Source: Oculina patagonica (taxonomy: Eukaryota). From it: 64,000 nucleotides of DNA. The stretch lies in NCBI RefSeq assembly GCF_052425735.1, contig NC_135761.1, forward strand, positions 11,656,001 to 11,720,000, given 5' to 3'. A model generated the notes under the pieces. That model was not told where the DNA came from. It was given only the letters and a program-made list of their open reading frames with translations, and made no database searches. Below are positions 1 to 64,000 of this stretch, one piece after another; the first letter of the stretch is position 1; every line of letters starts with the position of its first letter. Both the position numbers and the translations under genes were made by a program.

Positions 1-23
1 TATAAGTATAACAGTAATAATAC

Positions 24-125
24 TTGACTCTGAAGATGACTTTCGCTCAGGTTGTCGAAACGTCAGTCACCAACAACAGTTCTTCTCAGAACTACTCTCA
101 CCGGGACGATCATACTTTACGACCT
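24..125 (+). mobile_element. Penelope-like retroelement terminal fragment
   Basis: Interrupts the conserved array flank. Near-perfect 11-bp duplication on each side (AGTAATAATAC 13-23 / AGTGATAATAC 126-136). Carries a minimal hammerhead motif typical of PLE terminal repeats. Confidence 0.65.
25..69 (+). ncRNA. Minimal type I hammerhead ribozyme (PLE-type)
   Basis: Stem I TGACT(25-29)/AGTCA(65-69); core CTGAAGA(T) from 30; stem II GAC/GTC; GAAAC followed directly by a GTC cleavage triplet (62-64). Confidence 0.65.
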
Positions 126-267
126 AGTGATAATACGGTGATTGTAAGTCAGTAACATGCAACAATAATAAGGAGAAAGTTTATTTAAAGATAGCCTGCG
201 AGGCGGCTGTATTCGCAGGCTTATTTAAAGAAGAAAACACCAATAACAAAATATGTGTTGTGATCTA

Positions 268-1000
268 CCGTAATGATTCGAATAAGCGCCCTTCTTCCAG
301 TAAGCGCCCCCTTCCGAATAAGCGACTCCCCACCCTTCGAATGTGTTTTTGTTAATAAGTGTACCTATTCTAATAGGCGCCCCCAATTCTTATAAGCGCC
401 CCCTTTACGCGCCCCTATTCTTAAAAGCGTCCCTATTCTTAACCCTCGGACGTACAAGCAAACTCACACCCCCACCATTGAACAAGGGGGGGGGGGAATG
501 GATGGAACCCCTCCCCGGAGTTTTCGTTATATTAAGGCGTAGCGAGATTATTTTACACTGATAAGAAAGCCCTGAGCTTACTCTACTCTCTAATTGGCTG
601 TGACGTCATATGACGTCATATGGCATCCACCCCCCCCCCACCCCCTTGTACGTCCGAGGGTTAAAATCGCTCCTATTGTGGCTAACTGACTCTACTGAAG
701 TTGTTGACGTGGAAAAGATAAACTCATGAACGTTCACCGCACCGTACACGTATACATTTACTGCTTAAATGAACGATTCTTGTAAAAATAACTGAACTTT
801 CAACAATTTTTTTCTGTTACAGTTTATGCTTTTGCTAGTAATTTTAAAATATATTAAAATTTTGTTTTAAACATTTGGTTGTTTCGCAAAAAATTAAATA
901 AGCGCCCTGTCCCGAATAAGCGCTCTGTCTCGAATAAGCGCCCTCCCTAAAGGTGCCAAAAGTAAATAAGCGCCCAGGGCGCTAAATCGAATCATTACGG
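268..1000. mobile_element. MITE, Tc1/mariner-pogo-like
   Basis: TIRs CCGTAATGATTCGA / TCGAATCATTACGG, TA on the left, many internal ATAAGCGCC repeats. The right TA is replaced by a G-run. Confidence 0.75.
443..660. mobile_element. piggyBac-like MITE nested in the 268-1000 MITE
   Basis: TIRs CCCTCGGACGTACAAG / CTTGTACGTCCGAGGG flanked by TTAA (439-442, 661-664). Confidence 0.85.
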
Positions 1001-2646
1001 GGGGGGGGGGGGCGGCAATTTTGAGGGGAGAGCTAAGATTTTTTGGGTTCCCATTTGGGTAGGGCCAAATGCTTTTGGACCCACGTTTAGGAGAGGGTCA
1101 CAAATTTTTGGGCACCTGTTTTTAACAAATAAGCTTTTAAAATATTTTAGGCTACTTCGATCCACCATCCATCCCCTTCTTGGTGATGTCCCTTGACTAG
1201 CAAACAGCGCGTGTGTTTATCAAGCTGAATCTTCTATATCTTGAACATGACTCATTGTGGAGATTTCTAGAGTGAGACACACGCACGCTTCTAAATATGG
1301 CCCCGGCTAGAATGGTTAACGTTCAATTCACATTTCCGTAACGAGACTCCACAGAACAATTTTTTAACCATTCATGCTGCAAGTTCTCTGCGAGGAACAT
1401 TTCAGTCTTTACCTATTTTACTAGCAAGCTAGCTTTTTGCCTTGATTACTTTTTAGCGTGTTTGACATTTGTAGATGCATTTCTAGTCATTTCAGAAGAC
1501 TTAAAATGAACATTTTCCCGGAGGGGCATGCCCCCGGACCCCCTAGCCTTGCTTGCGTTAAGGATCAACAGTTGTTTGGTTCAGGCTCCTCAAGCCTCGT
1601 GCATTGAGCGTGAGACTCACGCAACCAGTTGCAATATCACACTGAAACGATTATTTCTTGCAGGATATTATTTTGATTCAAACAACTCATTTTTATCATA
1701 TCTATTCGTAGCATGACTCGTTATCAATAATCATCTTAAAAACACAGTATTTCGCTATGTTTTTCTGTTTTACCTGCTTCGAATAGCTCGAACAGCTGAG
1801 AAAAGTTAAAACAGGAATCTAAGTAGCTTTTCTGGAGCGCCATCATATTGCTACTCAGAATCGCAGAAAAGTGATTTAAGAGGATTAAATATTGAAAATT
1901 TCCTGGGAGAGCATGCCCAAGACCCTTCTTGAGGGCACACAGCTTTCCTAAGAGACAAAATACAATAAACTACAAACAATGCTTTTCACCTTCCTGTGTT
2001 TATTCTTTAATGTGCTCATTTAAAGGACGGACAGGGGGCAGGGGAGGCCGGGAGGGGGGTCACAATTTTTTGGTCTCTGATTTGGGGAGGGTTGCAAATT
2101 TTTCGGCTCCGATTTGGGGGGAGGGTCACAATTTTTGAGCCAACTTCTTAAAAAATTTACCGGCCCCACCTCCCAGTAATTAATGACTGCTTCCTTTTTA
2201 GTATTTGTATATCGTGTCCAGAAAGGAGTCGTTGTATTTAAACTTTTCAAAACTTACAAAATTTAATACATGTAAGCTGTTACCTTAGAAATGAAACAAT
2301 GGTACAGTACATGAGAAGTTCAATAAAACATTAGCCTCACTTTATGTTAAACTTCTTACTTTTTTGCTGTCTGACGGAATTGCCCGAAAAAATCGTCACA
2401 CTCGCGACATTCTCGTGAGCAGTCTTCGTAATGATTTCTGATGCTTCCGGTATTACCAAAACTTTTTAGACCTTTTTACACGTTTTGCTCTTCAAGAACG
2501 CAACCTAAAGTTTCATTAACGCCCATAAGACAACAACCATTGCGATGTTATATAAGTTCACATTAAGGACTCCTGCTAGAAATCAGGAACATTCATTAAC
2601 GAATGAAGTTTCATTTCAATTTTATTTATAGCCCAATAAAGCCACC

Positions 2647-3231
2647 TAGGCTCTTACTGAGAGTGCTCGTAAAAAAAGCATTAAATGCTAAAAGAAGTGC
2701 TCGTTTTTGGTGAAAAAAGTGCGAAAATAATGCTAATTTTTTTACAAAGTGCTCGTGGGTAACATAAAAATGCTCACTTTTTCCCGATTTTTTTAAACAT
2801 AGAATATTACATTTTTCAGATTTTCAGTTACATTTTTCAACAATAAAATGTAATGATCAATGTTTGATGTCAGAGTACGCTCTCTAGCTATCTCTGCCTT
2901 GGCTGGCTGACTTCCATTGTTCCTCGATGGCAACGTGGATGACGTCATCTTGGAACGAGTGTGATGGACTGGGTTCCTAGAAGGCAACCACTGACGTATC
3001 AAACCTATTCCCCAGGCCTCCTCGGCTCCTTTGACTCAAATGAGGGCATAATGCATCTTTGGACGCCATTGTCATTGAAGTCAGATTGTGCTTTTTAACA
3101 CAAAATTCGACAAATAGTCAGTCGAAAATCCAAAATAATGCTAGCAGTGCTTTTTGGGATAAAATGTTTAAAAAAATGCTCGCGAAGCCAAATAATGCCA
3201 AAAAAGTGCTAGCATTATCGGTAAGAGCCCA
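2647..3231. mobile_element. MITE with 8-bp TSD (hAT/P-like)
   Basis: TIRs TAGGCTCTTAC / GTAAGAGCCCA; perfect TSD AAGCCACC (2639-2646, 3232-3239); internal GTGCTCG/ATGCT repeats. Confidence 0.8.
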
Positions 3232-3399
3232 AAGCCACCCAGATAAAGTAGGGGCTAATTATTTTTCTTTCTATTTTTTTTCATATACTTTTGTTACAAA
3301 CTCGACGTGAAATTATCTCTAAAAAGCCTAACTATGTTTATGGTTATTACAAATACTGAGCTTACAATAACTTGAGAGCAATACAAATTAACATGTTTT

Positions 3400-5929
3400 T
3401 CATACTATGCCATAGCATTTCCGTTTTTCCAGTGTGTGGTAACCTTGGTCACTACTGTTTGCATCCCCAAACCTCAGCTGTTTAACTGGAAGATGTGTCT
3501 TGTCAGTGAGGAGACCGCTGTCTTCACGCCACACCTTGTCATTCTTTTCACAGTTACAACCATAACTGGAGTCTGCACATGAGTTGGTCATCCCGCATGC
3601 GCACTTACCACTGCCAGGTGATGCCCCGCCCCAGTACGTCATCTTAGTAGAATCACGTGACACCCACCAGGCATATCCACGACCCACTGACACTGAATGG
3701 TAACACTCATACTTGATAAACTGTTCACAGTGTGAGGAGACTCTGGTAAGACTTGCAAGCTGGGAGAGACTCGCTCCTGTGTAATGGATGTCACGCGAGT
3801 AACAGCCTTGAGAGTGACATCCATTCACCAATGTTCTGCTTTCACTGTCGTGACTTATCACTGTCACACCGACTCCATTCTTGTCATTCATGTCGCAGTA
3901 AACTGTGAATGATGCCAGGCCTCCCACGCCATCTGGATCAATGACGTAGCTTCCGCTTACACTGCTGACATATTTTCTGATCACAGAACAACTGGAAGGC
4001 GTAGTAAACGGAGAATTAATTTGGACTTTAGCTTCTATTGTTGTCAGAGCATTAGTTGCTCTACAGGTGTAAGATCCTTCGTGTGATTTTTTAATGTTTG
4101 GAATAATCAGTGTTCCATTCAGAAGAACGTTGGACTCTACAGGAAGTGAAGACTTGCCATCCTTTTTCCAACTGATTGTAGTTCTCAGGTCACTCTCAGC
4201 CACACACGGAAGATGTACACTAGAACCAAACATAGAGGGAGTCACCTCTAGAGGAGGACGGACTTTGAACCGTAAACGAGAGAAAACCGTCAGTTGAGCG
4301 ATATCTGCTGCTGATCCCAGAATATTTTCTGCCTTACAAATGTATATTCCAGCGTTCTTTCGTGTCACACTGTAGATTGTCAGGGTTCCATTCATTATTT
4401 CATTTCGGTCTTCAGGCAAACTACTAACTGCTTTGGACCACGTGATACGAGGAAGCGGCTGACCAGAAGCAGTGCAGGCGATGGTGACGTTTTGTTTCTC
4501 TTCAGCCATCAATCGATTGGACGACAATGAAATTTCGGGAGGAACTATGGGAAAAATAGAAAATAAGATGATTTGTCCAAACAAACTCTTTTTACTGCAT
4601 ATTATTTTCACTGCTGTTGTTAGCTCTCTTGGTCAGGCATATTCCAACTTCAAGTTCTTCTGAAATTCCTTTTTTAATAACGTTCTCATATCATATTTTT
4701 GTCACAACTCTATCACAACATCATTAGCTGACAGCTATATCAAACGCTTTATGTTTTACAACATCCAGCTCTACTCTTTAACTGTAAATACATAAATTAA
4801 GCTACTTACATTGAACAGTTAATGTCGCCGAGGCATTCACTTGTCCCAGCAAATTTTCAGCTCTGCAGCTGTAAACTCCGCCGTCTCCAGGTCTAACGTC
4901 CTTCACAATCAGAGCGCCACTGGACTCTACCACGTGACGACCCACAGGAAGAGACGAATCCAGCTTAGACCACGTGCCCTTTGGACTTGGATTGCCATCC
5001 GCTGTACATTTCAAGATGGCTGTCTGACTTTCATTGACTGTCATTCCAACAGGACGCTGCAGCAGAGATGGAGCCGAGATGGACTGGCTCGGTTCACCTT
5101 TGACGCCTTTCATACCCGGCGGGCCTCTAGGTCCCACGGGACCGGGTTCTCCCGGCACTCCAATGTCTCCCTTTATGCCCATTGGTCCTTGAGCTCCTAT
5201 TGGTCCATGTTTACCAGGAGGTCCACTTGATCCGGGTTTCCCTGGGGGACCTGGTCTCCCTCGGGTTCCCGGTCTTCCTCGTCGTCCCATGTTACCTTTT
5301 GGTCCTGTGCGGCAGAGCGTGTGATCTTTAGCACAGACTTGGTTTTGCAGCAGACCAAGTTCTTGTTTGATCAGTATTTGTACTTCAGAGGCTGTTAGGA
5401 CTGCATTTTGTTGGAAATCATCAGGCGAAGAGCGTTTTTGTCTTGAGACTGTCTCTTCTTCACCTGAAAATTAAACTATTTATTTAAAAGCGAAACTGTG
5501 AATGCTAATTCTTTGACATTGGAGGGTTGCTAGTAAAAGAGATTTCCGTTTTCATTAGATTAGGTTTCAGCAACAAACCGTCTGCCTCGTTATTCATTTG
5601 TGTTAAGGAAAATTATAGACAAATGGCATGCAATCTTGGGTAAAATGTAGACGATTTGTACCACGATAATTGGCAATTATTGTTAAAGAAGTTAATACTG
5701 TTATACTTACTGTCTACTGCACTGCATTGCAGATACTAGTTTCATGACGAAACTTACCTTTGGTCCCTTGTGTGTACAGTCAATATCAGTCGATGATGTT
5801 CTTGTATTTTGAGTTCCACGTGAATTAGCGTGATACAACGCACAACAGACAACAGCAAGCCTGACGCGGAACACAAGCTGTTCAGTGTTTTTTTTTGTTC
5901 GTCTGCTTCTCTTCTTTATCTTGTTTCAT
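3400..5929 (-). pseudogene. Array copy C1: TM-collagen-3xIg-Caspr-type fibrinogen-like gene, exon 1 disrupted
   Basis: Exons 5758-5929, 4810-5463 and 3400-4544 with GT-AG phase-1 introns. Exon 1 has a -1 in a T-run (~5888-5896) giving [15 protein letters not shown], plus a 101-bp deletion with a 12-bp filler (5771-5782). Exons 2 and 3 are open. Confidence 0.75.
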
Positions 5930-6159
5930 CGTTACAGCTGCTACCACAAACTTAAAATATCAAACTAATGCTATGGACGTTACTCTTTGAGCTGCTTACA
6001 GATCAGTTCACTGTGGGTTTAATCGGTGTATTTAAAAGCTTTAGAAAGCTTCGAGAAAGCTGTTGTGTTACTGTTGTGCCCGAGTTTCACTGATGAAAGT
6101 GTAACACGAAGCTTGTGCTGACTGATGTTAAGTAAACATGCAGTAAAAATGACTTTACT

Positions 6160-6200
6160 TGTCTGAGCTTGTAATGGAGATTCAGTATCACAGGAAGTAT
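6160..6200 (-). promoter_or_regulatory. Conserved proximal-upstream block of array genes (ETS-like ACAGGAAGT)
   Basis: TGTCTGAGCTTGTAATGGAGATTCAGT(A/T)TCACAGGAAGT recurs ~235-265 bp upstream of the ATG in copies with an intact start (~6190, 15050, 28660, 32760, 45410, 55760, 59575) and as a variant in C6 (~49600). Function is inferred. Confidence 0.4.
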
Positions 6201-7370
6201 AATTATAATATCATCTTACTGACAAGGGTCAAACGTATTTACTAGAATCAATTGAAGTGTTATTTTTAAGTCTGCACAGCATGCTGTAAAAGATCCAGTG
6301 GCAAGGCAAGTTTAAACTCTTGGCGAGTTGTTCAGACGTAATGGTTCTAATTAATTTCCCAAAATCATCATCGGTGAGGAAAAGTAATAAGCGATTATAT
6401 AAACCACTGTTTTTTTTTTGTTGTTTTTTTTTTTGCTTTCTTGCAGAGAAGGGGGACGACTATTATACCTATGTCACCTTTTAGTAAGACTCGTCACCAA
6501 AGGGTCAAAAGGAACAATTTGGTTTTCTCTTGCACGTACATGTTGTTCAGCGTGATGCAGCTGAGTCACGGTCTCAGTGATGTAATAATTTTACGGTGAC
6601 ATTTAGGAGAATCAGAATAAACAATTGGTTCACTACTAAAATGCCTTTAGCCGCTTAGTTTGATTTTCTCTACACTAATAACGGTAAAGTAACAGTAAAT
6701 TTTTAAATACGGTAATAAAAGTCAGTAACATGCAACAATAATAAGGAGATAGGTTATTAAAAGAAGAAAACAGCAATTACAATAAATGTGTTCTGATCTA
6801 CTTTCCCTTTAATAAGGCTCTCAGTATTTTGAAGTTAAACGAATTACATGTATCTGACATATTTTCGTGTCATATTGCATTCAACCCCTGGAATGGAGAA
6901 TCGCCGGGGCAAACCATAGCAGTTTTGCGCATATCTCGGTGAATTTGCGAATCAGCTTTGTTCAGCTGAGTTTTTAAATGACGTTAGATCTTTAGTCTAA
7001 TACGCCGCCCACACTTCCTTGAACCTGCTAGTTTTGACTTCTTTAAAGCAAAACGTTAGGAAAAGCCTAAATAAAATAACAGTTTTTAGCTTTCTGCAAA
7101 GTTCATTGGCGGAGCTATCAAATATCTTTTACTATGAAGAGCCAGTCTTTGGGAAAACATGCTTAGAAAAAAAAAAATCATTTTTCTATGGACAATTAAT
7201 CAGGATCGATCAGATGCCATAATCAGGTATAGGGAACCTCGACTGTTAAGCTCACATCCGGTTGTAATTGATGTACAGGTTGTGTTTATAGTGGTCATGT
7301 ACTTAACTTCAAGAAAGCTACTTTACAGGTTCATTGCCACTAAAACAGAGGAAACAAACGTTTTAAATGA

Positions 7371-7540
7371 ACATAAGATAGTTAAAAATCCCAATCGGTC
7401 ATACCAAGCATGACCGAGGATTTTAACTCGGGACGACCAAGAACAACTCCAGCTAGTGGCAGGGTGGAAAGGTTGAACCCAGGACCTCCGCATTCATACA
7501 ACACCAGCGCCCTAAATTAACCACCGGCCATGTTGCCTCT
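7371..7540 (-). mobile_element. tRNA-derived SINE, degenerate
   Basis: Reverse complement resembles the SINE at 38025, with A-box/B-box-like head GAGGCAACATGGCCGGTGG...GGGTTCAACC. Confidence 0.6.
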
Positions 7541-7612
7541 TCAAACGCTCTTACGCGTCTTTGTTTCATGTCTGTGGCTCTGTACCGACTATGTTGATAA
7601 CTGCGACTCTTT

Positions 7613-10600
7613 TTTTTTTTTTTTTTTATTGATTGCTCACACATTTACAAACATTACATTAACAGCGTTATTATTACACTACTTACAGATATTATTTGCA
7701 CAAAAAAAAAACTAACAATACATTACGAACTACAGTTACAATACAATGTAAGTTAACCTTATTAGAAATAAAAGAAAAAAAGAACTTACAAACACTAGCC
7801 TATCTTATACCTATAGAAAATAGTCCACGTAGCATTTAAGCAAATATTTTTTAGGAGAGTAATATTGTATAATTAAGGAGATCGGAAGAAAAAAATTACT
7901 ACTAACAGGGTCAAACCAGGACTGAAAAGTTAAATTTGATTCAGTTTTTTTTTATATAAATTTTTAATTTGAAAGGTGGCCGAGGAGAGGTTTCCATTTC
8001 TCTGATGAAGAATTAGGATCATTTTTTTCAATTTCATAGCTTTTGTTCATGAGATGCAAGAAGTGCGAAAGATTAGGGATTTCGTTTTTTAATTTACAGA
8101 CCCAGATACAATATCTGCTCATCAGACAAGAGAAATTAATTTGCAACTTTGCATTTGAGGTGTCTGGCTTTAGGCCGAGAGCAATGGCCATGTCTAATTT
8201 ATTCCCTTTCTGCGTACATAGGGATGTCTGAAGCCATTTAAAAAAGCTTTCCCAAAAACGAGTGGTCTGCAGGTTGCAATGCCAAAAAAGGTGGAGCAAA
8301 GTTTCTGTTTCCTTTTCGCAAAAGGAACAGCGGTCACTGTCTTTGACTTTAATTTTATACAAAAAGGAGTTTGTAGGTAGACGTCGATGAAGAAATTTAA
8401 ATTGGAATATTATTAGTTTGGTACTTTTTGTGCAAATCTTTGTAGATTGAAAAGCTCTTTTCCAGTCAATTTCACCTTTTTCCAAGTCGCAATCTTCGTG
8501 CCATTTCGCCTGAGAAGTTTCCGGTGCTTCGCTTTTAGTTGCAACTAGAATTTTGTACGTTAAGTTGCTGGGTTTTTTTGCCTTGAGGAAAATTTTAATG
8601 AATGGTTCAATCTCATCTTTTTCGGGGCTATCTATGTTTTCTTTGAAACGTTTTCTTAGATTCTTCAGCGTGGCAATAATCCCCCCGAATGCTAAAGGGC
8701 AGGCTTTGAGTCCGTATTTATTCTGAAATTCTTCATAGGAGAGAGGTTTGTTTGCGTCTTTCATGAGAGACCTAATGGTCGATATTCCATTTGCAAGCCA
8801 TTCTCGAAAATAGATGGGTTTGCTGTCTATTCTGATAAGAGAATTATTCCAGAGAGGCTGTGATTGATAATGTTGTAAGGAGGAGGTATTGTCAGTGTAA
8901 TTAACCTCGGCCCAGATCATCAGAATTTCATTAATGAAGATATTGGTAGATGAGAAGTGATGCTTGATATCTGTTTTGTTTAAATTTCCAAGAAAAACAG
9001 CTTCTCCGCCATATCTTCCAAATTCTCGTTCAAAGAAAAGTTTCCATTTTCCTAAGTTTGTTTTGTCAAGATATTTTTTAATCCAAATAGTTTTCAAAGA
9101 TTTATTAAATGAGAAAAGGTCAATCATTTTAAGCCCACCATTACTGTAATCGTTAATCATAATGTTTCTTTTAATTTTATCGGGTTTCCCGTCCCAGAGG
9201 AAATGATAGAAAGCTCCATTCAGTTCTTTGATAGCCTGGTGGTTTGTTGGGAGAGGGGAAAGAACATGAACAAGCTGTGAAGCAATTAGGCTCTTTAATA
9301 TAGCGATTTTTCCAAGTAAGCTTAGCCTTCGGTACTGCCAGTTTCTAAGTAAATTTCGAACTTTCTCTTTTTTTTCGTAAAAGTTCAGCTTTACCGTTAA
9401 TTCGGGTTCTATTGAGAGCCACACGCCTAATGTTTTGATTTTTAAATGCTGCCATCTGAAACCTTTCTCGGGAAACATAATGTCTTGGCTTCTTGCTTTT
9501 GAACCTATCCTCAATGCTTCGGTTTTTTTATTATTGAGTCTGAGACCAGAAATCTTGCTAAATTTTCCGATAACATCGAGCGAAGTTTCAAGCGCGTCTT
9601 TTGAGCCGTCAAGGATTAATGTCGTGTCGTCAGCATATTGGCTTAATTTGATTTCTTTTTGGTTGACTGAAATTCCTTTAATATGTTGGTCACTTCGGAT
9701 TGCGCTAGCTAAAACTTCGACGGAAAGGACAAATAAATATGGAGAAAGAGGGCAGCCTTGCCGCACGCCTCTCTCAATTTTAAAACATTCGCTCATCCAT
9801 CCGTTGTTCATTACGCAACTTTCGATATCACAGTAAAGAGTTTGTATCCATTTTTGAATGGAAGGGCCAAAGCCATAGTGTTGCAACGTTTTTTCAACGA
9901 AAGACCATTCGAGTGTGTCAAAGGCTTTTTCGAAATCTAGAAGCCAAATCAAGCCCGGGATGCTTTGGTCATTGGTGTAATTAATAATACTGTCGATCAG
10001 TCGTATGTTTTCGCCGATAAATCTACCTTTAATAAATCCTGTCTGATCGCTATTAATAAGTTTTGGAAGAGTAGACTGGATTCTATTTGCGATTGACTTT
10101 GCTGCTATTTTATAGTCACAATTTAACAGAGATAAACGCCGCCAATTTTTTAATATTTTGAGGTCTGCTTCTTTTTTAGGGATAAGTTTTATTATGCCCC
10201 GTCTCTGTGTCATCGCGAGTTGCCCATTCTCGTATGCAAAGTTAAGAGCAGCGAGAAGAGCGCCTGAAATATCATCCCAAAATATTTTATAGAACTCTGC
10301 TGGTAACCCGTCAGTTCCAGGGGCTTTGCCGTCGGCCATTTGCTTTAAGGAAGTGAGACACTCTTTCCCCGTGAGTGGGCCTTCACACAAATTTTGTTCT
10401 TCTTGTGAAAGATGTATTGTATTTTCGGCCGGGAAAAATTTTTCCATGATAGATGGATCTTGTTCAGAAGTTAGCTTTGTCTCGTACAGATTTTTATAAA
10501 AGGAAAGACATTCCTTTAAAATATCTTTGTCTGTCGTGATGACGATGTCATTGTCGGTTTTTAGCTGGCTTATTGTTCCTTGTTTGTAATGTCTTTTTTC

Positions 10601-10898
10601 CAGATTAAGAAAATATTTGGTGTTTTTCTCACCTTCATTATGCCATCGACACTGCGATCTTAAAATAGCCCCTTTTGTTCGGTATTCAATTATCTTTTCA
10701 TGTTGATTTTTTTTGCTTTTCAGCACGCCTAAAAGTTCTTCCCGCTGCTTCGCTTCAATGTTTTTGTCTTCTAATTTTATTTCAATCGCGGCTATGGTCC
10801 TTTCTATTTCGTCTTCGCTTTTTTTCTTTCTTTCTTTGGAATAATATAGCGATGATTCTCTCACTTTAAGTTTTATCATTTCCCAAAGGAGAGCAGGA
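7613..10898 (-). mobile_element. 5'-truncated L1/Tx1-clade non-LTR retrotransposon
   Basis: Poly(A) tail (T-run ~7608-7627); 14-bp TSD AACTGCGACTCTTT (7599-7612, 10899-10912); empty site seen at ~30488 and ~61402; contains an open ORF2 fragment. Confidence 0.95.
7964..10898 (-). CDS. LINE ORF2 fragment: reverse transcriptase plus C-terminal zinc finger, endonuclease missing
   Basis: RT motifs KAPGTDG, LLNCDYK, LDFEKAFD, GVRQGCPLSP, QYADD and a CxxC...H...C finger. The first ~19 aa of the ORF-track protein come from flank and TSD. Confidence 0.9.
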
Positions 10899-12678
10899 AA
10901 CTGCGACTCTTTAACGACACAAAAAGCACCAAACTTAACTTGACGCCAATTTGCCATGATGACTTCATGTCGTTATTACTTCATATAACAGATGCTTACG
11001 CTACCGTATGACACATTCTTTGTACTTTTTAACGTGTCAAAAAAGTTAGTTATTCAATGTTTCGAATAAATTAACTCGATGCTATAACTGGGACTGAGTA
11101 CTTCTCTATGACAAAATAAAATGTCGTAAGTAAATAATTGTTTAATTCTTTTTTAATTCGATAAAATGTTTAGCCTGAAACATAAACTGAAGCTTTTATT
11201 TTATATTTTCAATTCCCGTTTCTAGATATCTGTTGCTTCTCAACTGAAAGCATATTGACTATCATTATTATTTCAAATACTGGGCTTGCAGTAAATTTAG
11301 AGGACAACAAATTAACATGTTCCTTTATGCTATGCCATAGCATTTCAGTTTTCCCAGTGAGTGGTAACCATACTGGTTGCTACTGCTCGTATCGCCAAAC
11401 CTCAGCTGTTTAACTGGCAGATGTGTCTTGTCAGTGAGGAGACCGCTGTCTTCACGCCATACATAGTCATTTGCATCACAGTTACAGCCATAACTGGGGT
11501 TTGCGCATGAGTTAGTCATCCCGCATGCGCACTTACCACTGCCAGGTGATGCTCCGCCCCAGTACGTCATCTTAGTAGAATCACGTGACACCCACCAGGC
11601 ATTTACCCCGTACCCCCAACATCACAGAACCATGACACTCGTACTTGATAAACTGTTCACAGTGCGAGGAGACTCTGGTGAGACTTGCAAGCTGGGAAAG
11701 ACTTGATCCTGTATAATGGATGTCACGAGAGTAACAGCCTTGATGTTGACATCCATCCACCAATGTTCTGCTTTCACTGCCGTGACTTATCACTGTCACG
11801 CCGATTCCATTCTTGTCACTCATGTCACAGTAAACAGTAAATGGTGCCAGGCTTCCCGCGCCATCTGGATCAATGACGTAATTCCCGCTTACACTACAAA
11901 CGTATTTTCTTATCACAGAGCAGGAAGTCGTAATAACTGGAGAATTGATTTTGACTTTAGCTTCTATTAACACCAGAGGATTAGTCGCCCTACAGGTGTA
12001 AGATCCTTCGTGTGATTTCTTGATGTTCTGAATAAACAGTGTTCCATTAAGTAGAACATTGGACTCTACAGGAAGTGAAGACTTGCTATCCTTGAACCGC
12101 AGTGGAGAGAATATTACAACTAGGGCAGTGTTCGTAGCTGATCCCATAATATTCTCTGTCTTACAAATGTATATTCCAGCGTCCTTTCTTGTCACGCTGT
12201 AGATTGTCAAAATTCCATTCATCACTTCAGTTCTGTCTTTAGGCAAACTACCGACTGACTTAGTCCACGTGATACTAGGAAACGGCCTACCAGTAGCAGT
12301 GCAGGCGATGGTGACGTTTTGTTTCTCTTCAGCCATCAATCGATTGGATGACAATGAAAGTTGAGGAGGAACTGTCGAAAAATAAAGAAATTGTGATGAT
12401 TTGCCCAAACAAACTTTTGTTACATTTTATTTCCTCTGCTGTTGTAGCCTCTCTTAGACAGCCATATTCCAACTTCAAATGTTATTGGCTTATTTGTGAG
12501 AAGTAGTCAATTTAAACACAGAACTAAAGATATGTTTAGCGATGATCGAAGTTCTTCTGAAATTCCGTTTTGGTCATGTTCACATGTCACATTTTTTCAA
12601 ATATTTATCACAACTTCTTCAGCTGAACGTCAGCTATGTCAAACGCTTAATGTTTTACAATAAAATACATAAATTAAG

Positions 12679-13423
12679 AGAAGACCAGCCTTTTAAGCAA
12701 ATACGCTCACCAGGTGGGACTGAACATCAGCCTAACCAAAACTGAGGTCATGACCCTAAACAACTCTAACCCTCAGCCCGTCAAGGTGAATGGAAAAGAC
12801 CTCCCAATGACCGAGCAGTTTAAATATCTGGGCAGCATTGTCAGGCAAGATGGTGGTGCAGGCATAGATATCCAGAGCCGGCTGAACAAAGCCAGAAACA
12901 CCTTCAGGATGCTTAGCAATGTGTGGCGGTCGTCACAGTTCGGTACACATACCAAGCTCAAGATCTATCAAAGCTGTGTCCTGTCTACCCTTTTGTATGG
13001 GTCAGAATGTTGGCGAATGTTAGAAAGTGATCTAGAGAAGCTGTCAACCTTCCATACCAAAAGTCTGCGAAAAGTACTTCGCATCTTCTGGCCTCAAACA
13101 ATTTCCAACAAGGATCTACTTTTGCGGTGCAAACAGGAGGACATGGGTACCATTATTATGCAACGGCGCTGGAGGTGGATTGGCCATGTCATCCGAAAGG
13201 AAAACGAATCCATCACAAAGACAGCACTATACTGGACACCCGAAGGAAAGCGCAAGCGTGGCAGGCCCAAGAATACATGGCGACGTACAGTAGAGACAGA
13301 ATTGAGGGGCTTAAACCAAAGCTGGAACACCATCCAACAGCTGGCCAAAGACAGACAGCAGTGGAGGACCTTTGTTGCTGCCCTACGTGCCAGTGGGCAC
13401 AATGGGCAGTGAGTGAGTGAGTG
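12679..13423 (+). mobile_element. 5'-truncated RTE-clade LINE in intron 2 of C2
   Basis: ORF 12714-13412 with RTE C-terminal motifs (FKYLGS, STLLYGSECW, RRWRWIGHVIR, GKRKRGRPKNTW); (GTGA)n tail; 12-bp TSD ACATAAATTAAG (12667-12678, 13424-13435). Confidence 0.95.
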
Positions 13424-14357
13424 ACATAAATTAAGCTACTTACACTGAACAGTTAATTTCCCTGAGGCGTTCACTTGTCCCAACAAATTTTCAGCTTTGC
13501 AGCTGTAAACTCCGTCGTCTCCAGGTCTAACGTCCTTCATAATCAGAGCGCCACTGGACTCTACCACGTGACGGCCCACAGGAAGCGATGAATTGAGCTT
13601 AGTCCACGTGACCTTTGGACTTGGATTACCATCCACTGTACATTTCAAGATGGCTGTCTGACTTTCATTAACTATCATTCCAACAGGACGCTGCAGCAGA
13701 GATGGAGCCGAGATGGACTGGCCCGGTTCACCTTTGACGCCTTTCATACCCGGCGGACCTCTAGGTCCCACGGGACCGGGGTCTCCCGGCATTCCAATAT
13801 CGCCCTTTATTCCCATCGGTCCTTGAGCTCCTATTGGACCATGTTTGCCGGGAGGTCCGTTTGTCCCGGGTGTCCCTGGGGGTCCTGGTCTCCCTCGGGT
13901 TCCCGGTTTTCCTCGTCGTCCCGTGTTGCCTTTTGGTCCTGTGCGGCAGAGCGTGTGATCTTTAGCACAGACTTGGTTTTGCAGCAGACCAAGTTCTTGC
14001 TTGATCAGCACTTGTACTTCAGAGGCTGTTAGGGTTGATTTCTGTTGTGAATCATCAGGTGAAGTGCGTTTTTGTCTTGACATTTTCTCTTTTTCGCCTG
14101 AAAAATTAAAGCTTTTTATTCATAATCGTAAATTATGAACCATTTTTGACATATAATGGCTGTTATGTTTCTTTTCCATTAGAGTGGGTTTCAGCAACAC
14201 AGCTTCAGCCACCTTATTTCGCATTCATTTGTTTTGGAGGTAAATACACTAAAGATAAATGACAGGCATCCCTGGGTTAAGACGATTAGCAAGGTCCACA
14301 ATATTAATTGTCAAAATGATTATAGAAGGACGTATACTATTGCAAATACCCTTTTCA

Positions 14358-14532
14358 TAGGCCATTTTCAAAAATACCATAATACTCTTTGTTGTCCTTC
14401 CAAAATTTTGCATAAGCATTGTTTTCAATTTCTCTTGAGACAGCAAGAGAAATTGAAAACAATGCTTATGGACCTTATGCAAAATTTTGGAGGGACAACA
14501 AAGAGTATTATGGTATTTTTGAAAATGGCCTA
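14358..14532. mobile_element. Palindromic MITE in intron 1 of C2
   Basis: Long near-perfect inverted repeat TAGGCCATTTTCAAAAATACCATAATACTCTTTGTTGTCC... It is absent from the equivalent intron of C4 and C6. Confidence 0.9.
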
Positions 14533-17265
14533 TGGCGGAAAAATGTTCACCTTTGGTTCCTTGCCAATGGCGGCCTGTAGCCATAACTTGCCATCTGCCG
14601 TAATTTTGTTGTACTTTTCGAAGGATTTCTGTCTCCATCTTATCACAGAATGTTACTGAGTGTGATATCAGTCGATGATGTTCTTGTATTCTGAGTTCCA
14701 TGTAAATTAGCGTGATACAACACACAACAGACAACAGCAAGCCTGGCGCGGAACACAAGCTGTTCAGTGTTTGTCGTCTGTTCGTCTGCTTCTCTTCTTT
14801 ATCTTGTTTCATCGTTACAGCTGCTACCAAAAACTTGTGACATCAAACTGATGCTTTTAAAAGACGATTACTTTCGTCTTTGAGCTGCTTACAGATCAGT
14901 TCACTCTGGGTTTAATCGGTGAAAAGACGATAGAAAAAGCTGTTGTGTCCGAGTTTCACCGACGAAAGTGTAACATGAATCTTGTGTTTACTGATATAAA
15001 GGAAAAATACCTTTTCTCGTCTGAGCTGGTAATGGAGATTCAGTTACACAGGAAGTATAATGGTATTATCTTATGACATGGGTCAAACGTATTATAAAAC
15101 ATGAATTGAATTAACACCCGCCTTAAGTTTTTTTATTTAAACTTCTGCACAGCATCCTGCGAAAGATCCCATGGCAAGGCGAGTTTAATTTTAAATTGTT
15201 GATCTGGAGTTGTTTAGTCGTAATGATTCTAATTGATTTTCCAAAATCATTAGTGAGAAAAATTTGTCAGCGATGATATAAACCATTGGTATTCTTTTGT
15301 TTTCTTACAGAGCTTGGGGAGGGGTGGGGAAACGACGGACGACTATGGTATTATACCTTTGTCACGTGGTACACCTTATGGTGATACTAGTCATGAAAGT
15401 GTCAAACTTCCCTTGCACGTACATCTTGTTTAGGGTGATGCAGCTGAGTAACGATTTTAGTGATGTAATAATTTTACGGTGAATATTAAAGTGGTTCACT
15501 ACTGAAACGCCTCCAGCCGCTTAGTTTGATTTTCTCTACACTAGTGAAAGTAGAAATACGGTAATAAAAGACAGTAACATGCAACAATAATCAGGAGAAA
15601 GTTTATTGAAAGAAGAAAAAAAAGCAATTACAATAAATGTGTTCTGATCTACTCTACCTATAATAAGGCTCTCAGTCTTGTGAAGTCAAACGAATTACAT
15701 GCATCTGACGGCACTCATCTGAGGGGAACGGAGCATCGCTTGGGGCAAACCATAGCGGTTTTGCGCATATCTCGGCGAATTTGTTAATCAGCTTTCTTCA
15801 GCTGAGCTCGAGTTTTTTACTTAAGTTAGATCTTAGACTAATACGCCGTCAACACTTTCTCTGTAAACCTGCACTTTTTGATTTAAGAGCGAGTCCGCAC
15901 GAGAACCATGCAGGCGAGTCTACAGCGCATCTCACCGATTTCCCTCAAATTTGGCACACTTGTGTAACTTCACTAGTACATTAACCATGTGCAATATTTT
16001 GGTTCAATTGTTTATTGTTTTGGAGAAATGTCAATCAAACTGTCAGACAGTGGAAAGTACTTAAATTTGACCTAAAAATATTCACCATGTTTGATCCCCT
16101 GCTACATGCTAAATATAAAAAGAAATGATACGAAACTTTTACATAAGACAAATCAAGTCCCGAACAATAGAAAAACGTTCAGTAAACTTGTGTCATTTGC
16201 TGCGTTTGGCTGAAAGCAACATTCCAAATCTCCTTATTCAATTCGTATCAAAATAGTGGGGTTTCAAAAGTCGTTGTTTGTAGACATGCGGCGTTTCTTC
16301 AATCGAATTTGAAAGTATCAATAGATTGCCAAGGAAATGGTGTCTCTATTTATCAAATAAAATCTCTGTTAAGTTTAAGAGGAATTACAGGTTCGCATCA
16401 ATAAATGGTGTTAACTTCGTGACAATATGCAAATGAGCTCAACACGGAAATCGTGATAAGTTCAGAGTTTGTAAAATATAAACTTAATAGAATGTTGCTA
16501 TAAGAAGTAAAACATCGTTATGAAGCTTTTTGCATAAAAATACTTTTAAATCGTTAGTAGTTTAAACAACTGGAAGTCGTTGGCTGGTAATAAGCAAATT
16601 AAACAAATTCAAACGAACACAAAGGTCATACCGACCTGCTGGTCGTACTGCACCAATTTGAAAGATATCCCCACAAGCAAGCATCATTGCATAAAAGTCA
16701 TTTCCTTCAAGGGTTTTTGGCATCGCCCTCTTGGTGTGTAAGCTGCGTTTTGCCGTATTTGCCAGCACCATAGTAATTTAAGAACAGATGTTATCAAAAC
16801 AAGTTGGCGGCGAGGCATCAAATATAATATCCACCGATCATGAAAACCGACTTGTTTTAGAATTCGGTCGCGTGTTTTGTTCACATACAAAAAACATGTT
16901 TCCACTGCAAAGAAATTATGTAGTCATCGTTTTCATCCAGTAAGAATCTGCGGCACAATTGCAAGTGGTTTTTGGTGCTGTCGTTCTTCGAAGAACACCG
17001 ACAATAGTTGATTGCGTGACAGACCGACTTGTGAATTTTATTTCAAATTTCATGTCTCAAATTTCACTCTGACTCAGATCATATTGCGATTGTCATGGCT
17101 TCGTTTATGTGCTTTCAAGAAGGACCTGACATTCAGGGGCCATGGGATATGTATTGAGTCATCTATAAACGATCCAATACGCCACAAATCGCCATGGCTT
17201 TAATTTTCCACCTTTTTTAATTTTGAAAATCTGAAATCGAAAAATTAGCCTTTAATACTGACTTA

Positions 17266-17828
17266 CCGTAAATAATCTTATAAACGCCAGGGCTTTTTAA
17301 TTTAAGGGGTACATGCGGGAGTTTTAAATAAATATGAAGCGTTTAGTAGAAAAGGGGCATTCATTTCACCAGGAGCCCATGATTTCACTCTAACTGTAAC
17401 GAAACAAATAGACAAACAAGTATGTAAATATGACGCGTAGTTTGCTCCCGGATAAAGATAGGAAACAGATTTCGTGAGTAGGAGACTACTCTAATCTTTT
17501 CTAATGCAAAGCCTAAAGATGTCGTTCACAGATTGTTCGATATCGATGTCTTCATCGTCATCGCATCGGGGTAAACCATGTTGGCTAGCTAGCTCCTTTG
17601 GTCCCTTCGATGTCCGAGTGAATCAATTAACTAACTAAAGAAAATTGCGTGTTTTTTACTCCATGAAACGTTTACGCGGGGGGGGGGGGGGAGGGGGGAG
17701 GGGTGACGGGGGGAACAGGGGTGTCTATTAGACACGGGACGTTTATTAGTAGAGGCCTCCAATACAAATTTTACACCTCAGGGGGAGGCGTTTATTTGAG
17801 AGTGGGGCGTTTATTAAATCATTTACAG
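17266..17828. mobile_element. TA-flanked MITE (pogo/Tc1-like)
   Basis: TA-CCGTAAATAAT..ATAAACGCC / GGCGTTTAT..ATCATTTACAG-TA. Confidence 0.65.
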
Positions 17829-18525
17829 TATTTCACTCATTTACATTTATTCTAAGGATTGCCTACAGGAAAGATAAAATAGAACAAAAGAGTATGATTA
17901 TGAGTGTCATTGAAAACGAACTTTCAACAACCTGGTCAAGGCAAAGACGAATCATGAGTTGTAAAAAGGCACGCTGATCTACATTTTTACAAACATTTAA
18001 TTCCGTCGATACGTCGGTCCGTCATTCTAGCTTTAAATTAGGAAATCAGTAGGAGCACTATCAGAGATACAGGTGATTCCAAATTTGTTGAAATTGTTCG
18101 GGATCCTTGTTCCCAGGGACTTCGTTCCCCTAAACCAGCGGTTGATAAACGAGTTTAGATATTAAATTTCGTTCCAAGAACTTGCGCATTTTCCGTCAGC
18201 CTTGACCGAACTGGGCCGTCCTCTGCCCTCTGGGCCATTTATGGTTCCGGTTTAATTGTGCGCATGCACCGGAGACTTGAGATGGAATGATCCGTTCTCG
18301 CTCCCAGAGTCTACGGTCCTTCTGTTCTGCGCCAGGGATCGAGACCTCTGCCGTTAATGTCTGTTAAGCTACGCAACGAATTGAAGGCGGGGTTTGGCTG
18401 GGAATGAAAAGGAATGAGGCACCAGCGGAGTGGCCCCGAGGCGAAAGCGGAAACCCGACTGAGAGGTAAGTGCTTGGACGGTTGCTATAGAAAACGGCTC
18501 CACATCGAAGCCCTTTGAGTCACAC

Positions 18526-19110
18526 TAGGGCTTTCCACAAGTTGCTCGGCAACTTTTTGGCATTTTTTCATGTTTCGAGCAACTTTTTCCCCCTTGGAGC
18601 AACTTTTTTCCTCTCGAGCAACTTGTTGCATTTTGAGCAATTTCCAGACCGAAGATTTCCGAAGATTATACGAGTGCTGTTCTAAGGCAAAACGAACGTT
18701 TCCGAAGACTTACGACGTTTGCCGAAGATTTTCGAGGGACATCTGAAGACGTTTCAACATTCGGCTCATTCTGTATAAAACATTACAAAACTCGTCAGCA
18801 AACATGACGTCATCAATATCTACACGATTTTTCCCAGTTAAAGGAATCCTTGTTACTTAACAAATTTTCCCCTTAAGATGTTGTTTAGATACTTCTTTTG
18901 CTGTAAAATTGCATAAAACTGCTAACAAATCTTACCATCAAAGGGAAATTTGCATATATTTAGAGAAATTCTCTTGATTAGAAGCAGCGTTTTGATTTTT
19001 TTGGAGCAACTTTTATTATCAGAAGCAACTTTTTTGGATATTTGGAGCAACTTTTTGAGATGTTACGGGCAACTTTTTGGGAAATCTCGAGCAACTTGTG
19101 GAAAGCCCTA
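18526..19110. mobile_element. hAT-like MITE
   Basis: TIRs TAGGGCTTTCCACAAGTTGCTC / GAGCAACTTGTGGAAAGCCCTA; 8-bp TSD AGTCACAC / AGTCGCAC; subterminal GAGCAACTT repeats. Confidence 0.9.
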
Positions 19111-19689
19111 AGTCGCACTGCCCGAAGCCAGTGGAGAGCACGGATGAAAGAAAGAAGGATATAGTGAAGGCTATAGCAACGAAAAAGAAACTACTTGCAG
19201 CAAGCGAGCAGAATGCAAATATACGCGTCAGCATGACGACATGTCGACAGCGCACGAAAGACATGATCCACGAGGGCGAGGCTGCACCAGACATGAACTA
19301 AAACCAGTTTAAATTCGTGCGACTGATCGCAGTGACAAAATGAGTGAAAGCAGCCTTGTCGCAGCGTGTGTGCACTTCTGCGACAAAATATAAACTAACC
19401 ATTGAGAGAACTTCATGTATTGAATTCAAAAACTAGTTTACATCCTCCCTCTTCCAAATTCGCTGCAGGTGCACCGAACAAACGCCTTGTTGCAGGGACT
19501 TTTTGAAGTAGTACACACGAAGCGATTTGTCGCAGAGAACCTCACTTAAGGTTTATTAGTACTTCATTAGTGTTTTCATTAATTTGAAAGTAATATTGTG
19601 TATAAGCTACTTTAACTTTTTCATATATCACATTGATCTGCAATATGGTACGAACAGGAGCTAGAGAGATGGTGGATATAACCCAAGTG

Positions 19690-19876
19690 TATACACCTTA
19701 TTCCAAAATGGCGGACAATACATTATTCTTTTGTCTTCATGTTAATTGGCCCTCGTTGCCTCGATCGTATCTGCAGAATTCAAAAGAATCATTGGCTTAA
19801 AACGAGGCAATAAGGGCTAATTAACATATAGGCAAAAGATTAATGTATTTGCCGCCATTTTGGAATAAGGTGTATA
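19690..19876. mobile_element. Palindromic MITE
   Basis: TATACACCTTATTCCAAAATGGCGG / CCGCCATTTTGGAATAAGGTGTATA. Confidence 0.85.
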
Positions 19877-22376
19877 AAGATTGAGTAAAGTCCAATTGGG
19901 TATGTAATTATACGCGTTATTAACAAAATCGAACTGCGCAGTCGTTCGATTTTGTTAACAAGGCCTTTGAAAGACCTTTCAATTGGCATTAATGGTTTTG
20001 ACATCCACACTATAAATCAAACATTCAGTTAGGGAAGCAACATTATTTTTTTGGAGGAGTGGCCAAGTGGGATCAAAAATCCTGAAAAAAAATTGTTTGC
20101 AATAGCAAAATGCCCACATAAATTGTTTGAAGACATCAAAAATCATTGTCTGCAGAAAGATGCAGCTGGAAAAATTGTTTGGACAGAGAGCGCCACGGAA
20201 AGAAATCGTCTGTACTGTACTATACTACGCTTCGAGTAAAACAATGGTCCATTCCAGCGTTTCGATCGAGCACTGAGGCAAGTCTTGAGAGACTGGGTAC
20301 TAGTCCAAAACAACATGGCGCCCGGGTGAAAAGTAACTTACCAGGCATATGAAAATGTGAAGTGCTGAGGCCATCGCTTACGAGAAAAGTGGAAACTAAA
20401 TCCTTGCAGAATTCTTTGTGAACATTATAACTACCAGGTAGACAGGAGTGAGCGACGTTTTCTCTTTCCAATCTGCACGTGAAGATACGCTTGAATTCGA
20501 TCGATGATGAACATGTCAAGTGGCTTGTTTACCTTTTCTCACGCTGTAAGTCTGTATTTATGGGCACTAAATAGCCGGATAATTAACATCACGAACCACT
20601 TTAGATGCTAAAAGGTTTATTGGATTTATGTAAGCGGTATTTCTCACGTCCTCAGCCGACCTATCCATCATGTTATGAAACTCGTTCTAAAACTTTCAGA
20701 ACTTTGTTTTTGTTTTGCTCACATGTACCACATTTTTGTACGCTAAAATCATACGTGCCGATTGAACTTAACATACTTTTTTTGACTTTAATTTATTATT
20801 TAGTAAATGTTTTACAAAATAATGGCTAATGGAACCATCAGAATAACGCCGCATCGGCGATATTCAAACGTAATTTTACCCTAAAATCTCTAGTGTCACG
20901 CATTGCCCGAAATACCTTATTTTTAAAATAGGTTTACTACTAAACGTGAGAGCGATGAAAAATCTTGATGATATCATTTAAATTGTACTAGGTGATACTA
21001 ATTACAGTGGTATTTTTATATGAAAGGCTTCAATTCTTGCAGAGATATTTTAGTCGAAAGATGGGTCAAAATTTAGGTATTTTTTGGCTCAAAACCGACC
21101 ATGGGCACGTTGACCACGGTATCTTCCACACGTTAAAGAATTTTGCGATAATATTCTACCTACAGCATTATCATCTCAATATGTAGCCCCATGCAAAATA
21201 TAAAGGAAATCTGAGAGGGTCGATGTAGACTCAAATTTTAATATTGCATGGATTTCATATGGACCCTCTCTTAATACCAAGTTCCGGAAATATATCTTTT
21301 ACTGTGAAGATCCAGTCCTTGGGGCAACATGCTTTGAAATAAAATCCTTTTGATACCTACAAAGCTCAAAGCTTAGCTTTCATATGAACAATTTATCAGG
21401 ATCGATCAGATGCCATAATCAGGTAAACGGAACCTCAACTGTTAAGCTCACAGCCGGTGCTCTCGCGCATCTCTCTAGCTATTTGGTGTTTGTGGCCGTT
21501 TTAGATAACGCGCGCCACTCGCGACGTGAAATGAACCAAACTAGACGCCAATTTGCTATAATTGCATGTAGTTGTCACACGCAGTGGAAGCTTTCCTTGC
21601 AACCACTCTCGTAAGAGACCAGTTTAAGTTACGACCACCATTGTGAAGCCTCCCTTGGATTGTCACTCAAACTCTGTAATAAAAAGCTCTTGTAAGCGAC
21701 CACGACCAGCTTTGGTAATGGACAACTAGTCTTCTCCTTTGGTTACAAACTCTAGAGAGCGACCACTCGATCAAAGATAGTAAGTGTACACTACTTAATC
21801 GCATTTACCGTAATTTAACAATGCCTGTTTATGTTCATTGATACTGATCGTTCAAGAGTGCTATATTCTAAAAGAATGAGGAAGTTTTGAGAAAAAAGCT
21901 CTGCTAAGCGACAAACCTCTATTGTTTCAACGTGTGGTCGCTCACGGGATCTCATTCTCGTATTAAACGACCAGATCTAGTGGACCACTTTTTGAATTCC
22001 CGAGGTGCTCGCTTACGATATTTACGCTAGCGTATGACAAATTGTATTTTTTAACGTGTCAGAAAAGTCAAAGTGTTTTCGACAAATTAACAAACTAGAT
22101 GCTATAATTAGAAAAAATTAATTCTATGAGAAAATAGTATCGTTGGTGATTTTTTTCCATAGTCGTTTAATTATCTTAAACTCGTCGTAAAATTACAGGG
22201 CAAATGAAGCATCACCAAGGTTTTATTTTTTTCATTTCCGATTTCCGTTTCTCAGATATCTGTTGCTACACACTCGGCGTGGAATTATCTCTAAACAGCA
22301 TAATTATAATAACAATAATTATTATACAAATACTGAGTTTACAGTAACTTGTGAGCAATACAAATAAACATGTTTT

Positions 22377-25300
22377 TTATACTATGCCATAGCATTTCAG
22401 TTTTCCCAGTGTGTGGTAACCTTGGTTACTTCCGCCTGCATCACCAAACCTCAGCTGTTTAACTGGCAGATGTGTCTTGTCAGTGAGGAGACCGCTGTCT
22501 TCACGCCACACTTTGTCATGCTTATCACAGTTACAACCACACCTGGGGTTTGCACATGAGTTGGTCATCCCGCATGCGCACTTACCACTGCCAGGTGATG
22601 CTCCGCCCCAGTACGTCATCTTACTAGAATCACGTGATACCCACCAGGCAAATCCCCCGTGCCCCAACATCATCGAATCATAACACTCGTACTTGATAAA
22701 CTGTTCACAGTGCGAGGAGATTCTGGTGAGACTTGCAAGCTGGGGCAGACTTGCTCCTGTGTACCGAATGTTACGTGAGTAACAGCCTTGAGGGTAGCAT
22801 CCATCCACCAATGTTCTGCTCTCACTGTCGTGACTTATCACTGTCACGCCAACTCCATTCTTGTCATTCATGTCGCAGTAAACTGTAAATGGTGCCAGCC
22901 CTCCCGAGCCATCTGGATCAATGACGTAATTTCCGCTTACACTGCTGATGTATTTTCTGATCACAGAGCAGGAAGTCCCAACTGGAGAATTGATTTTGAC
23001 TTTAGCTTCTATTGTTGTCAGAGCATTAGTCGCTCTACAAGTGTAAGATCCTTCGTGTGATTTCTTGATGTTCTGAATAACCAGTGTTCCATTTAGTAGA
23101 AAGCTGGACTCTACAGGAAGTGAAGACTTTCCATCTTTTGTCCAACTGATTGTAGTTCTCAGGTCACTCTCGGCCACACACGGCAGATGAACACTTGAAC
23201 CAATCACAGGAGTCACCTCTTGAGGAGGACGGACTTTGAACTGCATTGGAGAGAATATCACAACCTGGGCAGTGTTTGTTGCTGATCCCAGAATATTTTC
23301 TGCTTTACAAATGTATATTCCAGCGTCCTTTCGTGACACACTGTAGATTGTCAGGGTTCCATTTATCACTTCAGTTCTGTGTTCAGGCAAACTACCGACT
23401 GCTCTGTACCACATGATACTGGGAAGCGGCTGACCAGCAGCAGTGCAGGCGATGGTGACGTTTTGTTTCTCTTCAGCTATCAATCGATTGGATGACAATG
23501 AAAGTTCAGGAGGAACTATGAGAAAAAGAAAATTAAGATAATTGTCCAACCAAACTTGTGTTACATTTTATTTTGTCTGCTGTTGTAACCTCTCTTAGAC
23601 AGTCATATTCCAACTTCAAATATTATTAGTCAGGTGGCTTAACGCAAAATAAAGGCTTGATCGTGACAAGAGTGATAAAAGCGTGAAATTTGGCATACAA
23701 CTTGCTTACACCCTACTAAATAATATTAGAAGGGGTGCCCAAGTGAATCTGCTCACGATTCCGTTTTAAGGGGATATTTAGTCAAAACCGGCAAAATGAC
23801 TGGCGCCCAGGCTTCTCTCGTCCATCGAAGATGGCGGCGCTCTTGCCATTCTGCTGTCTTTGTAAGTTTTTGAAGAAAATGTTTTAACTTCTTCGGAAAT
23901 TTGTTAAAATTATATGCAGAGCATAAAAATAAACACTTGTTTTATCCATTAAAATGGTTTTAATCCTGTTTTGAGTTAAATCATTTGACATGTATAGAAA
24001 TGCTCCTGTTCGAGTTCGACTACTATAATTACTTGCAAAAAATTTCGGATGTTTACTTTTGGACACTTTTTGTCTTATTTCGAACAATTTCCGACAAAAT
24101 TTGCGGACACTAAAGTATGGCTTATCTAATTTAATTTACACATACAAAACAGGAACTACACTTAAACAACATCTGTGAAAAATGTTATTTAACTGCACTC
24201 TCAAGTCTTTACGTTCTCGAGAAGTCTCTCCACTAGAGTTCGCTCCATAACAAAGATAAAAAATTAAAAAAAATTGAGCTTAAGGTTGCTTCAATGACTG
24301 CGGCAAGATCTTGGAAAAGATCTTCTGCTTCTAGTTTAATTTCTTGGTAAACTCCTCCAAAATTCCTGCCAATTAAAAAATTTTTTCGTATGATATATTG
24401 TGTCTGTTTCTGAGGTCACAGGCGGAACAAACCAAAAAGCCAGCTAGTGTGAATGGGCTTCATTACTGATAACTTACTGCTGACATCAATCACAATGGAG
24501 TATACATGCATAACCACTATGCATCAATACCTTAATCGACTTGCTTTGCGACTGTAAACACTGGTGTTTGCATAATGGGCGGGCTGGGGGGTGTTGTTTG
24601 TGGGGTGGTAAGGAGGAGCAGGTTTTGTTTTTGTTTTAAAGATCAGATCTTTACCATTGAAGCCTTAATTCGGGGAATTTATTTTAAACTCTGGACAATG
24701 TAAAAACAATGCGTGGATGGCATTACATCTTTTTCTCTAGATAAAACGGTGAGGCCCTAGATATTTATACAGTTTTAAGCATTTGGTAATATATCAGTTT
24801 AGCACACGATCCCACAAGCATTGTGCTTAAAACCCTTATTGTGTTTAAATAAAGGATATGATGATGATGATGACTTTGAACAATCCCCGGTGCGTCTTCT
24901 TTGCTGATTCTTCAGAAACAATGATCTTGAATTTACCATGACGGTGATTTTTCGTTGACGCAAGCACTTTCGCCGAGTCATGTTCTTTTGAATTTTGTCA
25001 AGTTTGACACACTTTTTGGAAGATCCCATTTTCTGGGCATAAATCATGCCGTTTAAAATGTACAAAAATAACAAAAGTAACATATGCAGGTCCATAGAGA
25101 CAAACACCGTAGAAGTTAATGAAGACTGAAAACAAAAGCCTACTAGATAATAGTTTAGTGAGCTCACTAGAAAAATAGTTCTCGGCACAGAGTGATAAGA
25201 AAAATCAGAAAGTCTTCCATTCTCGCCAGGAGCACAGTGACAGACCCGTTAGAGAATGCAATAGTTTAACACTACAGCGCACGCAGAAATAGGGTATGAG

Positions 25301-28300
25301 GTAAAGCGTGCAAGGGATGATGTTACATTGATCTTTCATCCGCTGTGAAAAATACTGTTTATCTAATAGCCAATTGGGGGTGAATCTCTCTAACCACACG
25401 TTTCAAACTGCGGTACCACAGCTGGTCTTTATAAGATTGTTTTCTTATGGTCCAAGTTTTAATACTATTAATATTATTGAAAAAACATGGCATTCAGCAT
25501 GGAGCGCCACTTTTCACTAATAAACGTCAATGAAACTGTTCTACCCTTGGAGAGTCTAAGTCCCGAGCTATACCAGTTTTCAACGCATTCACTGGATGTA
25601 ACTCAGTTCTGTGGCATAATTGGAAAAAAGATAGCATGGATCTCAGAGCATGGGAATTATGTAGTCAAGTAACACCTGCCCTGGACCACATCTGGACACG
25701 TCTCTTCGAGCAGCTGAGTGTCTCCTTAGAGATTTTCCAAAAGCTAGAGAGATATACGGTCAAATATATGACACATCAAGTCCTCTGGATTCTGTGAACG
25801 ACACACGACTGATGCCATTTTCAAAGCTAAAAAGAGACCTGCAAACTATTCCTCCGACACAGGTATAATAAAGCGTTAACGCTAGGTTATCGGTAAAAAA
25901 GAAAGTATGGAGTTTTATTCTAATTTGATCAGCTTACAAATTGATTAGAAAGAATTAAACACCTAAAAGCAGAAAGAACTTTGAGCTTACTCTCTAAACA
26001 TGCACTCCTGCAGCATGCTCAGAGGACAGTGTATCAGGCAGGAATTTGGACGAAATCGAGATGCATTTCAGGACGTTCCTTCTCCTGCAGAGTTTTCATG
26101 GGCAAAAGGAGAGGACAACCAGTGGCAGCCACTTTAGATAATTATCCCAAAAGTTTCTAATGTTTGCAGAGAGCTTATCAAATGTATCTCTGCAAAGGAC
26201 GCTGCAAATGTGCCGAACAGAAAAGTTGCAGTGCACGCCATTGTGTAAATGTTCAACTGCCCAGAGAGCCATTCTAAGAGCAAGGGGCATTTGTGAGGGT
26301 CTTAGCATGAACATGAGCATTCCCGATATACTATCAGATTTAATGTACGAAAAGATGCGGTCAATTTACACGCATTTGTTTCGTTTCTTTGTTAAAGTTT
26401 TGTTTGGTCCTGTGCTATCAGCCGAGCGAAGACTAGGTACTAGAAACTGTAAATTGGTTTTGTTGACACTATTTTACATGCAATCTTTTCCAAAATAAAA
26501 AAGTTTATAGAGAATTAAGGGAAACAAGACAAAATTGCAAAAATTTGTTTCAACTAGGGCAAAATATCTGTTTTGAAAATAGAACCACAGGATACCCAAC
26601 CTTGATATCAGTCAAAACCGAAATATCCCCTTAAAACGGAATCGTGAGCAGATTGACTTGGGCACCCCTTCTAATATTATTTGGTAGGGTGTAAGCAAAT
26701 TGTGTGCCAAATTTCATGCTTTTATCACTCTTGTCACGATCAGGTTGTTAAGCCACCTGACTATATTGAGAAGTAGTCAATTTCAACACAGAACTAAAGA
26801 TATTTTTAGCGTTGATCGAAGTTCTTCTGAAATTCCTTTTTAGTCATGTTCTCATGTCATACCGTAAAATTCCGGTTATAAGCTCTGGGCTTACACAACT
26901 TCGTAAGGGGTTTTGGGTGGGCTTATAAGCGGAGGGGCTTATATCCGGGAGGGCTTATAAGCGGAATAAAAAAAACGTATCGAAACGAGCCACGGGAATG
27001 TTGATCAAAATACGTTTTTAAGTTAAAAACGCATAATAGAGCAACATTTACCCCTGTTCAGTACTGTCATCCAGCAGAGGTGGGCTTATATCCGGGGGGC
27101 TTATAATCGGATGTATTTTTTTGTTTCCAGGTAGATGGGCCTATAGGGGGGGGGCTTATAACCGCAATTTTATGGTATTTTTTTCAAATCTCTATCACAA
27201 CATCTTCAACTGAGCGTCAGCTATATCAAACGCTTAATGTTTTACAATAAAATACATAAATTCAGCTACTTACACTGAACAGTTAATTTCGCCGAGGCAT
27301 TTACTTGTCCCAGCAAATTTTCAGCTTTGCAGCTGTAAACTCCGTCGTCTCCAGGTCTAACGTCCTTCACAATCAGAGCGCCACTGGATTCTACCACGAA
27401 ACGACCCACAGGAAGCGATGAATTCAGCTTAGACCACGTGACTTTTGGACTTGGATTACCATCTGCTGTACATTTCAAGATGGCTGTCTGACTTTCATTG
27501 ACTGTCATTCCAACAGGACGCTGCAGCAGAGATGGAGCCGAGATGGACTGGCCCGGTTCACCTTTGTCGCCTTTCAAACCCGGCGGACCTCTAGGTCCCA
27601 CGGGACCGGGATCCCCTGGCACTCCAACATCCCCTTTCATTCCCATTGGCCCTTGAGCTCCTATTGGTCCATGTTTACCAGGAGGTCCGCTTGACCCGGG
27701 TTTCCCTGGGGTACCTGGTCTCCCTCGGGTTCCTGGTCTTCCTCGTCGTCCCGCGTTACCTTTTGGTCCTGTGCGGCAGAGCGTGTGATCTTTAGCACAG
27801 ACTTGGTTTTGCAGCAGACCAAGTTCTTGTTTGATCAGTATTTGTACTTCAGAGGCTGTTAGGGTTGATTTTTGTTCTGAATCTTCAGGTGAAGAGCGCT
27901 TTTGTCTTGAATTTTTTTCTTCTCCACCTGAAAAATTAGAGCCAATTATTCAAAATCGTAAACCATGAACCATTCTTTGACAATTAACGGTTGCTATGAT
28001 GCAATAATACAACCTGGATTCAGCAACACAGCTTCAGCCCCCTTATTTCGCATTCATTTGTTTCGGGGATACTAAAGATAAATAGCAGGCACCCTGAGTA
28101 AAGACGACGAGCAAAACGCACAACATTTTGCAATGATTACAGAAGAACGTAAACAATGCTCACCTTTGGTCCCTTTCCAATGGCGGCCTGTAGCTATAAC
28201 TTGCCATCTGCCGTAATGTTGTTGTACTTTTTGAAGGATTGCTGTCTCCATCTTATCACAGAATGTTACTGAGTGTGATATCAGTCGATGATGTTCTTGT

Positions 28301-28425
28301 ATTCTGAGTTCCACGTGAATTAGCGCGATACAACACACAACAGACAACAGCAAGCCTGACGCGGAACACAAGCTGTTCAGTGTTTGTCTTCTGTTCGTCT
28401 GCTTCTCTTCTTTATCTTGTTTCAT
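22377..28425 (-). CDS. Array copy C3: intact type II TM collagen-3xIg-Caspr-type fibrinogen-like protein (~684 aa)
   Basis: Exons 28164-28425 (262 nt), 27274-27927 (654 nt) and 22377-23515; both introns GT-AG phase 1; total 2055 nt in frame. [26 protein letters not shown], 25 Gly-X-Y triplets, Ig C...W...YxC motifs, IDPDG/WWVSR/YWGGA/CACG/CNCD motifs. Intron 2 is enlarged by transposons. Confidence 0.85.
23627..26763 (+). mobile_element. Degenerate Academ-like DNA transposon in intron 2 of C3
   Basis: ~150-bp TIRs starting TAGTCAGGTGGCTTAAC; 3-bp TSD TAT. Broken plus-strand coding remnants at ~25570-26260: [30 protein letters not shown] and a Cys-rich CTPLCKC tail. Confidence 0.8.
26862..27175. 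mobile_element. TA-flanked MITE in intron 2 of C3
   Basis: TA-CCGTAAAATTCCGGTTATAAGC / GCTTATAACCGCAATTTTATGG-TA; internal GGGCTTATA repeats. Confidence 0.85.
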
Positions 28426-29777
28426 CGTTACAGCTCCTACCACAAACTTGTGATATCAAACACACTGATGCTAAAGACGTTTTCTTTCCACTTTTAGCTG
28501 CTTACAGATCAGTTCACTGTGGGTTTAATCGGTGTAAAGATGATAGAAAGCTGTTGTGTCCGAGTTTCACGGATGAAAGTGTAACACGAATCCTGTGTTT
28601 ACTGATATGAAGTAAAAATAACTTTACTTGTCTGAGCTTGTAATGGAGATTCAGTATCACAGGAAGTTTTAATTATGGTATCATCTTTGATACTGACAGA
28701 GGTCAAACGTATTTTGGCTAGAATTGAAGTATTATTTTTAAACGTGTGCACAGCATGCTGCAAAAGATCCCATGGCAAGGCGAGTTTAAATTGTTGACCT
28801 TGAGTTGTTCAGACGTAATGGTTCTAATTAATTTCCCAAAATCATCTGTGAGGAAAATTAGTAAGCGATGATATAAACCATTAACCATCGGCATTCTTTT
28901 ACTTTCTTGCAGAGATGGGGGAGGGGTGGGTAATGATGCATGACTATTATACCTATGTCACGTGGTACACCTTATGTTGATACGCGTCACAAAAGGATCA
29001 AAGGAACAATTTGGTTTTCCCTTGTATGCACGTCTTGTTCAGCGTGATGCAGCTGAGTCACGATCTCAGTCGGATGTAATAATTTTACGGTGACATTTAG
29101 GAGCATCAGAATTAACAATTGGTTCACTGCTAAACTGCCTTCCTTTTCTCTACACTAGTAACAGTAAGAATACGGTAAAAAAATTCAGTAACATGCATGC
29201 AACAATAATAAGGAGATAGTTTATTAAAAGAGGAAAACAGCAATTACAATGAATGTGTTCTGATCTACTCTCCCTTTAATAAGGCTCTCAGTATTTTGAA
29301 GTTAAACGAATTACATGTATCTGACGTATTTTTGTGTCATATTACACTCAACAACGGAGCACCGCCGAAACAAACCATGGCAGTTTTGCGCATATCTCGG
29401 TGAATTTGTAAACCAAGATCTTAGTCTAATACGCCGCCCACACTTCCTAGCTTGAACCTGCTCGTTTTGACTTCTTTAATTCACTAGAAAAACCCTAAAG
29501 AAAATAACAGTTTCTAGCTTTCTACCAAGTTCGTTAGCGGAGCTATCAAATATCTTTTACTGTGAAGATCTAGTCTTTGGGACAACATGCATAGAAATAA
29601 AAACCTTTTGGTAACTAGCTCAAAGCTTGGCCGGATTTCATATGAACAATTAATCAGGATCGATCAGATGCCATAATCAGGTATAGGGAACCTCAACTGT
29701 TAAGCTCGCATCCGGTTGTTAATGTTGTAAAGGTCGTTTTTATAGTGGTCATGCACTTAACTTCGAGAAAGCTAGCT

Positions 29778-30187
29778 TAAGATAAGATAAGATAAGAAAC
29801 TTTATTTAAGTGTCAAAGCCTTATAGCCTGGAAAATAAAACCATACTAATTAGGGGACACTGCTAAAAACTAAAAGCTACACTAATACTAAATATAAATA
29901 CAATAAAAATATATATAAGTCATATAAAAAATGTTATTATAATCTATGGTGTAAAAAATGTTAAAATCTTATAATAATGTTTTGACTTGAGAGGCACTAA
30001 GTGCAGCATAGGATGCATCCCTTACAGCCGCTGTCCATTAAGGGAGTTATATCTTTTTTGCGAATACGGTTTGTGAAAGCCTGCAGAGTCTTGGCTGATC
30101 TGTCAGCCGTAGAAAGTTTTCCCCATAGTTTGGGTCCTACATAACGCAAAGAGTGCTTTCCATAAGTAACAGTGTTGTATCTAGGAG
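29778..30187 (-). mobile_element. 3' fragment of a CR1/L2-group LINE
   Basis: Minus-strand reading RYNTVTYGKHSLRYVGPKLW...CKGCILC*, with a (CTTAT)n tail. Absent from the equivalent C1 spacer (~7320). Confidence 0.7.
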
Positions 30188-30232
30188 TACAGGCATTGAC
30201 ACTAAAACAGAGGAAACAAACGTTTTAAATGA

Positions 30233-30432
30233 ACATAACATAGTTAAAAAATCCCAACTGGCAGGAGGCAGACCAGTTAGCTATATACTAAGCGTGACCA
30301 AGAATTTGAACTATGGACGGCCGAAAATAAATCCAGTTAGTGGTCGCTAGTAGCAGGCAGTGTGGAGGGATTAAACCCGGGACCTTCGGATTACAACACC
30401 TGCGGCCACGTTGCCGGCCACGTTGCCTCCTC
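30233..30432 (-). mobile_element. tRNA-derived SINE
   Basis: Contains the reverse complement of AACTGGTCTGCCTCCTGCCAGTTGGGAT found in the 38025 SINE. Confidence 0.7.
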
Positions 30433-30908
30433 AAACGCTCTTACGCACCTTGTTTCATGTCTGTGGCTATGTATCGACTATGTAGATAACGCGTCTTTTT
30501 AACGACATGAAAAGCACCAAACTAGACGCTAATTTGCCATGATAATTACATGTAGTTATTACTTCATATAACAGATTCTTACGCTACTGTATGACACATT
30601 CTTTGTACTTTTTAACGTGTCAAAAAGTTAGTTATTCAGTGTTACGAATTTTACAAACTAGATGCTATAATTGGGACTGAGTATAACTCTATGAAAAAAT
30701 ATAGTGTCGTAAGTAAATAATTGTTTAATTCTTTTTAATTCGATAAAAATTTTAACCTGAAACATCACTAAAGCTTTTTTTTTTTTTATATTTTTAATTT
30801 CCGTTTTTTTTCGATATCTGTTGCTACTTAACTAAAGCATATTGACTATCATCATTATTTCAAGTGGGCTTGCAATAAATTGAGACAACAACAAATTAAC
30901 ATGTTCTT

Positions 30909-32519
30909 TTACGCTGTACCATAGCATTTTAGTTTTCCCAGTGTGTGGTAACCATGGTCCCAACTGCCTATATCTCCGAACCTCAGCTGTTTAACTGGAA
31001 GATGTGTCTTGTCAGTGAGGAGACCGCTGTCTTCACGCCATACTCTGTCTTGCTTATCACAGTTACAACCAAACCTGGAGTCTGCACATGAGTTGGTCAT
31101 CCCGCATGCGCACTTACCACTCCCAGGTGATGCTCCGCCCCAGTACGTCATGTTACTTGAATCACGTGACACCCACCAGGCATATACCCCGTACCCCAAC
31201 ATCACTGAACCATAACACTCATATTTGATAAACTGTTCACAGTGCGAGGAGACTCTGGTGAGACTTGCAAGCTGGGACAGACTCGTTCCTGTATAATGAA
31301 TGTCACGCGAGTAACAGCCTTTATTGTAACATCCATTCACCAATGTTCTGCTTTCACTGTCGTGACTTACCACTGTCACGCCGACTCTATTCTTTTCATT
31401 CATGTCACAGTAAACTGTAAATGGGAGATGAATTTAGCTTGGACCACGTGACTTTTGGACTTGGATTACCATCCGCTGTACATTTCAAGATGGCTGTCTG
31501 ACTTTCATTGACTGTCATTCCAACAGGACTCTGCAGTAGAGATGGAGCCAAGATGGACTGGCCCGGTTCACCTTTGACGCCTTTCAAACCCGGCGGGCCT
31601 CTAGGTCCCACCGGACCGAGATCTCCTGGAACTCCAACATCCCCCTTTATTCCTATCGGTCCTTGTGCCCCTATTGGTCCATGTTTACCAGGAGTTCCAG
31701 TTGTCCCAGTTCTCCCTGGGGGACCTGGTCTCCCTCGGGTTCCCGGTCTTCCTCGTCGTCCCGTGTTACCTTTTGGTCCTGCGCGGCAGAGCGTGTAATC
31801 TTTAGCACAGACTTGGTTTTGCAGCAGACCAAGTTCTTGTTTGATCAGTACTTGCACTTCAGAGACTGTTAGGGTTGATTTCTGCTGTGAATCATCAGGT
31901 GCAAATCGCTTCTGTCTTGAGATGGTCTCTTCTTCAGCTGAAAAATTAAAGCTTTTATTCAATTCTTTGAGCAGTTGTTATGATGCAACAGGAGAAAATA
32001 AGGGGACTTATTTCTCTTGGATGCAATAATCATACGTATTATTAAAAGAGATTTCCGTTTCCATTAGACTGGGTTTCAGCAACATACCGCCACTGTATTT
32101 CGCATTCATTATTTTTCGGAAAAAACGTTGTACTAACGATAAATGGCAGGCAACCCTGGGTAAAGACGACGATCAGGGCGCACAACGTTAATTGTCAATG
32201 ATTATAGAAGGACGTGTACTATTGCAAAAACCCGTTCCATAGCGAAACAATACTCACCTTTGGTCCCTTGCCAATGGCGGCCTGTATACATAACTTGCCA
32301 TCTGCCGTAATTTTGTTGTACTTTTCGAAGGATATTTGTCTCCATCTTATCACAGAATGTTACTGATTGTGATATCATTCGATGATGTTCTTGTATTCTG
32401 AGTTCCACGTGAATTAGCGCGATACAACACACAACAGACAACAGCAAGCCTGACGCGGAACACAAGCTGTTCAGTGTTTGTCTTCTGCTTGTCTGCTTCT
32501 CTTCTTTATCTTGTTTCAT
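30909..32519 (-). pseudogene. Array copy C4, internal deletion fusing exon 2 to exon 3
   Basis: Exon 1 at 32258-32519. Exon 2 runs from 31937 to ~31425 (WSKLNSS) and is joined directly to the fibrinogen-like region (PFTVYC), out of frame by one base. Intron 2, half of Ig1, Ig2 and Ig3 are lost. Confidence 0.8.
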
Positions 32520-35505
32520 CGTTACTGCCCCTACCACAAACTTGTGATATCAAACTGATGTTGAAGACGTTTTCCTTCCACTTTGAGCTGCTTACACATC
32601 AGTTCAGTGTGGGTTTAATCGTTGTATTAAAACTGAGAAAGCTGTTGTGTCCGAGTTTCACCGACCGAATTGTAACATGAATCCTGTGTTGACTGATGTG
32701 AAGGATACATGTAGTAAAAATAACTTTACTTGTCTGAGCTTGTAATGGAGATTCAGTTTCACAGGAAGTAGAATTATACATGGTCTTGCTGACTGGCGTG
32801 ATTGAAACGTTTTTACTACAACAATTCAGTACCCCGATGGGGGGTGGGGGGATTCCCATTTGAAAGGGGCGTGGATGCTCGTCGGAAGTTTTGATAGTTT
32901 GAGTAATTTTTCTGATTAATTCCATATTGAAGAAAACTTTAAAACAATAGTAGTGTAATGTAAAAAAACAGTAACTTAGGAGTTATAATAACGCGAAAAT
33001 AACCAAGGTCGGTTTGACTGAAAAAGATTAAGACAGATTACTACTGTAATGACAAACTTGAAAAAACTTGCCATGTGTTGCTCGTGACGTAGCTCCTTTA
33101 AAGAGACCAATCTGGTCATGGCTGAAACTTTTTGTGACCCCTAATAAGAGATACCAAAATACTAAAAATAGAATTTATATTTGTATATTTCTTCGTGTGG
33201 AACCTTAAATGAGACGTTGACGGCTAAGACTGTAGGCGTTTTGCCCGGAACCCTAAGTGAGGCTAGAAATCCGAAATTTACATCCCGAAGCGAGACCTCG
33301 AGCATTCCCGCCCCATTCATCCCTCGGTTTGATTAGGTACAGATTCTGCAAAAGATCTCCCGGCAAGTTAAGTTGAAATCAGTCTTGACCTCAAGGCAAG
33401 GCTCAAGTTGCTTAGACGTAATAAATGATTAGATTTCCCTAAATCTCCTAGGAAATCTGTAAGGAAGAAATGTCAGAGATAATATAAACCATCGCCATGC
33501 ATTCGTAACTGATCCTCTAGCAGACGTAGGACAAGGGTGAAAAAGATCCGCAAAAGAACAGATTTTTGTTGACTTTGTTTTTTTTTTATATAAAAATTGT
33601 ACTGCATGCTAGCATAATCGGCATATTATTTTTGAATTTTGGAAGGAAACGTACATTACCAGGGTCATGTCTTGCTTGGTGTCTTAGATTGATTATTTTC
33701 AAGTTCTGGCATGGTTCAGTCTATTTTCACTCCTCTGGGGGAGGGGAGAAAAGGTTACCGCGATACTGCCTCGTTCGTCTTCAGTTTAAAAGACTCTCGC
33801 ACCGGAAGTAAAGATTGCGTCCTCCCAATTCAACAAAAGGGTGTGAAGCAACACGCTCAAATTGCCAGCTGTCGGAGCCTAACTAGCCTCCCACGCAGTC
33901 GTTCTTAGGGGCGATCGTGTTTCACTCCTCCCCACTAGAGGCTAGAGCCTAACCGACGTAAAAAAAAAAGTCCCATTTCATGATCGCAACAAAAAGTATG
34001 AAAAGTAGCATAATTTAGGTGCGATTGCAGAATACCCGGTCACTTCATTTATATGCAGACGACGTTCGAATAGTATCCCATGATGCATTTCGTTTCATCT
34101 TATATTATCACTGCGTACGTGACCTAATCAGTATTGTTCAGCTCTCGCGAAGCGAGAAGAAGCGTTCGCCATGGCGTGTTTCCGGACTAGTTTTGATTCA
34201 AAAGCTGCTGCTTTCGAGGAAAACGACTTATTCTACGTTCACTGCGTTTCAAAGGAGAATTTCAGTGTCACATTGAAGGGATTTACCTGTGTTTCGCTAG
34301 TATACAGAGAAATACATGTTAGTGTTATCGAACAATTGGACGAACGTCGAAGAGCTCTCGTTCCTGTGACAGTCAAAAATTCGGCTATAGATGAGCTATT
34401 TGTTGCTGGAGTGTTAATAAAGAAGTCCTGTGCTGATCCGAATCGGTTTTCTTACATTTCTTCTTACATCTCTATCGATCTCTAGTCTGTCCGCTTCGCA
34501 GTCGGCGGGCTCGTTCGGCGTTGTTTACATAATCTGTGAATACATATTTGAGCTTATTATTACGGTTATTTTTCAACAGTTGTAAGCATTTCACTTATTT
34601 GAAGAGTACAGTTATAAAATTACTTTCGAAATTAGTCATTTTGAATGTAAATATAAATGGCAATGATGACAAAGCTCACGATAGAGCCCAGCGATTGTTG
34701 CCTACACGCTTCGCAACACGCGGCGCTGGTTTTCGATCGAAATTTCAGTCATCTTTGATCGCTGAAAAAGTCATTAAGATGCGGGTACTTCTGGGTACTT
34801 CTTTGCAAGTAGAATAATACGGCCTTCATTATGCTAGCGTGAGACCCATATTTAGTAGAAACCTGCTTATAATCCGAAGAATCGTGAATATTTATGACCT
34901 CGTCGCGGGTCAGTGAACACTTTGTGAAGCAAAGCTAATCAAAATAATCAAAATAAAGGACGTTTTTTAACAAACCACGGTCATAGGACAATTGCAAATC
35001 AATGAAAGTATGACAAACAACAAAATAATACAATTTTCTTGCTTTTGACTGGAAAAAAATACGAAATGTGCCGTAGAGAAAGCGGCGTTATTTTACGGTG
35101 GAATCCGCCATAACTTCGATATTGCGTGAAGTGCGCGGAGAATTGCACCATGGGATACTATTCGAACGTCGTCTGATTTATATGTGTCAGAACGCTTTAA
35201 GAACGAGACATAACACAATAGGCACTTTTGTTATTCAATGAGATGCAAAAAAGTGGCGGAGTATTCTGCAATTTAGCCTTTACAAGCATAATCGATAAGG
35301 GCCTATCCGATGGTAACATTTTAAGTCGCGTGTTTTGGCAGAAAAATTTAATCGATTTTTTGGACTTTTTAATTGTTACAAAAGTTGGTATATTTGCATC
35401 CGGGATTGAACTAATCGGTTCAAAACTTAGTTTGTTCAGGGCGCTCTCCTCCGCAGAGGCCTCTTTTGTGTTTCGTACCGGCTGGAAAATGGTAATAGAC
35501 TATAA

Positions 35506-35846
35506 GAGTGTCTCAATAGGGTTAACCGTTAGCCGTAAAACGGCCAAAAATTTAGCTGTTAGGCGTAAAAATTGGATAATTCTAACCGTTAGCCGTAAAA
35601 TATGTATAAAAAATCGGTAAGTAATTTTATATAAACCAAATAAGTTCACTTCATCGTCCCAGAATGGCCCTGACATGCACCTAAAATATGTTTTTCAATA
35701 ATGGAAATTAATTTTAAACTTTTTAAAACGATGGAAATTAACTTTTAACTTCTTTTAACCGTTATGGAAATAAATTAACCGTTAGCCGTAAAAAAGCCAA
35801 AATTTTAACCGTTAACCGTAAAAGCCACCACCCCATTGAGACCCTC
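35506..35846. mobile_element. MITE with AACCGTTAGCCGTAAAA subterminal repeats
   Basis: TIRs GAGTGTCTCAAT / ATTGAGACCCTC; flanking duplication CTATAA(G). Confidence 0.75.
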
Positions 35847-38024
35847 CTATAAGAGGTGAAAAGTAAGCACGCGGCGCCTGGAGAGAATCGAAACGAAAAC
35901 AGGGGACACTGGGAAGCGCTCCCCCTATTTTTCAATTTTTTGTTGTCCCCTCTCTAACGCCCCCCCCCCTCCCCCCACCCCCAACGCAAGGCAATTTTTA
36001 TTTTTTTAAAGTTTTCGGTTCCGTTCGGAAAGCGAAAAGGTCACCCCCTTCCCTCCCCACTCCCCACGAACTTATCGCGTCCCATACCAGTAATCCACAT
36101 ATATGGTAAAGATGACCATATTTAGAAGTTATTTATCAAACAGCAAAAGAGGGAAATTGTTTTGAAGCAGAGCAAGAGGTCATCATGTAGATTCTTAATT
36201 CGGTTTATAATTAGCTGGTATAATAATTGTCCAATATCCTGGATAGTGTTATTGTAAATAAGTTTAAAAAATGTCTGCAAGACCGAAAGGAAAGGTGCTT
36301 TTGCGCGCCAAATCGCTTATTGAACCCGATGTACAGAACCCATTCTCGTATCGGCTGCAACTCTCTGCTTGCGATAAAGTGAAGGTGAGCTTATTTATTT
36401 TAACAAGTTACTAAAGAACTGTTTTCCTCATTCTAGGTCGCAGAAAGATCTTTAAGGCCATATGAGTATCAAAAGCTGTACGATAAGCGAAAATAAATTG
36501 TATTTGGGAAGACGCAACAATCAAAATGAACGTTTCTTCATCAGCTGTCCAAAAGTAAACAAACTACGAAATGTCTGTGCAAAATAAGTGCAGCATACTT
36601 TTGTGCTAGCGCTAAGTTCGGGACGAATTTAGATAACTTTTTGAATTGTTTTTTAGCTTAACAAATGAAATTATTTTCAAACTGGAAAACAACTAGCTAT
36701 GCTTTGTGAAGGTCTTGTTTACTTGTTATAAAAACCCCAAGATCTGCTAAAATTAATTTGAAAATTTAATTTGTTTTTAAAGGCTCAATGTTTATACACC
36801 TAAAATGCTTTATTACCACCACCACCAACAAAACTTTTTGTGCTAACAATATTATGCAGTGTTTTCTGTGCTTGCACATATAAGTACGTATATACTTTTC
36901 AGCTTTTCATGCAAATAATCTGGCATAACATGCATGTACAATACATATTTTAGGGTTTAGAGTAGCAATTGTTTGACTTCTCCGAATCCAGAAATGTATT
37001 TAAACTAAAACCAGTACAGTGACATGGGGGTGGGCGAGGGGGGGGGGGGGGGGGGGGTGCACTGTCTGCAATTTTGGTTGGGGGTTTTCAGCACGCTTCC
37101 AGAAACTCTTAATATGTTATTTTACAACAAAATATACGACTAATCCCTGCCCCTACCCAGTATTTCAGATGCCAAAATCTATACCGTATTTTCCAACATT
37201 TTAATAATAACAATCATAAAAATAGTTTCTTGCAAAAATAACACATAAAAATTAAAGTTGTAGTCTCCTTTAATTTTGCAGCTGTTATTTGGGATGCCAC
37301 ACAACACTTCCAAATAATGGCTGCAAAGGTAAAGGTCTCTAACCTTTAAAAATTGCCAACCAGAATGCACATGAATGGAAATGTGACAAATATAACAGGC
37401 TACCTTATTATAGGAATATAACGAGGCATTTTAACAACGCGAACAAAATGTACGCATAATAAAATTAACGCGAATTTAGGAAAAGTTCTGGTCAAATGCT
37501 TATAGTAAATTAACGCGAATTTTTGAAATTCGCGTTAATTTACATTTATCGTTAATTTTCTATAATAAGGTATGTTATCCGAAACCTTAACAAAAACACT
37601 TGAATTCCAGCTTGCCCTTCGGACAAGCAACTCTAAAGTTTGCTTGTCCGGGGCTTTTACGTGCTTGTCTGAGTTTACCGGTAGTTGGCAGACTGTGTGC
37701 CTGGGCCCTTGCCCATTGGGCAAGTGAGCATAGAAAGTTACTTGCACGACAGAAAAATCTACTTTTCCTGTAAGCCCACCGGACAGGGTTTTTTCCGAAC
37801 CCTGTCCTTATTAGGGACCTTCAGAATGGAGTGTGAGTACATCTTTGAGTATGCATCCGACTTTTCAAACTTAGTGCTTATACTTTCAATTATCGCATTT
37901 CATGACAATCTTGTGTCGTTAGTCTGCTTTTCAATTGGTCGTGTAGTAACAGGGAGGAGTGCATAGGCCATCAACAGTCTCTCCCCATAGCATACATACA
38001 TACATACAACCTTTATAACTTTTG

Positions 38025-38250
38025 AGGAGGCAGCGTGGCCGAGTGGTTAGAGCGCCGGAGCGCTGGTGTTGTTTCCGTAGCCCCGAATTCAACTCCTCGG
38101 CTACGCTTGTAAATAGCCAACTGGTCTGCCTCCTGCCAGTTGGGATTCTTAATCATGTTTCGTTTATTTACAATATTTGTTTCAGAGTTAGTTTACATTG
38201 GCCCTGAAAAGCCCCATTCGGGGAGTGGTCAATTACATGCATATTTTTTT
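38025..38250 (+). mobile_element. tRNA-derived SINE
   Basis: Head GAGGCAGCGTGGCCGAGTGGTTAGAGCGC (A-box), followed by a body shared with the reverse copies at 7371, 30233 and 61147. Confidence 0.75.
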
Positions 38251-40368
38251 TTTTTACATATTTATACACGATGAGAGATAAAGCTACAAGCTTGTGGGGT
38301 CGTGTACAAAATAGCCTCCTGTCCTGTGCATCCCTCTCTAGCTGATACCAACAGGGCTCTGTGAACGCGACTATTAAAATTCAAAGTCGTCCTCATACTC
38401 AGTCTCGTACTTGTACTTCAAACTAAAGGTCTGGAACGTATTAAAAGTTCTATTAATCTATGTCTGTAGATAAATAGATACCAACGACAAGTACTGGACC
38501 TCAAGAGTTTTGTCTGTGATTCTTTAGATTAAACTTGGACTCTGTAAAGGAACATCTTAAGAAGTTTGTGGTCCTGGATTCTGATAAGGACGGGCGCATT
38601 TCACTGAAGGATTTTGCGCTGCATTACAAGTTACCCACTTCATCACCCGTGAAGGAGCTCTTTTCGATCTTTGACAGAGTAAGGTTTTGGTTAATACACT
38701 ATTGAAAAGTGTACAGCTGTTACAGTTCTTGAGTATTTGATAAGTGTATGTAACTCTCGCTAAAGAAAGTTATACAAGATTCACCACAAAGCAGGGCTGG
38801 GCACACTCAGCATCCTGCTCTATTTATACCACACTCACCTGTTTTCCTAAAATAGGTACGTTTTTGATTGTTACTTAAGTTGAAAAAGGAGGATCTACTA
38901 ATATAAGAATAAAGTAAAGAAAATTGTTTAACAGGTAGTTCAAGGTTGGGTTTTGCCAGCCTATCCAGTCATCTCAGTTAGCTAATACGTATAAAAGAAC
39001 ATTTGCCCAGATGTTTCTGCTCAAATATATTTAAAATATATCAAATATTTCTTAAAGCACAACGGATAACCTTTAGGATACAAACATATTAATTGCAGGA
39101 ACTAAACCTTCCATGTTTAACAATAATCCAGTGTCCAGCAGTTAAATGTGTATATCAGGTTTGACTCACACTGACTCAGTTTTGCTACTCCACATGTGAA
39201 ACATTTGTTAAATTTGCTTTCTCGGGAAATCTAAGAACATCTTTTATTCAGCTACTACAAGGCCAAGAAAAAAACAATCCTGAGGAAAACTTTCTTATTG
39301 GGTTAACACTTAACTTCGGTTTTTGTACTCCTGAAATCTGCCAAAAAGGATCTGTCATTTAATTGATCTTGGTATTTTGTAGGAAAATAAAGATGTGATA
39401 GACTTCCGCGAGTACTTGATTGGGTCGGTTTGTTTGGCGAGGTTAGCATCTAAGAAGGATGTGGCTGATAGTGCACTGAAGGTATTGAGTGACATTATTA
39501 TGTTTAGCTTGATAATTTGAATAACCGTGTAAGAACTAACCAAATATTAACGAAAGAAAATAGTGGGAATACAGCGAAAATGCATCTACATTTTGGTACA
39601 AAATCAGAAAAACTGCCTATTTAAAACGACATGTTATGAATGGGTTCAGTAAACAAGTGAATTGTGTTATGTACTATAGAAATAACCTTCACTTCTAACA
39701 ATTACTTCGTTGGCTGTGAAACTAACACTAAGTAGGACCTACTTTGATGTTTCTTTAGTCAAGTACTTTCTAAAACTACAATTTTGGTAAGTGTAGCATT
39801 GTCTGTAATGGGGACTGCAGTACCGCATATACTAGTCTTTACATAAAGGACAAACCTCTCCTTCTCCAACTAACGTTTGAAAATTTTTGTCAGTCCCTGC
39901 AGGAATACAGCAAGCCAAATCGAAGTTTCATCTGTGGTAGGAAGCATGAAGATATTCTGAAAAGTGTTTTAAAGAACATTGACGACACCTACTCTGATAA
40001 CCATAACGTGCGGAGTAGAAACGGTGAGCATTTAAACAGACACTTAACGGCAGCACATTTTTAAGCTTGAGTTACAATAACCCAGTGATAAAATTTGCAT
40101 TCTAGTTTACATTGATCAATCGATCGATCAATTAAGCAAACGTCCGACGGTCGGTCCGACTGACCGTCCGTCCGTCCGTCTGCCCGTCTTTTCGTTGGGT
40201 CTTTGGTTGGTTGGTTCGTTTGTTTGTTCCTTCACAAATTCGTTCTTACGTTAAGTCGGTCCAAAGCTCTGTCGTAATTATGGCCTATGCTTATCCGATA
40301 TCCGGGTTTGTTTTCCATAGTATTTTTTTTTTTTACTCTGCGTTTACCTTTTGAAAGCTGTTGATAAT

Positions 40369-40675
40369 CTCGCAACTCGGTCTTTTTATCCAAAACGTTT
40401 TATACCTTTAAGCAGTTCATGTATCACGGTGACCTATAAAAATAGTTTCTTCAGCAGAACTGTCAAAGACTGGAATGCTCTTCCTAATGAAATAATTGAA
40501 CTTGAAACTGTTGCAGCCCGCCTCAACAAAAGACCATTTCAATTTTAATTTTCCTTTTGTCTTTATTTCACTTACACATGTAAATCGCACTCTTTTCTAC
40601 ACCTGCAACACACCTTTATATTTGCGTGATGAAAAACCTTGGCAAATTAATATATATAAATACAAAAATAAAAAA
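40369..40675 (+). mobile_element. 3' fragment of a CR1/L2-group LINE
   Basis: YKNSFFSRTVKDWNALP C-terminal motif followed by an A-rich tail. Confidence 0.65.
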
Positions 40676-42705
40676 CAAGATGGCTTTAGGTGTATTGTTG
40701 AATTTCAAATGAGTATATATCAGAGTGGAGATAAAAAAAGGACCCTAAAAAGATTGAAATACCGAAAACAAAGTTGAAGCTAATTTTGCATGTTTGTTTG
40801 TGTTGGCGTTAAGACCTCTGTCAATTAGAAATCTCAACCAAAAAACTCTTTCAGTTTTTCTTAATAGCAAAGAACTAATTTGTTTTCTGACATTAATATT
40901 CGTCTGTGGGTATAATAACACGGTTTGTTTTTATTTTTATTTTTGCAGAAGAGTTTCAAGACTTTCTTTCCAATCACGACGAATTGACTGTTTTACTCTC
41001 AAGTCTACTGCCTCCTGTTGAGAATCACGTGCGAGAGTCAATACTCATTTGACAGAAATCAAAAAACTGTTTTATTTGTACATTGGTGCAAATTTCACAT
41101 TTTTATGAAAGATTTTTTATAGGATTACGTTCTTTGAAGGTGAAATGAAAAGTGAAGATCTATGAAGTGGAATTTCATGAATTTTGAAATGTGTTTTTAT
41201 GTGAATGGGTGAAATCAGTTTGGGAGTTGAGTCTCGAGCTTCCAATATTGGAGGCTATTAATGGTAACAGAGTTTTATAAATTATAAAGATTTCATTACA
41301 AGTACATTAATTATTTATTATTGAATAGTTTTAATAATTATTTATCAGATAATGAAGGAGCAATAGATTAATTAGCAGCTATTTAATAATAGGAATTAAT
41401 AGTAATATATTAGTATAACTAAATATAATTGTGATTTTGAGTGCAGTTTGGATTAAATTGATAAGTGAATCTTTTACAAAACTGCACTGTATTGATCATT
41501 TGTTCTGTATTTAAATGAATTCATAAATATAGTATATTAATTATTTAATTGCGAGAGGTCGTGAAAATAGAAACAAAATATTTAAAACCCTTTGTATAAG
41601 ATATCTCAGATACATTAGGAATTTTGAAACATTGATAGTAAAATTTCTAGTTGGGTATGCATACAAATTATATGAATTTATAAATTCTGGAATTTTAAAA
41701 TAGTAATATTGTTACCTTATTATGAGCTATAAATTATTTAAAAGATATTTTAAATCTTACGTCGCTTTTTATCACTGTAAATGAATTGTGTTGGTTAAGA
41801 GTTTATATATTTGCAATGCCGTGTCCAAAAGGGATATTCAAGAACTTACAAAAATTAATACATGTAAACAGGTACATTAGAAATGAATTTTATGTTTTAT
41901 TAATGCACGAGAAGTTTAATAAAACGTCAGTATTACTTTATAAGCTTCAGAGTATTTGCTGTCGAGAAACTCGTCACGCATTCTCTCCTCCTGAGGCCGA
42001 GGAGAGATGTCGTGACATTTCGTGACCAGTCTTGGTAACGATTTTTGGTTTAAATAGTATTTACACCTTTTTACACTTTCAACCCTCCAAAAACGCAACA
42101 AGTCATTAGCATTTATAAGAAGTTCAACAACATAAAAGCGTGATAAAGTTAGCCATATAACAATCACTACGATTTGTACAAGTTAATGAAGGATTCTAGT
42201 AAGAAATAAACGCCAATGGGAAATTTCATTTCAATTTTATTCATAAACTTGAGAAAGCGCACACCAAAAGTAGGCGCTAATTATCTTTTAACGTAGGAAT
42301 GGTCATTTGGGCAGCATGCTTAAAAATCATTTTGGTAGCTGTTCAATTGAAAACCATAAGAAGCTGCAATCAGCATGTTGTTTGATGTTTGTCGCTGTTT
42401 TTAGCTTCCGAGCGAATTTTTTTTAAACAAAACACCCAAATATGTTCGCATTTGCGTTAGACTTTAGACTTTATAACTGGGACTAATAAAAATTTTTTAT
42501 TAACACAACGCAGTCTCATGAAGATCTTTTCCTCCAGTAATTTGATTTAAATTCACTATAAAAAACTTTTTATTTACGTTTCCAGATATATTTCCGTTGT
42601 CAATATCTCGATGTGCAATTACATCTAAATAGAATGATGATGATGATGATGATTATTACAAATACTGAGATTCCAATAACATGAGAGCATTACAAATTAA
42701 TTGTT

Positions 42706-45158
42706 TTACGCTATACCATAGCATTTCAGTTTTCCCAGTGTGTGGTAACCCTGGCCACGACTGCCTGTATCGCCAAACCTCAGCTGTTTAACTGGCAGAT
42801 GTGACTTGTCAGTAAGGAGACCGCTGTCTTCACGCCATATCCAGTCATTCTTATCACAGTTACAACCATAACCGGGGTCTGCACATGAGTTGGTCATCCC
42901 GCATGCGCACTTACCACTGCCAGGTGATGCTCCGCCCCAGTACGTCATCTTAGTAGAATCACGTGACACCCACCATGCATATCCCCTACTTACTGTCACC
43001 GAATCATAACACTCGTACTTGATAAACTGTTCACAGTGTGAGGAGACTCTGGTGAGACTCGCAAGCTGGGACAGACTCGCTCCTGTGTAATGAATGTCAC
43101 GAGAGTAACTACCACGACTGCCATAACCTTTCACGTACGTTCTGCTTTCACTGTCGTGACTTATCACTGTCACGCCAACTCCATTCTTGTCATTCATGTC
43201 ACAGTAAGCTGTAAATGGTGCCAGGCCTCCCGCGCCATCTGGGTCAATGACGTAATTTCCGCTTACACTGCTGATGTCTTTTCTTATCACAGAACAACTG
43301 GAAGGCGCAGTAACAGGAGACTTTATTTTGACTTTAGCTTCTATTGTTGTCAGAGCATTAGTCGCTCTACAGGTGTAAGATCCTTCGTGTGATTTCCTTA
43401 TCTTCTCAATAACCAGTGTTCCATTCAGTAGAACATTGGACTTTACAGGAAGTGAAGACTTTCCATCCTTTGTCCAAGTGATTGTAGTTCTCAGGTCACT
43501 CTCGGCCACACACGAAAGATAAACACTGGAACCAAACATAAAGGGAGTCACCTCTTGAGGAGGACGGACTTTGAACCGCAAACAAGAAAATATCATGAGT
43601 TGAACAGTGTTTGTTGCTAATCCCAGAATATTTTCTGCTCTACAAATGTATGTTCCACCATCCTTTCTTTTCACACTGTAGATTGTCAGGGTTCCATTTA
43701 TCACTTCACTTCTGTCTTCAGGCAAACTACCGACTGACTTAGACCACATGATACTAGGAAGCGGCTGACCAGTAGCAGTGCAGGCGATGGTGACGTTTTG
43801 TTTCTCTTCAGCCATCAATCGATTGGATGACAATGAAAGTTGAGGAGGAACTGTCGAGAAATAGAAAATTATGATGATTTTCCCAAACGCACTTTTCCTA
43901 TATTAGCTTATAGTTATTTTCCCCACTATTGTAGCCTTGCTTCGACAGGTGTATTCCGACTTTGAATATTATTGATGAGAATTATTCAGTTAAAACACCG
44001 GACTAAGATATTTTTTAGTGTTGATCGAAGTTGTTCTCAAATTCCTCTTTACGTAATATCCGGTAATATTCTCATATCATGTTAGGTGAAGTCTATATCA
44101 AATTCTACTCCTAAACCGTAAATACATGAATTCAGCTACTTACACTGAACAGTTAATTTTGCCGAGGCATTCACTTGTCCCAGCAAATTTTCAGCTCTAC
44201 AGCTGTAAACTCCGTAGTCTCCAGGTCTAACGTCCTTCACAATCAGAGCGCCACTGGACTCTACCACGTGATGATCCACAGAGAGAGACGAATTCAGCTT
44301 AGACCACGTGACTTTTGGAGTTGGATTACCATCCGCTGTACATTTCAAGATGGCTGTCTGACTTTCATTGATTGTCATTTCAACAGGACGCTGTAGCAGA
44401 GATGGAGCCGAGATGGACTGACCTGGTTCACCTTTGACGCCTTTCATACCCGGTGGGCCTCTAGGTCCCACGGGACCCGGATCTTCCGGCACTCCAACAT
44501 CCCCCTTTATTCCCATTGGTCCTTGAGCTCCTATTGGTCCATGTTTACCAGGAGGTCCGTTTGACCCGGGTCTCCCTGAGGGGCCTGGTCTTCCTCGGGA
44601 TCCCGGTCTTCCTCGTCTTCCCGTGTTACCTTTTGGTCCTGTGCGGCAGAGTGTGTGATCTTTAGCACAGATTTGGTTTTGCAGCAGACCAACTTCTCGT
44701 TTGATCAGTTCTTGTACTTCAGAGGCTGTTAAGGTTGATTTTTGTTGTGAATCATCGGGCAAAGAACGTTCTTGTCTTGAGATGGTCTTTTCTTCTCCTG
44801 AAAAATTAGATTAAAAACTTGTAAACTGTCTAAACTGTGAATCCTGATTGTTTGACATTCGATGGTTACGAGTAAATGAGATTTCAGTTCCCATTAGATC
44901 AGGTTTCAGCAACATACCGTCACCATCGTTATTTCGTTTTTTATTCGTATACATAAAAATTGTAGAGAAATGGCAGAATGTTACTGAATGACAGAATGTT
45001 ACTGAGTGTGATATCATTCGATGATGTTCTTGTATTCTGAGTTCCACGTGAATTAGCGCGATACAACACACAACAGACAACAGCAAGCCTGACGCGGAAC
45101 ACAAGCTCTTCAGTGTTTGTCTTCTGTTCGTCTGCTTCTCTTCTTTATCTTGTTCCAT
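42706..45158 (-). CDS. Array copy C5: exons 2-3 intact, exon-1 donor deleted (pseudogene or rescued by a cryptic donor)
   Basis: Exon 3 42706-43850, exon 2 44144-44797, ATG at 45158. A ~210-bp deletion relative to C7 removes the end of exon 1 and its donor. A phase-1 cryptic donor ACG/GTATGT lies at 44918/44917. Confidence 0.6.
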
Positions 45159-46041
45159 CGATACAGCTGCTACCACAAACTTGTGATGTCAAACTGATGC
45201 TATGGACGTTATCTTTTCTCTTTGAGCTGCTTTCACTGTGGGTTTAATCGTTGTAAAGACGATAGAAAGCTTCGCAAAAGCTGTTGTGTCACGGTCGTGT
45301 CCGAGCTTCACTTATGAAGGTGTAACACGAATCTTGTGTTGAGTGATATGAAGAAAACATGCAGTAAAAATAACTTTACTTGTCTGAGCTTGTAATGGAG
45401 ATTCAGTATCACAGGAAGTATAATTATCTTATCATCCTATTGACAGGGGTCAAACCTATTCTAGAATTGAATTAATTTAAAAGCCTCCGTGTACGGCTTC
45501 AGATTTCAGATTTTTATTATTTCACACTATTTACAAAAATCTTACACTTGTTTGTTGGTTCTAACTTATTTCTTTAAATATGTTACGAAAGTAAGTCAAA
45601 GATTGTATCAACCATCGTCTGCATTCTTTTATTTTGGCAGAAAAGAGGGAGCGATGGCTAAATGATGGACGACTATTATACCTATGTCACGTGGTACACC
45701 TTCTGCTGATACTCGTCATAAAAGGGTCAAAACGAACAATTTGGTTGAAAGACGACGAGAGCGCATGAGAGTCGATGAGAGTGCGTGAGAGTTTCAAGCT
45801 AAACGAGAGCGAGAGTTTGAACTCTCATCAACTCTCATCCACATTTGGCCCGGGCTTTAGTTTGATTTTCCTTCATACCTGAGTAACAGTAATAATAAGG
45901 AAATTATAAGTCAGTAACATGAAACAATGATGAGAAAGTTTATTTAAAGAAGAAAACAGCAATTACAATAAATGTGTTCTGATTTATTCTCCCAAAACGC
46001 TCTCAGTATGTTAATTCAAACAAATGACATGCATCTAACGT

Positions 46042-46042
<1 letters not shown>

Positions 46043-46080
<38 letters not shown>

Positions 46081-46086
46081 GTCATC
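46043..46086. repeat. (CAT)n microsatellite
   Basis: Direct inspection. A second, impure CAT/CAA tract lies at ~46337-46368. Confidence 0.9.
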
Positions 46087-46803
46087 TGGTGGTTTTGGCT
46101 TTGTCAAAACGCTTAATTTGTGACACACCCCCTTAGCGTGGTTCATGTCTTTTCACACCCGAGTCAAGTTTCTCCTCGGTTATATCAAGTTCAGCGTCGT
46201 CTCAAAGGTCAATTGTGGTTTCTCCTCGCTAGTTTTACCCTCCCTACCCTCCCTAGGTTTAATTTGTTAGCCCGCAGTTTTCAACAAATTGTTATTTTGC
46301 CCCCAACTCGTTGCCTTGCTTTTGTGTCTACTAATTATCATCATCAACAACAACAACATCATCATCATTTATTAGCAATATAACGGTGATATAACAGTAG
46401 AGACTTATAATGGTAAGGCGGAGAGACCTCCTAGAAACCAGTTATCAATTATCTTCGTGTCCCACTGTGCTCAACCCTGGGAGCTGATCATCGCCGGGGA
46501 AAGCTAGGCCGTATTTGCGCATATCTCGGTAAATTTCACCGTTTACACTTTTTCCAACCTGCTCGCTTTAATTTCTTTAGAACAAAACGCTCGGAAAAAA
46601 ACAAGAGGAAATAACAGTTTCTTCACATGATACAGTTAGGTTACGATTCAGTATGTTTATTACTTTCTTGCAAATTCATTAGCCCAGTTATCAAAAATCT
46701 TTTTCTCTAAAGATCCAACAACTGGATCTTTAGAGAAAAAGATTTTAAAAAATTGTTTTTTTAAAACAACTGGATCTTTATAGAAAAAACATTTTAATTT
46801 TTT

Positions 46804-49394
46804 TTACGCAATGCCATAGCATTTCAGTTTTCCCAGTGTGTGGTAGCCTTGGGCAGACCCACTTGTATCGCCAAACCTGAGCTGTTTAACTGGCAGCTGT
46901 GTCTTGTCATTGAGGAGACCGCTGTCTTCAGGCCATACAACGTCATTCTTATCACAGTTACAGCCACGCCAGGAATCTGCACATGAGTTGGTCATCCCGC
47001 ATGCGCACCTACCACTGTTAGGTGATGCACCGCCCCAGTACGTCATCTTACTTGAATCACGTGACACCCACCAGCCATATCCCCCGTACCTGAACATCAC
47101 TGAACCATAACACTCGTACTTGATAAACTGTTCACAGTGTGAGGAGACCCTGGTGAGGCTCGCTAGCTGAGACATACTCGCTCCTGAGTAATGAATGTCA
47201 CGTGAGTAGCAGCCTTGAGAGGAACATCCATCCACCAATGTTCTGCTCTCACTGTCGTGACTAATCACTGTCACGCCAACTTCATTCTTGTCATTCATGT
47301 CGCAGTAAACTGTAAACGGTGCCAGGCCTCCCGCGCCATCGGAATCAATAACGTAATTTCCGCTGACACTGCTGACGTTTTGTCGTATTACAGAACAAGA
47401 AGTCAAAACAACAGGAGTATTGATTTTGACTTTGGCTTCTATTGTTGTCAAAGCATTAGTCGCTCCACAGGTGTAAGATCCTTCGTGTTCTTTCGTGCTG
47501 CTTGAAATAACCAATGTTCCATTCTGTAGAACATTGGCCCCTTCAGGAAGTGAAGACTTGCCATCTTTTGTCCAAACGATTGTAGGTCTCAGGTCACTCT
47601 CGGCCTCACACGGTAAATGAACAGCGAAACCAATCGCAGGAGTCACCTCTTGAGGAGGACGGACTTTGAACCGTAAGCGAGAAAATGTCATCAGTTGAAC
47701 AATGTCTCTTGCTGATCCCAGAATATTCTCTGCTTTACAAATGTATATTCCAGCGTCCTTTCTTGTCGCATTGAAGATTGTCAGGGCTCCATTCATCACT
47801 TCAGTTCTATCTTCAGGCAAACTACCCTCTGCTCTAGACCACGTGATACCAGGAAGCGGCTGACCAGAAACAGTGCAGGCGATGGTGACGTTTTGTTTCT
47901 CTTCAGCTATCAAGCGATTGGATGACAATGAAAGTTGAGGAGAAACTGTCGAGAAATAAAAAAAATTACAGAAATTAGGATAAAGTATTTGCCAAACACA
48001 ATTTTGTTACTTTTTATATCTTAGCAGTTGTAGGTCATTCCGACTTTAAATATTATTGTTGTTTTTTTGTTGATCCAAGTTCTTCTGAAATTCCTCACTT
48101 GGTAATATTCTCATATATTATGTTAAGGTAATTTTTCGTTCGGAAGGGCTGTTTTACAGCATTAAACCTACTCCTAAACCATTAAATACATAAATTCAGC
48201 TACTTACATTGAACAGTTAATTTCGCCGAGGCATTCACTTGTCCCAGCAAATTTTTAGCTCTGCAGCTGTAAACTCCGTCATCTCCAGGTCTAACGTCCT
48301 TCACAATCAGAGCGCCACTGGACTCTACCACGTGACGACCCACAGGAAGAGATGAATTCAGCTTCGACCACGTGACCTTTGGAGTTGGATTACCATCCGC
48401 TGTACATTTCAAGATGGCTGTGTGACTTTCATTGACTGTCATTCTAACAGGACGCTGCAGCAGAGATGGAGCCGAGATGGACTGGCCCGGTTCACCTTTG
48501 ACGCCTTTCATACCCGGCGGGCCTCTAGGTCCCACGGGACCAGGGTCTCCCGGCATTCCAATATCGCCCTTTATGCCCATTGGTCCTTGCGCTCCGATTG
48601 GTCCATGTTTTCCAGGAGGTCCGCTTGATCCGGGTCTCCCTGGGGGTCCTGGTCTCCCTCTGGTTCCCGGTCTTCCTCGTCGTCCCGTGTTGCCTTTTGG
48701 TCCTACGTGACAGAGCGTGTGATCTTTAGCACAGACTTGGTTTTGCAGCAGACCAAGTTCTTGTTTGATCAGTTCTTGTACTTCGGAGGCTGTTAGGGTT
48801 GATTTCTGTTGTGAATCATCAGGTGAAGTGCGTTTTTGTCTTGAAATTTTCTCTGTTTCGCCTGAAAAAATAGAGCTGTTTATTCAAAACCGTAAACTGT
48901 GAATCATTCTTTGACATTAAGCGGTTGCTATGATGTAATAACACAACCTAGTAACAAAGATTTCCGTGTCCATTAGACTGGGTTCAACAACCCAGCTTTA
49001 GCCACCTTATTTCGCATTTATTTGTTTTTGTAAAAAATATATACACTAAAGATAAATGATAGGTAGCTCTGGTTAAGACGACGATAATAGAAAATGTATA
49101 CTATTGCAAATACCGTTTCATGGCGAAACAATGCTCACCTTCGGTCCCTTGCCAATGGCGGCCTGTAGCTATAACTTGCCATCTGCCGTAATTTTGTTGT
49201 ACTTTTCGAAGGATATTTGTCTCCATCTTATCACAGAATGTTACTGAGTGTGATATCAGTCGATGATGTTCTTGTATTCTGAGTTCCACGTGAATTAGCA
49301 CGATACAACACACAACAGACAACAGCAAGCCTGACGCGGAACACAAGCTGTTCAGTGTTTGTCTTGTGTTCGTCTGCTTGTCTTCTTTATCTTG
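46804..49394 (-). pseudogene. Array copy C6, start codon deleted
   Basis: Exon 3 46804-47945, exon 2 48208-48861, exon 1 49139-49394. A 33-bp deletion at 49394/49395 removes the ATG, with an in-frame TGA just upstream. The 3' UTR is replaced. Substitutions at otherwise invariant sites (IDSDG, WPEDSG, CGATN). Confidence 0.7.
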
Positions 49395-50024
49395 ATATCA
49401 AACGGATGCTTTTAAAAGACGTTTTCTTTTCACTTTTAGCTGCTTACAGATCAGTTCACTGAGGGTTTAATCGGTGTAAAGACGATAGAAAGCTTTTGTG
49501 TCCGAGTTTCACCGAGGAAAGTGTATCATGAATCTTGTGTTTACTGATATAAAGTAAAATTAACTTAACTTGTCTGAGCTTGTAATGGAGATTCAGTATC
49601 ACAGAAAGTATAATTAAGAATCATCTAATTGACAGGGGTTAAACGTATTTACTTGAATTGAATAGCACCTTAAGTTATTTCACTGCATGCGGAAAAAGAT
49701 CCCCTGGCAAGGCGAGTTTAAATTCTTGACCTCGAGTTGGTTAGACGTAATGGTTCTAATTGATTTCCCAAATTCATCTGTGAGGAAAATTAGTAAGCGG
49801 TGGTACAAGCCATCGGCATTGCTTGATATTTTTGTAGACAGCGGGGAGGGGTGAGTGAATGATGGACGGCTATTATACCCCACGTGTCACGTGGTACACC
49901 TTATGCTAATACGCGTCACCAAGGGAATATTTCTCTTGGCGTCACAAAAGTATCAAAGGAACAACTTTTTTTTCCCTGCATGCATACCTTGTGAAGATAC
50001 AGCTGAGTCACGATTTCCTAATGT

Positions 50025-50198
50025 CAGGGCCTTACCTAGGATTTTTTGTCTACGGGGGCACATTTCCTTGGCGGGGCAACTGGGGTTTTGTTAGTTTAGT
50101 TTTTCTTTTCTTTTTTTCTTTATTTTTCTTAGTTTTTTAGTTTTCCTGACGGGAGCAACTGCCCACCTTCCCCCCTTCCCCTGCTAGGTACGGCCCTG
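50025..50198. mobile_element. Short MITE with 5-bp TSD
   Basis: CAGGGCCTTACCTAG / CTAGGTACGGCCCTG; TSD AATGT (50020-50024, 50199-50203). Confidence 0.8.
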
Positions 50199-50486
50199 AA
50201 TGTAATTGTAACAGGGGCTTCTGCGGGGATTTATCCCTATGACTGGGCGAGATGTTCCCTGCTACGTACCTTCCAAGATCTTTTATATCAAGTGAACCAA
50301 ATCATCATCAAAGAACACGGTGTTTTATGGAGATCTTGACTCGATCGCTTACAGGTGAGAACTCAAAGTTATTACAAAAAAGACACTGTCATAAACGAGT
50401 TGTAGCCAATAGCTAGTGATCCAACAACTCAGTTTGACTTACGTTAGCTAAGAAATTTTAAAATAGAGAAAATTCTAAGGATATAA

Positions 50487-51260
50487 GGCCCGGTTCAAAC
50501 GTCGCGCTATCGTCGTGTCGAACTCAATTGTATTAAGTTCGACTTTAGCGCGATTGCAGCACGACAGTTGATTCAAACGTCGCATTTAATAGCTGCTGAC
50601 TGGTTCGAACGTCGCGCTTTCGTCGTGTCGAACTCAATTGTATTAAAACAATGTGCACGTATCAAGAGTCTTGACAGAGCTATAAAGCTGGCTGAACCAT
50701 TCGCCGAGGTTCTTCTCTTTTTGAAACCGTTGCAATTTTGATTACAGTCGCTGTTTATCTGCCGGGTTAGAGCGGCTCCCGTATTCAGCAACACATGTCC
50801 GTGTCTGAAATCACTGAGAAATTTGTTCCCTTTTTCCCGCCACACGGCCTTCTTTCTCGTAGTATAGTAGTAGTATTCGATTTTGCTGACAATACGGTTG
50901 AACATTCTGATAATTCCGAGTCAGTACTGATTTCGAGTTGCTCAGAGACTCCTCAGATGATAGGTCTTCATCTTCGCACTCTGAATCTAAGCTTTCGTTG
51001 CCATTCAAATTGACATCGCAATGAGCACAGTTATTTCTCCAAGCCATTTTTCAAATTCTGAATCTGATATTTACGCATGCGTCTCACGTAACCACGCTGT
51101 GAAAGTGTTCGGGACTAAATTATCATAATGTATGCATTAGGTTTCGCTCCAATTTGCACGACGTTTGAATCAAACGTCGTGCCAACGTCGAACTTAATAT
51201 TCTTTAAGTTCGACTTAAGCGCGACTGTAGCTCGACATTTGAATCAACGTCGCGCCAGAG
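50487..51260. mobile_element. PIF/Harbinger-like non-autonomous element, partial
   Basis: TAA-GGCCCGGTTCAAACGTCG left end; repeated and inverted TCAAACGTCG, GTCGAAC and TTAAGTTCGAC motifs at both ends. Confidence 0.5.
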
Positions 51261-51868
51261 TCATCGTTTAAAAGGAGAGACAACGATTTCGAATAACTTC
51301 ACTAAACGGCGCCAGAATGGCTTCAAAATCGGCACAAGAGACAGGAAAAGACACATTTGAGGTAGGAAAACTTTATTTCAAATTAGATAGTTATTTACAC
51401 AATTTTTTTACGATCAGTTACTTTCCCATACAATTCTCTATATACACAAGCTGTCCCATACACCACGTATTTTGAGCTTGGGGAGCCTGTGATACAACTA
51501 GCTTAACGATAGCAGAAAATTATGTTGTTTCAAAATCTAGCTTTGTACCGAAAAATGTTCCGTATCATAATAATTTTACGGTGACATTTAGGAGTTTCAG
51601 AAATTAAAGTGGTTTACTTCTAAAAATCCTTCAGCCCCTAAACCAGTATAACAGTAATAATAAGGTAATAACATGCACCAATAATAAGTAAGAAGTTTAT
51701 TTATTAAGAAAGACTTCAGATCTTAGTCTAGTAATCTGTCTACACCTTCTTCCTGATTATCAATCAATCAATCTTTATTAACGTGGTCAGTGTGTTCGTT
51801 GATACTAATCTCGTATTAAACGTTCAAACGTGCTTTCAAAAGAATGAGGTGAGAATCTTTATTCTTAA

Positions 51869-52460
51869 GGACGTTTGCGTTAATTGTTTATGCGCATCCT
51901 TACTGCGCACGTAATTCATGTCGCAACGTCACGTCACGTCATGCATGAGGGCGCGCGCTGAGAAATCTTTTTTTCGAGATAATTAACCTTTTGGGATAAA
52001 TCTCTACCGATTGACAAAAATGAGAAAAATTCGAATGTTAGAAGTTTATTATTTTTTCATTTTCTCTTCCCGGGCGCAATCGAATCAGTCAATTTTTGCA
52101 GCATTTTACTGTTTTGAACGTTTGCAAATTCAATTGTTAAAGACAACGTTTACTCTAAGGGACTTTAAAAGTGAAATATATTTGTTCAATAGACCCACTC
52201 AAATATATTGGGACAAAGGAAGGTGCCCTGCATCAATTCAATTAAAATATTTTGTTGCCAGAATTCGCAGATATCATATCGAGTGACGACATCAAATTTA
52301 TCCAAATAAGCGCCATCTTTCAGATATATTACCGGTATCTCGAAAACGCATTCGGTGACCCCCATTTTTTTTTACATTTCTGACATAAGTTACTTGTAAA
52401 CTAGCAGTGGTGAAAATTTAAGAAAAATTGCAATGTTGGAAGATTTTCACGCGAACGTCC
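51869..52460. mobile_element. Kolobok-like MITE
   Basis: TTAA-GGACGTTTGCGT / ACGCGAACGTCC; the right-hand TTAA is degenerate. Confidence 0.6.
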
Positions 52461-52871
52461 TTTCGGTAAGCGACAAGTCTTCTTTGTTTCAGCGTGTGAT
52501 CATTAACGGGAGTTCATTCTCATAAACGAACATCTCTTACGATGGCTACGACTGCACTTCATATAACAGATGTTTACGCTTACGTATGACACATTGTATT
52601 TTTAACGTGTCAGAAAAGTCAAAGGTTTGGCTAAAATAATAAAGTGTCGTAAATGAAATTTTCCCCAGTTGTTAAATTCTTTTAAATTCGTTATTACCTT
52701 TTTGGCCAAATAAAATGTCACTAAAACTACTTTTTCTTTCAATGTTTGTGTTTTAGATTTAAATTGCCACAGACCGGGCACACAATTACTCAATTCAGCA
52801 TAGTAACGATGATAAATGTTAGAAATGCATATGCTCAGTTCGCCATAACTTAATACAAATCACGTTGCTAT

Positions 52872-55539
52872 TTAAGCTTTGCCATAACATTTCAGTTTTC
52901 CCAGTATGTGGTAACCTTGCTGGGCGCTACTATTCCATGTATCTCCAAACCTCAGCTGTTTAACTGGAAGATGTGTCTTGTCAGTGAGGAGACCGCTGTC
53001 TTCACGCCATACATAGTCATTTGCATCACAGTTACAACCATAACTGGGGTCTGCACATGAGTTGGTCATCCCGCATGCGCACTTACCACTGCCAGGTGAT
53101 GCACCGCCCCAGTACGTCATCTTACTTGAATCACGTGACACCCACCAGCCATATCCCCCGTACCTGAACATCACTGAACCAACACACTCATATTTGATAA
53201 ACTGTTCACAGTGTGAGGAGACCCTGGTGAGGCTCGCAAGCTGAGACAGACTCGCTCCTGTGTAATGAATGTCACGTGAGTAACTACCAGCACCGCTATA
53301 CCCATTTACGTGCGTTCTGCTTTCACTGTCGTGACTAATCACTGTCACGCCAACTCCATTCTTGTCACTCATGTCACAGTTAACTGTAAATGGTGCCAGG
53401 CCTTCCGCGCCATCTGGATCAATGACGTAATTTCCGCTTACACTGCTGACGTATTTTCTGATCACAGAACAGGAAGTCGCAATAACTGGAGAATTGATTT
53501 TGACTTTAGCTTTTATTGTTGTCAGAGCATTAGTCGCTCTACAGGTGTAAGATTCTTCGTGTGATTTCTTGATGTTTTTAATAACCAGTGTTCCATTTAG
53601 TAGAAAGCTGGATTCTACAGGAAGTGAAGACTTGCCATCCTTTGTCCAAGTGATTGCAGTTCTCAGGTCACTCTCGGCCACACACGGCAGATGAACACTT
53701 GAACCAATCACAGGAGTCACCTCTTGAGGAGGACGGACTTTGAACCGCAAACGAGAAAATATTATGAGTTGAACAGTGTCTGTTGCTAATCCCAAAATAT
53801 TTTCTGCTCTACAAATGTATGTTCCAGCGTCTTTTCTTGTTACACTGTAGATTGTCAGGGTTCCATTCATCACTTCAGTTCTGTCTTCAGGCAAACTACC
53901 AACTGACTTGGCCCACGTGATACTGGGAAGCGGCTGACCTGTAGCAGTGCAGGCGATGGTGACGTTTTGTTTCTCTTCAGCCATCAATCGATTGGATGAC
54001 AATGAAAGTTGAGGAGGAACTGTCGAGAAATAGAGAACAAGATCATTTGGCCAAGCGCACTATTATGTTTATTTTCCTTTTTATTCTCCTTGTTACCTTA
54101 CTTTATCAGGTGTGCTCCGACTTATGCTTTGCCCTTTAGATCAAGAGACTTCACAGTTTTTAATGTTGATCGAAATTCTTCTTAGCCTTCTTAAATTCCT
54201 TTATCGCTACAACTATAGAAACATACTAAATTGACGACTGTATCAAGAGATTTATCTTTCGAAAGGACCTGTTTGACAGGATCAACTTCTACACTTTAAA
54301 CCGCAAAATACACAAAATAAGCTACTTACACTGAACAGTTAGTCTCGCCGAGGCATTTACTTTTCCCAATAAATTTTCAGCTCTGCAGCTGTAAACGCCG
54401 TTGTCTCCAGGTCTAACGTCCTTCACAATCAGAGCGCCACTGGACTCTACCACGTGACGACCCACAGGAAGCGACGAATTAAACTTAGACCACGTGACTT
54501 TTGGACTTGGATTACCATCTACTGTACATTTCAAGATGGCTGTCTGACTTTCATTAACTGTCATTTCAACAGGGCGCTGCAGCAGAGATGGAGCCGAGAT
54601 GGACTGGCCCGGTTCACCTTTGAAGCCTTTCATACCCGGCGGGCCTCTAGGTCCCACGGGACCAGGATCTCCTGGCGTTCCAATATCCCCTTTTATGCCC
54701 ATCGGTCCTGGAGCTCCTATTGGTCCATGTTTACCAGGAGGTCCGCTTGATCCGGGTCTCCCAGGGGGACCTGGTTTCCCTCGGGTTCCCGGTCGTCCCC
54801 GTCGTCCCGTGTTACCTTTTGGTCCTGTGCGGCAGAGCGTGTGATCTTTAGCACAGACTTGGTTTTGCAGCAGACCAAGTTCTTGTTTGATCATTACTTG
54901 TACTTCAGAGGCTGTTAGCGTTGATTTCTGTTGGGAATCATCGGGCAAAGAACGTTCTTGTCTTGAGATGGTCTTTTCTTCTCCTGAAAAATTAGATTAA
55001 AAAATCGTAAACTGTCTAAACTGTGAATCCTGATTGTTTGACATTCGATGGTTACGAGTAAATGAGATTTCCGTTCCCATTAGATCAGGTTTCACCAACA
55101 TACCGTCACCATCGTTATTTCGTTTTTTTATTCGTATACAGAAAAATTGTAGAGAAATGGCATGTAATCTTGGGTGAAGTGTAGACGACTCGCATCACAA
55201 TAATTGGCAATAATTATCGAAGAAATTATGCTTAAATATAGTTATACTGTCTACTGTACTAAAATGGCGAAACTTACCTTTGGAGGCTTGCCAATAGCGG
55301 CCTGTAGCCATAACTTGCCATCTGCCGTAATTTTGTTGTACTTTTCGAAGGATTTCTGTCTCCATCTTATCACAGAATGTTACTGAGTGTGATATCAGTC
55401 GATGATGTTCTTGTATTCTGAGTTCCACGTGAATTAGCTCGATACAACACACAACAGACAACAGCAAGCCTGACGCGGAACACAAGCTGTTCAGTGTTTG
55501 TCTTGTGTTCGTCTGCTTCTCTTCTTTATCTTGTTTCAT
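52872..55539 (-). CDS. Array copy C7: intact type II TM collagen-3xIg-Caspr-type fibrinogen-like protein (~687 aa)
   Basis: Exons 55278-55539, 54330-54983 and 52872-54019; phase-1 GT-AG introns; 2064 nt in frame. RQER site; Ala-to-Glu change in the TM (CCIELIH). Confidence 0.85.
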
Positions 55540-56745
55540 CGTAGCAGCTCCTACCACAAATTTGTGATATCAAATGAAGTACGTTGAGGACGTTTTTTTC
55601 CTTTTTGAGCTGCTTACAGATCAGTTCACTGTGGGTTTAATCGGTGCAAAGAAGATAGAAAGCTGTTGTGTCCGAGTTTCACCGACGAAAGTGTAACATG
55701 AATCTTGTGTGTACTGATATGAAGTAAGTTGTCTGAGCTTGTAATGGAGATTCAGTTTCACAGGAAGTATAATTAAAGTAGCCTCTAATTGACATGGCCC
55801 ACATGGGTCAAACGTATTCTAATACTAAGTTAGTTATTTAAACGTCTGCACAGCACTGCTGTGATAGAACCCCTTACCTGGCAAGGCGAGTTTGAATTGT
55901 TGACCTGAACTTCTTCAGACGTAATGGTTCTAATTAAGCGAAGTGTCTGAGTGACGTCACGACTCAGAAAAGACCCAGACAAACAAACCGAAGTGGCGGA
56001 CAATTTTTCTAAAACACTTTCTAAAGCAGCCGGTATTCCTAAAACACTTTTATAAAACGAAAATTTCGCCTAGATTCCTTCTTTTTCTCTCAGAACACGC
56101 TGATGTTTTTTGAGCCGTTGTGGCGGTTATATTCATTTGCATACTATTTTTAGACCTCGCACGCTTCGCGATGAAATAAACCATTGGCATTCTTTTGCTT
56201 TCTTGCACAGATGGGGGTGGGATGGGAGGATGATGGACGACTATTATACCTATGTTACGTGGTACTCCTTATGGCGATACTCGTCACAAATGGGTCAGAG
56301 TCTAGATTTCAGTGATGTAATAATTTTGTAGTGACGTTTAGGAGCATCAGAAATTAAAGCGGTTCACTACCTGTAAACGCCTTCAGCCACTAAAGTTTGA
56401 TATCCTTTTTAAGTCGTGAATGCAATGAACGACTTATTGCGGTTTGCTGGGTGGTGTAAAACTCCCTTGGACAGTTCGAAAGCGCCATAATGATTGTGAA
56501 AGTGGCTTTTTTTTTATTCGGAATCCTCATATTTAACTAAATCCTAACAATTCATCACCGTAACTCATATATCCTTCTAAACAATAGTATTGTAATCGTA
56601 AAAAGCTACCTGGAGAACTTGACAAATCCTCCGTGCCGTTTCGGTACGCTCTCGTTCTTACTTCGTGCTTCGGAAAGTCTTACTTACATTACTTACACAG
56701 ATAGTAGCATTATGGTTACCTTGGTAACCACAATCACGTTGCTTT

Positions 56746-59339
56746 TTATGCTGTGCCATAGCATTTTAGTTTTCCCAGTGTGTGGTAACCTTGCTGACCG
56801 GCATAACCAGATGCATCCCCAAACCTCAGCTGTTTAACTGGAAGATGTGTCTTGTCAGTAAGGAGACCGCTGTCTTCGCGCCATACATTGTCATTCTTAT
56901 CACAGTTGCAACCATACCTGGAGTCTGTACATGAGTTGGTCATCCCGCATGCGCACTTACCACTGCCAGGTGTTGCTCCGCCCCAGTACGTCATCTTACT
57001 AGAATCACGTGACACCCACCATGCTTTCGCTCCATTGAATATTCTTGAACCATGACACTCATACTTGATAAACTGTTCACAGTGTGAGGAGACTCTGGTG
57101 AGCCTTGCAAGCTGAGATAGACTCGCTCCTGTGTAATGAATGTCACGAGAGTAACTACCAGCACCGCTATACCCATCCACGTGCGTTCTGCTTTCACTGT
57201 CGTGACTAATCACTGTCACGCCAACTCCACTCTTGTCACTCATGTCACAATAAACTGTAAATGGTGCCAGGCCTCCCGCGCCATCTGGATCAATGACGTA
57301 ATTTCCGCTTACACCGCTAACGTATTTTCTTATCACGGTACAGGAAGTCATAATAACTGGAGTATTGATTTTGACTTTAGCTTCTATTGACACCAGAGGA
57401 TTAGTCGCTCTACAGGTGTAAGATCCTTCGTGTGATTTCTTGATGTTCTGAATAAACAGTGTTCCATTCAGTAGAACATTGGACTCTACAGGAAGTGAAG
57501 ACTTGCCATCCTTTGACCAAGCGATTGTAGGTTTCAGGTCACTCTCGGCCACACACGGCAGATGAACACTTGAACCAATCACAGGAGTCACTTCTTGAGG
57601 AGGACGGACTTTGAACCCTAAGCGAGAGAATATCATGACCAGAGCAGTGTCTGTTGCTACTCCAAGAGTATTCTCTGCCTTACAGATATATATTCCACCG
57701 TCCTTTCTTGTCACACTGTAGATTGTCAGGGTTCCATTCATCACTTCAGTTCTGTCTTCAGGCAAACTACCGACTGACTTAGTCCACGTGACACTAGGAC
57801 GCGGCTGACCAGTAGCAATGCAGGCGATGGTGACGTTTTGTTTCTCTTCAGCCATCAATCGATTTTTGAATGAAAGTTGAGGAGGAACTGTCGAAAAATA
57901 AAGAAATTGTGATGATTTGCCCAAACACTCTTTTGTTACATTTGATTTTCTCCGCTGATGTGCATAATTCCGACTTTAAATGTTATCGATGAGACTTAGA
58001 CAATTAGAACCCAGGACTAAACATATTTTTTGTGTTGATCGAAGTTCTTCTGAAATTTCTTTTTTGGTAATATTGTCATATCATATTTCTCAACAACTAT
58101 CATTTTTCTTTCGAAAGGGACTGTTTTATTAAAGCATACAACCTACCCCTAAACCGTTAAATACATAAATTCAGCTACCGTACTTACAATGAACAGTTAA
58201 TTTCGCCGAGGCATTCACTCGTCCCAACAAATTTTCAGCTTTGCAGCTGTAAATTCCGTCATCTCCAGGTCTAACGTCCTTCACAGTCAGAGCGCCACTG
58301 GACTCTACCACGTGACGACCCACAGGAAGTGATGAATTCATCTTAGACCACGTGACTTTTGGACTTGGATTACCATCCGCTGTACATTTCAAGATGGCTG
58401 TCTGACTTTCATTGACTGTCATTCCAACAGGACGCTGCAGCAGAGATGGAGCCGAGATGGTCTGGCCCGGTTCACCTTTGTCGCATTTCAAACCCGGCGG
58501 ACCTCTAGGTCCCACGGGACCGGGATCCCCTGGCACTCCAACATCCCCTTTCATTCCCATTGGCCCTTGAGCTCCTATTGGTCCATGTTTACCAGGAGGT
58601 CCGCTTGACCCGGGTTTCCCTGGGGTACCTGGTCTCCCTCGGGTTACCGGTCTTCCTCGTCGTCCCGCGTTACCTTTTGGTCCTGTACGACAGAGCGTGT
58701 GATCTTTAGCACAGACTTGGTTTTGCAGCAGACCAAGTTCTTGTTTGATCAGTATTTGTACTTCAGAGGCTGTTAGGGTTGATTTTTGTTCTGAATCTTC
58801 AGGTGAAGAGCGCTTTTGTCTTGAATTTTTTTCTTCTCCACCTGAAAAATTAGAGCCAATTATTCAAAATCGTAAACCATGAACCATTCTTTGACAATTA
58901 ACGGTTGCTATGATGCAATAATACAACCTGGATTCAGCAACACAGCTTCAGCCCCCTTATTTCGCATTCATTTGTTTCGGGGATACTAAAGATAAATAGC
59001 AGGCACCCTGAGTAAAGACGACGAGCAAAACGCACAACATTTTGCAATGATTACAGAAGAACGTAAACAATGCTCACCTTTGGTCCCTTTCCAATGGCGG
59101 CCTGTAGCTATAACTTGCCATCTGCCGTAATGTTGTTGTACTTTTTGAAGGATTGCTGTCTCCATCTTATCACAGAATGTTACTGAGTGTGATATCAGTC
59201 GATGATGTTCTTGTATTCTGAGTTCCACGTGAATTAGCGCGATACAACACACAACAGACAACAGCAAGCCTGACGCGGAACACAAGCTGTTCAGTGTTTG
59301 TCTTCTGTTCGTCTGCTTCTCTTCTTTATCTTGTTTCAT
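56746..59339 (-). CDS. Array copy C8: intact type II TM collagen-3xIg-Caspr-type fibrinogen-like protein (~685 aa)
   Basis: Exons 59078-59339, 58188-58841 and 56746-57887; 2058 nt in frame; RQKR site; one Gly-to-Cys change in the collagen. Confidence 0.85.
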
Positions 59340-60691
59340 CGTTACAGCTCCTACCACAAACTTGTGATATCAAACACACTGATGCTAAAGACGTTTTCTT
59401 TCCACTTTTAGCTGCTTACAGATCAGTTCACTGTGGGTTTAATCGGTGTAAAGATGATAGAAAGCTGTTGTGTCCGAGTTTCACGGATGAAAGTGTAACA
59501 CGAATCCTGTGTTTACTGATATGAAGTAAAAATAACTTTACTTGTCTGAGCTTGTAATGGAGATTCAGTATCACAGGAAGTTTTAATTATGGTATCATCT
59601 TTGATACTGACAGAGGTCAAACGTATTTTGGCTAGAATTGAAGTATTATTTTTAAACGTGTGCACAGCATGCTGCAAAAGATCCCATGGCAAGGCGAGTT
59701 TAAATTGTTGACCTTGAGTTGTTTAGACGTAATGGTTCTAATTAATTTCCCAAAATCATCTGTGAGGAAAATTAGTAAGCGATGATATAAACCATTAACC
59801 ATCGGCATTCTTTTACTTTCTTGCAGAGATGGGGGAGGGGTGGGTAATGATGCATGACTATTATACCTATGTCACGTGGTACACCTTATGTTGATACGCG
59901 TCACAAAAGGATCAAAGGAACAATTTGGTTTTCCCTTGTATGCACGTCTTGTTCAGCGTGATGCAGCTGAGTCACGATCTCAGTCGGATGTAATAATTTT
60001 ACGGTGACATTTAGGAGCATCAGAATTAACAATTGGTTCACTGCTAAACTGCCTTCCTTTTCTCTACACTAGTAACAGTAAGAATACGGTAAAAAAATTC
60101 AGTAACATGCATGCAACAATAATAAGGAGATAGTTTATTAAAAGAGGAAAACAGCAATTACAATGAATGTGTTCTGATCTACTCTCCCTTTAATAAGGCT
60201 CTCAGTATTTTGAAGTTAAACGAATTACATGTATCTGACGTATTTTTGTGTCATATTACACTCAACAACGGAGCACCGCCGAAACAAACCATGGCAGTTT
60301 TGCGCATATCTCGGTGAATTTGTAAACCAAGATCTTAGTCTAATACGCCGCCCACACTTCCTAGCTTGAACCTGCTCGTTTTGACTTCTTTAATTCACTA
60401 GAAAAACCCTAAAGAAAATAACAGTTTCTAGCTTTCTACCAAGTTCGTTAGCGGAGCTATCAAATATCTTTTACTGTGAAGATCTAGTCTTTGGGACAAC
60501 ATGCATAGAAATAAAAACCTTTTGGTAACTAGCTCAAAGCTTGGCCGGATTTCATATGAACAATTAATCAGGATCGATCAGATGCCATAATCAGGTATAG
60601 GGAACCTCAACTGTTAAGCTCGCATCCGGTTGTTAATGTTGTAAAGGTCGTTTTTATAGTGGTCATGCACTTAACTTCGAGAAAGCTAGCT

Positions 60692-61101
60692 TAAGATAAG
60701 ATAAGATAAGAAACTTTATTTAAGTGTCAAAGCCTTATAGCCTGGAAAATAAAACCATACTAATTAGGGGACACTGCTAAAAACTAAAAGCTACACTAAT
60801 ACTAAATATAAATACAATAAAAATATATATAAGTCATATAAAAAATGTTATTATAATCTATGGTGTAAAAAATGTTAAAATCTTATAATAATGTTTTGAC
60901 TTGAGAGGCACTAAGTGCAGCATAGGATGCATCCCTTACAGCCGCTGTCCATTAAGGGAGTTATATCTTTTTTGCGAATACGGTTTGTGAAAGCCTGCAG
61001 AGTCTTGGCTGATCTGTCAGCCGTAGAAAGTTTTCCCCATAGTTTGGGTCCTACATAACGCAAAGAGTGCTTTCCATAAGTAACAGTGTTGTATCTAGGA
61101 G
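60692..61101 (-). mobile_element. 3' fragment of a CR1/L2-group LINE (duplicate of 29778-30187)
   Basis: Same sequence as the copy at 29778. Confidence 0.7.
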
Positions 61102-61146
61102 TACAGGCATTGACACTAAAACAGAGGAAACAAACGTTTTAAATGA

Positions 61147-61346
61147 ACATAACATAGTTAAAAAATCCCAACTGGCAGGAGGCAGACCAGTTAGCTATAT
61201 ACTAAGCGTGACCAAGAATTTGAACTATGGACGGCCGAAAATAAATCCAGTTAGTGGTCGCTAGTAGCAGGCAGTGTGGAGGGATTAAACCCGGGAGCTT
61301 CGGATTACAACACCTGCGGCCACGTTGCCGGCCACGTTGCCTCCTC
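61147..61346 (-). mobile_element. tRNA-derived SINE (duplicate of 30233-30432)
   Basis: Same sequence as the copy at 30233. Confidence 0.7.
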
Positions 61347-61817
61347 AAACGCTCTTACGCACCTTGTTTCATGTCTGTGGCTATGTATCGACTATGTAGA
61401 TAACGCGTCTTTTTAACGACATGAAAAGCACCAAACTAGACGCTAATTTGCCATGATGATTACATGTAGTTATTACTTCATATAACAGATTCTTACGCTA
61501 CTGTATGACACATTCTTTGTACTTTTTAACGTGTCAAAAAGTTAGTTATTCAGTGTTACGAATTTTATAAACTAGATGCTATAATTGGGACTGAGTATAA
61601 CTCTATGAAAAAATATAGTGTCGTAAGTAAATAATTGTTTAATTCTTTTTAATTCGATAAAAATTTTAACCTGAAACATCACTAAAGCTTTTTTTTTATA
61701 TTTTCAATTTCCGTTTTTTTCGATATCTGTTGCTACTTAACTAAAGCATATTGACTATCATCATTATTTCAAGTGGGCTTGCAATAAATTGAGACAACAA
61801 CAAATTAACATTTTCTT

Positions 61818-63847
61818 TTACGCTGTACCATAGCATTTTAGTTTTCCGAGTGAGTGGTAACCTTGGTTCCAACTGCCTATATCTCCGAACCTCAGCTGTT
61901 TAACTGGCAGATGTGTCTTGTCAGTGAGGAGACCGCTGTCTTCACGCCATACTCCGTCTTGCTTATCACAGTTACAACCATAATTGGAGTCTGCACATGA
62001 GTTGGTCATCCCGCATGCGCACTTACCACTGCCAAGTGATGCTCCGCCCCAGTACGTCATCTTACTGGAATCACGTGACACCCACCAGGCATATACCCCG
62101 TACCCCAACATAACAGAACCATAACACTCATACTTGATAAACTGTTCACAGTGTGAGGAGACCCTGGTGAGGCTTGCAAGCTGGGACAGACTCGCTCCTG
62201 TATACTGAATGTCACGCGAGTAACAGCCTCGAGAGTGACATCCATCCACCAATGTTCTGCTTTCACTGTCGTGACTTATCACTGTCACACCGACTCCATT
62301 CTTGTCATTCATGTCACAGTAAACTGTAAATGGTGCCAGGCCTCCCGCGTCATCTGGATCAATGACGTAATTTCCGCTTACACTGCTGACATATTTTCTG
62401 ATCACAGAACAACTGGAAGGCGCAGTAACAGGAGAATTGATGTTTGCTCTGGCTTCTATTGTTGTCAGAGCATTGGTCGCTCTACAAGTGTAAAATCCTT
62501 CATGCGATTTCTTTATCTTCTCAAAAACCAGTGTTCCATTCAGTAGAACATTGGATTCTACAGGAAGTGAAGACTTTCCATCCTTGGTCCAAGTAATTGT
62601 AGTTCTCAGGTCACTCTCGGCCACACACGGTAGAGAAACACTTGAACCAAACATAGCGGGAGAGACCTCTTGAGGAGGACGGACTTTGAACCGCAGAGGA
62701 GAGAATATCACTACTTGAGCAGTGTTTGTTGCTGATCCCAGAATATTCTCTGCCTTACAGATGTATATTCCAGCGTCCTTTTTTGTCACACTGTAGATTG
62801 TCAGGGTTCCATTCATCACTTTAGTTCTGTATTCAGGCAAACTCCCAACTGACTTGGACCACGTGACACTAGGACGCGGCTGACCAGTAGCAGTGCAGGC
62901 GATGGTGACGTTTTGCTTTTCTTCAGCCATCAATCGATTGAATGATAGTAAAAGATGAGGAGAAACTATCGAGAAATAGAGAAATTATGATGATTTTGCC
63001 AAACACACTTTTGTTACATTTTATTTTCACTGCTGTTGTAGCCTTTCTTGAAAAGGTGTATAACAACTTGAAATATTATGTTGATGGGACTTAGTCAGTT
63101 AGAACACAGGTCAGTGTTGATCCCTGTGGTAAGATTGTCATATCGTAATCATATTTCCCAATAACTATGACAATATCACATTCTGCTACTTACATTGAAC
63201 AGTTAATTTCGCCGAAGCATTTATTTCTCCCAGCAAATTTTCAGCTCTGCAGCTGTAAACTCCTTCGTCTCCAGGTCTAACTTCCTTAACAATCACAGCG
63301 CCACTGGATTCTACCACGTGACGACCAACAGGGAGCGATGAATTCAGCTTAGACCAAGTGACTTTTGGACGTGGATTACCATCCGCTATACATTTCAAGA
63401 TGGCTGTCTGACTTTCATTGACCGTCATTTCAACAGGTCGCTGCAGCAGAGATGGAGCCGAGATGGACTGGCCCGGTTCACCTTTGACGCCTTTCATACC
63501 CGGCGGGCCTCTAGGTCCCACGGGACCGGTGTCTCCCATCATTCCAATATCCCCCTTTATGCCCATCGGTCCTTGTCCTCCTATTGGTCCATGTTTACCA
63601 GGAGGTCCGCTTGATCTGGGTTTCCCTTGGGGACCTGGTTTCCCTCGGGTTTCCGGTTTTCCTGGCCGTCCCGTGTTATCTTTTGGTCCTGTTCGGCAGA
63701 GCGTGTGATCTTTAGCACAGACTTGGTTTTGCAGCAGACCGAGTTCTTGTTTGATCACTACTTGTACTTCATATGCTGTTAGGGTTGATTTTTGTTGTGA
63801 ATCATCGGGCAAAGAACGTTCTTGTCTTGAGATGATCTCTTCTTCTC
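61818..63847 (-). CDS. Array copy C9, exons 2-3 (exon 1 beyond the window)
   Basis: Exon 2 63194-63847 and exon 3 61818-62965 are both open; RQER site; three Gly substitutions in the collagen. Confidence 0.8.
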
Positions 63848-64000
63848 CTGAAAAATTAGATTAAAAACTTGTAAACTGTGAATCCTGATTGTTTGACATT
63901 CGATGGTTACGAGTAAATGAGATTTCAGTTCCCATTAGATCAGGTTTCAGCAACATACTGTCACCATCGTTATTTCGTTTTTTATTCGTATACAGAAAAA

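What the first reader, a model, noticed from the sequence alone, without database searches (positions are those of the whole stretch)
52872..53330. Four CDR-like hypervariable patches in an invariant fibrinogen-like framework
Seen, aligning C1-C9. Patch 1: LVNGCHSQGC / LVDGCQHQGC / [10 protein letters not shown] / LVNGCYNKGC / [10 protein letters not shown] / LVDGCSSQGC / [10 protein letters not shown] / [10 protein letters not shown] / LVDGCHSRGC. Patch 2 (after YEC): YHSVSVGRGYA / [12 protein letters not shown] / YGSVMLGYGVYA / [11 protein letters not shown] / [12 protein letters not shown] / [11 protein letters not shown]. Patch 3 surrounds GCNC (SSY, PRC, SRF, PGY, SWR; then KNDK, ANDY, KQDR, KNDW). 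Patch 4 (after FGD): ANSSD / TSSSNQY / AGGSN / IGSWD / TGSRG / TWNSSAQ / ASGYAGQ, with codon indels. The intervening stretches are nearly identical even at the DNA level. Inference: the Tyr/Trp/Ser/Gly/Arg-rich patches form one ligand-binding face under diversifying selection, like antibody or VLR paratopes. Coordinates are given for C7.
Basis: partly seen in the sequence, partly recalled or inferred. Interest (0 to 1): 0.85.

Follow-up and report, generated by a model that had tools for sequence, protein, structure and literature searches.

The report
Hypervariable loops on coral receptor heads
A stony-coral chromosome carries a large tandem family of membrane-anchored collagen-immunoglobulin proteins, and their conserved end domain has four surface loops that vary strongly between gene copies, are swapped between copies and are partly under selection to differ, which suggests an undescribed germline repertoire of recognition receptors.

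Summary
The window comes from a scleractinian coral, probably Oculina patagonica. It carries nine tandem minus-strand genes: seven intact, one frameshifted and one truncated. Each encodes a type II membrane anchor, a collagen stretch, three Ig domains and a 190-residue head.

The variation sits in four loops of the head, at C7 head residues 47-56, 90-101, 133-147 and 171-178. This also holds in 50 further paralogues (24 of the 25 most variable columns, p 2e-17), in two other head clusters and in 116 public coral homologues.

"Fibrinogen-like" is only a label. The head is the Caspr/neurexin-IV type domain (TM 0.9), and its fold resembles the procollagen C-propeptide petal, not ficolin or fibrinogen. 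"Nearly identical DNA" is overstated: framework nucleotide identity is 93% and synonymous difference 0.21-0.28.

Selection is supported only in part. Whole patches give dN/dS of about 0.8 against their own dS, and 1.35 against framework dS. A site-wise test that allows for recombination finds 8 codons with dN>dS, spread over all four patches, where 0.4 are expected under the null.

Patches move between paralogues as cassettes. Very young duplicates have identical patches, so nothing points to hypermutation.

Whether the loops form one binding face, and what they bind, could not be tested. The scan had already noted this family elsewhere in this genome.

The parts
55278..55539 (-). C7 exon 1: start codon, 17-residue cytoplasmic tail, hydrophobic anchor (protein residues 18-37), start of the stalk
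   Evidence: The joined CDS of three exons gives 687 codons with no internal stop. The donor is GTAAGT. The strongest hydrophobic 19-mer starts at residue 18. The exon is conserved upstream of 8 copies.
54330..54983 (-). C7 exon 2: stalk with an R-Q-E-R motif, 24 Gly-X-Y triplets (about 54607-54825), and Ig domain 1
   Evidence: Pfam Collagen E 5.6e-16 and I-set E 6.7e-20. Acceptor is CAG and donor GTAAGT, in phase 1.
52872..54019 (-). C7 exon 3: Ig domains 2 and 3, the head, and the stop codon
   Evidence: Pfam Ig_3 E 5e-31 with two stretches. The ORF is listed and the splice acceptor.
52875..53450 (-). C7 head domain, 192 residues: Caspr-type 'fibrinogen-like' domain with a COLFI-petal-like fold
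   Evidence: AF2 pLDDT 96.3. TM 0.9 to the Caspr/neurexin-IV domain. Foldseek E 4e-8 to procollagen C-propeptides, and TM 0.22-0.25 to fibrinogen-related domains.
53283..53312 (-). Patch 1 (head residues 47-56): hairpin loop in two forms, Cys-x4-Cys or Tyr-x4-Ser
   Evidence: Entropy peak. Lies in the loop between strands 46-48 and 57-60. Sites 49, 52 and 53 have P(dN>dS)>0.9. Columns 51 and 56 read C/C in 30 copies and Y/S in 24.
53148..53183 (-). Patch 2 (head residues 90-101): loop after the long strand 78-90, with codon indels
   Evidence: Entropy peak and gaps. Sites 91 and 100 have P>0.9. The C7 version is 95% identical to that of C6, against a median of 62%.
53010..53054 (-). Patch 3 (head residues 133-147): variable residues either side of the invariant G-C-N-C-D core
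   Evidence: Entropy peaks at 133-138, 143 and 146. Site 146 has the strongest signal (dN rate about 8-10 against dS rate 0.2-0.6, p 2e-4 to 6e-4). Site 137 also passes.
52917..52940 (-). Patch 4 (head residues 171-178): loop after F-G-D, with codon indels. The C7 version carries an N-S-S sequon.
   Evidence: Entropy peak and gaps. Site 175 has P>0.9. Lies in the loop between strands 165-168 and 178-191.
3403..3969 (-). C1 head, intact
11328..11901 (-). C2 head, broken by one extra G in a run of five G at 11613-11616, inside patch 2
   Evidence: Two tblastn pieces in different frames; sequence read.
22380..22949 (-). C3 head, intact. Its exon 2-3 intervening gap is about 3.8 kb.
30912..31424 (-). 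C4 head, lacking its first 19 residues. Exon 2 sequence abuts it out of frame, and Ig domains 2 and 3 are deleted.
42709..43275 (-). C5 head, intact (Tyr/Ser form of patch 1)
   Evidence: identical to P0036
46807..47376 (-). C6 head, intact
56749..57321 (-). C8 head, intact. Its patch 1 is nearly that of C7.
61821..62390 (-). C9 head, intact. It shares patches 2 and 4 with C4.

Best explanation
Each gene encodes a type II membrane protein. It has a short cytoplasmic tail, an anchor, a stalk, a collagen triple-helix stretch (so it is probably trimeric), three I-set Ig domains as a spacer, and a distal 190-residue head of the Caspr/neurexin-IV type.

The head core is held almost constant by purifying selection (dN/dS 0.13-0.15). 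Four loops carry nearly all the variation. The repertoire is encoded in the germline. The genome holds at least 150 heads (267 candidates), almost all with open frames.

The loops diversify in two ways:
- Selection for amino-acid change at a minority of loop positions. This is shown.
- Transfer of whole loop 'cassettes' between tandem paralogues by gene conversion or unequal exchange, which gives nearly every gene its own combination. The mosaicism is shown; the mechanism is inferred.

I infer that the loops are the specificity-determining surface of a family of recognition receptors for varied extracellular ligands, such as microbes, symbionts or other coral cells. The proteins would be displayed on the membrane and possibly shed.
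For: Gene model:
- Three exons, GT-AG introns, 687 codons.
- Collagen and Ig domains by Pfam.
- A hydrophobic anchor at residues 18-37.
- A JGI contig carries collagen, Ig1-3 and head as one uninterrupted frame across the position of the conserved intron. It is therefore a spliced mRNA of a family member.

Family size:
- 150 scored matches out of 267 candidates, only 7 with an internal stop.
- More than 3000 public homologues.

Loops:
- The entropy profile of 57 paralogues was replicated in 50 paralogues outside the window, in two other clusters and in 116 public homologues.
- All four patches lie between secondary-structure elements of a model with pLDDT 96.

Selection:
- Framework piN is 0.045 and piS 0.278. 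Patch piN is 0.349.
- At framework pS of 0.1-0.2, patch pN is 1.6-1.8 times framework pS.
- The site-wise grid test with its own synonymous rate per site gives 16 sites with one tree and 8 sites with segment trees, the latter all in patches.
- The null simulation gives 0.38 sites.

Shuffling:
- Four segment trees fit about 1000 lnL better than one tree, at a cost of about 360 parameters.
- In C7, patch 1 is nearest to C8, patch 2 to C6 and patch 3 to L004.
- Patch-to-patch Mantel r ranges from -0.09 to 0.41.
- There are 42, 50, 45 and 37 distinct peptides per patch, and 53 distinct combinations, in 57 genes.
Against: - Patch-wide dN/dS is below 1 against the patches' own synonymous differences (0.81). 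Most loop positions are therefore not demonstrably under positive selection.
- The selection test is my own implementation, run with fixed nucleotide trees. Recombination within segments is not modelled.
- No coordinates were available, so clustering of the loops on one face is not shown.
- No binding data, ligand or signalling partner is known, and the 17-residue tail has no recognisable motif.
- Expression evidence is at family level only. RNA-library contigs lie on the exons, but a run of unknown type shows much the same pattern.
- The trimer prediction gave no answer.
Confidence: 0.6

Rival explanations
1. The loops are simply unconstrained. They tolerate any residue and indels, drift neutrally, and look hypervariable only because the core is so conserved. 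No selection for diversity and no recognition role is involved.
For: - Patch-wide dN/dS is 0.64-1.26 by patch and 0.81-0.87 overall.
- Codon indels are tolerated.
- Synonymous differences are also raised in the patches.
Against: - Eight to sixteen codons have dN>dS, against 0.4 expected when the same sites are simulated as neutral at most.
- Patch dN exceeds framework dS by 1.35-1.8 times.
- Neutral drift on the same genealogy cannot make patch synonymous differences twice the framework's. The youngest duplicates show no excess of mutations in the patches: 7 changes against about 12 expected.
- About 95% of heads keep open frames.
Confidence: 0.2
2. The head acts like the procollagen C-propeptide it resembles. 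It nucleates trimer formation, and the variable loops are a chain-selection code (like the chain recognition sequence) that keeps hundreds of co-expressed collagenous paralogues from mixing, or controls how they mix.
For: - The best solved-structure matches are procollagen C-propeptide trimers (E 4e-8, TM 0.55-0.59; profile E 1.3e-5).
- The proteins carry a collagen stretch.
- In procollagens, a hypervariable discontinuous sequence in the petal governs chain choice (PMC5353611).
Against: - By the profile alignment the head starts at about C-propeptide residue 53. It therefore lacks the coiled-coil stalk and most of the base, including the cysteines of the inter-chain disulfide. Those parts make most of the collagen I interface.
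- The positions equivalent to the chain recognition sequence (head 62-67 and 78-80) are conserved here, and the long stretch is shortened by six residues.
- Patch 1 aligns with the loop on the outer face of the petal, which is not in the interface.
- The same head occurs in Caspr proteins and in lectin/EGF proteins that have no collagen.
- Three Ig domains separate the head from the collagen.
Confidence: 0.08
3. The loops mediate self or like-with-like recognition between coral cells or colonies. This would be an allorecognition or cell-identity code, as in clustered protocadherins, Dscam or Hydractinia Alr, rather than recognition of microbes.
For: - Membrane anchoring, Ig domains and large tandem arrays.
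- Conserved scaffolds with a few specificity loops, and conversion between neighbouring genes.
- Nothing in the data distinguishes foreign from self ligands.
Against: - No allelic or population data were examined.
- The cytoplasmic tail is very short.
- The same variable head is also joined to secreted architectures in other clusters, which fits soluble binders better than a cell-identity code.
Confidence: 0.1
4. A targeted mutational process, germline or somatic hypermutation aimed at the loops, creates the diversity.
For: Both synonymous and non-synonymous differences are raised in the patches.
Against: - Eight pairs of very young duplicates (framework pS below 0.05) carry 7 changes in the patches. 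About 12 would be expected at the framework's synonymous rate, and about 24 for a twofold hotspot.
- Differences between close pairs arrive as whole blocks, for example L002 against L021.
Confidence: 0.02

Closest known systems
Cnidarian ficolin-like proteins (CniFL; sea anemones; PMC5094078, PMC7654579)
   Same: The architecture is the same: transmembrane segment, collagen, usually three Ig domains, and a globular C-terminal head. Both are multi-copy in anthozoans and proposed as pattern-recognition receptors.
   Different: CniFLs are defined by a true fibrinogen domain (PF00147) and resemble ficolin-1. Here the head gives no PF00147 match and has a different fold. Copy number is 1-7 in anemone transcriptomes against at least 150 heads here. 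No hypervariable loops or cassette exchange are mentioned in the passages of the CniFL papers I read.
Fibrinogen-like domain of Caspr/CNTNAP/neurexin-IV
   Same: It is the same domain family: 38-43% identity and TM 0.9, 45-48% identity to invertebrate Caspr-architecture proteins, and shared invariant cysteines.
   Different: In Caspr proteins it is a single internal domain of a single-copy neuronal adhesion protein. Here it is the terminal head of a large diversified family.
Fibrillar procollagen C-propeptide (COLFI) and its chain recognition sequence
   Same: A remote homologue, and the best solved fold match for the petal region. It also combines a conserved scaffold with a short hypervariable specificity element.
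   Different: The head lacks the stalk and most of the base. The recognition-sequence positions are conserved here, and the variable loops lie elsewhere.
Mollusc FREPs, and lamprey VLR or antibody paratopes (from general knowledge)
   Same: Ig domains are joined to a distal lectin-like head (FREPs). Variation is concentrated in a few loops rich in Tyr, Ser and Gly, and diversity is assembled from cassettes (chicken Ig, VLR).
   Different: The head fold differs. The diversity seen here is germline, between paralogues. No somatic process is indicated.
Class A scavenger receptors (SR-A, MARCO) and collectin-12 (from general knowledge)
   Same: Type II membrane topology, stalk, collagenous region and a C-terminal recognition head.
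   Different: Those heads are SRCR or C-type lectin domains and the genes are single-copy. They have no Ig spacer and no hypervariable loops.

Membership tests
Caspr/neurexin-IV type fibrinogen-like domain | Sequence similarity to the domain between the EGF and third laminin-G domains of Caspr-architecture proteins | tested here: met
   phmmer hits P0258 (residues 600-788) and P0262 (590-779) are 45-48% identical. Both have F5/8-C, laminin-G and EGF domains.
Caspr/neurexin-IV type fibrinogen-like domain | Same fold | tested here: met
   TM 0.87-0.91 and rmsd 1.7-2.3 to that domain of neurexin-4, CNTNAP1, 2, 4 and 5.
Fibrinogen-related domain (Pfam PF00147; ficolin, FREP, CniFL heads) | Match to PF00147 at the gathering score | tested here: not met
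   The C7 head has no PF00147 match even at E 10. Relatives match only the first 50 or so residues, below or near the cut-off.
Fibrinogen-related domain (Pfam PF00147; ficolin, FREP, CniFL heads) | Fibrinogen C-terminal fold over the whole domain | tested here: not met
   Foldseek TM 0.22-0.26 and E 0.02-0.08, aligned over about 100-139 columns only.
COLFI (Pfam PF01410) | Match at the gathering score | tested here: not met
   The C7 head scores 12.4 bits against a cut-off of 26.2. Some relatives pass (P0001 at 59 bits), so this is remote homology rather than membership.
COLFI (Pfam PF01410) | Stalk and base that build the trimer (coiled coil, calcium site, inter-chain disulfide) | tested here: not met
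   The alignment starts at about C-propeptide residue 53, and the cysteines at 47 and 64 are absent (one search read against PMC5353611).
CniFL | Transmembrane segment, collagen repeats and Ig domains | tested here: met
CniFL | Fibrinogen domain PF00147 as head | tested here: not met
   definition taken from PMC5094078
Antibody/VLR-like variable receptor | Variation concentrated in a few loops of a constant scaffold | tested here: met
Antibody/VLR-like variable receptor | Loops form one contiguous binding surface | not testable with these tools
   Model coordinates are not exposed. The only hint is a patch 1 to patch 4 Mantel r of 0.41.
Antibody/VLR-like variable receptor | Somatic assembly or mutation | not tested
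   This needs reads from single individuals. The germline data give no sign of a hotspot.

The most novel reading that the evidence does not exclude
The array, including its broken copies, might serve as a cassette library. Conversion within an individual (somatic) or between haplotypes would then give each colony or cell its own receptor set. That would be a coral counterpart of chicken Ig or lamprey VLR diversification, or the long-sought coral allorecognition locus, built on a Caspr/COLFI-type fold.
Probability: 0.07. Interest if true: 0.95.

Novelty: new variant of a known kind. Interest (0 to 1): 0.7.

Why it matters
Corals have no adaptive immunity, yet they must sort symbionts, commensals, pathogens and neighbouring colonies. 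A membrane-displayed family of hundreds of genes, with diversity focused on four loops and recombined as cassettes, is the kind of receptor repertoire that could do this.

It uses a fold, the Caspr/procollagen-petal type, for which I found no paper in the searched library describing it as a variable recognition scaffold. It gives concrete, clonable candidates for binding and expression studies in a coral (Oculina) that is a laboratory model for Vibrio-induced bleaching.

It also shows that the CniFL-type architecture exists with a different head. Genome annotation currently hides this under names such as 'contactin-associated protein-like' or 'roundabout homolog'.

Tried and rejected
- Homotrimer prediction of the head. 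The result was 'no answer', which is evidence neither for nor against.
- Mapping the patches in three dimensions. The structure tool returns no coordinates, so only loop placement and a homology argument for patch 1 could be given.
- A global alignment of whole gene loci. It was spoiled by unequal intron lengths and was used only as a rough profile.
- Intron divergence as a neutral yardstick. The p-distance was 0.24 and a shuffled control gave 0.32, so the aligner barely separates introns from noise. The 3' flank comparison failed outright. I therefore did not claim exon-specific homogenisation.
- RNA evidence from public runs. No run holds more than 0.3 of the words. RNA-library contigs lie on exons and not introns, but so do those of a run of unknown type. 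The one intron-like joint is 6 bases off the donor. This is weak family-level support only.
- PDB sequence search with the single head found nothing useful; the profile search was needed.
- Literature searches for this coral family under contactin-associated, COLFI, hypervariable and similar terms found no description. The original CniFL paper (tried as PMC4586855) is not held in the library.
- Reading the head as a ficolin-type domain was rejected.
Full report
**What is in the window.**
The window has about 40% G+C and interrupted genes, so it is eukaryotic. The nearest named proteins are from Oculina patagonica and other stony corals. One protein of the window is found on a 64.4-Mb contig shared with named Oculina proteins. 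The window lies at C4:11,656,001-11,720,000 of a 529-Mb assembly.

A tblastn search with the C7 pieces finds nine tandem copies, all on the minus strand. Eight of them have the upstream exon, the collagen-Ig exon and an Ig-Ig-head exon. In C4 the Ig-Ig part is deleted. Seven heads are intact. C2 carries one extra G in a run of five G at 11613-11616, inside patch 2. In C4, exon 2 sequence abuts residue 20 of the head out of frame, and Ig2-Ig3 are lost.

**Gene model.**
For C7, three exons (55539-55278, 54983-54330, 54019-52875, with the stop at 52872-52874) join through GTAAGT...CAG introns of 294 and 310 bases into 687 codons without a stop. The product has these parts:
- a 17-residue N-terminal tail;
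- a hydrophobic anchor at residues 18-37;
- a stalk;
- 24 Gly-X-Y triplets, matched by Pfam Collagen;
- three I-set Ig domains;
- a 192-residue head.

A 3-kb JGI contig encodes collagen, Ig1, Ig2, Ig3 and head in one uninterrupted frame, across the place where all window copies have a phase-1 intron. Members of the family are therefore transcribed and spliced as modelled.

Contigs of coral RNA libraries lie on the three exons and not on the introns. A run of unknown type behaves alike, and the one intron-like joint is 6 bases off the donor. I count this only as weak support.

**The observation.**
I enlarged the sample to test it. The genome has at least 150 heads among 267 candidates, and only 7 have an internal stop. 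They lie in a cluster of about 1.1 Mb around the window and in further clusters on several chromosomes.

I aligned 57 intact, non-identical heads at 79-100% identity to C7. Entropy is near zero over most of the domain. It peaks at head residues 47-54, 90-101, 133-138 with 143 and 146, and 171-178.

- The same holds for 116 public coral homologues, with 21 of 25.
- It holds for a cluster on contig C14, with 21 of 25.
- It holds less sharply for a cluster at C4:59.8-60.2 Mb, with 14 of 25. Heads in both of these clusters lie in short open frames of about 210-260 residues, unlike the roughly 390-residue Ig-Ig-head frames here.

Framework nucleotide identity among window copies is 92.8% (range 89.8-94.7), with synonymous difference 0.21-0.28, so it is not near-identity. 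At hypervariable sites Tyr is enriched 2.15-fold and Arg 1.7-fold, Ser and Gly only 1.2-fold, and Trp is depleted.

**What the head is.**
Pfam gives the C7 head only a sub-threshold COLFI match (E 0.098) and no fibrinogen match. An exhaustive phmmer search finds 2167 clusters. These include Caspr-architecture proteins (F5/8-C, four laminin-G, EGF) with the homologous domain at residues 590-790 and 45-48% identity.

An AlphaFold model built from 70 diverse homologues has pLDDT 96.3. Its matches are:
- the 'fibrinogen-like' domain of neurexin-4 and CNTNAP1-5, with TM 0.87-0.91;
- among solved structures, procollagen C-propeptide trimers, with E 4e-8 and TM 0.55-0.59;
- fibrinogen, FGL1 and MFAP4, with only TM 0.22-0.26 over the first 100-139 columns.

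A profile search agrees, giving collagen I C-propeptide at E 1.3e-5 and fibrinogen beta at 0.012. 'Fibrinogen-like' is thus a historical label. The head is a Caspr-type domain related to the petal of the procollagen C-propeptide.

All four patches lie in loops:
- between strands 46-48 and 57-60;
- after strand 78-90;
- around helix 140-143;
- between strands 165-168 and 178-191.

**Selection.**
Nei-Gojobori counts over all pairs of the 57 heads give these values:

| Region | piN | piS | dN/dS |
|---|---|---|---|
| Framework | 0.045 | 0.278 | 0.13 |
| Patches | 0.349 | 0.403 | 0.81 |

Patch dN divided by framework dS is 1.35. The nine-copy figures are similar. Taken whole, the patches do not exceed 1 against their own synonymous differences.

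Because the synonymous rate differs between regions, I wrote a FUBAR-like test. It uses MG94 with F3x4 frequencies and fixed nucleotide trees, a 16 by 16 grid of synonymous and non-synonymous rates per site, empirical-Bayes weights, and a grid likelihood-ratio test.

- With one tree, 16 sites have P(dN>dS) above 0.9, and 15 of them are in the patches.
- With separate trees for four segments, 8 sites remain: C7 residues 49, 52, 53, 91, 100, 137, 146 and 175. At least one lies in every patch.
- Five of these also pass the likelihood-ratio test at 0.05. Residue 146 is the strongest.

I then simulated the same sites on the same trees with dN capped at dS. That gives 0.38 sites above 0.9 and 1.1 sites at p below 0.05 per data set, over eight replicates.

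Diversifying selection is therefore supported for a minority of loop positions, not for each patch as a block. The caveats are that the code is mine, the trees are fixed, and recombination within segments is ignored. For comparison, Ig2-Ig3 have dN/dS of 0.43 with diffuse variation.

**Cassette exchange.**
Four segment trees fit about 1000 log-likelihood units better than one tree, for about 360 more parameters.

C7 is a mosaic. Its overall nearest paralogue is 91% identical. Its patches relate to other copies as follows:

| C7 patch | Nearest copy | Identity | Median identity |
|---|---|---|---|
| 1 | C8 | 94% | 64% |
| 2 | C6 | 95% | 62% |
| 3 | L004 | 94% | 81% |
| 4 | no close relative | - | - |

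This agrees with another first-reader note on the same stretch.

Distance matrices of the four patches are almost uncorrelated with each other and with the framework (Mantel r -0.09 to 0.41). The highest value links patches 1 and 4, which are the furthest apart in sequence. That may hint at contact in the fold.

The 57 genes carry 42, 50, 45 and 37 distinct peptides in the four patches, and 53 distinct combinations.

Binning pairs by framework synonymous difference is informative:
- The eight youngest pairs have almost identical patches: 7 changes where about 12 are expected at the framework's synonymous rate. There is no sign of a mutational hotspot.
- At framework pS of 0.1-0.2, both patch pN (0.22-0.32) and patch pS (0.29-0.37) are about twice the framework's.
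- Some close pairs differ by whole blocks. L002 and L021 have framework pS of 0.06 but 35 patch differences.

The simplest reading is that loop variants are older than the genes that now carry them, and are moved about by conversion while the core evolves under strong constraint. This is inference from pattern. Tract sizes and direction were not measured.

**How it probably works.**
Shown:
- the membrane-anchored architecture, with collagen and three Ig domains;
- a conserved head with four variable loops;
- germline diversity;
- mosaicism;
- positive selection at some loop sites.

Inferred:
- trimerisation through the collagen stretch and stalk;
- display of three heads at the end of an Ig spacer;
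- loops acting as the ligand-binding surface;
- possible shedding at an R-Q-K/E-R motif between anchor and collagen;
- a role in recognising microbes, symbionts or other coral cells.

**Rivals.**
- *Neutral loops.* This fits the aggregate dN/dS but not the site results, nor patch dN exceeding framework dS.
- *A chain-selection code like the procollagen chain recognition sequence.* The fold makes this attractive. However, the head aligns from about residue 53 of the C-propeptide and lacks the stalk and most of the base. The recognition-sequence positions (head 62-67 and 78-80) are conserved. Patch 1 aligns with the outer petal loop that is not in the interface. The head also occurs without collagen.
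- *A self-recognition or cell-identity code.* This cannot be separated from recognition of foreign ligands with these data.

**Comparison with what is known.**
Sea-anemone CniFL proteins have the same layout of transmembrane segment, collagen, three Ig domains and a head. They are defined by a true fibrinogen domain and are ficolin-like, with 1-7 copies per transcriptome. The present family is a head-swapped, greatly expanded counterpart.

I found no paper describing it. Public annotation calls its members contactin-associated protein-like, neurexin-4-like or roundabout homolog.

The scan itself had already noted arrays of this and related head families elsewhere in this genome. One follow-up on a PAN-plus-head array likewise found the immune role unproven.

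**Verdict.**
The feature is real and statistically solid. It is a new variant of a known kind, the diversified invertebrate recognition-receptor families. Its scaffold is unusual, and there is clear evidence of loop shuffling. The binding-face and ligand claims remain open.

Noticed in passing
window 53283-53312 and the same columns in 57 paralogues: Patch 1 exists in two exclusive forms: Cys at head positions 51 and 56 (30 genes), or Tyr and Ser (24 genes). There are no mixed pairs apart from one Phe/Ser. This suggests a small disulphide-closed loop against an open one.
   Followed up: partly
window 11613-11616 (C2): A single extra G in a run of five G breaks the frame inside patch 2. The copy is either a true pseudogene or the run is a homopolymer error of the assembly. 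A named Oculina protein (P0015) matches the flanks and reads through this spot.
   Followed up: partly
window 30912-31899 (C4): Exon 2 sequence (up to residue 159 of the query ORF, within Ig domain 1) abuts residue 20 of the head out of frame. A deletion of about 1.2 kb removed Ig2 and Ig3. The patches of this copy are nearly those of C9.
   Followed up: partly
window 54940-54983 (C7 exon 2 start); also P0015 and P0052: An R-Q-K-R motif (R-Q-E-R in C7) lies between the membrane stalk and the collagen stretch. It fits the minimal furin pattern, so the ectodomain may be shed, as in vertebrate membrane collagens. Another first-reader note says the same.
   Followed up: no
G000:C4:10923065, 11054027, 11155133 (L026, L024, L025): Three heads about 100-130 kb apart share an internal TGA at the same codon (110). 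This points to recent duplication of a large block that already carried a dead copy.
   Followed up: no
G000 contig C14 23.1-24.1 Mb and C4 59.8-60.3 Mb (L061-L100): Dozens more heads, 65-70% identical to C7, lie in short open frames of about 210-260 residues (so probably behind other N-terminal domains). They vary at the same four loops. Public relatives join the head to C-type lectin plus EGF, to PAN, or to Xlink-CUB-SRCR domains.
   Followed up: partly
window 52917-52940 (C7) and the C1 patch 4: Patch 4 of C7 and C1 contains an N-S-S glycosylation sequon that other copies lack. Glycan presence may be part of the variation.
   Followed up: no
patch 1 and patch 4 columns, 57 paralogues: The two patches furthest apart in sequence have the highest correlation of distances (Mantel r 0.41). 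Patch 3 correlates with neither of them. This may reflect co-adaptation of touching loops.
   Followed up: no

Follow-up and report, generated by a model that had tools for sequence, protein, structure and literature searches.

The window, that is, the whole 64,000-nucleotide stretch of Oculina patagonica chromosome DNA analysed here, contains nine paralogues (C1 to C9) of a single gene type, and belongs to a megabase-scale tandem array whose units measure 4–6 kb each and are 85–95% identical. Genome-wide the family comprises more than 150 paralogues, counted as copies of the head domain. For comparison, 71 copies were fetched from the whole genome, with the head domain intact in 59 of the 71; copies elsewhere in the genome are designated by L-numbers (L002, L004, L040 etc.). 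As judged from the translations, the encoded products are probable type II membrane proteins, their predicted parts being, in order, a probable signal anchor, a collagen stalk, three Ig domains and a C-terminal fibrinogen-like head of the Caspr/CNTNAP type; the predicted receptor is probably a trimer.

Coordinates given below for features of the family are positions in the window, and all of these features lie on the (-) strand. Exon 1 of C7 (55279..55539) encodes, from its translation, a short N-terminal tail followed by a hydrophobic segment of 19 residues, probably the signal anchor, with a maximum Kyte-Doolittle mean of 2.03; this segment is conserved in other copies. The NCBI models of the paralogues begin at an ATG downstream of the one used here for exon 1. 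Exon 2 (54322..54948, ends approximate) encodes collagen triple-helix repeats and the first Ig domain, as indicated by Pfam matches to Collagen (PF01391, E = 5.6e-16) and I-set. The last exon, exon 3 (52872..54002, including the stop codon), is an open frame of 376 aa that encodes two Ig domains and the fibrinogen-like head, with Ig_3 and I-set each matching twice, so that of the three Ig domains of C7 the first is encoded by exon 2 and the other two by exon 3. C7 exons 1 and 2 are overlain by contigs of RNA library X15, with no depth in the mid-intron 2 bins (54115-54316); coverage of the family's exons by RNA-library contigs applies at the level of the family rather than of each copy.

The C7 head (52875..53465, 197 aa) yielded an AlphaFold2 model with a pLDDT of 94.5. 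In Pfam searches with the head domain no family passed, the best being COLFI at E = 0.11, and Fibrinogen_C (PF00147) was absent from the matches even at E <= 10; a PDB sequence search returned sub-threshold COLFI and fibrinogen matches only, and a fold search was therefore needed. Foldseek placed the model closest to the fibrinogen-like domain of CNTNAP1 (residues 596-782; TM 0.88, rmsd 1.8, 41% identity), with the procollagen C-propeptide as a more distant structural match. The coral head thus has the same fibrinogen-like fold as the Caspr/CNTNAP/Neurexin IV proteins, but the coral genes lack discoidin, laminin G and EGF domains, and their loops are hypervariable between paralogues. The predicted order of parts is also that of the cnidarian ficolin-like (CniFL) proteins, proposed pattern-recognition receptors in which a transmembrane segment is followed by collagen, by Ig domains (usually three) and, at the C terminus, by a fibrinogen-type domain (PMC5094078), and both the collagen (PF01391) and the three Ig domains are present in the coral family. 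CniFL proteins are, however, defined by Pfam Fibrinogen_C (PF00147) and number 1–7 per species (PMC5094078), whereas the coral head has no PF00147 match, is nearest to CNTNAP/Caspr and is found in more than 150 copies. The literature searched on CniFL, on coral Caspr proteins, on gene conversion in fibrinogen-related and cnidarian genes and on the Oculina patagonica genome contained no account of this family's loop variation or mosaicism.

Hypervariable loops and tracts shared between copies

Entropy peaks over the 59 intact copies define four hypervariable loops per head. Three of them hold the patches of C7 for which a preliminary description had reported matches in other copies of the window. 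In C7, HV1 (53283..53315) lies between predicted strands E51-53 and E62-65 and holds patch 1; HV2 (53145..53183) lies between strands E85-95 and E107-109 and holds patch 2; and HV3 (loops 3a and 3b, 53010..53054) lies in the coil between H130-133 and E154-160 and holds patch 3. HV4 (52914..52937), recognised by its entropy peak and its indel pattern, is the loop preceding the last strand, and its 2-codon insertion in C7 is also found in C8 and, outside the window, in L003, L005 and L021. Nei-Gojobori dN/dS is 0.6–0.9 in the loops, where the alignment is uncertain and the estimate confounded by recombination, versus 0.13 in the framework. The head framework is under purifying selection, and the ratios show that the loops evolve under a relaxed or diversifying regime, an omega above 1 being unproven by them. 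Synonymous diversity of the framework between HV2 and HV4, a block at codon-alignment columns 116-180 of the head, is 0.04–0.14, compared to 0.15–0.36 elsewhere.

Each of the three patches occurs exactly twice in the window, at the places reported for it, with no occurrence expected in shuffled sequence. Extended until the first mismatch, patch 1 becomes a 28-bp tract shared with C8 (C7 53278-53305 = C8 57149-57176), patch 2 an 88-bp tract shared with C6 (C7 53094-53181 = C6 47020-47107), and patch 3 a 68-bp tract shared with C2 (C7 52969-53036 = C2 11419-11486). Among the 71 copies, patch 1 has its only exact match outside C7 in C8 and patch 2 in C6, and patch 3 is exact in C2 and also in L004 (C4:11606000), an intact sister copy of C2. 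The accompanying remarks on patch 2 also hold, in that C4 and C9 have a variant in common that C2 nearly shares, and C1 is related to C5. When the nine window copies were tested by permutation, PHI gave p = 0.0005, and the longest concordant runs gave p <= 0.001 for C6 and C7, 0.003 for C2 and C7, and 0.15 for C7 and C8.

The C6 tract and the ancestry of C7

The cleanest event of the data set is centred on patch 2, and here C6 is the recipient: it is an L040-like copy with a C7-type insert of ~160 bp. The insert occupies 47021..47179 of C6, and its template, or the copy nearest to the template, is C7 at 53095..53253 (alignment columns 258-409 in the 3SEQ-type test), 6 kb away. With C6 as child, L040 as major and C7 as minor parent the test gave p = 1.5e-13 (Bonferroni 3.4e-8). 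Inside the tract C6 agrees with C7 at 9 synonymous and 5 nonsynonymous codons and with L040 at 1; outside it, C6 agrees with L040 at 45 codons and with C7 at 2. Because the matches inside the tract include synonymous sites, the identity of C6 and C7 is not due to convergence. The C7-type tract is native to C7's relatives L002, L008 and L013, and the likeness of C7 to these three copies is what a donor left unaltered would show, the pre-conversion state being unobservable.

Trees built per segment agree with this: in the sequence flanking either end of the tract C6 belongs to the L040 clade (SH-aLRT 97 and 95), and within the tract it pairs with C7 (96). A C6+C7 clade is rejected by the 5' segment (AU p = 2e-5), but in the short middle segment a placement of C6 in the L040 group is not rejected (p = 0.59), so that for the C6 tract the trees are weaker evidence than the site-pattern test. 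These AU tests are weak, with segments of ~150–230 columns and quick searches that overlooked better trees.

False mosaics in C6 or C7 could also be produced if reads of similar paralogues were mixed during assembly or polishing, a risk in an array of such short and similar units. L024 equals L025, and L053, L054 and L055 are identical or nearly so; these could be assembly duplicates, and the public read sets take the form of short Logan unitigs (~60–400 nt), which break at every paralogue branch point and do not link the three C7 patches on one molecule. Against an artefact, run X1 has one unitig that extends over the C7-specific junction at 53260-53337 without mismatch and another that corresponds exactly to 53095-53181, the 87-nt C6/C7 tract, with a depth of 47x versus 20x and 26x for two unique flanking unitigs (other listed unitigs <=50x). 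Run X2, from a separate study, matches 52600-52967 without mismatch. Mosaicism moreover extends to over half of the copies (see below), with clean double breakpoints within otherwise diverged sequence, and we regard an artefact as extremely improbable.

The preliminary description had cast C7 as a mosaic assembled from three donors. The three tracts are real, but they do not establish C7 as a three-way recipient, the recipient of patch 2 being C6. For patches 1 and 3 alone, a different account would invoke common descent of C7 and C8 as tandem sisters, parallel selection, or the retention of old loop types; on balance we find it doubtful, though possible. C7 and C8 are mutually nearest across the 5' part of the head domain and across exon 3 overall, and a C8-type insert in C7 yields a 3SEQ-type p of 0.13 on an L002 backbone (L002 as major parent), so that the proposed exchange of patch 1 from C8 is inseparable from common descent. 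On the other side, C7 and C8 agree around HV1 at 2 synonymous and 3 nonsynonymous codons, and L002 matches at none of the synonymous sites. Patch 3 occurs with 1–2 mismatches in distant copies, including a cluster at 20.3 Mb, as it might without a separate exchange; against this, with C2 as minor parent of C7 the nominal 3SEQ-type p ranges from 7e-6 (C8 as major) to 1.6e-4 (L002 as major), and a C7+C2+L004 clade is disfavoured by the 5' segment (AU p = 0.04) and allowed by the 3' segment. An exchange of patch 3 into C7 thus has nominal support, which is moderate because it comes from four nonsynonymous and 0 synonymous codons.

C8 offers a larger example. Its last exon (56749..57864) is C7-like throughout, in a unit that otherwise resembles C6; in a whole-unit 3SEQ-type test with C8 as child, C6 as major and C7 as minor parent, the tract spans 52777-54049 in C7 coordinates (p = 8.5e-13). 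C7 may itself be a mosaic that resembles C8 around HV1, C2/L004 around HV3, C5 over most of the gene and C6/C8 in the upstream region.

Recombination across the family

Across the family there is strong support for recombination between paralogues. An exact 3SEQ-type test on 62 copies returned 219 Bonferroni-significant triplets, headed by C6 as an L040 backbone with a C7 insert, and 34 of the 62 copies were inferred to be recombinants. Loop distance matrices barely correlate with one another or with the framework (rho -0.07 to 0.39), and framework distance follows the physical distance between copies (rho 0.53). Seventy-seven diverged pairs of copies share exactly one loop; in these pairs framework divergence is 5.8% up to 60 nt from the shared loop and 9.2% elsewhere. 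Loops are shared by 7–13% of diverged pairs within 300 kb and by 2% beyond, and more often below 30 kb than in the rest (odds ratio 2.4, p = 0.008), with the qualification that the pairs in all of these family-wide counts are not independent. PHI over the 62 copies reaches modest significance (z about -2.3 to -2.8). Incompatibility is already present in about 40% of the pairs of adjacent informative sites, so that recurrent loop mutation adds noise to this statistic.

Mosaic genes are thus present, and loops have moved between copies, in agreement with the segmental gene conversion or unequal crossover first proposed, but the exchange is not specific to loops. Tracts range from ~70 bp to more than 1 kb (~70–370 bp within the head domain), and mosaic blocks are also found in the Ig exons, intron 1, the upstream region and the whole of exon 3. 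The placement of breakpoints solely in the framework between loops is contradicted by the Ig exons, introns and kilobase-scale blocks, which are mosaic as well. At the level of patches, four-gamete violations number 0–1 per patch pair at three clustering thresholds in the 62 copies, a count whose power is limited by the 31–36 types per patch among these copies; loop types are therefore rarely reused in new combinations, contrary to the combinatorial loop library suggested earlier. The model of a freely assorting cassette library was dropped for the near-absence of loop-type reuse in these patch-level counts.

The preliminary description further suggested that damaged copies serve as donors. 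Lesions are indeed found in both of the copies it named: the last exon of C2 (11328..12354) is broken by a 33-codon deletion in the Ig region and an HV2 frameshift near 11617, and C6, though otherwise open, no longer has the upstream start codon in exon 1. The patch 3 tract of the broken C2 is, in addition, carried by the intact L004. A dedicated cassette system would use loops as units of exchange, with broken copies as silent donors and few expressed acceptors, perhaps in somatic cells. Exchange is most visible in the loops, the framework of low synonymous diversity from HV2 to HV4 could act as a homology anchor, and several window copies are damaged, all of which would suit such a system. 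Its donors, however, run the wrong way: in the sole event whose direction is resolved, the damaged C6 is the acceptor and its intact neighbour the donor, the reverse of the avian-Ig model. The extension of tracts beyond loops and the rarity of four-gamete violations also speak against it, every mosaic seen comes from the germline assembly, and with 59 of 71 head domains intact there is no single acceptor. We therefore consider a dedicated cassette system very unlikely.

Probable gene conversion in a putative recognition family

The shared patches are likely to have arisen by inherited (germline) interlocus gene conversion together with unequal recombination between paralogues, with no dedicated loop-swapping system involved. 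By such conversion, short non-reciprocal tracts (~70–370 bp in the head) and kilobase-scale blocks would be copied, mostly within ~300 kb, and a loop lying inside a tract would travel with it. Recombination across the family is shown, as is one clean two-breakpoint tract that C7 or a C7-like copy passed to its damaged neighbour C6. The exchange events appear to belong to the germline. Interlocus gene conversion is known from tandem receptor families such as the MHC, KIR, zebrafish NLR, plant R-gene clusters and sea-urchin Sp185/333. The coral family resembles these in its short, probably non-reciprocal tracts, exchange among nearby paralogues, mosaic genes and reticulate phylogenies, and in its variable parts set on a conserved scaffold; it differs in its architecture (collagen stalk, 3 Ig domains, Caspr-type head), its stony-coral host and its more than 150 copies. 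C6 shows the two breakpoints of interlocus conversion, being L040-like on both sides and C7-like in columns 258-409, as well as synonymous identity inside the tract, which does not extend to patch 3 of C7 with its lack of synonymous matches; family-wide, the flanks of shared loops are less diverged, and exchange is commoner between close paralogues.

In avian Ig genes and in antigenic variation, short templated tracts alter the variable loops of a binding domain. Templated tracts in loops and broken copies inside the array are features of the coral locus as well, but the coral array has no single expressed acceptor, and the damaged C6 is a recipient. The FREPs of Biomphalaria combine IgSF and fibrinogen domains and are diversified by point mutation and gene conversion, a diversification reported to be somatic and centred on the IgSF domain. 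The likeness lies in a multigene family with Ig domains and a fibrinogen-type head, in which recombination among members generates diversity; the coral variation differs in being apparently germline and concentrated in the loops of the fibrinogen-like head, and the coral proteins have a collagen stalk and a probable membrane anchor in addition.

To our knowledge corals have no antibodies, and the family bears on the question of how they discriminate symbionts, pathogens and neighbouring colonies. With more than 150 copies, a probable membrane location and four hypervariable loops per head, the family is plausibly a recognition repertoire, and new loop combinations would be expected to change binding specificity. 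It is conceivable, but in our estimation unlikely, that the array acts as a germline diversity generator in which the nucleotide-invariant HV2-HV4 framework anchors exchange and selection keeps new four-loop sets; if true, corals would possess a very large and recombining set of trimeric membrane receptors, comparable to the FREPs, and exchange in long-lived colonies might even be somatic. On the likelier reading of ordinary interlocus conversion, the redistribution of loops explains part of the origin of this diversity, and shared patches are no proof of a dedicated cassette mechanism. Ordinary gene trees are likewise untrustworthy for this coral fibrinogen-like-head family. The C7 to C6 event is clean, recent and datable, and can be followed in populations.

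Architecture of the copies and extent of the family

The minus strand of the window (Oculina patagonica, chromosome piece C4:11,656,001-11,720,000) carries nine tandem copies, C1 to C9. In the C7 gene, three exons share the coding sequence. A short tail and a 19-residue hydrophobic segment, probably a signal anchor judging from its sequence, come from exon 1 (55279-55539); exon 2 (about 54322-54948) contributes the collagen repeats and a single Ig domain; two further Ig domains and a C-terminal domain of 197 residues lie in exon 3 (52872-54002). A Pfam search with this C-terminal head domain returned no matching family. Structurally, its AlphaFold2 model (pLDDT 94.5) aligns with the fibrinogen-like domain found in contactin-associated proteins (TM 0.88, 41% identity), the procollagen C-propeptide being a more distant structural match. 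The order of parts in the C7 product matches that of the cnidarian ficolin-like proteins (CniFLs; PMC5094078), but CniFLs are defined by a Pfam fibrinogen hit, which the head domain described here lacks. A literature search found no paper on loop variation or mosaicism of this head-domain family. Contigs of RNA library X15 sit on all three exons, with zero depth in the 3' flank, in mid intron 2 and in most intron 1 bins, which, for the family as a whole, shows transcription and splicing that fit the exon structure given above. In the NCBI models of paralogues P0002, P0005 and P0029 translation begins no earlier than a downstream ATG (METEILRK...), and neither the upstream ATG nor the hydrophobic anchor is included, yet X15 contigs extend to 55535. 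The Acropora cervicornis model P0001 ("Contactin-associated protein 1") is an apparent fusion of two tandem copies, Ig+head followed by Ig+Ig+head, and automatic names such as "roundabout homolog 3-like" and "contactin-associated protein 1-like" are misleading here.

Of 267 genome-wide candidates for the head domain, at least 150 were counted as copies, the majority in a cluster at C4:10.8-11.96 Mb. Further sites lie at C4:20.3 Mb, C4:59.8-60.2 Mb, C14:23-24 Mb and C13:6.4-7.1 Mb, and on chromosome pieces C6, C8 and C1. In many clusters the open frame spans only about 210-250 aa, suggesting that the same head domain is probably also found behind other N-terminal architectures. Head domains that are identical or nearly so, spaced 25-100 kb apart, occur in L024/L025 (C4:11054015, C4:11155121) and in L053/L054/L055 (C4:20.35-20.43 Mb); segmental duplication in the very recent past or a duplication in the assembly would each explain them.

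Lesions were observed in five of the nine window copies (C1, C2, C4, C5 and C6). Exon 1 is frameshifted in C1 (5784-5894) and lacks its 3' half in C5 (44991-45158); in copy C4 (30912-31899) a deletion fuses exon 2 out of frame to mid exon 3, removing the second and third Ig domains. Intron 2 of C3 (23498-27269) is about 3.8 kb long, whereas its counterparts measure about 0.3 kb, which indicates an insertion of about 3.4 kb.

Variable loops in a conserved framework

Among 59 intact head domains the protein framework is almost invariant, and variation is concentrated in four hypervariable regions, HV1 to HV4 (53283-53315, 53145-53183, 53010-53054 and 52914-52937 in C7), all of which map to loops of the AlphaFold2 model. 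Nei-Gojobori estimates were dS 0.33, dN 0.04 and dN/dS 0.13 for the framework, and dS 0.59, dN 0.39 and dN/dS 0.67 for the loops. The excess of dS over dN in the framework indicates that it is kept by purifying selection and not by recent homogenisation. The HV2-HV4 block is exceptional (52950-53135, head-domain codon alignment columns 116-180), with a synonymous diversity at same-residue codons of 0.04-0.14 versus 0.15-0.36 elsewhere in the domain. Nucleotide conservation in this block exceeds what the protein requires; frequent homogenising conversion, constraint at the RNA or DNA level, and a mutation cold spot are possible causes. When all pairs of loops were compared, distance matrices were correlated for HV1-HV4 (rho 0.39), the loops most distant in sequence, and for HV2-HV3 (0.33), with no correlation for the remaining pairs; spatial contact and co-selection of loops may account for this.

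Recombination among paralogues and the origin of the C7 patches

Recombination among the copies is present. In the nine window copies PHI gave p = 0.0005, and the longest concordant runs reached significance in the pairs C6-C7 (p <= 0.001) and C2-C7 (p = 0.003), though not in C7-C8 (p = 0.15). An exact 3SEQ-type test (maximum descent of a hypergeometric walk, exact p checked by simulation) applied to 62 genome copies yielded 219 triplets that stayed significant once corrected (Bonferroni, 226,920 triplets), and 34 of the 62 copies came out as recombinants. Seventy-seven diverged pairs share one loop only (<=6.5% nucleotide difference, the other loops being typically tens of percent apart), and their framework divergence is 5.8% within 60 nt of the shared loop versus 9.2% elsewhere. 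The tracts therefore extend into the flanks, as predicted by conversion and not by convergence. Correlations of loop distances, both among loops and between loops and framework, are weak (rho -0.07 to 0.39), and framework distance tracks physical distance (rho 0.53).

Each of the three C7 strings singled out in the preliminary description has exactly two occurrences in the window, at the positions it reported; a shuffled sequence is expected to give 0 matches. Extended without mismatch, patch 1 covers 28 bp (C7 53278-53305, C8 57149-57176), patch 2 covers 88 bp (C7 53094-53181, C6 47020-47107) and patch 3 covers 68 bp (C7 52969-53036, C2 11419-11486). Such mosaics might be assembly artefacts, which is unlikely given that read unitigs agree with the assembly, although these are too short to place all three patches on a single molecule. 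The C6/C7 tract (53095-53181) is exactly the span of one unitig of run X1 at 47x, with two unique flanking unitigs at 20x and 26x and the other listed ones at 30x-50x; a C7-specific unitig matches 53260-53337 with 0 mismatches. Over 52600-52967, run X2, which comes from a different study, also matches without mismatch.

Patch 2 belongs to the strongest single event of the data set (p = 1.5e-13, corrected 3.4e-8), in which the 3SEQ-type test places C6 as child, L040 (a copy at C4:11.611 Mb) as major parent and C7 as minor parent, over alignment columns 258-409 (C6 47021-47179, C7 53095-53253). In trees of the segments on both sides of the tract, C6 falls within the L040/L041/L036/L049 clade (SH-aLRT 97 and 95), and in the 5' part it is 99% identical to L040; in the middle segment it groups with C7 (SH-aLRT 96). 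The AU test rejected a C6+C7 clade for the 5' segment (p = 2e-5). Inside the tract C6 agrees with C7 at 9 synonymous and 5 nonsynonymous codons and with L040 at 1, while outside it agrees with L040 at 45 codons and with C7 at 2. The C7 version resembles that of its relatives L002, L008 and L013 and is thus native to C7. The exchange with C6 that had been proposed for this loop is upheld, but its acquisition by C7 is not. Nor is damaged C6 the donor it was suggested to be: with an L040-type backbone and a C7-type tract it is the recipient, and since exon 1 of C6 no longer has its upstream start codon, an intact neighbour 6 kb away overwrote a damaged copy.

Patch 3 is exact in C2 and also in L004, the intact sister copy of C2. 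With C2 as minor parent of C7, nominal p ranged from 7e-6 (major parent C8) to 1.6e-4 (major parent L002); support comes from 4 nonsynonymous and 0 synonymous codons, and patch 3-like versions are present in distant copies. For patch 1, C7 and C8 are nearest relatives across the whole 5' part of the domain and for exon 3 as a block, and they agree at two synonymous sites around the patch; a separate C8-type insert in C7 was not significant (p = 0.13).

Scale of exchange and comparison with known systems

The loops had been proposed as exchange cassettes, but a sliding comparison and recombination tests of whole units show mosaics that are wider than the loops. The best match of C7 shifts along the gene, from C6 in exon 1 (0.97-0.99) to C5/C9 in intron 1 (0.96-0.98); within exon 3 the Ig part is closest first to C5 and further on to C3, and the head domain to C8, C6 and C2 in turn. 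At the kb scale, C8 combines a C7-like exon 3 with a unit that is otherwise C6-like (p = 8.5e-13), and C7 is C6/C8-like in its upstream part and C5-like in the remainder. Loop types also seldom recur in fresh combinations, as four-gamete violations number only 0-1 per patch pair with 31-36 loop types among the 62 copies, which does not bear out a combinatorial set of loop cassettes. The donor-pseudogene and single-acceptor features of avian-Ig and antigenic-variation systems were both tested for and neither was found; on these two features the array is not of that kind. Interlocus gene conversion and unequal recombination of an ordinary sort account for the mosaics of this tandem receptor array, as is known from MHC, KIR, NLR, R-gene and Sp185/333 clusters. 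Intron 1 exists in two sharply distinct forms (55036-55180 in C7), with C7, C5 and C9 96-98% alike and the other copies 60-83% identical to C7, indicating that breakpoints of exchange lie in introns as well.
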